Assembly: GCA_032249235.1 (NCBI GenBank)
Contig: JAVVGF010000008.1
Coordinates: 1-29,506, forward strand
Length of the DNA stretch: 29,506 bases
Direction: 5' to 3'
Origin: Thermoproteota archaeon
Lineage (GTDB): Archaea > Thermoproteota > Thermoprotei > Gearchaeales > Gearchaeaceae
Shown in pieces: positions 1 to 29,506 of this stretch. Position numbers and translations under genes: made by a program. Positions within the stretch are counted from its first letter, which is position 1, and each line of letters begins with the position of its first letter. The notes beneath the pieces were generated by a model. That model did no database searches, was not told the DNA's origin, and saw nothing but the letters and a program-made list of their open reading frames with translations.

Positions 1-46
1 GATTAGATGAATAAAGTTAACATAACATTGGGTTTTCTTAGACGAA

Positions 47-289
47 CTAGTTCTCAATCAGTTTGTAATTATGAAATCCGAATGTGCTTTTAGATGCTTC
101 TTCTAATGCTCTTTTTATTTCCTCTTTACTTTTAGGATGTTTTAAAATTACTTTGGCTATTTTTTTATTGTAGTCTGGAATAATTTCTTGAATTTCTGAA
201 ATAGCTGATATGTATTTCGATATTATTTTAACGCACAGATTACAAGTAATGTTTTCTACGACGAATTCTTTTAATTCAACTTTTTCCAT
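47..289 (-). CDS. Heavy-metal-associated (HMA) domain protein, CopZ/MerP-like metallochaperone
   Basis: 80 aa with FVVENITCNLCVKII, matching the HMA (M/I)xCxxC motif. No signal peptide visible. Overlaps the upstream membrane-protein gene by 14 nt. Confidence 0.85.
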   Translation of the reverse strand: MEKVELKEFVVENITCNLCVKIISKYISAISEIQEIIPDYNKKIAKVILKHPKSKEEIKRALEEASKSTFGFHNYKLIEN

Positions 290-848
290 TTCTAGAAAGG
301 AGCCTTCTAAGTGTTATGTAGTTAGTTAATAAAAGAACACCAATGGATATTAAGGAAATTTGAAAGTTGTATTGTATTAAAAAGGATATGATAGGTATAA
401 TTGCAGTTCCTACAACGCTTATTAGAGCAAGAATTAATCCTCCACCACAACATGCAACTGTTCCAAGTATAGCAGGTATTGCAGCAAGCCATGAACTGCT
501 TGCCAAAGTTACCTTCTCCTTTTTATTTACTTGACAGCATGCATATTTTCTGCTATAAAGTAACAATAGAATGTTTAAAGTGATCAAAAAACCAGTAGCT
601 ATCATCGCTATTAAGTTTGAATAATAAATAACAATGAGCCAATGATTAGATAGTGCTATTGCAATTCCTAAATTGCTCATTGATACATACGGAAAATAAG
701 AAATCACACGGCTAAGATCGTAGTTGACATAAGATATCATTCCTGTTGAAAACATGTAGAATATTACATATGCAGAGATGATCGTAATAAATTCTTTCTT
801 TCTCTCTATTAATACATCTTTGATTAATTGAAAGGCTTCGTTTCTCAC
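276..848 (-). CDS. Membrane protein with two Cys-Cys pairs, putative MerT-like Hg/metal transporter
   Basis: About 4-5 hydrophobic segments. Contains YACCQ and AILGTVACCGGGLILAL, which resembles the MerT TM1 'AILASACC' pattern. GTG start; lies next to the HMA gene and merA. Confidence 0.6.
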   Translation of the reverse strand: MRNEAFQLIKDVLIERKKEFITIISAYVIFYMFSTGMISYVNYDLSRVISYFPYVSMSNLGIAIALSNHWLIVIYYSNLIAMIATGFLITLNILLLLYSRKYACCQVNKKEKVTLASSSWLAAIPAILGTVACCGGGLILALISVVGTAIIPIISFLIQYNFQISLISIGVLLLTNYITLRRLLSRNGKS

Positions 849-872
849 AAAATTTTATTTAGTTTTCATCTA

Positions 873-878
873 TTTAAA
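873..878 (-). promoter_or_regulatory. Putative archaeal TATA box for the transporter-HMA operon
   Basis: TTTAAA about 25 nt upstream of the GTG at 848, the spacing expected for a leaderless transcript. Confidence 0.5.
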
Positions 879-883
879 TTATA

Positions 884-902
884 TACTATCAAAAATTATA
901 GT
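884..902. promoter_or_regulatory. Putative operator (ACTAT-N8-ATAGT)
   Basis: TACTATCAAAAATTATAGT inverted repeat just upstream of the TATA box. Shares the 10-mer TACTATCAAA with 1369-1378. Confidence 0.5.
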
Positions 903-978
903 TGCTATATTATAAAAATGCATGAAACTTTATATAATTTATAAAAAATTAAATAATTTAGTTATTTATCAATAATTA

Positions 979-1368
979 TCATGTTTGAAATTTTATATTC
1001 ACTGGCTTACCTTTTTCGATGAGGCTACATGAACAATGCGCTAAAACAGCTCCTTCATAATTGAAAGCCCATTGAATCAATGGAATTATTGCTTTTCTCA
1101 ATTCTTTTCCTTTTTCTGTGAGGCTGTATTCAACTTTCGGAGGAATTGTATTATAAGTTTTTCTTTTTACAAGTCCTTCTTTAGTTAATTCTTTTAATAA
1201 GTCTGATAGCATTTTAGGCGTTATTGGTCTTAATTCCCTCATCAATTCATTGAATCTCAGACTTCCATGATTACCTAGTTCGTTAATTATCAACAAAGAC
1301 CATTTTTTTGCTATTAAATCTATTATACCTTCAATAGGACAAAGGCAAATAACGTTATCCGCTTCCAT
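979..1368 (-). CDS. HxlR/DUF24-family winged-helix transcriptional regulator, Cys-rich
   Basis: CPIEGIIDLIAKKW...LRFNEL...ITPKMLSDLLKEL...GLVKRK...PPKVEYSLTEKG is the HxlR signature. ATG at 1368 is preferred over TTG at 1377 on TATA spacing. CLC near the N-terminus and CSC near the C-terminus. Confidence 0.9.
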   Translation of the reverse strand: MEADNVICLCPIEGIIDLIAKKWSLLIINELGNHGSLRFNELMRELRPITPKMLSDLLKELTKEGLVKRKTYNTIPPKVEYSLTEKGKELRKAIIPLIQWAFNYEGAVLAHCSCSLIEKGKPVNIKFQT

Positions 1369-1375
1369 TACTATC

Positions 1376-1396
1376 AAACTATAAACTTTATAGTTT
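1376..1396. promoter_or_regulatory. Perfect 10-bp inverted repeat, putative operator in the divergent regulator/merA promoter
   Basis: AAACTATAAA-C-TTTATAGTTT, overlapping the TTTAAA box at 1394-1399. Confidence 0.6.
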
Positions 1397-1399
1397 AAA
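1394..1399. promoter_or_regulatory. Putative bidirectional TATA box
   Basis: Palindromic TTTAAA about 24 nt from the merA GTG (1423) and about 26 nt from the regulator ATG (1368). Confidence 0.5.
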
Positions 1400-1422
1400 T
1401 ACTTTATTTTTTATAACATTAT

Positions 1423-2832
1423 GTGGCTAAGAGACATGATTTAATTATTATAGGAAATGGAGCAGCTTCGTTTGCTGCAGCAATTAAGGCTACAGAACTA
1501 AGCGAAGGTACAGCTAGCATATTAATGGTAGGTATAGGACCTATAGGAGGAACTTGTGTTAATGTAGGTTGCATTCCTTCAAAGTATTTGCTTGAAATTT
1601 CTCATTCTTATTTCTATTCAAATAAGAAAAAATATCAAGGTTTAGTATTGGAAAAAGCAAAATTAGACTTCAAAGAAGTAATGGAGGGTTTAAGAAATTT
1701 TGTCTTAAGTTTAAGGAAAACAAAATATGAAGATGTTCTAAAAGCATATCCTAACATCGAATATATTGAAGGAAAAGCAAAATTTATTTCGAATAATGAA
1801 ATAGAAGTTAATGGAAAAAATTTCAGCGCTGAAAATATAATAATCGCTACTGGTTCAAGGCCTAGCATACCTAATATAGAAGGTTTAAATAAAGTTAACT
1901 TCTTTACTAGCAACAATATTTGGGAAATAAATAACTTGCCTTCTAGGATAGCTATAATAGGAGGAGGAGCAATAGGATTAGAAATAGGCCAAGCTTTTCA
2001 ACATTTTGGATCACAAGTTTTCGTCATAGAAGCGATGGATAGAATAGTTCCTCAAGCTGAACCTGAACTTTCAAAATATTTAATGAATATTCTTGAAGAA
2101 GAAGGAATGAAATTTTATTTAAAAGCTCGAATTTCAAGAATTGAACAGAAGTCGGGTTCTAAAATTTTGGAAGTATTGACTGCCAAAGGAAAAGAATTTT
2201 TAGAAGTTGATGAAATCTTAGTTGCAACAGGAAGAAATCCAAATACAGAGGAACTAAGATTAGATAAGGCTAATGTCGTTGCAGATAAAAGAGGTTTTAT
2301 CATAACAAATGAAATGATGCAAACAAGCAATCCTAAAATATATGCTGCAGGTGATTGTGTTTCTAAGAGATTAATGCTCGAAACATTAGCAGCTAGAGAA
2401 GGAGTGATTGCTGCGAATAACATTTTTGGTATAAAATCAACGATTGACTATAATCATGTCCCATGGGTTGTTTTCACGAATCCACAACTTGCATCAGTAG
2501 GATATTTGGAGCATGAGTTTGTAAACAAATTTGGAAGTTGTGTATGCAACATTGTAAGATTCAAAGATGTACCTAAAGCTTTAATTATGAACGAAGAAGG
2601 ATTAATAAAAATAGTTGCTGATCCTAATAGCGGTAAAATTGTCGGGCTTCATGTTTTAGGTTATATGGCTTCAGAATATATAATTGAAGGAGCCTTGGCC
2701 ATAAAATTAGGATTGACAATAAATGATATCATCGATACTGTTCATGCATTTCCAACACTTTCAGAGAGCATAAAGTTGGCAGCTCAATCATTTTTAAGGA
2801 ATATTAGCATGATGAGTTGCTGTGTAGAATAA
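1423..2832 (+). CDS. merA: Mercuric reductase (archaeal type, no NmerA domain)
   Basis: FAD-binding IIGNGAASFAAA; redox-active GGTCVNVGCIPSK; NAD(P)H-binding GGGAIGLE; HAFPTLSES; C-terminal vicinal Cys pair MSCCVE, diagnostic of MerA. Confidence 0.93.
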   Translation: MAKRHDLIIIGNGAASFAAAIKATELSEGTASILMVGIGPIGGTCVNVGCIPSKYLLEISHSYFYSNKKKYQGLVLEKAKLDFKEVMEGLRNFVLSLRKTKYEDVLKAYPNIEYIEGKAKFISNNEIEVNGKNFSAENIIIATGSRPSIPNIEGLNKVNFFTSNNIWEINNLPSRIAIIGGGAIGLEIGQAFQHFGSQVFVIEAMDRIVPQAEPELSKYLMNILEEEGMKFYLKARISRIEQKSGSKILEVLTAKGKEFLEVDEILVATGRNPNTEELRLDKANVVADKRGFIITNEMMQTSNPKIYAAGDCVSKRLMLETLAAREGVIAANNIFGIKSTIDYNHVPWVVFTNPQLASVGYLEHEFVNKFGSCVCNIVRFKDVPKALIMNEEGLIKIVADPNSGKIVGLHVLGYMASEYIIEGALAIKLGLTINDIIDTVHAFPTLSESIKLAAQSFLRNISMMSCCVE

Positions 2833-2833
2833 T

Positions 2834-3958
2834 TCATTTAGAGAAAAGTAATATGAGAGGTATAGCTATGCTTATAATTGTGGCGAATAATAAGAAAGCT
2901 GTTATATCTACAAAAGATAGCAGAATACCTGCGACTATCCCTCCTAAAGTTCTAAATAATCCAATTAATAAGTTCATGTTTGAAACATATGTAGCTCTAT
3001 CGAATTTCTCGCTTATCAATGCTGAATGTGAGAATAATGGTATCCAAATGAATAACCAAAATGGCATTGCGTAAAATATAGCAAATATAATTAAGTCTGG
3101 ATAAATTAGCAACGTTGCATAATAAGCCGGGTAATATATTGAACCTATCAATAACACTCTTTTTGTGCCCAATCTATCTACGAGATTACCTATATAGGGT
3201 GAAGTTATCATGCCTGCTAATGTTGAGAGTGCATTAACTAATCCCCAATCTAACACGCTACCCTTCAGTACAGTTACATAATATACAGGCACTATAGAAT
3301 ATACAAAAGCAGGTGCAAACACAAGCATAGAGTATATCAAAGTAATTTTCGATGTAGCTTTAAATAATTTAATTATATTAATATCATGATAATTTGGATT
3401 ATAAATTCGTTCTTCTTTAAAAAATAAAAAAATTATTGATATTAAAATACCTAATAGACTTATTGAAATTGATGTAACTCTGAAACTTAAGTAATAAATT
3501 ATAAATCCAAATAATATGCTTCCTATAAAATAACCTAAGTTTATATAAAGAAAAACTTTACCTACCGAGCTTCCCATTTGTTTACTTCTTTCTGTTTCAT
3601 AAGAAACAAACAATGGCTGACCGATCTGCAATATTGCAGAAGCAAGTATTAGAATCAAAATAGTGATTATTCTATTGTCTTCAAAGAAAGTAGAAAGTAA
3701 AAGCATCGTTGATCCAATCAACAAAGAAGTTATTGCATATCTCAATCTATAGCCTGTTTTATCTGAAATCGGTGCAATGAATATTGGAGTTATTCCCATT
3801 GAAAAAGCAGAAGCAGCATATATCAAAGCTGTTGCCAAAATCCCATTTAAGCTGTATGCATATATTCCTATGAATATCAATGGATAAGTTATGAGTAAAC
3901 CATATATTACATAAAGTATGATAGGAACGAATTTACTTAGTGATTTTTGTTCCTGCAT
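2834..3958 (-). CDS. Major facilitator superfamily transporter
   Basis: About 12 hydrophobic segments. MFS motif-A-like sequences APISDKTGYR and GNLVDRLGTKR. Confidence 0.85.
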   Translation of the reverse strand: MQEQKSLSKFVPIILYVIYGLLITYPLIFIGIYAYSLNGILATALIYAASAFSMGITPIFIAPISDKTGYRLRYAITSLLIGSTMLLLSTFFEDNRIITILILILASAILQIGQPLFVSYETERSKQMGSSVGKVFLYINLGYFIGSILFGFIIYYLSFRVTSISISLLGILISIIFLFFKEERIYNPNYHDINIIKLFKATSKITLIYSMLVFAPAFVYSIVPVYYVTVLKGSVLDWGLVNALSTLAGMITSPYIGNLVDRLGTKRVLLIGSIYYPAYYATLLIYPDLIIFAIFYAMPFWLFIWIPLFSHSALISEKFDRATYVSNMNLLIGLFRTLGGIVAGILLSFVDITAFLLFATIISIAIPLILLFSK

Positions 3959-4826
3959 TACCGTATATTGCTTCTAATATCTTGTCGGTTGATGTAATTA
4001 TAGCTTGCTTTCCTCCATTTTCTAAAAATTTTATACATGCAATTATCTTTGGCTTCATACTACCTTCAAGAAAGTGTCCTTCATCAAGATATTTTTTAGC
4101 TTCTTCTAAACTCATTTCATCTATGCTCTTTTCATTTTCCTTCATGAAATTCAGTTTAACTTTCTCAATATTTGTAGCTATTAAAAGTTTATCGTATTTC
4201 AATTCGCTTGCTAACAAGGAGCTAGTTAAATCTTTATCTATTACTGCTTCAATACCTTCAATATATCCTTTCTCATTAATTACAACAGGTATTCCTCCGC
4301 CTCCGCAAGATATCACAATTCCTTCTTCACTTAGTTTCTTAATTGCATTTATCTCTAAGATTGAGATAGGTCTTGGAGAAGGTACAACTCTTCTATATCC
4401 TATCTTATCTCCCATCGTAACCTTTTTCAACGTATATCCTTGATTAATTAGTTTCAAGGCTTCTTCTTCGTCATATAAAGGCCCTATAGGCTTCGTAGGA
4501 TTCAAGAATGCTTCATCCTTTCTATCAACTAACACTCTTGTTATTATCACATATATCTTATCATTGCTTTTGAGATAATATTGCAAGGCTTGTTGGATTT
4601 TATAGCCAATTTGAGCTTGAGTCATGGCAACTAACGTATCTAAGCTTTCTTTATTTTTTACAGCCTCGTGCATAAGTAGCAATTCTCCGATTTGAGGCCC
4701 ATTTCCATGTGTTAAAACCAATTTAAAGCCCCTTTCATGCAATAGAGCAATTTGTGCACAAACTTTATATAAAGCACTAACTTCTTCGATTGCATTACCT
4801 CCAATTGCGATGACTATTTTTTCCAT
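3933..4826 (-). CDS. arcC: Carbamate kinase
   Basis: IAIGGNA, THGNGPQIG, NPTKPIGP, GYRRVVPSPRP, CGGGGIPV, EAVIDKD, GSMKPK motifs. Confidence 0.93.
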   Translation of the reverse strand: MEKIVIAIGGNAIEEVSALYKVCAQIALLHERGFKLVLTHGNGPQIGELLLMHEAVKNKESLDTLVAMTQAQIGYKIQQALQYYLKSNDKIYVIITRVLVDRKDEAFLNPTKPIGPLYDEEEALKLINQGYTLKKVTMGDKIGYRRVVPSPRPISILEINAIKKLSEEGIVISCGGGGIPVVINEKGYIEGIEAVIDKDLTSSLLASELKYDKLLIATNIEKVKLNFMKENEKSIDEMSLEEAKKYLDEGHFLEGSMKPKIIACIKFLENGGKQAIITSTDKILEAIYGNAGTKITK

Positions 4827-5068
4827 TGGATAGGAATTATGTTGTTATTGAGCAAAATAAGGTTATCGAATAGTTATGAGTATTTTTCGATAGTAGGAGA
4901 ATGTATTGCAATTTAGATATTGGCGTTAATTAAAGATTATAATTAACCCATGTATGCATAATTAACTTTTTAAACCATTATATCTTTAAGCTCACTACTT
5001 ATTATTAATATCTTCATGCTAAGAAAGGATTTCATAAAATTATTCCTTCTTCATATTTTTCGAATTCG

Positions 5069-5824
5069 TTATAATTTATATATTGTTTCTAAAGCAATAT
5101 GAACAGCTTCTTCCTCCATTACTCTTAGCTCTTCAGTTCTCCAACTGCTTATCCATTTCTCGCCATATAATAAATCAGAAATTACTAGCAAAATTGCAAT
5201 ATCTACGTTTCTATAATCTGCAACTGTCATCAAAGCAGTAGATTCCATATCTAAGCATAATATTCCTTTATTTCTATATTCCTCTATCTTATCTTCAGTT
5301 TCTCTAAAAAATGCATCTATGCTCCAAACTCCTCCAATATGTAACTTGTTTTCATATCCTCTTTCTTTTATAGTGTTTATCAACTCATTTTGTATATAAT
5401 TATTTAACTTAGGTATGTAATCAGGAGGTTTATAATGATAGCTCGTCCCTTCTTCTCTAATTCCCCATATAGGCAAAACCAAATCTGTAAGCTTAACTCT
5501 AGGATCTATAGCAGCAGCTTCACCAACAATTATAAACTTATTTATTTTATGTGCAATGGCTATTTCGAAAGCAACTATTGTTGCAGGAGCTCCATAACAT
5601 GGTCCCAAAACAGACAGTTTGGCATCTTTATACATCACTCTATACGGATAATTACTTGGATATTTAATTTCATCGATTGGTTTAGTTAATTTTTTTATTG
5701 CATTAACCATTGTATTTGTAAAAACTAAGATAGCTTTATTTGGAAATTCTAGATTAGATATAAAATATTGGGGTTCAACGCGAGGCCTCCCTTTACCTAG
5801 TTTTATCCCATAATTTAAACTCAT
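5069..5824 (-). CDS. Nucleoside phosphorylase (PNP/UDP family 1)
   Basis: GAPAT, IREEGTSYHY, VWSIDAFFRET, LDMESTAL, VISD motifs. The start could be the ATG at 5824 or the GTG at 5836. Confidence 0.85.
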   Translation of the reverse strand: MSLNYGIKLGKGRPRVEPQYFISNLEFPNKAILVFTNTMVNAIKKLTKPIDEIKYPSNYPYRVMYKDAKLSVLGPCYGAPATIVAFEIAIAHKINKFIIVGEAAAIDPRVKLTDLVLPIWGIREEGTSYHYKPPDYIPKLNNYIQNELINTIKERGYENKLHIGGVWSIDAFFRETEDKIEEYRNKGILCLDMESTALMTVADYRNVDIAILLVISDLLYGEKWISSWRTEELRVMEEEAVHIALETIYKL

Positions 5825-5866
5825 TGCACACTTCAATTTAATATATTTTAATTAAAATTTTGATAA

Positions 5867-8344
5867 GTGTCATCGGAATTAAAAATTCCTGAAAAAGTAT
5901 ATCAAAAATATAGTGATCTCTTCGGAGATAAAAAGATAAATGAAAGAATTGTTAGTGTTGAAAATTTAATTGAAGAGCTTGTAAAGGAATTCGGCGAAGA
6001 GATAAGGAGAATAATTAACAAGAGAAGAAAATGGTTAGAATCTAAGGAACCTGTAGCAGTTAAGGGTTCTTTCCCTGCTTTTGATGAATTGTTTATGGAT
6101 GCTGACGGAAATAAAAGAACTTTCAGAGAAATCATTCAAGGCATGATGGATAATTTCCTTGGGATACAATCTAAGCTAGCATGGAGATTAAATGCAAATG
6201 TGCCAATACCAAATGATGTGCATCCTCTTAAAAATCCAGGATTAGAAATCACTGGACCATGGTATCCTTTAAGCAGAGCTTATCATCAAATAAATGCAGA
6301 TGTAGCATCAGCCATGGAAGATGAAGAAGATGCCTCACCTGCATGGTATGTTCCATATGCTTCAGGCAAAGAAATCGCAGATGTATGGGAAGCTAGAAAA
6401 AACGTAAAACATTTTCTTTCTGGTAAAGCTCCAAGTTATTATCATGAGAAAGGAAAAATCTATAGCTTAAACAAACCTAGAGAGAAATGGCCTGCCATTT
6501 TTCACAGACTTCCTGGTTTACATGTTCTTGATTTTGATATAACATTTGGTGGCAAGCCTGTACCAGCTATAATTGTATCTGCTGTTATCTATACTTTGAA
6601 TAACTATGAGAGTCTGAAAAGTGCAGGTTCTAGTGTATATTTTTATTTGCCAAAAATACAAACACCTGATGAAGCTCTATTAGTGGAGAAAATACTTAGA
6701 AAGATAGAATCTAAGTTAGGACTTAAAATTGGCACGTTGAAAATTGCTCTTCTTTATGAGGAAGTAAATGCAGGAAGATTCTTTCCAGTCATATTATGGA
6801 TTTTCAGAGAAAGATTGATCAAGTCGAATAACGGTAGATGGGATTATTTGGGTAGTCTAATTGAAATGTGGCTTCAAGAAAAAGTCCTTCCCGATCCTCA
6901 AAACATTACTATGACTTCACCAAACATGATGGCTTATCAAAAGTACAATGCGCTAATGATGTTATTAGCCGGTGCAAAGAATGGAGAAGCAGATGCAGCT
7001 CCAGTAGGAGGCATGGCTGCAGTGATGCTATATCAGCAAACTGATCCTTTTGGAAGATATAAATATAATGCAAAGGCATTAAGGAGCATAAAGCTGGATA
7101 AGCTAAGAGAAAGATTAATAGGGCTAATATTTTTTACAGAGGAAAAGATTGCAGATAAAATTACTCTTAAGGATATAATTAGCGGAAAAGTAAAAGGCAA
7201 GCTCTATGACATGTTTAGACAGAGCTGGGTTGCGACTAAGGAAGAAGCCTATGTAGATGCAGGAAATAAACCTTTGAGGGCAAGTTTAGAAGAACTACAT
7301 GAAATGATAACTGCGCCTGTTCAGTATATTGATGTTGAAGGAACAAAACTACCTAGCGTAGAGAGTGGATTAACAACCGAAGAAATTGCGCTTTTCCAAA
7401 AATTAGGTCTCATTAATGAGAAGGGTGAAATCACTCCTTGGCTCATAACAAAGGATATGATCGACACGCCGGAAAAATTATTCTTCAACAAAGAATTGTG
7501 GGGAGGAAAAGATCTCTGGTATGCATTGTATGATATTCCTGAAGGGGAAATTACACCTGAGCACGTTCAGCATGCCTTTTATATGGCTGCAAACTATGGT
7601 TTCCAATTACTTAATGGTAACTTGGCTGCAGCAATAGATGATTATGAACTAAAGCAGAGATTTATGAATGATCTAGCAACATATAGAATATTTACTTCTT
7701 GGCTTTGGAGTGTAATAAATAAAGATGCTAAAATAACTAAGGAAGGATATATTAAAGGTCCTAAATTAACTAAAGACGGCGTAATCCCTGCTGAAGAAGT
7801 ATTTAAGGTTAGCAAAGGGACAAAAGTAAAAGATATTTTTGAGAATTTATGGAAGTTGCACTTTGAGTGGACGTATGATTTTTACAGAGAGCAAGATATA
7901 AGGGTAGCTAAAAGATTAATAGAGCGTTTTGGAAAAGTAAAAGATGATCATCTCATAAAAGAAGTATATAAGATCGTATCAAAAGCTTATAGTTCAGGAC
8001 CTTTTAGAGAATTGTCTTCTAAAGAGGCGTCTCAGGAACTAGCGAAAATATTCAACATTAGTCCAATTGAGATAGAAAAAGAGCTTATTGATTTAGCTCC
8101 TAGATTCGATAGAGCAATGGCACCAGTTATTATGGAAATATTGATGAAGCAATTGCTATATCCAAAATACATAATGAATGGTGGAAGAATACTCTTCATC
8201 CTTTCTCCCTTAGATCCAGAGAATAGATTGAAGGTAATGGATAGTTTATTTTCTTTTAGAGAAATTGTAGAAGATAAAGTGAGGAGAGGTGAATTGGATA
8301 AATCTATTTTAGAATTATATGATTACATCTACGATTATTACTAA
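5867..8344 (+). CDS. aceB: Malate synthase, long Sulfolobus-type
   Basis: LEITGP, YFYLPKIQ, NNGRWDYLGS, GGMAA, FMNDLATYRI motifs; 825 aa; adjacent to isocitrate lyase. Confidence 0.88.
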   Translation: MSSELKIPEKVYQKYSDLFGDKKINERIVSVENLIEELVKEFGEEIRRIINKRRKWLESKEPVAVKGSFPAFDELFMDADGNKRTFREIIQGMMDNFLGIQSKLAWRLNANVPIPNDVHPLKNPGLEITGPWYPLSRAYHQINADVASAMEDEEDASPAWYVPYASGKEIADVWEARKNVKHFLSGKAPSYYHEKGKIYSLNKPREKWPAIFHRLPGLHVLDFDITFGGKPVPAIIVSAVIYTLNNYESLKSAGSSVYFYLPKIQTPDEALLVEKILRKIESKLGLKIGTLKIALLYEEVNAGRFFPVILWIFRERLIKSNNGRWDYLGSLIEMWLQEKVLPDPQNITMTSPNMMAYQKYNALMMLLAGAKNGEADAAPVGGMAAVMLYQQTDPFGRYKYNAKALRSIKLDKLRERLIGLIFFTEEKIADKITLKDIISGKVKGKLYDMFRQSWVATKEEAYVDAGNKPLRASLEELHEMITAPVQYIDVEGTKLPSVESGLTTEEIALFQKLGLINEKGEITPWLITKDMIDTPEKLFFNKELWGGKDLWYALYDIPEGEITPEHVQHAFYMAANYGFQLLNGNLAAAIDDYELKQRFMNDLATYRIFTSWLWSVINKDAKITKEGYIKGPKLTKDGVIPAEEVFKVSKGTKVKDIFENLWKLHFEWTYDFYREQDIRVAKRLIERFGKVKDDHLIKEVYKIVSKAYSSGPFRELSSKEASQELAKIFNISPIEIEKELIDLAPRFDRAMAPVIMEILMKQLLYPKYIMNGGRILFILSPLDPENRLKVMDSLFSFREIVEDKVRRGELDKSILELYDYIYDYY

Positions 8345-8643
8345 GGATCAAATACTAATATTTTGAAACATTATACTCAAATTATTATTGAGAATGTTAA
8401 GCTTGGAAAGACGATATTAGTTTAAGACGTCTATGAACTCTAATTTTCATATTCATGATAAATAAAGCTTAAGTTAAGAGATTTTAGTCATACTTTGTCT
8501 ACTATAGATTATAAATGTTTTAGAGCATGTTTGTTATTATGCACATTTTTGCTATTAAGGAATGCTGACGTTAACTAATATTATTTTTAAACAAGTTCTG
8601 TTAAAATATTGTTCACATTAAAGATTTATATAACTATTAAAGT

Positions 8644-9963
8644 ATGATACTAATAAAGCCTAAAATGAATGTAAGAGAGATATGGGGTGAAGAAGCAAAA
8701 AAACTAGAACAGGAATGGGTAGAAGATCCTAGATGGAAAGGTATAAAAAGGAATTATAAAGCTATAGATGTTGTTAAGTTAAGAGGATCGATTAGAATTG
8801 AATATACAATAGCTAAATTAACTTCGCAGAAGCTTTGGAATCTATTGAATACCGAATCTTATTTAGCGACGTTTGGTGCATTGACAGGTTCACAAGCAGT
8901 AGAGATGGCTAAAGCAGGGCTGAAAGCTATCTATGTAAGCGGTTGGCAAGTAGCTGCAGATAATAACCTAGCTAATCAGACTTATCCTGATTTAAGCTTA
9001 TATCCATCAAATAGCGTCCCTAATTTGGTAAGGAGATTGAACAATGCCTTATTAAGGGCAGATCAGATATCTTGGATTGAAGGTAAACATGATATTGATT
9101 ATCTATTACCAATTATTGCAGATTGCGAAGCAGGTTTTGGAGGCCCTATACATGCTTTTGAATTGACAAAAGCTCTAATAGAAGCAGGTGCAGCAGGTGT
9201 TCACTTTGAGGATCAATTAGCATCGGAGAAAAAATGCGGTCATTTAGGAGGGAAGGTTCTACTTCCTATAAGTGCCTTTATAAGAGTATTGAACGCTGCA
9301 AGATTGGCTTCCGATGTTTTAGGAGTACCTACAGTAATAATTGCTAGGACAGACGCTACGAATGCGAAATATTTATCAAATGATATAGATGAAAGAGATA
9401 ATGAATTCTTAACAGGTAGAAGAACCATAGAAGGCTATTATGAAATTAAAGGAAGTATTGAATATGCTATTACTAGAGCGCTTGCTTACGCACCATATGC
9501 AGATTTATTATGGTTTGAAACATCTAAGCCAGATTTGGAAGAGGCAAAACAATTTGCAGAAGCTATTCGTGCTCATTATCCAGGAAAACTATTAGCATAT
9601 AATCTATCGCCATCATTTAACTGGAAGAAATTCCTAGACGATTCAAAGATTAAAAAATTCATGGATCAGTTAGGAGAAATGGGATACAAGTTCCAATTCA
9701 TAACGTTAGCTGGTTGGCACTTGATAAACTATTACACATTCAAGCTAGCAAAGGCATACAAGGCTGAAGGGATTTCAGCATATGTAAGATTACAAGAATT
9801 AGAATTCCAAGCTCAATCTGAAGGCTATACTGCGGTGAGTCATCAAAAAGAAGTTGGAACAGAATATTTCGATCTTGTATTAGCAGTGGTGTCTGGAGGA
9901 GTTGCATCGACGACTGCAATGAAGGAATCTACAGAAGCTGAACAATTTCTGGAAGCGAAGTAA
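8644..9963 (+). CDS. aceA: Isocitrate lyase
   Basis: KKCGHLGGK catalytic motif, [49 protein letters not shown]. The true start may be the ATG at 8665. Confidence 0.96.
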
Positions 9964-10124
9964 TAAACTCTTAGGTAATCTGTAAATATCTTATTATAAT
10001 CTAAAAATATTATAACAATTTAAATAATTATATTATACAGAACAATATTATGATTTTAAAAGATTGCGTATTATTCAAAATTCTGCTTGCATAAGCTTTT
10101 TAATTCCTTTGCTTAAACATAATA

Positions 10125-11528
10125 ATGAGCCAAATCTCTTTATTGAAGAGCTTAAATGCTGCTTTCAATCCTAAGACTGTTGCAGTTATAGGAGCCTCTG
10201 GTACTCCAGGCAAGATTGGATATACAATATTCAACAATTTAATAAAAGGAAGATTTAAAGGAAGAGTTTATCCTGTTAATCCTAATACTAAAGTAATTTT
10301 AGGAAGAATAACATATCCTAGCATTCTAGATGTTCCAGAAGAAATCGATTTAGCTATTATAGTAGTTAAAGCAGAATTGGTTGAGAACGTACTACAAGAG
10401 TGCATCAAAGCAGGTGTAAAAGTAGCTGTTATAATAAGTGCTAACTTCAAAGAGGTTGGAGGTGAGGGATTGAAAAGAGAAGAGAGACTTAAGGAAATCA
10501 TAAATAAATCCAAAATAAGGGTCATAGGTCCAAATTGCATGGGAATATTCGATAATTATAGCGGTTTGGACATGCTTTTCTTGCCTGAAACTAGGATGGA
10601 AAAACCTAAACCTGGTAACATATCAATAATATCTCAAAGTGGTGCAGTCATGGCTATTTTCTTAGATTGGATGGCTAAAGAAAATATTGGAGTTGCAAAA
10701 GGAGTAAGCTATGGTAATAGAATTGATATAGATGAAGCTGATCTAATTCAATATTTAGCTTATGATGAAGAAACAAAAGTAATTTTAGTATATATTGAAG
10801 GCTTAGACGAGAGTAAAGGAAAGAAATTCATACAAGCATGCAAATTTACAGCATTACAAAAACCAATCATAGTTGTAAAAGGAGGTAAGACTGAAGCTTC
10901 TAGTAAAGCTGTAATGTCTCATACAGGAGCTATGGCAGGTTCTTATAGCGTGTACAAAGCTGCTTTTAAACAAGCAGGGGTTATAGAAGCTGAAAACATA
11001 CAAGAAATGTTCGATATGGCTAAAGCTCTAGCCATGCAACCTCTTCCAGCTGGTAAAAATGTTGCGGTAATTTCTAATACAGGAGGCATAGGAATTATGG
11101 CTGTAGATGCTCTTGAATCAAGAGGCTTATCAATTCCTGAGCTAGATGAAGAAACTAAAACCTATTTGAGAAACAATCTACCTGCAGGTGCTTCTGTTAG
11201 GAATCCAGTAGATTTGACGGCCAATGCTACAGCTGAGCATTATCGATTAGCAATAAATAAGATTGCAAATCTCGATTACATTCACTCATTGGTTATTTGC
11301 TTAGAATTTCAGACTCCTCAATTGGATTTCGAAGTCTTAGATTATGTTTATTATGCAAAAGAGTTGGGAAAGCCTATTGTTACGATAACTGTAGGAGGAG
11401 GATTGACTGAAAGGATATCTCGAATAATTGAAAACAACGGAATACCCTCATATACAACTCCTGAAAGAGCTGCAACAGGAATTTATGCGCTTTATGAATA
11501 TTCTAGAATTAAGTATTCTCTGATATGA
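10125..11528 (+). CDS. acdA: ADP-forming acyl-CoA synthetase (ACD) alpha subunit
   Basis: VAVIGAS CoA-binding fold, IGPNCMG, SQSGA, SHTGAMAG phospho-His motif, NPVDL. Confidence 0.9.
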   Translation: MSQISLLKSLNAAFNPKTVAVIGASGTPGKIGYTIFNNLIKGRFKGRVYPVNPNTKVILGRITYPSILDVPEEIDLAIIVVKAELVENVLQECIKAGVKVAVIISANFKEVGGEGLKREERLKEIINKSKIRVIGPNCMGIFDNYSGLDMLFLPETRMEKPKPGNISIISQSGAVMAIFLDWMAKENIGVAKGVSYGNRIDIDEADLIQYLAYDEETKVILVYIEGLDESKGKKFIQACKFTALQKPIIVVKGGKTEASSKAVMSHTGAMAGSYSVYKAAFKQAGVIEAENIQEMFDMAKALAMQPLPAGKNVAVISNTGGIGIMAVDALESRGLSIPELDEETKTYLRNNLPAGASVRNPVDLTANATAEHYRLAINKIANLDYIHSLVICLEFQTPQLDFEVLDYVYYAKELGKPIVTITVGGGLTERISRIIENNGIPSYTTPERAATGIYALYEYSRIKYSLI

Positions 11529-12223
11529 GAAGAAATAATTTCCTTGCATTTTTAAATAAGGCAAAAAATGAAGGAAGAGATTTTCTTTTTGAATATGAAT
11601 CAAAAAGCATATTAAAAGAATATGGGATTCCTACAACAAAATTCTATTTAGTTAAAAACGAACAAGAAATAGATAAAATAATAAACGAGCTCAATTTTCC
11701 TTGTGTAGCTAAGATAACTTCTCCAAAAGCAATTCATAAGAGCGAAATAGGCGGTGTAATATTAGGAATAAACGGGAAAGATGAATTAATCAAAGCATAT
11801 AAAAAGCTCACAGATATTGCTCAAGAAAAATCTATACCTCTTGAAGGTATTTTAATTGAAGAACAATCTAAGCCAGGAATTGAAGCAATAATAGGCGTGA
11901 TTAAAGATCCTGTATTCGGTCATGTGATTATGTTCGGTACAGGCGGTATTTATACTGAAGCTTTTAAAGATGTTAGCTTTAAGGTTTTACCTGTGAACAA
12001 AAAAGACCTTTTTGAACTCATAGATGAAACAAAACTAGGTTTGATCTTGAAAAATTCAAGGGGTAAGAAGTATGACTTGAATATTTTAATAGAAAATTTA
12101 GAAAAAGTTGTTTCATTAGTCGAAGAGAATCCTGAGATAATCGAAATGGACTTAAATCCTGTCTTCATTTATGAATCTAACATAAAAGTTGTAGATGCAA
12201 GAATTAGGTTTCAAGTAATTTAG
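11525..12223 (+). CDS. acdB: ADP-forming acyl-CoA synthetase (ACD) beta subunit (ATP-grasp)
   Basis: HKSEIGGV, DPVFGHVIMFGTGG, EMDLNPV, VVDARI. ATGA overlap with acdA. Confidence 0.9.
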   Translation: MRRNNFLAFLNKAKNEGRDFLFEYESKSILKEYGIPTTKFYLVKNEQEIDKIINELNFPCVAKITSPKAIHKSEIGGVILGINGKDELIKAYKKLTDIAQEKSIPLEGILIEEQSKPGIEAIIGVIKDPVFGHVIMFGTGGIYTEAFKDVSFKVLPVNKKDLFELIDETKLGLILKNSRGKKYDLNILIENLEKVVSLVEENPEIIEMDLNPVFIYESNIKVVDARIRFQVI

Positions 12224-12926
12224 CTTCATATCTTTTTCGCAATGCAATTTTTATCATTATATACCCTGAAAGTATGCCACCTAGAAATCCAAATAAATGG
12301 GCAAATAGATTGACTCCTGGAATGAATGAATTGATCAAAAGTATTAATAAAGCATATCCAATTGCTGATCCTAATCTTCCACTCATCCTTCCTGCAATTG
12401 CTATAGCTCCTAGTAAGCCAAATATTGCGCCCGAAGCTCCTGCTGAAGGAGTTAAATCTGCAGCACCTGTGAATGGCAAATATTTTAATAGAAAAAGCGA
12501 TGCTAAATTTCCAAATAAACCTGATATGAAATAAATAATAAGGAATCCTTTTCTTCCGAAACTATACTCTACAGCGCTTCCAAAAAAGAATAAAGCAAGC
12601 ATATTAAATGATAAATGTACAATCCCAAAATGAACAAACATCGAAGTAATGAGTTGCCAATAGAAGTGAAAATTGATCACAAAGAAATTAATTTGACTTA
12701 AGTAAAATTGTAGACCAGAAATAGGTATTCTATATACGTTATCAGGTAATGAGCTTTTTTGAGCTGTTCCGAATAAAACCTCTTCAGGACTTGCCTTATA
12801 TAAAATTTCAACATGATCTAGTTTCAAAGTTACAGAAAATAAGTTCGCTGTAGCAACAGTGATCAGAAAGACTATTATGTTTAAAATTATGATTATGTTC
12901 GTCCATGAAATGGCTTTTTGCGACAC
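12204..12926 (-). CDS. Rhomboid-family intramembrane serine protease
   Basis: WQLITSMFVHFGIVHLSFNM, GASGAIFG (catalytic Ser), AHLFGFLGG (catalytic His). Confidence 0.93.
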   Translation of the reverse strand: MSQKAISWTNIIIILNIIVFLITVATANLFSVTLKLDHVEILYKASPEEVLFGTAQKSSLPDNVYRIPISGLQFYLSQINFFVINFHFYWQLITSMFVHFGIVHLSFNMLALFFFGSAVEYSFGRKGFLIIYFISGLFGNLASLFLLKYLPFTGAADLTPSAGASGAIFGLLGAIAIAGRMSGRLGSAIGYALLILLINSFIPGVNLFAHLFGFLGGILSGYIMIKIALRKRYEAKLLET

Positions 12927-12998
12927 GATATTTTCTACCCTTCATTTAATAATAACTTAACGATATTATCTTAAATAAAAAATTACAAAAAATTATAG

Positions 12999-13925
12999 AT
13001 GATTGCGATATTAACAGGTGGGACTGGAGGAAGAAGACTCTTTGAGGGATTCTTACATTCGTATGTTCCAAAAGAAATAAATGCTATTGTAAACGTAGCA
13101 GACGATATAGAAATATATGGTTTGCACATAAGTCCTGATTTGGATTCAATTCTTTATGCAGCTACAGGCATGATAGATGATGAAAGAGGATGGGGAATTA
13201 AGAATGATACTTTTAATTTTCATTCAATGATAACTAAAATAATTCCTACTTATAGCTGGTTTAATCTGGGAGATAAAGACTTAGCAATCCATGTTGTTAG
13301 AACAAATTTACTAAAGAGCGGAATGAAATTATGTGAAGTTACGAAATTCTTAGCGAGCAAATTCAATGTTGATTGCAATATAATCCCCATGAGCGACGAT
13401 AGGGTTACAACCTATATTTTTGACGGTGTTGTTAAAAGACATTTCCAAGAATTTTGGGTTTTATATCGTGCGGAAATGCCTATAAAAGCTGTTATCTTTG
13501 ATAACATTGAAGAAGCTAAACCTTGCGATAAAGCTATCGATGCAATTATATCTTCAAAGCTTGTAATTATAGGTCCGAGCAATCCTATTACAAGTATAAA
13601 TCCTATTTTAAGTCTTAAAGGCTTTAGAAATATTTTAATAGATAGCGATGCTTTAAAAATTGCTGTTAGTCCTATTCTAGGAAATGCTCCATTTAGCGGC
13701 CCTGCTGGAAAGTTAATGCAAAGCCTAGGAATAGAAGTTAGCTCATATGGTGTTGCTACGATTTATAAAGACTTGCTGGATTACATCATTATTGATGAAA
13801 GCGATACGAATGAAGAGAGGATAAAAGAATTAGGTATAGAAGTTTTGAAAACTAACATATCTTTGAAGACAATTGACGATAGAATTAGATTAGCGAAGTT
13901 TATTCTTGAAAAATTCATGAATTGA
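12999..13925 (+). CDS. cofD: 2-phospho-L-lactate transferase (F420 biosynthesis)
   Basis: LTGGTGG, IVNVADD, ISPDLDS, FNLGDKDLAIH, HFQEFWV, IGPSNPITSINPI, FSGPA. Confidence 0.92.
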   Translation: MIAILTGGTGGRRLFEGFLHSYVPKEINAIVNVADDIEIYGLHISPDLDSILYAATGMIDDERGWGIKNDTFNFHSMITKIIPTYSWFNLGDKDLAIHVVRTNLLKSGMKLCEVTKFLASKFNVDCNIIPMSDDRVTTYIFDGVVKRHFQEFWVLYRAEMPIKAVIFDNIEEAKPCDKAIDAIISSKLVIIGPSNPITSINPILSLKGFRNILIDSDALKIAVSPILGNAPFSGPAGKLMQSLGIEVSSYGVATIYKDLLDYIIIDESDTNEERIKELGIEVLKTNISLKTIDDRIRLAKFILEKFMN

Positions 13926-14570
13926 ATGAAAGACTGCATAATTATACCTTTAAAAAGAATAGATTTAGCTAAAAGCAGACTTAGTAATTATTTGAATCCT
14001 ATTCAAAGAAAAGAATTTAGCTTATCGATGCTAAGTGATGTTCTAGAAGCTTGTATTAGTTCAAGTTTTTATAAAATTTTCCTCGTTACTCAAGAAAAAA
14101 TTGATTTAATTCATGAAGAGAAAATTGAACAGATAATAGATAATAGCGAATTAAATTTAGCTTTAAAAAATGCCATAGACAAAGTAAAAAATCTAGGTTA
14201 TGAATGTTATCTCATCATTCCTTCTGATATTCCTCTCATTGAAAAAGAAGACCTAGATACCTTGAAAAAATTAATTAATGAGTACGATTTGATAATCTCA
14301 CCATCATTCGATTCAGGAACAAATGCTCTTTTCATGAAAAAAGATAAAGAGATTGAGCTTGAATATGGTGAAGGAAGAAATAGCTTTTTAAGGCATTTAG
14401 AGCATGCTCAACGCAGAAATCTAAATGTTTACATTTATTCTAATGAAAGAATTAGCTTAGATATAGATGACTATGCAAGAATGAAATACCTAGCTAGTCT
14501 CAATATAAATAAGAAAAGCGTTTTATACATCAAGAAAATTTATGAAGAAAATCGAAATATTCGGAATTGA
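13926..14570 (+). CDS. cofC: 2-phospho-L-lactate/PEP guanylyltransferase (F420 biosynthesis)
   Basis: IPLK...AKSRLS, MLSDVL, PSDIPLI, GTNAL, SFLRH, DIDD. Lies between cofD and cofE. Confidence 0.88.
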   Translation: MKDCIIIPLKRIDLAKSRLSNYLNPIQRKEFSLSMLSDVLEACISSSFYKIFLVTQEKIDLIHEEKIEQIIDNSELNLALKNAIDKVKNLGYECYLIIPSDIPLIEKEDLDTLKKLINEYDLIISPSFDSGTNALFMKKDKEIELEYGEGRNSFLRHLEHAQRRNLNVYIYSNERISLDIDDYARMKYLASLNINKKSVLYIKKIYEENRNIRN

Positions 14571-15306
14571 AGGAATTCCCGATATAAAACCTGGTGACGA
14601 TTTAGTTGAGATAATATTAGAAGCAATAAGAAAAAACGGTTTAGAAATTGAAAACGATGACATTTTAGTCATTTCTCAAAAGATAGTTTCTAAAAGTGAA
14701 AATAGGATCGTAAATTTAAATTCAGTCAAACCAAGCGAAGAAGCCATAAAAATAGCTAAAATTGCAGATAAAGATCCAAGATTGGTTGAACTAATACTTC
14801 GTGAATCTAAAAGAATAGTGAAGTTAGCTAAAGGACATATAATAGTAGAGACTAAGCATGGTATTATTTGTGCAAATGCAGGCATAGACAAATCTAATGT
14901 TGGCAATGTAGAAAATATTGAGAATGTTGTTTTGCTACCTGAAGATCCTGATTCTTCAGCTAAAAGAATAAGATTTGAGATTGAAAAAAGAACAGGGAAA
15001 AAAGTAGGCGTGTTAATTTCAGATACTTATGGCAGAATGTTAAGAGAAGGTCAAATAAATTATGCAATAGGAGCAAGCGGTATTAGAATTTTCAGAGATT
15101 ACAGAAATAAAAAAGATCGTTATGGATATATTTTGCAAGTAAAGAACATTGCAGAAGCTGAAGAAATTGCTTGTGCTGCAGAATTAGTTATGGGTCAAGC
15201 TGATGAAGGAATTCCTGTTGCATTAATTAGAGGCTTAAAGTGTGAAGAATCACCTTTAGATGCGAAAGTTTTAAACATGCCTGAAGATAAATGGCTCTTT
15301 AAATAA
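14542..15306 (+). CDS. cofE: Coenzyme F420-0:L-glutamate ligase
   Basis: IPDIKPGDDL, KIVSKSE, ICANAGIDKSN, LPEDPD, ISDTYGR, ELVMGQADEGIPVALIRG. Confidence 0.93.
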   Translation: MKKIEIFGIEGIPDIKPGDDLVEIILEAIRKNGLEIENDDILVISQKIVSKSENRIVNLNSVKPSEEAIKIAKIADKDPRLVELILRESKRIVKLAKGHIIVETKHGIICANAGIDKSNVGNVENIENVVLLPEDPDSSAKRIRFEIEKRTGKKVGVLISDTYGRMLREGQINYAIGASGIRIFRDYRNKKDRYGYILQVKNIAEAEEIACAAELVMGQADEGIPVALIRGLKCEESPLDAKVLNMPEDKWLFK

Positions 15307-15841
15307 TTCTAAAAATTTTTATATCGTTTGTTTTAATTATTTCTTCAATCTTATTTTTGATATATTTAATGTCAAAACCATGAAAGTCAATATCATATTT
15401 TTTAAGTTCTTCGTAAGCTCTTTTTAAAATTGATAAGCATGTTTCTTCTCTTTCTTTTTGATAATGTACAAAAGCTGCAGCTATCAAAATCAAGCCATGC
15501 AAAATATTCTTTTCATCACCTTTTGAATCTCGCCACACGCTTTCCAATACTTCATGTGTTTCCCAAAATCTTTCTGAATTGAAAAGTTGCTTAGCGTATT
15601 GAAATTTATCTTCGATTTTTTCTTCACTAACAATCTTAATGTCGATGATTTTGAATTCTTTCAATGCTTCTTTCGTTTTTTCGACATCTTCAGCGAAAAG
15701 ATCTATTTCAATATGTTTAGATGCTATTCTAATGTCGTTCAATTTTATGCCTTTTATCTTTTCTTTTATTGTTCTTGCTAATTCCTTCCTATTAATCCCT
15801 TCAATCTTTTCAATGAGAAATATTATTCTTTTCTTTTCCAT
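15299..15841 (-). CDS. DUF309-domain protein with an N-terminal extension
   Basis: FNSERFWETHEVLESVW...HGLILIAAAFVHY is the DUF309 signature. The likely start is the ATG at 15841 (MEKKRII), overlapping the upstream gene end. Confidence 0.8.
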   Translation of the reverse strand: MEKKRIIFLIEKIEGINRKELARTIKEKIKGIKLNDIRIASKHIEIDLFAEDVEKTKEALKEFKIIDIKIVSEEKIEDKFQYAKQLFNSERFWETHEVLESVWRDSKGDEKNILHGLILIAAAFVHYQKEREETCLSILKRAYEELKKYDIDFHGFDIKYIKNKIEEIIKTNDIKIFRII

Positions 15842-16764
15842 TTTGAAAAATGTGAGGAAGCTATTAAAGCAACTAAGTATGCTGCAATCATGCAACTTAC
15901 CTTTTCTTCCTCATATAGTGGAGCTAATTCTACAATATCGAATGCCTTCAAATTTTCAATTTTCGCTATTTCTCTTATCATCTTCATTAGTTCATGAGGA
16001 GCTAAACCGTTTACACAAAGAGAATTCAATCCTTTAATATATATCGCATCTATTACGTCTAAATCTATACTTAAATAAGTATAATCGGCTTCTTTTGAAG
16101 CATCAATTAAATGATAGCAAATATTTTGTATTCCTTTTTCTCTTATATCCTCGATAGTATAGAATTTAATATTAAATTTTTTTAAATAATCTATATATTT
16201 TATTGAATTGTAAAAATCTCTTATTCCAATTTGAATAACATTTTTCAAATTTACCTTCTTTTCTATAAGATCTCTTAGATATTTTCCGCTTGTACTAAAT
16301 CTATCTTTAACTTTTCTTATATCATGATGTGCATCGAAAATTATTAATGATACACTTCCAAGTTCTGAGAGACTTGAAATCGTTGAATATGTAATGCTAT
16401 GATCGCCGCCCAAAAAAGCTACTATTTTAGCTTTATTATAAGCTTCTTTAGAAGCTTTCATTATATTGCTATAGCTTAATTCTAAATCTGAATTCGAAAC
16501 GAGAACATCACCGAAATCATTTATTTTTATATCATCCAATGAGAATTTGTCATGATATGAATATGTATTAAGATTGTGAAGTGCTTCTCGAACATACTTA
16601 GGTGCATATTTAGCTCCTTGTCTTCCAAACGTTGCACCGTCAAAAGGAATACCAACGATAGCTAAATCGCAATAATCTATGCCTTTTTTTATTAAATTTT
16701 TCAGCTTTATTTCATTCTCGTCTATCGTAGATATATCTAGAGAAGTATCTGTGAAAACGCTCAT
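15823..16764 (-). CDS. Ureohydrolase (arginase/agmatinase/formimidoylglutamase family), HutG-like
   Basis: GIPFD...GRQGA, LGGDHSIT, FDAHHD, SIDLDVID metal ligands, FDIVELAP. Confidence 0.88.
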   Translation of the reverse strand: MSVFTDTSLDISTIDENEIKLKNLIKKGIDYCDLAIVGIPFDGATFGRQGAKYAPKYVREALHNLNTYSYHDKFSLDDIKINDFGDVLVSNSDLELSYSNIMKASKEAYNKAKIVAFLGGDHSITYSTISSLSELGSVSLIIFDAHHDIRKVKDRFSTSGKYLRDLIEKKVNLKNVIQIGIRDFYNSIKYIDYLKKFNIKFYTIEDIREKGIQNICYHLIDASKEADYTYLSIDLDVIDAIYIKGLNSLCVNGLAPHELMKMIREIAKIENLKAFDIVELAPLYEEEKVSCMIAAYLVALIASSHFSKWKRKE

Positions 16765-16930
16765 ACTTTTAAAACATCTTAGAGAAATAAATTCGATATT
16801 TAACTTAACTATTTACAAATATGAACTAGGTCAATGCTGAATATTTGGTCAAGAAAAAGAGTTAAGAGAAATAACACATTCTTGTAAGATACCATAATCA
16901 TATTAGTAACTATACATAACTTAAGATAAT

Positions 16931-18364
16931 GTGAAAGTTTATTTAATAAGGCTTAGCGGTGACGTCACATATAGAAAATCTAGTTCTAGATTCTATTTTG
17001 AAGATTTAGTTATTAAAAATATTAAATATGCACTCAGGAAACATGAAAAGGAAGCAAAGATAATACATGAACCTGCAAGAATATATGTCGAAGATGAAGA
17101 CATAGATTCTTCAATATTCAAAAGAATATTTGGAATAAGCAGTTTTTCTGAATGTGAAGTTATTCAATTCAGTAATCTCGAAGATCTAGCTCAGAAAATT
17201 GAAGAAAGATATAAAGAAGAAGTCAAGGGAAAGAGTTTTGCCATTAGATGCCAAAGGAGCGGTAAACATGATTTTACTTCAATGGATGCTGCTAAAATGA
17301 TAGGAGCTAAGCTTAAGCCTTATGCATTGAAAGTCAATTTAGAAAATCCTGATGTTGAAATAAATGTTGAGATAAGAGATGATAAAGCGTATGTGTTTAA
17401 AGAAAGAATTGCTGGACCAGGTGGCTTACCTATAGGAGTTGGAGAGCATGTTCTTAGCCTATTTTCAGGAGGCTTCGATTCACCTGTAGCTTCTTGGTTT
17501 ATAGCTAAAAGGGGCTGCAAAGTTGACTTTTTGCATTTCGCTTTCGGAGGATTAAGTGAAGTATATCCTGTTTATTCTGTTGCTAAGTTTCTATATGAAA
17601 ACTGGTTTTATGGATATAAACCTAGATTTTTTGTAGTAAGATTCGCTGAGATGATAAAAGAAATAATGTTGAAGATTCCTAATATGATAAGACAAGTTGC
17701 GCTTAGAAGGTTTATGTATTTAGCTGCGGAAAAAATAGCTTTGAAAAATGGTCATGAAGCATTGGTTACAGGCGAAGCACTTTCGCAAGCAACAAGTCAA
17801 ACGATGCGAAATCTAAGAGTAGCAGAATTCGGTATTTCATTACCCATCATAAGGCCTTTAATAGGCTTTGATAAACAGGAAATAATTACATTAAGTCGAA
17901 ACATTGGCACTTATGAATTGTCTTTAAAAGTTGAAGAATTATGTGGTATTGCTGTTGGACCATTAACACCAAAAGCTGATATAGACAAATTCTTTAATGA
18001 TATACAAAAAATTGACTTTAGCATTTTAGATAAGCTAATAGCTCAGGCTATAGAATTGGATTTGGATGAAAGTGACGAGAAAATAAAAGAATTGTTGAAG
18101 GAAGAAGAATTTGTAATCAATTATATACCTACAGATTCGGTGGTTGTGAACTTAATGCCTGATAAATTCAGTATACACAAAGCAATTAGCTTTAATGAAT
18201 TTGATGAAGAAAAATATAAAGATTCTCTCATCATATTTGTTTGCGAAAAAGGATTAACAAGCAAAGGTTTGGCTAAATATTATAGGGAAAAAGGTTATAA
18301 AGCATATAGCCTTGAAGGAGGTTTCGAAGGCTATAAAAAAATCCTTAAATCAAATACTATCTAG
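16931..18364 (+). CDS. thiI: tRNA 4-thiouridine synthase ThiI with C-terminal rhodanese domain
   Basis: THUMP domain, GPGGLPIG, PP-loop LFSGGFDSPVA, VTGEALSQ, RPLIGFDK, EELCG, and C-terminal FVCEKGLTS...YSLEGG rhodanese motif. Confidence 0.92.
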   Translation: MKVYLIRLSGDVTYRKSSSRFYFEDLVIKNIKYALRKHEKEAKIIHEPARIYVEDEDIDSSIFKRIFGISSFSECEVIQFSNLEDLAQKIEERYKEEVKGKSFAIRCQRSGKHDFTSMDAAKMIGAKLKPYALKVNLENPDVEINVEIRDDKAYVFKERIAGPGGLPIGVGEHVLSLFSGGFDSPVASWFIAKRGCKVDFLHFAFGGLSEVYPVYSVAKFLYENWFYGYKPRFFVVRFAEMIKEIMLKIPNMIRQVALRRFMYLAAEKIALKNGHEALVTGEALSQATSQTMRNLRVAEFGISLPIIRPLIGFDKQEIITLSRNIGTYELSLKVEELCGIAVGPLTPKADIDKFFNDIQKIDFSILDKLIAQAIELDLDESDEKIKELLKEEEFVINYIPTDSVVVNLMPDKFSIHKAISFNEFDEEKYKDSLIIFVCEKGLTSKGLAKYYREKGYKAYSLEGGFEGYKKILKSNTI

Positions 18365-18365
18365 T

Positions 18366-19166
18366 TTAGTCGATTATTTTGTATCTAACTTCATTATCCT
18401 CTAAATATGCTTCTATGAATTTCCCATCGCCTAAATCATTCCAATTTTCATCATCGATAGGTTCAGATGATATTATAAACTTTTCTTTATCAGCTTTAAA
18501 ACACATTTTATAATATTCTCTATCTTTATCTTTTACTGACACTTTATATTTTGAATTATATCTATTATATGCATAAATTCTATTTTTATAACTTATAATA
18601 ACGTTTAAAGATGAGAAAGGATATTGTTTGTTTGTTTTAATTTCTTTGAAGACTTTATTAATGAATTCTTCAGTCTTTTTTAATGAAGTATATACATCAT
18701 TATACTCTTTAAAATATTTTAAGAATAATAAAAAGTATGCTTCGCTATCGTTTAGACTTCTAGGTTTTATTTCAAAATCAAATAATCTATCTAGTATTTC
18801 ATCAGGTATAGTTATACTTCCATTATGTGCAAAGGCTATATCGCTATAGTAGAATGGTTGTGTTGCTTCCAAATTGATTAATAAGCCTTTTTCTATATTT
18901 CTAGGATTGCTTGCAAGTCTTATGAAGAAAATAAATTGCTTAGTTTTAATTTGCTTGATCAAACTTTGAGCAATGTCGACTGATTCTGTTAAAGGCTTCG
19001 TTGATTTTGCTATGAATGTTATCTTGCCGTTCTCTATATTACATAAGCCCCAACCATCTTCATGCTTCTCATATTCAGCTTGCCTTAAAATGCAGTATTT
19101 TGCTTCAAAAATATAGGGATAAGGATCTAAAGGTTTGCTAGCTAATATTCCAAGTAATCTGCACAT
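18366..19166 (-). CDS. Class II glutamine amidotransferase (YafJ/EgtC-like Ntn hydrolase)
   Basis: N-terminal MCRLLG, HEDGWG, TQPF, FAHNG, DSE, SSEP. Confidence 0.88.
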   Translation of the reverse strand: MCRLLGILASKPLDPYPYIFEAKYCILRQAEYEKHEDGWGLCNIENGKITFIAKSTKPLTESVDIAQSLIKQIKTKQFIFFIRLASNPRNIEKGLLINLEATQPFYYSDIAFAHNGSITIPDEILDRLFDFEIKPRSLNDSEAYFLLFLKYFKEYNDVYTSLKKTEEFINKVFKEIKTNKQYPFSSLNVIISYKNRIYAYNRYNSKYKVSVKDKDREYYKMCFKADKEKFIISSEPIDDENWNDLGDGKFIEAYLEDNEVRYKIID

Positions 19167-19167
19167 A

Positions 19168-19998
19168 TCACTTTTTCTTATAATAATATTCTTTTAGCAT
19201 AATTGTATCTTCCTCAAGATTGGGCGATTCGCATATTAAAACTCCTAAAACTTTATAATCCTTCAAAACATCTAATGCTTCTTTCCAATTCATATCAGAT
19301 TCATTTAAATTCAAATGTGTTCCAGCTTTATCAAGCTTTATTCCAGAAATATGTATGTGCATCTCTTTTAATGCCTCTTTACCTAAGCTGTCTTCAATTC
19401 TATTCATGATTTCCTCAAAATTTTCTCTGCTATTCCATTTATTTCTATATCTTAAATGAGCGAAATCTACACAAGGCAAGACGTAATCCAAACCTTCGCA
19501 TACGCTTAGAACTTCATCTAGATCTCCAAACTTAGCTTTTCCCTCCATCGTTTCAGGTCTAACCCATACTTCATATCCTTCCTCTTTTATTGAATTGCTA
19601 ATCTTTTTGAATGCATTTTTAACTCTTTCTAAAGCTTCTTCTTTAGTTGATTTTTGATACCAGCCAGGATGCACGCATACCGAATATCCACCTGCAAGAT
19701 GCAATGCTTTAGCACTTTCTAAAACCATTCGTATGCTATTTTTAAGCTTTGTTTCATCTATAGAATTCAAATTCACGTAATAAGGAGCGTGAGCAGTCAA
19801 GACAACTCCTAATTCCTTAGATAACTCTTTAGCTTTTAATGCTTGTTCCTCATTTAACTTTACTCCGTATACAAACTCTAATTCCATCGCATCTAGATTC
19901 AATTCTTTTACTGTTTGAATTCCAGAAAGTGTATCCTTTTTCTTAGCACTATGAGGTACTCCTGCAGGACCGAAATACAACTTCTCTGGTTTTTTCAT
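19168..19998 (-). CDS. nfo: Endonuclease IV (AP endonuclease family 2)
   Basis: FGPAG, AHAPYYVNL, VHPG, RPETMEG, CVDFAH, HIHISG, CESPNLEED. Confidence 0.88.
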   Translation of the reverse strand: MKKPEKLYFGPAGVPHSAKKKDTLSGIQTVKELNLDAMELEFVYGVKLNEEQALKAKELSKELGVVLTAHAPYYVNLNSIDETKLKNSIRMVLESAKALHLAGGYSVCVHPGWYQKSTKEEALERVKNAFKKISNSIKEEGYEVWVRPETMEGKAKFGDLDEVLSVCEGLDYVLPCVDFAHLRYRNKWNSRENFEEIMNRIEDSLGKEALKEMHIHISGIKLDKAGTHLNLNESDMNWKEALDVLKDYKVLGVLICESPNLEEDTIMLKEYYYKKK

Positions 19999-20038
19999 GT
20001 TAATAGATTATTAATTCTTTTAAACTCTATATTTTTTC

Positions 20039-21256
20039 CTAAGACGAAAATCCATAGTAGCTGATTTCTTCGTATTTCATATCTTCTATAACTAATCGGC
20101 GATAATGATTGTTGAGAAAGATCATTAACGGTATAGTAAAGGCTAGCAGAGCTGTGGAGAGAAATAAAGTGTTATAAATTCCTAGGCTTTCATATGCGAA
20201 TCCTACGGTTAATGTGCTTATGCTTGCAGCAATTGAGATGAGTAAATATGCAATTCCATATATTTTTTTGAATTCTTCTTTACCTATTCTTTGATATAGC
20301 GAAGTAAAAAAGAGCATAAGATATGAATTTGCAAAACCTGCCAAGGTATTTCCTATAGCAAATATCACTTTAGCATGCTCTTCGAGAATAATCGATAAGA
20401 TCATTGATGCCGGAAATAAACTATAGACAACAAAAACAAAAATCCAGAAGTAATTTCTGAGGATCAAGCCTGGTTTAGATAATAGCAGTACGCTTGCCAT
20501 CAATGAGCCTAATCCGAATATTAATAGAGAAATTGAATATCCTTCTTTAGAGTTATAAACGTAAAAGTTAGCTATAGGAGGAAGTAAAATATAAGCTATG
20601 TTTTCGCCTGCCGCTACCAAGAAATCTGCTAATAATAGCAATATTAACAGTTTCCTAAAGCTGTTTTCATATATTGCACTAGATCCATCAAATTGAATAT
20701 TGTTATCTAGCTTTATTCTATTGAAAAAGAAAAATGATAGAATGATTAACGCGAGTGTTAATACATAGGTTGGTAAGCTGATCCTTAATAACAAAATAGC
20801 ATAAATTGAGCCAAGTATCATAAATATTGAATAAGATAATTCATACATTAAATTAATAAACTCAACTTTTTTATCATCTATAAATATTACCGCATTATAT
20901 TTTAATATATTATGGATCATAAATACTGTTTCAAATACAATGAATAATATAAATATAAGTATTATACTTTCAATTGAATTATAGAAAATCATAAACAAAA
21001 TTATAAATACAAGAACTAAGTATGCTATGTTCATTAATTTTCTAAAATAAAGTCTAACGTTAACATAGTTAAGCAATAATAGAATAATTGCTAATACAAT
21101 GTTTTTTATAAGAATTAATATTGAAAGTAAAAATATACTATGAGTAGATTCATATACATACGTCATGAATGAAGCGAATATAAGCCAGAATGCACTAGAA
21201 ACACCGAAATCCATCAGTAATATGTTTAGTCTGCTTAAAGAGCGCATAATTCTCAC
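20039..21256 (-). CDS. Divergent MFS-like membrane protein
   Basis: About 12 hydrophobic segments in a 6+6 arrangement. Canonical motif A is not evident. Confidence 0.65.
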   Translation of the reverse strand: MRIMRSLSRLNILLMDFGVSSAFWLIFASFMTYVYESTHSIFLLSILILIKNIVLAIILLLLNYVNVRLYFRKLMNIAYLVLVFIILFMIFYNSIESIILIFILFIVFETVFMIHNILKYNAVIFIDDKKVEFINLMYELSYSIFMILGSIYAILLLRISLPTYVLTLALIILSFFFFNRIKLDNNIQFDGSSAIYENSFRKLLILLLLADFLVAAGENIAYILLPPIANFYVYNSKEGYSISLLIFGLGSLMASVLLLSKPGLILRNYFWIFVFVVYSLFPASMILSIILEEHAKVIFAIGNTLAGFANSYLMLFFTSLYQRIGKEEFKKIYGIAYLLISIAASISTLTVGFAYESLGIYNTLFLSTALLAFTIPLMIFLNNHYRRLVIEDMKYEEISYYGFSS

Positions 21257-21423
21257 CTCGAATGAAATATAGAAGGCAAAATTATATTGAGAACTATTTC
21301 ATATATAATTTTTGTTAAAACAATTTAATCATAAAAACCCTTATAATAAGTCACAATGAGAAAAGCGCTCTAACTACAATTGACTTTATCTTGAATTCGT
21401 TTCATAATTATAATTAATTTCAC

Positions 21424-22569
21424 TCAAATTCTCTTTTCTTTGTTATCTCCAAATCTTAAATAAAGAAAAGAAGTAGAGGCTCTACCAAGTACGGCAATTA
21501 AATATCCTATTCCTAAAGCGCTTGTAAGATCCATTCTTTCATTCAGATAATCTACTAAAGATGCACCTGAAAGAGATCCAATCATACCAGCGAGATTGTT
21601 GACCATATTAAATTCGGCTGAAAATCTACCTCTATATCCAGGAGGAACGAGATCGTAGAGATAAGCAGTATACGCTACGTTTATCAAAGCAGGAATCAAT
21701 CCTGTGAAAGCGTTAATTAAGTAAATATGGATAGGAGAAGATGCAAAATAAAATCCTATAGGGAATACTATTAAGCTAAATTTAGCTGCGAACATGCTCA
21801 GTCTCCTATTTTTATCTACAATCCTTCCTGCAATAGGTTGAAAGATTAGGACTGAAAAAGCACCGAGAGCTTGTGCTATCGCATATTCATAGGGTTTCAT
21901 TTTAAGTACGCGTACTTGTGTTATCGTGAAAAGTGGCCAAGCAAAACCCCAAAATATTCCGTATATGAAATTAACCAAATAATAATCTCGAATTGTTTTA
22001 ATATTCGAAGATTCTAAACTTTTTCTTTCTATCTTTATCTCAGGTGTATTTAAGAGAACCGTAGCAGATAGTAAAAACAAGATCCCTGAAATTATGAATG
22101 CTGGCGTAAACGAGTTAAATAGGTAAGATAATGGAATTGCTAACAACATAGCTATAATAGCTCCGATTTCAGCAATGAAGGCAAAGTTTGATAAAAATCT
22201 ACCTCTTCCATTTGGCTCAGATAATTCACCTATTAGAGCGTTCCAAGCACCTCCATAAACACCTTGAATAGCTACGATAGCTGTGAATAATAAGGATAAA
22301 ACTAAAGGGTCTTGGAAATAATACAAACTAATACAAAGCAATGCTAAAAAGCTGCTTGAAATTAAAATGATTCTTATTCTATTATTTTTCCTATCAACTA
22401 AATTACCTGTAAGTAATTGAGTTATCGAGTTGAAAATTCCTAAGCCTTGAACGTAGCCTACTAGCGTATTTGAACTGCTTATAGATGCTGCTACGTAGCT
22501 AAAATAAGGATTAGCAAAATTACCTGCAGTAGAATTTAGTAAGGTATGGGTTTTTATTTTCTTTAGCAT
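21424..22569 (-). CDS. Major facilitator superfamily transporter
   Basis: About 12 TM segments; GNLVDRKNNR, GRGRF, GRIVDKNRR, YRGRF repeats typical of MFS. Confidence 0.87.
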   Translation of the reverse strand: MLKKIKTHTLLNSTAGNFANPYFSYVAASISSSNTLVGYVQGLGIFNSITQLLTGNLVDRKNNRIRIILISSSFLALLCISLYYFQDPLVLSLLFTAIVAIQGVYGGAWNALIGELSEPNGRGRFLSNFAFIAEIGAIIAMLLAIPLSYLFNSFTPAFIISGILFLLSATVLLNTPEIKIERKSLESSNIKTIRDYYLVNFIYGIFWGFAWPLFTITQVRVLKMKPYEYAIAQALGAFSVLIFQPIAGRIVDKNRRLSMFAAKFSLIVFPIGFYFASSPIHIYLINAFTGLIPALINVAYTAYLYDLVPPGYRGRFSAEFNMVNNLAGMIGSLSGASLVDYLNERMDLTSALGIGYLIAVLGRASTSFLYLRFGDNKEKRI

Positions 22570-22595
22570 CTAGCTAAACTTAGTCATAAAGCATC

Positions 22596-22601
22596 TTTAA
22601 A
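22596..22601. promoter_or_regulatory. Putative bidirectional TATA box between the MFS gene and ssb
   Basis: TTTAAA about 26 nt from the ATG at 22569 and about 28 nt from the ATG at 22630. Confidence 0.45.
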
Positions 22602-22629
22602 TACTTTTAAGAATAAGATTTTTCCAAAG

Positions 22630-22935
22630 ATGGCTCTGTATAAGGTAAAAGACATAACAAGAGGAATGAATAACATTACTATAGTTTTGAAAATAACTTC
22701 TAAAAGTAAAGAACGTGTAGTGATGACTAAATATGGAGAAAGCAGAGTTGCAAATGCTGTAGGAGAAGATGAAACAGGTAAAATAAATCTCACATTATGG
22801 CGTGATCAAATTGATATGATTAAAGAAGGAGATGTAATACGCTTAGTTGGAGCTTTTGTAACTGAGTTCAGAGGTCAATTAAGCTTAAATGTTGGTAAAG
22901 GAGGCAAAATAGAAGTACTATCTAGTACAGATTAA
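22630..22935 (+). CDS. ssb: Crenarchaeal-type single-stranded DNA-binding protein (single OB fold)
   Basis: KVKDI...NITIVLKI...DETGKINLTLW...IKEGDVIRL...FRGQLSLNVG is the archaeal SSB/RPA OB-fold pattern. Confidence 0.85.
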   Translation: MALYKVKDITRGMNNITIVLKITSKSKERVVMTKYGESRVANAVGEDETGKINLTLWRDQIDMIKEGDVIRLVGAFVTEFRGQLSLNVGKGGKIEVLSSTD

Positions 22936-24806
22936 AACTTAAAGCTCGAAACTAAGCTAGATATTTCTTCATCAGAACTAACTTTCTTTAAATTTATCCT
23001 TGAGAATATAGGAAGAAATTTCAAAATTCTTTTATACCTATAATCTCCCAGTATAAAAACAGCTTTATCTTCAGGCGATCTAGTAGCTCTGCCTAATACA
23101 TGTGATGCTCTTCTAATTGCAGGAAGGACATAAGAATAAAAAATGCCTTTTCTTCTACCATGTTCTTTAACATAATAATGCATCAATAATTTTGTTTTAG
23201 AAGTTAATCTATCAAAAGGTATCCCTACAAGGAAAATTCCTTCTAATTCCTTTCCTGGAAAGTCTGCTCCTTCTGCAAATCTACCTGTTGCACTAGCGAT
23301 CAATACTCCTTTTTGACTTTTTGAACTCTTTTTGAATTCTTCAAGAATCATTCTGGCTTCATCTCCTTGAATATCTTGTCTTTCTAAAAAATGTCTTCTT
23401 TTATACTTAGCAACTAAATCTAATAAGCCATATTTGATGAGCTTTTCTTGTATTCTATAGCTAGCTGAAAATATTGCAATATTTTCATTTATTGAGCTTA
23501 GGAAGGATTCTATTGCACTTAAGTATTTTTTAGCCATTTCATCGCTCAAATCCTCACCTTTTGTTGTTAAGTGTTCTGTAATTATCGTGAGAAAGTTCTC
23601 CTTGTTGTATTTATAATCAATTTTCTTTGAAGCATAACTTTTCAAACCTATTATATCTGCGAAGGATTTCGCTGGCCCAATCGTTCCTGAGCAAAATACT
23701 ACGCGATAGAATTTGTTCCATATATTTGAGTAAATTTCCTTTGTTCGCATATCAAAGATTTCTATCGAAATATTTGAATTGTCTTTCAAATTTGCTATCA
23801 GCTTAACACCTTCAATGCCAGATTTTTCAATTGCGTCTTCTAAGAATTCACCTAATCTATAAAGACTTGAACGTGGTGCTTTATTTTCTTTCATCCTTCT
23901 TAACCTTATTTTTAAGCCAACTTCAAGCATTTTGTTTTCTATTCCTTCATATTTTTCATATTCGCAAAATTCTAGCATTCTTTTAAGACTTAAAGGTATA
24001 TCTTCTTTATTATTCTCTTTTAAATATAATAAAATTTTTATCATGTATTTCTCAAATTTATTTAGAAATTCTAAAAAAGATCTGTCCAAATTGAACTCAT
24101 TTACTTCATTTATAGCATTTCTTACTGTTCCTAAAGTAATCTCCTTCATATTCAAATTTCTGATTAAAAATTGAAGATTATGAGCTTCATCTATAACTAA
24201 TATTGAATTATTGAAGTTAATTCTATTTCTTAATGTCCAACTTATATTTTCGTTAAATATATAATTGTAATTAACTGAGATGACTTCTGAATCATAAATT
24301 TGGGATAATTGATAATAATATGGACATATTTCATTTTTTTCAGCAAATTTCAATACCTCTGAATATAGTAAAGGTTTATCTTGATAAGGGACTTTCGAGT
24401 CATAAAGCCTTTTGTAGTATAAACATTCGTTGTTTTTAATTTTTCTTTTGCAAAAGAAAGAGACTTCTTCATAATCTACATCTTCGCTTAATTCTCTTCT
24501 CAAAAGACACATATCTTTTTTCCCTCTTATCGAAATCCCCATAATTTTGTTCTTTGTGGTTTCATTGATTATTTTCAATTCTTCAATAGGTCTATCCGTT
24601 TCTGGCCCTGTTCTTACTGCCCAAATTATTTTCTTATCTCTTTTTCTTGCAAAAGGAATTAGAGCTGCAAGTATAACAGAGGTCTTTCCAAAGCCAGTTG
24701 GTGCTTCGATAATTAAATCGTTTTTCTCGATGTTTTTTTGAATGAAATCGATGAGCTCTAATTGTTTATCTCTTGGTGAATATGGAAAGAATGAGTATTC
24801 TACCAC
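22932..24806 (-). CDS. xpd: XPD/Rad3/DinG-family Fe-S DNA helicase
   Basis: Q motif (PRDKQ), Walker A APTGFGKT, four Fe-S Cys (DMCL, FFCK, NECL, ICPYY), IDEAHNL, CSGT, EGADF, GRATRS. Confidence 0.88.
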   Translation of the reverse strand: MVEYSFFPYSPRDKQLELIDFIQKNIEKNDLIIEAPTGFGKTSVILAALIPFARKRDKKIIWAVRTGPETDRPIEELKIINETTKNKIMGISIRGKKDMCLLRRELSEDVDYEEVSFFCKRKIKNNECLYYKRLYDSKVPYQDKPLLYSEVLKFAEKNEICPYYYQLSQIYDSEVISVNYNYIFNENISWTLRNRINFNNSILVIDEAHNLQFLIRNLNMKEITLGTVRNAINEVNEFNLDRSFLEFLNKFEKYMIKILLYLKENNKEDIPLSLKRMLEFCEYEKYEGIENKMLEVGLKIRLRRMKENKAPRSSLYRLGEFLEDAIEKSGIEGVKLIANLKDNSNISIEIFDMRTKEIYSNIWNKFYRVVFCSGTIGPAKSFADIIGLKSYASKKIDYKYNKENFLTIITEHLTTKGEDLSDEMAKKYLSAIESFLSSINENIAIFSASYRIQEKLIKYGLLDLVAKYKRRHFLERQDIQGDEARMILEEFKKSSKSQKGVLIASATGRFAEGADFPGKELEGIFLVGIPFDRLTSKTKLLMHYYVKEHGRRKGIFYSYVLPAIRRASHVLGRATRSPEDKAVFILGDYRYKRILKFLPIFSRINLKKVSSDEEISSLVSSFKF

Positions 24807-25051
24807 AACTTAAAATAAATTCTATAAGATTTTAGTCTATCTCATGAGTGAGGAAAGTTCTCCTTGGAATAAAAATACTTAAAATTTAACGATACAATTC
24901 TTTTATTAATATTGCTGTGAAATTTACTTATCGTTTTCATAATTAATTACTAAAAGAATCCAAACCCTAATAAAATTTAAATAAATCTGTTAGAAAGCGC
25001 ATATCGTTAATTACTCAGATAAGATTTAAGAACGATCGATGATATTATTTT

Positions 25052-26449
25052 GTGGATATTATAAAAAGGCTCTCTAAAATTTTAGATAAAGATTCATTAT
25101 TAACCAAAAAAGAAGAACTCATTCCTTATTCGAGAGATGCATCTTATTTTAAAGGATCTTTACCCATGGCTGTAGTAATTCCTAATAATGTTATGCAACT
25201 ATCGGAGATAATGAAAATTTGTTATGAAGAAGAAGTTCCAGTATATGTGAGAGGTGCAGGTTCTTCACTAACAGGTTCTTCAGTTCCTTTTGAAGGTAGC
25301 ATTGTAATAAGCATGCTTAAGTTTGATAAGATACTTGAACTTGATATTGTAAGTAGATATGTAATAGCAGAAGCTGGCGTTAGACTTGAAAATCTAAATG
25401 CTTATTTAAGTAAATACGGCTATTTTTATCCTCCTGACCCTGCAAGTTCAATAGCTTCAACAGTAGGAGGAACATTATCTACGAATGCAGGAGGATTGAG
25501 AGCTGTGATGTATGGAGCTACTAAAGAATGGGTTTTAGGAATGGAAGTTGTTTTGCCTAATGGAACAATAACTCAGTTTGGAGGAAAAGTATTGAAGAGA
25601 TCATTGGGATATGATTTGACTGCTTTAATGATAGGAAGCGAAGGAACATTAGCTATAATTACAAAAGCTATATTGAAAATTGCGCCTAAGCCAAAGCTTG
25701 TTGGTCGAATTCTAGCGTATTATGATTCGATTGAAAAAGCAGGTGAAGCTGTAGCAAAAATAAAAGAAGAAGGCTTCACTCCCTTGATAGCTGAATTCTT
25801 AGATAGAGTTGCTATGGAATCGATAAAGAAGGCAAAAGGCATAACATATCCTGAAAATGCGAATGTTATGCTAATAATAGATTTGGTTTCTTATGAAGAG
25901 AAGTCATTAAATGCTCAATTAGAATATGTTAGTCAAATTCTATCTTCCTTCAGTCCTATCCAAATTAAAGTAACCACAGATCCTTTAGAAATGGAAAGAA
26001 TATACCTTGCAAGGAAAGGAGTGTTTTCTTCTCTCTTGCTTGAAAAAGAAAGACCAGATCAATATATGATAACTGGCGATATCGTTGTACCTCCTTCTAA
26101 GTTACCGCAAACTTTAAGAGAAATTGAAGAGTGTAATAAAAATTTCGGTTACAAAATGTCTTTGTTAGGGCATATAGGCGATGGCAACATTCACATACTA
26201 ATCTTCACAGATCCTTCAGATGAAAAAGAAATTAAGAAAGCAGAAGATTTCTTGCTTGAAACAGGGAAAATAGCTTTGAAGTATGGAGGAAGTGTTTCTG
26301 CTGAGCATGGAATAGGTCTTGAGAAAAAGAAGCTTTTGCTTCAGGAATTCCAATACAAGAATTCAACAATCAATATAGAACTAATGAAGCAAATTAAGAA
26401 GGTTTTTGATCCTAAAAATATACTAAATAGGGGTAAGCTATTTGATTGA
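25052..26449 (+). CDS. glcD: FAD-linked 2-hydroxyacid dehydrogenase (GlcD/D-lactate dehydrogenase family)
   Basis: RGAGSSLTG, YPPDPAS, STNAGG, GSEGTL, GHIGDGNIH, SAEHGIG, DPKNILNRGK. Confidence 0.88.
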   Translation: MDIIKRLSKILDKDSLLTKKEELIPYSRDASYFKGSLPMAVVIPNNVMQLSEIMKICYEEEVPVYVRGAGSSLTGSSVPFEGSIVISMLKFDKILELDIVSRYVIAEAGVRLENLNAYLSKYGYFYPPDPASSIASTVGGTLSTNAGGLRAVMYGATKEWVLGMEVVLPNGTITQFGGKVLKRSLGYDLTALMIGSEGTLAIITKAILKIAPKPKLVGRILAYYDSIEKAGEAVAKIKEEGFTPLIAEFLDRVAMESIKKAKGITYPENANVMLIIDLVSYEEKSLNAQLEYVSQILSSFSPIQIKVTTDPLEMERIYLARKGVFSSLLLEKERPDQYMITGDIVVPPSKLPQTLREIEECNKNFGYKMSLLGHIGDGNIHILIFTDPSDEKEIKKAEDFLLETGKIALKYGGSVSAEHGIGLEKKKLLLQEFQYKNSTINIELMKQIKKVFDPKNILNRGKLFD

Positions 26450-27671
26450 ATTATTTGAAGAAATAGAAAGAGAAGCGAGTAAATGCATAAATTGTGGTTT
26501 CTGCGATTCTGTTTGCCCTACATTACCTGCTTCAGGATATAAGGGTCATATTAGTGCAAGAGGTAGGGTAAATTTAGCAAATAATTTAATAAAGGAAATA
26601 AAGAGCAAAGGTAAAATTGAGTTAAGCATAGATGAATCTTATTATTCTTGTTTACTTTGTTATGCATGTCAAGAAGTTTGCCCTGTTAGTATAAATGCAG
26701 GGAAGATAAGCGAGCTGGGAAGAAGATTGATAGTAAAGCATGCAAAGAATCAACAAAATAAGATCGCTAAACTCATCACTAAAAACATAATCAAGTATAA
26801 GGATCCCTTAGGATTAACGCATGAATGTTCAAATTGGGCTAAGAATATATCCTTTAGTAAGAATAGCAAAAACTTGCTCTACACAGGCCATATGTATCAA
26901 TTGATGGCTTATAGTAAAGTAATTGAGGAATCGATTTTAAAAAGAAAAAACATATTGAATATATTATTAGGCTTAGTTAGTAGAATGCCTTTTTTAATCA
27001 AGTTCTCTAAGTACTTTTATGATGAAGATGTCAAGTATGAAATGGAAAATGCTTTGAAAAACATTGTGAAGTTGCTAAAAATCAATGGTATAGATTTCAG
27101 GTATGAACCCGATGAACCATATCCGGGAACTCTTTTACTCGAATTAGGTTATGAAGAAGAATTCGCTGAATATGCTAAAGAAGTGACTAATTATTTCAAA
27201 GAAAAAGGAATTGAAAGAATCATAGTTATAGATCCTCATACATTTGAAATTTTAAAAATACATTATCCTAAATATGTTAGTGATTTTAATTTTGAAGTAA
27301 TTTATTATCTTGATTTGTTGGATTTTGGGAAGTTTAATAAAATAGAAGAAGAAGTAACATACCATGAACCTTGTCATTTCGTAAGGAGATTAAATTACAC
27401 GAAACCTTTTAGCTTATTGAATAACATTGCAAAAATGACTTTACCAGCTCATAGCGGAAGAAATACTCTTTGTTGCGGAGGCCCAGTTGCATTATTTTAC
27501 AAAGAAATTTCTGATGAAATAGCAGAGAGAAGACATAAAGAGCTTGAAGAAACTAAAGCAAGTTATATAATTACAGCTTGTCCTATTTGTTTTGTGAATT
27601 TATATAAAAGCAAAAATGTAATAGATTTATCAAACTTTTTAAATTTGACTATAAAAAATGATAAATTATAA
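26442..27671 (+). CDS. glcF: Fe-S oxidoreductase subunit (GlcF/HdrD-like, CCG family)
   Basis: Two CxxCxxCxxxCP motifs plus HEPCH, CCGG and ACPIC. Overlaps the glcD stop. Confidence 0.82.
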   Translation: MIELFEEIEREASKCINCGFCDSVCPTLPASGYKGHISARGRVNLANNLIKEIKSKGKIELSIDESYYSCLLCYACQEVCPVSINAGKISELGRRLIVKHAKNQQNKIAKLITKNIIKYKDPLGLTHECSNWAKNISFSKNSKNLLYTGHMYQLMAYSKVIEESILKRKNILNILLGLVSRMPFLIKFSKYFYDEDVKYEMENALKNIVKLLKINGIDFRYEPDEPYPGTLLLELGYEEEFAEYAKEVTNYFKEKGIERIIVIDPHTFEILKIHYPKYVSDFNFEVIYYLDLLDFGKFNKIEEEVTYHEPCHFVRRLNYTKPFSLLNNIAKMTLPAHSGRNTLCCGGPVALFYKEISDEIAERRHKELEETKASYIITACPICFVNLYKSKNVIDLSNFLNLTIKNDKL

Positions 27672-27914
27672 CTGAACTTATTCTTATATAGCTTAGAATA
27701 TTAGAAATATAATTAATTTTAAATTAATATGTTGTGAAAGATAAATCTGATACTACTGACAGGACAGCTTTTTAACATATTAATAATTGAGATGTGAGAA
27801 TTAGCATTGATTTTGAAGTTTTATTAACAAATTCCTCGAATAATTTTAATACGTTATCTCACTATACCTGCTATATTTTCGATATTTATGTAAAATGTTA
27901 AAAAATTGAATTTT

Positions 27915-28232
27915 TTATGTTTTCCTTTTTAGCCGCATGAAATAGATAGCTACTCCAACAGCTAAGATTGCTAATACAAAGACCAAAACGATATAGGGAA
28001 ACAACGAACTCATATCAATAGATGGAGTTGTAAAAGTTATCGTAGTTGTAAAGGTAGCTGTTGAGATAATTGTAGTTGGTGAAGTAATGGTAGCAGTAAT
28101 TGGAGTTGTAATGGTAGTTGAGGTAATAACTGTAGTCGTACTAGTAACTGTAGTTGTTGTTGCAAAACCGCCTACGACTGACGTATCAGTCTCCCAAGCA
28201 ACTCCATTGAATACAGCCTTTACTATTACCAC
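27915..28232 (-). CDS. Thr-rich, C-terminally membrane-anchored cell-surface protein (possibly a 5'-truncated remnant)
   Basis: Long Thr-rich linker, one hydrophobic TM helix and a basic tail (MRLKRKT). The frame stays open upstream to 28433 with no canonical start codon. Confidence 0.6.
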   Translation of the reverse strand: MVIVKAVFNGVAWETDTSVVGGFATTTTVTSTTTVITSTTITTPITATITSPTTIISTATFTTTITFTTPSIDMSSLFPYIVLVFVLAILAVGVAIYFMRLKRKT

Positions 28233-28474
28233 GTTTCCAGGATAGAAAATGCTTGAAGAAAGTTGAGGTGTCTCAGGATCAGCGTCAGGACTTCCAAGTA
28301 TGATTGCATGATATATTAGTATGTTTGCTTCTGTATAGCTTCCTTGAATTATTTTTAAAATTTCATAGGTTAGGTACTCCTCACATATATAAAGTAATAT
28401 TAATATGATTATAAAAATAGGATTCTGAATATTTTATTTTACTAAGGTTTATATAATCTCTTTTTATTTACTTG

Positions 28475-29155
28475 ATGTCTAATATGAATGAAAAAATAGA
28501 CATCTCTAAAAGAAAATTTATAAAAGGGGCCGTCGCTACCATAATGACTTTGCCTTTACTCTCAACAATAGAAATAAGTCCTGAAGTTGAGAAGAAAGAG
28601 GTTAAGAAAAGATGGGCTATGTTTATTGATGTAAGCAAATGTTATGGTTGTATGGCTTGTGTTGTTGCTTGCGCTGCTGAGAACAATGTTCCAATTGGAG
28701 TTTTCAGAACTTGGGTTGAGAGACATGTGCTCCCTAGCGGTTCTGTAGTTTTTGTTCCTAAGCAATGTAATCATTGCGATAATCCTCCATGTGTTAAACC
28801 ATGTCCCACGGGTGCTACTTTTAAGACTAAAGACGGTCTTGTTCTTGTAGATCCAGAAAAGTGTATTGGCTGTGGAGCATGCATAGTAAGCTGTCCTTAT
28901 GGTGCAAGATATTTTAATCCTTTAACAGGAGCTGCAGATAAATGTACTTTCTGTTCACATAGAATATATAATGGCAGACTTCCAGCATGTGTTGAAGCTT
29001 GTCCAACAAGAGCTAGAGTTTTCGGTGATCTTAATGATCCAAATTCTGAAATAAGAAAGCTCGTTGATAAAATACCTACTAAAGTTTTGAAACCTCAGAC
29101 AGGTGCTGAGCCTGAAATATATTATTTTGCTTTACCTGAAGAAGCTTCAAAATGA
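28475..29155 (+). CDS. ttrB: 4x[4Fe-4S] electron-transfer subunit (TtrB/PsrB/NrfC family) with Tat-like signal
   Basis: Four Cys groups (CYGCMACVVAC, CNHCDNPPCVKPC, CIGCGACIVSC, CTFC...PACVEAC). N-terminal SKRKFIK followed by a hydrophobic stretch. Confidence 0.8.
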   Translation: MSNMNEKIDISKRKFIKGAVATIMTLPLLSTIEISPEVEKKEVKKRWAMFIDVSKCYGCMACVVACAAENNVPIGVFRTWVERHVLPSGSVVFVPKQCNHCDNPPCVKPCPTGATFKTKDGLVLVDPEKCIGCGACIVSCPYGARYFNPLTGAADKCTFCSHRIYNGRLPACVEACPTRARVFGDLNDPNSEIRKLVDKIPTKVLKPQTGAEPEIYYFALPEEASK

Positions 29156-29506
29156 GCTATCCAACATATCCTGGGGGGTATATGTATCCTAATGAGGGTT
29201 TAATATGGCTACCAATAATAGTTACCTACATGGTATTCATAGCAACAGCTTCTGGTTCAGCCATCATGTTAAGCTTAGGAGTTTTATTTGACAAAAGTGC
29301 TTTAAGAAGAATGGTACCGCTTTTCCTAATGATGTCAATAGCAACGGCTCTTGTTTACCTACTTGGACCCTTAGCTGATCTGAGAAGACCTGATAGAGCT
29401 CCTTACTTATTTTTGTATCCACATGTATTTCCTTCAGAGATATATCCTGGCATCTCTATAATTTCATTCATGGCTACCATAATGTGGCCTCTTCTTATAA
29501 TATTAC
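29152..29506 (+). CDS. NrfD/PsrC/TtrC-family membrane anchor subunit (partial, runs off window; not in the ORF track)
   Basis: ATG overlaps the previous TGA (ATGA). Translates as MSYPTYPGGYMYPNEGLIWLPIIVTYMVFIATASGS...GPLADLRRPDRA..., with the NrfD-like W-x-x-x-I-x-x-Y and DLxRPxR motifs. Confidence 0.8.
   Translation, partial: MSYPTYPGGYMYPNEGLIWLPIIVTYMVFIATASGSAIMLSLGVLFDKSALRRMVPLFLMMSIATALVYLLGPLADLRRPDRAPYLFLYPHVFPSEIYPGISIISFMATIMWPLLIIL

Follow-up and report, generated by a model that had tools for sequence, protein, structure and literature searches.

Bacterial mer loci of the Tn501/Tn21 type consist of MerR, MerT, MerP and a MerA equipped with an NmerA domain, and their MerT has three helices with a vicinal cysteine (CC) pair in helix 1. 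A CC membrane module is also paired with a heavy-metal-associated (HMA) domain in the MerT-HMA fusions described by the models NF033556 (MerTP) and NF045683 (MerT/CopZ fusion-like). Known HxlR/DUF24 sensors, such as YodB, HypR and QsrR, are thiol-based redox switches with palindromic operators at their own and their target promoters, and CcdA/DsbD work with thioredoxins of the TlpA/ResA type. In archaea, the Sulfolobus-type mer locus comprises an ArsR-type MerR, the TRASH-domain protein MerH and MerA, according to the published description (PMC3466566).

Here we analyzed a window of 29,506 nt, meaning the whole stretch of DNA under study (contig JAVVGF010000008.1 of a Thermoproteota archaeon, GCA_032249235.1), and we lean towards the reading that four of its genes form one small regulon for detoxification of mercury, a thiol-loving metal, from non-classical parts. 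As in Tn501/Tn21-type loci, MerA has a redox CxxxxC motif and a C-terminal CC, the membrane protein has vicinal cysteines inside the membrane and further cysteines in the cytoplasm, a CxxC module of the HMA type lies on the cytoplasmic side, and a cysteine-bearing regulator stands at a divergent promoter. Unlike in those loci, the regulator is HxlR instead of MerR; the membrane protein has about four hydrophobic helices and an outside beta-hairpin region, with its cysteine-bearing loop before rather than after the CC helix and no Pfam MerT, MerC, MerF or MerE match; and the HMA module exists as a separate protein in the cytoplasm, neither a periplasmic MerP nor a fused NmerA. The locus also differs from the Sulfolobus type, having neither ArsR nor TRASH protein and pairing its membrane protein with an HMA protein where the Sulfolobus type has a thioredoxin-like one; the two membrane proteins are at best remote relatives (hhalign 49%, E 1.7e-4, CC aligned).

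Layout of the locus and its mercuric reductase

Three genes lie on the minus strand, encoding the HMA protein (47..289; 80 aa, cytoplasmic), a membrane protein of an unnamed family (276..848; 190 aa) and an HxlR-family regulator (979..1377; 132 aa), whose likelier start is the ATG at 1368, the point where orthologues align. On the plus strand, merA (1423..2832; 469 aa) encodes a core-only mercuric reductase ending in MMSCCVE. The hxlR gene is divergent from merA across a 54-bp spacer and is followed by the membrane gene and then the HMA gene, the start of which overlaps the membrane gene by 14 nt. All four genes are real, as the first-pass annotation had drawn them, and its observation of paired cysteines in every gene held up in the ORF and family checks: C16xxC19 in the HMA protein (T-C16-N-L-C19), C104-C105 and C133-C134 in the membrane protein, C11xC13 and C115xC117 in HxlR (C11-L-C13-P and H-C115-S-C117), and C45xxxxC50 and C466-C467 in MerA. 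Of the 1516 ORFs in a crude background set from this genome, 14.8% contain a C-x(0-2)-C motif and 2.0% contain CC, and among 1513 consecutive-ORF quartets only 5 carry a Cys motif throughout. All four genes are under purifying selection (pairwise dN/dS 0.09-0.31).

The enzyme scored 552.5 bits against TIGR02053 (cut-off 454.45), the next-best model being lipoamide dehydrogenase at 388.6, under its own cut-off of 408.8, and its closest solved structures are the MerA structures 5x1y and 4ywo. It has no N-terminal metal (NmerA) domain. As set out in PMC3466566, the MerA signature (Bacillus RC607 numbering) consists of redox cysteines 207/212, the C-terminal pair 628/629 and Tyr 264, with position 605 being Phe in archaeal and Tyr in bacterial MerA. 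All four signatures are present in the window protein with the right spacing: C45/C50 (in GGTCVNVGC) and C466/C467 (in MMSCCVE) both align with 5x1y and 4ywo, Y102 lies 52 residues past C50, and F443 (in HAFPT), 24 residues ahead of C467, aligns with the F of M. sedula MerA and the Y of 5x1y. By family and signature residues it is a genuine core-only mercuric reductase of predicted activity, as had been proposed from the bare sequence, and it shares this core-only build and the Phe at the Bacillus 605 position with the MerA of Sulfolobus-type loci.

The HxlR regulator and its candidate operators

The regulator matched PF01638 over residues 21-107 (94.2 bits, cut-off 20.8, E 4.5e-27), and no MerR or ArsR (HTH_5) domain was among its Pfam matches at E <= 0.01; for contrast, ArsR-type genes adjoin merA in G342, G039 and G029. 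The first-pass annotation was therefore right to name an HxlR-type sensor rather than MerR or ArsR, and the synteny survey found this type again beside merA. A literature search found no published link between HxlR and mercury. With YodB, HypR and QsrR the regulator shares the HxlR fold family and a conserved cysteine before Pro near the N-terminus, but it differs from them in two extra Cys positions (CxC, HCxC) and in its consistent linkage to merA. This four-Cys signature (CxC...HCxC) is kept in all five of the closest aligned orthologues and also in the HxlR proteins of G050, G064, G198, G233, G166 and G273.

In our sample of 401 genomes of the phylum, 23 had an HxlR match at E <= 1e-25 and nine carried the four-Cys type. 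In seven of these nine (G000, G001, G050, G064, G198, G233, plus G225 with a broken pair), the gene is found no more than 3 kb from merA or from a remnant of it, spanning four families of two classes, while the four-Cys genes of G166 and G273 are in genomes without MerA. Within the genus, hxlR and merA are divergent neighbours in all four genomes. Same-genus orthologues are 63-71% identical to the window regulator, and the regulator of G198, a genome of another class, reaches 63.6%, while the MerA proteins of the two genomes are only 52% identical. Relatives under ~58% identity have different C-termini and occur in genomes without MerA.

It is conceivable that HxlR responds to oxidants or electrophiles by forming disulfides, with mercury one of many triggers, and turns on a disulfide-reductase-like flavoprotein and thiol-buffering proteins as a general thiol-stress regulon. 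The behavior of the known DUF24 switches is in keeping with this, as are the best NCBIfam matches of the regulator, the redox regulators RrpB and RrpA (both under cut-off), and the farther orthologues that adjoin small thioredoxin-like genes in G414 and G011. We nevertheless hold such a regulon to be quite improbable, since the enzyme shows all the signatures specific to MerA, among them the C-terminal CC and Y102/F443, which plain disulfide reductases lack, and since the HCxC C-terminal motif is limited to the merA-linked HxlR clade and its two YnfA-linked members.

Candidate HxlR operators were found at two promoters, an arrangement like that of YodB, HypR and QsrR. A perfect 10-1-10 palindrome, AAACTATAAA-C-TTTATAGTTT (1376..1396), lies in the hxlR-merA spacer together with a TATA-like box, TTTAAATA (1394..1401, plus strand), at -29 to -22 from the merA GTG; the palindromic core TTTAAA of this box also stands at -31 to -26 from the hxlR ATG. 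The membrane gene has an identical TTTAAATA box (871..878, minus strand) at -30 to -23 from its GTG, a candidate promoter for a leaderless membrane-HMA transcript, and the palindrome ACTAT-N8-ATAGT (885..902) is located just upstream of it. Both merA and the membrane gene have an ACTAT-N7/8-ATAGT palindrome ahead of the TATA box, in each case adjoining a TTTAAATA box 22 nt ahead of a GTG start, and only eight ACTAT-N6-9-ATAGT sites occur in the 1.43-Mb genome, two of them at this locus.

The TTTAAATA box of the membrane gene is kept in two related metagenome contigs, L015 and L014. Both palindromes are retained in L015 (the counterpart of 885..902 at position 1643), and the 885..902 site has decayed to GCTAT...ATAGT in L014, where hxlR is lost. 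Palindromes related to 1376..1396 are found at the same place in same-genus G001 and in L015, and G002 and G003 have a similar RCTAT-N7-ATAGY site between TATA box and merA start. Farther away, ACTAT-N8-ATAGT occurs at 10519 of L070, from a distant genome, 39 bp upstream of a membrane-family gene, and the G198 mer island has three RCTAT-N8-ATAGT sites in intergenic spacers (background 0.017 sites per kb in G000). These sites and the observed synteny suggest that HxlR probably binds the ACTAT-N7/8-ATAGT palindromes, with Hg(II) as its presumed effector, and the TATA-like boxes are candidate promoter elements at both promoters.

The membrane protein and its HMA partner

The membrane protein matched no Pfam or NCBIfam family. 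Hydropathy and charge distribution indicate ~4 helices, with C133-C134 in the third hydrophobic stretch and C104-C105 in the Lys/Arg-rich loop preceding it. Although both CC pairs noted in the first pass are present in the window, only the in-membrane pair is conserved: it is invariant in 16 of 16 family members, whereas the preceding basic loop has at least one Cys in 14 of 16 (two or more in nine, none in two), and C104-C105 is missing in two of three close homologues (P0003, P0004) and absent in the L015 lineage. An AlphaFold2 model had a mean pLDDT of 70, and the fold search made with it, an uninformative one, returned no match.

The suggestion of a MerT-like uptake protein stands only in part, in that the CC logic is shared but the window protein has no match to PF02411 (MerT) at E <= 1 and the remote similarity is weak. 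Among the 16 family members, a single one matches PF02411, at E 0.032, and the G342 member matches the MerT model NF010314 at E 0.03; MerC, MerF and MerE were absent from the Pfam matches of the 16 at E <= 1, as were DsbD/CcdA-type families from those of the membrane family. Same-genus G002 holds a genuine MerT-HMA fusion (PF02411, 53.7 bits, plus an HMA domain), with which the family profile shows weak remote similarity (E 2.4e-5); hhalign gave 66.5% probability and E 5.4e-5 with the CC pairs aligned, which is below conventional significance, as are all MerT links of the family. 'MerT-like' may at most be taken to mean a shared logic with weak remote similarity.

The HMA protein passed PF00403 (29.5 bits, cut-off 24.8) and has no signal peptide, membrane segment or hydrophobic N-terminus (highest 19-residue hydropathy 1.11), which bears out its earlier description as cytoplasmic. 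Against the CopZ, CopP and MerTP models it stays under the cut-off, and it does not match MerP (TIGR02052) at E <= 0.01. Its T-C16-N-L-C19 loop is kept in three of three orthologues, its gene has a dN/dS of 0.17-0.18, and no second HMA domain turned up in this genome, which is 91% complete. In combining a CC membrane module with an HMA domain, the locus recalls the MerT-HMA fusions, and in G342 a window-type membrane domain is indeed fused to a C-terminal HMA domain (GVTCGSC) at its cytoplasmic end, in a gene that overlaps the end of merA opposite an ArsR regulator. In the window, by contrast, the parts are separate overlapping genes and the membrane part falls under every MerT model threshold.

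Alternatively, the membrane-HMA unit might serve copper handling or a thiol-disulfide relay and merely stand under a common stress regulator with merA. The membrane family would then move Cu(I), or reducing power as CcdA/DsbD do, to outside thioredoxin-like or Sco-type proteins, the partner having here become a CopZ-like chaperone. Indeed, 7 of 29 loci have a co-directional, overlapping or abutting partner gene, for a membrane-anchored AhpC/TSA-redoxin (L018, L027, L028, L030, L031, L034) or SCO1/SenC (L040), so that other lineages, as with CcdA/DsbD, encode a small Cys-bearing membrane protein with a membrane-anchored thioredoxin-fold CxxC protein. L023 holds a NosL-redoxin fusion and a multicopper oxidase, DUF411 is near in L019 and L024, and Lrp-TRASH regulators of the copper-sensor kind flank the family in L027, L028, L032 and L073. 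The best models for the HMA protein, all sub-threshold, are copper chaperones; an HxlR orthologue in G006 (46% identity) accompanies an HMA protein and a CopA-like ATPase, not MerA; and a CPC-type P-type ATPase with a TRASH/YHS-like N-terminus is probably encoded a few kb away in this genome. Moreover, the membrane gene is intact in L014 and L015 while merA is broken, indicating that it has been retained without MerA. The grouping with copper systems that had been named as a refutation of the mercury reading is thus found for some family members.

Against the copper or relay role, five redoxin-paired loci proved, on reading their flanks, to be merA loci: L027, L028 and L031 have the pair divergent from merA at a distance of 216-267 bp, L018 (identical with locus L070) has it inside a mer island, 6.5 kb from merA, and L032 (L072), which has a split redoxin-like ORF pair and is not one of the seven counted above, has it 1.2 kb from merA. 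A comparable pair, of a 167-174-aa CC membrane protein and a membrane-anchored redoxin, lies between merR (ArsR type) and merH-merA in the Sulfolobus-type loci of G039, G185 and G029, which encode ArsR, TRASH protein and MerA. Unlike in CcdA/DsbD, the cysteines of the membrane family form a vicinal CC in one helix region, and the family is found at merA loci in at least five genera. No thioredoxin partner is present in the window, where the HMA protein is cytoplasmic, and the operator and TATA design is common to merA and the membrane unit. We regard the copper or relay role as rather doubtful. The idea of a different parts list for mercury draws support from that common design at the membrane-gene and merA promoters, but is weakened by the copper contexts elsewhere.

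Distribution of the parts and a proposed route for Hg(II)

Among the 401 genomes, the membrane family was found in 70, MerA in 56 and both in 15. The family lies within 7 kb of merA in 7 of these 15, representing five genera of four families (within 0.6 kb in G000, G342, G141, G304 and G171, at 1.2 kb in G271 and at 6.5 kb in G198); in the rest, the two are >190 kb apart in three and on different contigs in five. No membrane-family member is present in 41 of the 56 MerA-bearing genomes, and most members occur in genomes without MerA: 43 of the 56 genomes of family f12 hold one, of which only one has MerA. On a quick tree, merA-linked members require five label changes against a shuffled mean of 6.7 (21 of 500 shuffles as low). 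A synteny survey had been proposed as a check on the four-gene architecture, and it showed that both the membrane family and the four-Cys HxlR repeatedly adjoin merA; the parts recur in other genomes, but no lineage beyond this species-level one showed the intact four-gene set.

Chance juxtaposition or a decaying remnant, in which the membrane-HMA pair was inserted by hxlR-merA in one lineage with no working link, would account for part of this pattern. The pair is absent from the locus in same-genus G001, G002 and G003, which keep hxlR-merA, and the window membrane protein, used as a query, was found in one of 41 relatives, G000 itself. In addition, the two related metagenome contigs covering the region both have a broken merA: a 468-bp deletion in L014 takes out the promoters, most of hxlR and the first 71 codons of merA, and L015 retains only 33 merA codons. 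Yet the two promoters have a common operator and TATA design, adjacency of the membrane family and of HxlR to merA recurs in several families, G342 has a natural membrane-HMA fusion behind its merA, and purifying selection acts on all four genes, making mere chance barely credible to us.

If the four genes form a mercury regulon, HxlR would act as sensor and repressor, coming off its palindromes once Hg(II) bridges its cysteines. The membrane protein would bring Hg(II) across the membrane on its in-membrane Cys pair, as MerT and MerF do, and in this species the metal would then pass via the cytoplasmic loop pair C104-C105. The cytoplasmic HMA protein could pick up Hg(II) and hand it to the C-terminal cysteines of MerA, taking over as a separate molecule the job of the missing NmerA domain. 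In other archaea, the membrane family may be paired instead with a membrane-anchored thioredoxin-like CxxC protein in an outside, MerP-like role.

Since distant archaea also carry these parts next to mercury genes, the regulator, the membrane protein and the metal carrier probably represent the regulator and transporter that had seemed to be missing from archaeal mercury resistance. More tentatively, and with somewhat greater doubt than belief, we suggest that the four-Cys HxlR is a third, undescribed class of Hg(II) sensor after MerR and the ArsR-type archaeal MerR, and that the 4-helix CC family is the archaeal counterpart of MerT, possibly a very distant relative, with interchangeable partners and transfer as a cassette. 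If this is true, the 4-helix CC membrane family would be the 'missing' archaeal mercury transporter, its partner would be either an HMA domain, free or fused, on the inside or a thioredoxin-like protein anchored in the membrane on the outside, and the cassette of regulator, operator and transporter would have travelled between Sulfolobus-related thermophiles and archaea related to ammonia oxidisers.

Gene content and decay of the cluster

We characterized a four-gene cluster at the window's left end, where contig C8 of an 18-contig genome (G000; 1.43 Mb, 91% complete) also ends. The cluster comprises a gene for an 80-aa HMA protein (47-289, minus strand; PF00403 29.5 bits vs. a cut-off of 24.8), a gene for a 190-aa membrane protein that overlaps the HMA start by 14 nt (276-848, minus strand; no match in Pfam or NCBIfam), an HxlR regulator (979-1377, minus strand; E = 4.5e-27), whose likelier start is the ATG at 1368, where orthologues align, and merA (1423-2832, plus strand; TIGR02053 552.5 bits vs. 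a cut-off of 454.45). The four genes reported by the first-pass annotation were confirmed, with Pfam and NCBIfam backing HMA, HxlR and MerA, and the paired cysteines it had seen in every gene are present in 4/4 proteins. Among 1516 crudely called ORFs of G000, C-x(0-2)-C occurs in 14.8% and CC in 2.0%, and runs of four genes that are all motif-positive number only 5 of 1513. Pairwise dN/dS across the cluster genes is 0.09-0.31, indicating that all four are real, constrained genes.

MerA had been described as having a C-terminal CC and lacking NmerA, and it is indeed a core-only enzyme. The protein begins directly at the FAD-binding motif and so carries no NmerA domain. All four signatures given as essential for MerA in the part of PMC3466566 consulted occur at exact spacing (C45/C50, Y102, the archaeal variant F443, and C466/C467), as placed by alignment to the MerA structures 5x1y and 4ywo. 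An MFS transporter gene (2834-3958, minus strand) ends 1 bp past merA on the opposite strand, and this position beside merA is kept in two genomes of the same genus (G002, G003) and in the metagenome locus L014. The remaining window genes are housekeeping genes (glyoxylate shunt, acetyl-CoA synthetase, F420 biosynthesis and an XPD-type helicase). Positions 5867-9963 and 12999-15306 hold adjacent malate synthase and isocitrate lyase genes of the glyoxylate shunt and an F420-biosynthesis run of CofD, CofC and F420 gamma-glutamyl ligase.

Close relatives of the membrane gene were found at only three metagenome loci (L014, L015 and L016). L015 (1030-2494) matches the window in the order of its hxlR, membrane and HMA genes; its merA consists of the first 33 codons only, followed by an unrelated retropepsin-like gene. 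L014 (4485-6802), which has 88-89% DNA identity to the window, lacks 468 bp equivalent to window 1170-1637. With this deletion it has lost the larger, 5' part of hxlR, the spacer, the two promoters and codons 1-71 of merA; ATA stands in place of its HMA start codon. L016 is an incomplete copy of this L014 stretch. L014 and L015, where merA is lost, each retain an intact membrane gene. From these contents, the four-gene set is ancestral to three lineages, of which only the window's has it intact.

No other HMA domains were found in G000. Its only P-type ATPase (C2:2808-4997, 729 aa, CPC motif) has a TRASH/YHS-like N-terminus (CGMYV...YYFCS) instead of an HMA domain. Contig C2 starts with genes found after the HMA gene in L014. 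Judging from this match in gene content, C2 probably adjoins the window's left end, which would put the ATPase a few kb from the four-gene cluster.

The HxlR regulator and its candidate operators

The claim of an HxlR-family regulator divergent from merA is borne out by the HxlR match and the 54-bp spacing, and the divergent pair recurs in 4/4 genomes of the genus (G000-G003). Among 12 MerA loci fetched, an adjacent HxlR is present at the genus's own four and at none of the other eight. All five closest HxlR orthologues have C-L-C-P near the N-terminus and H-C-S-C near the C-terminus. A protein search of a 401-genome phylum sample returned HxlR in 23 genomes at E <= 1e-25, and nine of these have the four-cysteine signature. 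The regulator is merA-linked in seven of the nine, which represent four families: its distance to merA is 54 bp in G000, 73 bp in G001, 237 bp in G050, 221 bp in G064, 1.2 kb in G233 and 2.7 kb in G198, there inside a same-strand island, and a broken copy in G225 lies beside merA-like fragments. The other two genomes (G166 and G273) are without MerA, and their regulator precedes YnfA/UPF0060 membrane proteins. HxlR relatives below about 58% identity have different C-termini and different neighbours and occur in genomes without MerA.

G198 belongs to another class, yet its HxlR is 63.6% identical to that of the window, within the range of the same-genus orthologues (63-71%), whereas for MerA the identity is only 52%. 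This suggests strong constraint or lateral movement. The neighbours of more distant HxlR orthologues suggest a general metal- or thiol-stress context. In G006 (L069, on its contig C14), the orthologue is paired with an HMA protein and a CopA-like ATPase; in G445 (L068, on its contig C2), a genome 47% complete, it faces an HMA gene that has a frame-shifted merA (read in three frames) behind it; identity in both cases is 44-46%. The orthologues of G414 and G011 lie beside small thioredoxin-like genes. The only other HxlR of G000 pairs with a DoxX-like gene. No published link between HxlR and mercury was found in the literature searched.

The 54-bp hxlR-merA spacer contains a perfect palindrome, AAACTATAAA-C-TTTATAGTTT (1376-1396), abutting a TTTAAATA box (1394-1401) at -29 to -22 from the merA GTG, and the palindromic core of this box is at -31 to -26 from the hxlR ATG. 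The same box recurs on the minus strand at 871-878, -30 to -23 from the membrane-gene GTG, with ACTAT-N8-ATAGT just upstream (885-902). Eight ACTAT-N6-9-ATAGT sites occur genome-wide in G000, vs. about 27 expected from base composition, and two of the eight are those at merA and the membrane gene. Both are kept in L015, and the membrane-gene palindrome is decayed in L014, where hxlR is lost. A related palindrome is present at the same place in G001, and RCTAT-N7-ATAGY lies between the TATA box and the merA start in G002 and G003. The G198 island has three RCTAT-N8-ATAGT sites in intergenic spacers, one of them 39 bp upstream of the membrane-family gene; in G000, the relaxed N7-8 motif has a background density of 0.017 per kb. 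No ACTAT...ATAGT site was found beside the HxlR-merA pairs of G050 and G064. HxlR probably binds the candidate palindromes, and the transcripts may be leaderless.

The membrane protein, MerT and the question of copper or thiol traffic

Close homologues of the membrane protein are very rare: a word-indexed search across 5.8 billion proteins gave four clusters. Among 41 relatives searched at the protein level, none but G000 itself matched, a pattern search of genome contigs with the close-homologue alignment gave no relatives among 93 pattern matches, and an ESM Atlas search gave unnamed clusters only. A HMMER scan of 1.84 billion representatives with a 4-sequence profile yielded 13 matches at E <= 0.001, all of 162-209 aa. 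Two CC pairs had been claimed for the protein. In a 16-sequence alignment, C133-C134 (FACCGGGL) is invariant (16/16), but C104-C105 is missing from two homologues (P0003 and P0004). The LN motif and P125 are nearly invariant, and the basic loop before the CC stretch has at least one Cys in 14/16 members and two or more in 9/16. The CC lies mid-way in a 37-residue hydrophobic stretch. Counts of K/R (N-terminus 5, loop 98-119 5, tail 4) place these three segments inside. An AlphaFold2 model (mean pLDDT 70, with low confidence around the CC, below 50 around residues 106-157) has four helical stretches and an outside beta region, in agreement with the charge-based layout. Foldseek of this model against the PDB gave no matches at E <= 0.001, and the best VIA-align wide hits (Z 7.8) were generic helical bundles, below what counts for helical proteins. 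A predicted complex of the membrane and HMA proteins scored 0.02 vs. a mark of 0.32.

The first-pass annotation had called the membrane protein MerT-like. It is not a Pfam MerT, but several weak signals align its CC hairpin with MerT helices 1-2. PF02411 is matched by one of 16 family members (E = 0.032), and the member in G342 matches NF010314 MerT (E = 0.03). The family profile picks up a genuine MerT-HMA fusion (192 aa; PF02411, 53.7 bits) in the same-genus G002 (E = 2.4e-5), and hhalign of the family with this fusion gives 66.5% probability with the CC pairs aligned. G002 has no window-type membrane/HMA pair at its hxlR-merA locus, which fits one transporter type replacing the other. The fusion lies on a 3.4-kb contig (L100; G002:C40:1-3368), and this short contig could be contamination, estimated at 2% for G002. 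L100 also holds a BFD-like [2Fe-2S] protein, an SBF/ACR3-like transporter and a YnfA/UPF0060 protein; the YnfA genes here and after HxlR in G166 and G273 hint at a metal or metalloid role for UPF0060.

A comparable arrangement occurs in Sulfolobus-type loci, for which gene order was taken from the part of PMC3466566 consulted and from loci of this analysis. In G039, G185 and G029 (L061, L062 and L067), an ArsR-type merR and merH(TRASH)-merA flank genes for a membrane-anchored WCxxC redoxin and for a membrane protein of 167-174 aa that has PxxCC and a cysteine-bearing tail; four further genomes have the same pair on contigs without merA in view. This membrane protein gives a weak profile-profile match to the window's family (49%, E = 1.7e-4) with the CC aligned. 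The portions of mer reviews consulted make no mention of the two genes.

Within the 401-genome sample, the family is present in 70 genomes, including 43/56 of the taxonomic family f12, 17/17 of f21 and several of f37; proteins of the f12 genomes have CPTC instead of CC and a length of about 275 aa. In the main rival to a mercury function, the membrane-HMA unit works in copper or thiol-disulfide traffic and has only its regulator in common with merA. A first reading of 29 family loci with 1.5-kb flanks showed a membrane-anchored AhpC/TSA-redoxin gene after the family gene at six (L018, L027, L028, L030, L031 and L034), SCO1 before it in L040, a NosL-redoxin fusion and a multicopper oxidase in L023, DUF411 in L019 and L024, and Lrp-TRASH regulators in L027, L028 and L032. 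When merA positions were cross-tabulated, merA was found to adjoin several of these loci, which speaks against a purely copper- or thiol-linked family. MerA occurs in 56 of the 401 genomes, 15 with and 41 without a family member. The two genes lie within 0.6 kb of each other in five genomes: hxlR separates them in G000, their ORFs share 8 nt on one strand in G342, and in G141, G304 and G171 they diverge across 216-267 bp. They are 1.2 kb apart in G271 and 6.5 kb apart in G198; these seven genomes represent five genera and four families. Family and merA are on different contigs in G092, G225, G233, G260 and G325, and more than 190 kb apart in G050, G064 and G246. A quick tree places the window clade as sister to a clade with G198, and the merA-linked label requires five changes vs. 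a shuffled mean of 6.7 (21/500 shuffles as low), indicating that merA linkage is spread over several subclades and is not confined to one clade.

In G141 and G304, Lrp-TRASH, redoxin and family genes share one strand with merA opposite, and G171 has this layout plus an HMA-like protein after merA. In G198, the family gene, a redoxin, two more membrane proteins, the four-cysteine HxlR, a 64-aa CC peptide, two genes and merA lie on one strand. This island (L070; G198:C8:56000-69000) spans ~8.5 kb and encodes, in order, the family membrane protein, the redoxin, a 172-aa protein with two CxxC, 371-aa and 130-aa proteins with weak DUF3106 matches, the HxlR, the peptide (starting MFCC), a 532-aa membrane protein and MerA; its intergenic sites comprise the three RCTAT-N8-ATAGT copies and one with N9. 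G342 has an ArsR gene opposite merA and, after merA, a 262-aa membrane-HMA fusion with C102 in the loop, C126-C127 in SCCGGGL and a C-terminal HMA domain with GVTCGSC. This domain scores 24.6 bits with PF00403, 0.2 bits under the cut-off; tblastn with the window HMA protein gives E = 2.5e-7, and CopZ-type NCBIfam matches are at ~2e-6. The natural fusion ties the window's membrane and HMA genes together and gives the HMA domain a cytoplasmic location. We regard the copper or thiol alternative as unlikely, though still a serious competitor.

A candidate mercury regulon

The likeliest reading, which we favor with moderate confidence, is that the cluster is a compact Hg(II) detoxification regulon in which HxlR would act as a cysteine sensor, the unclassified membrane protein as a MerT-like carrier and the free cytoplasmic HMA protein in the role of NmerA for a core-only MerA. 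Both the HxlR-mer link and the membrane family are undescribed in the literature searched. In the parts of published surveys consulted (PMC3466566; PMC8261052; bioRxiv 10.1101/2020.02.03.933291), archaeal mer loci are little more than merA, and mer transporters are called absent from Archaea with one exception. An archaeal MerA with a MerP-like protein has been described for Thermoplasma-related scaffolds, according to the portion consulted of the last of these (bioRxiv 10.1101/2020.02.03.933291). The locus is also a candidate source of a new thermostable Hg-responsive switch for biosensors. The locus and its relatives point to a concrete candidate regulator, operator and transporter for archaeal mercury resistance, with a bearing on the origin of mercury resistance in hot springs.
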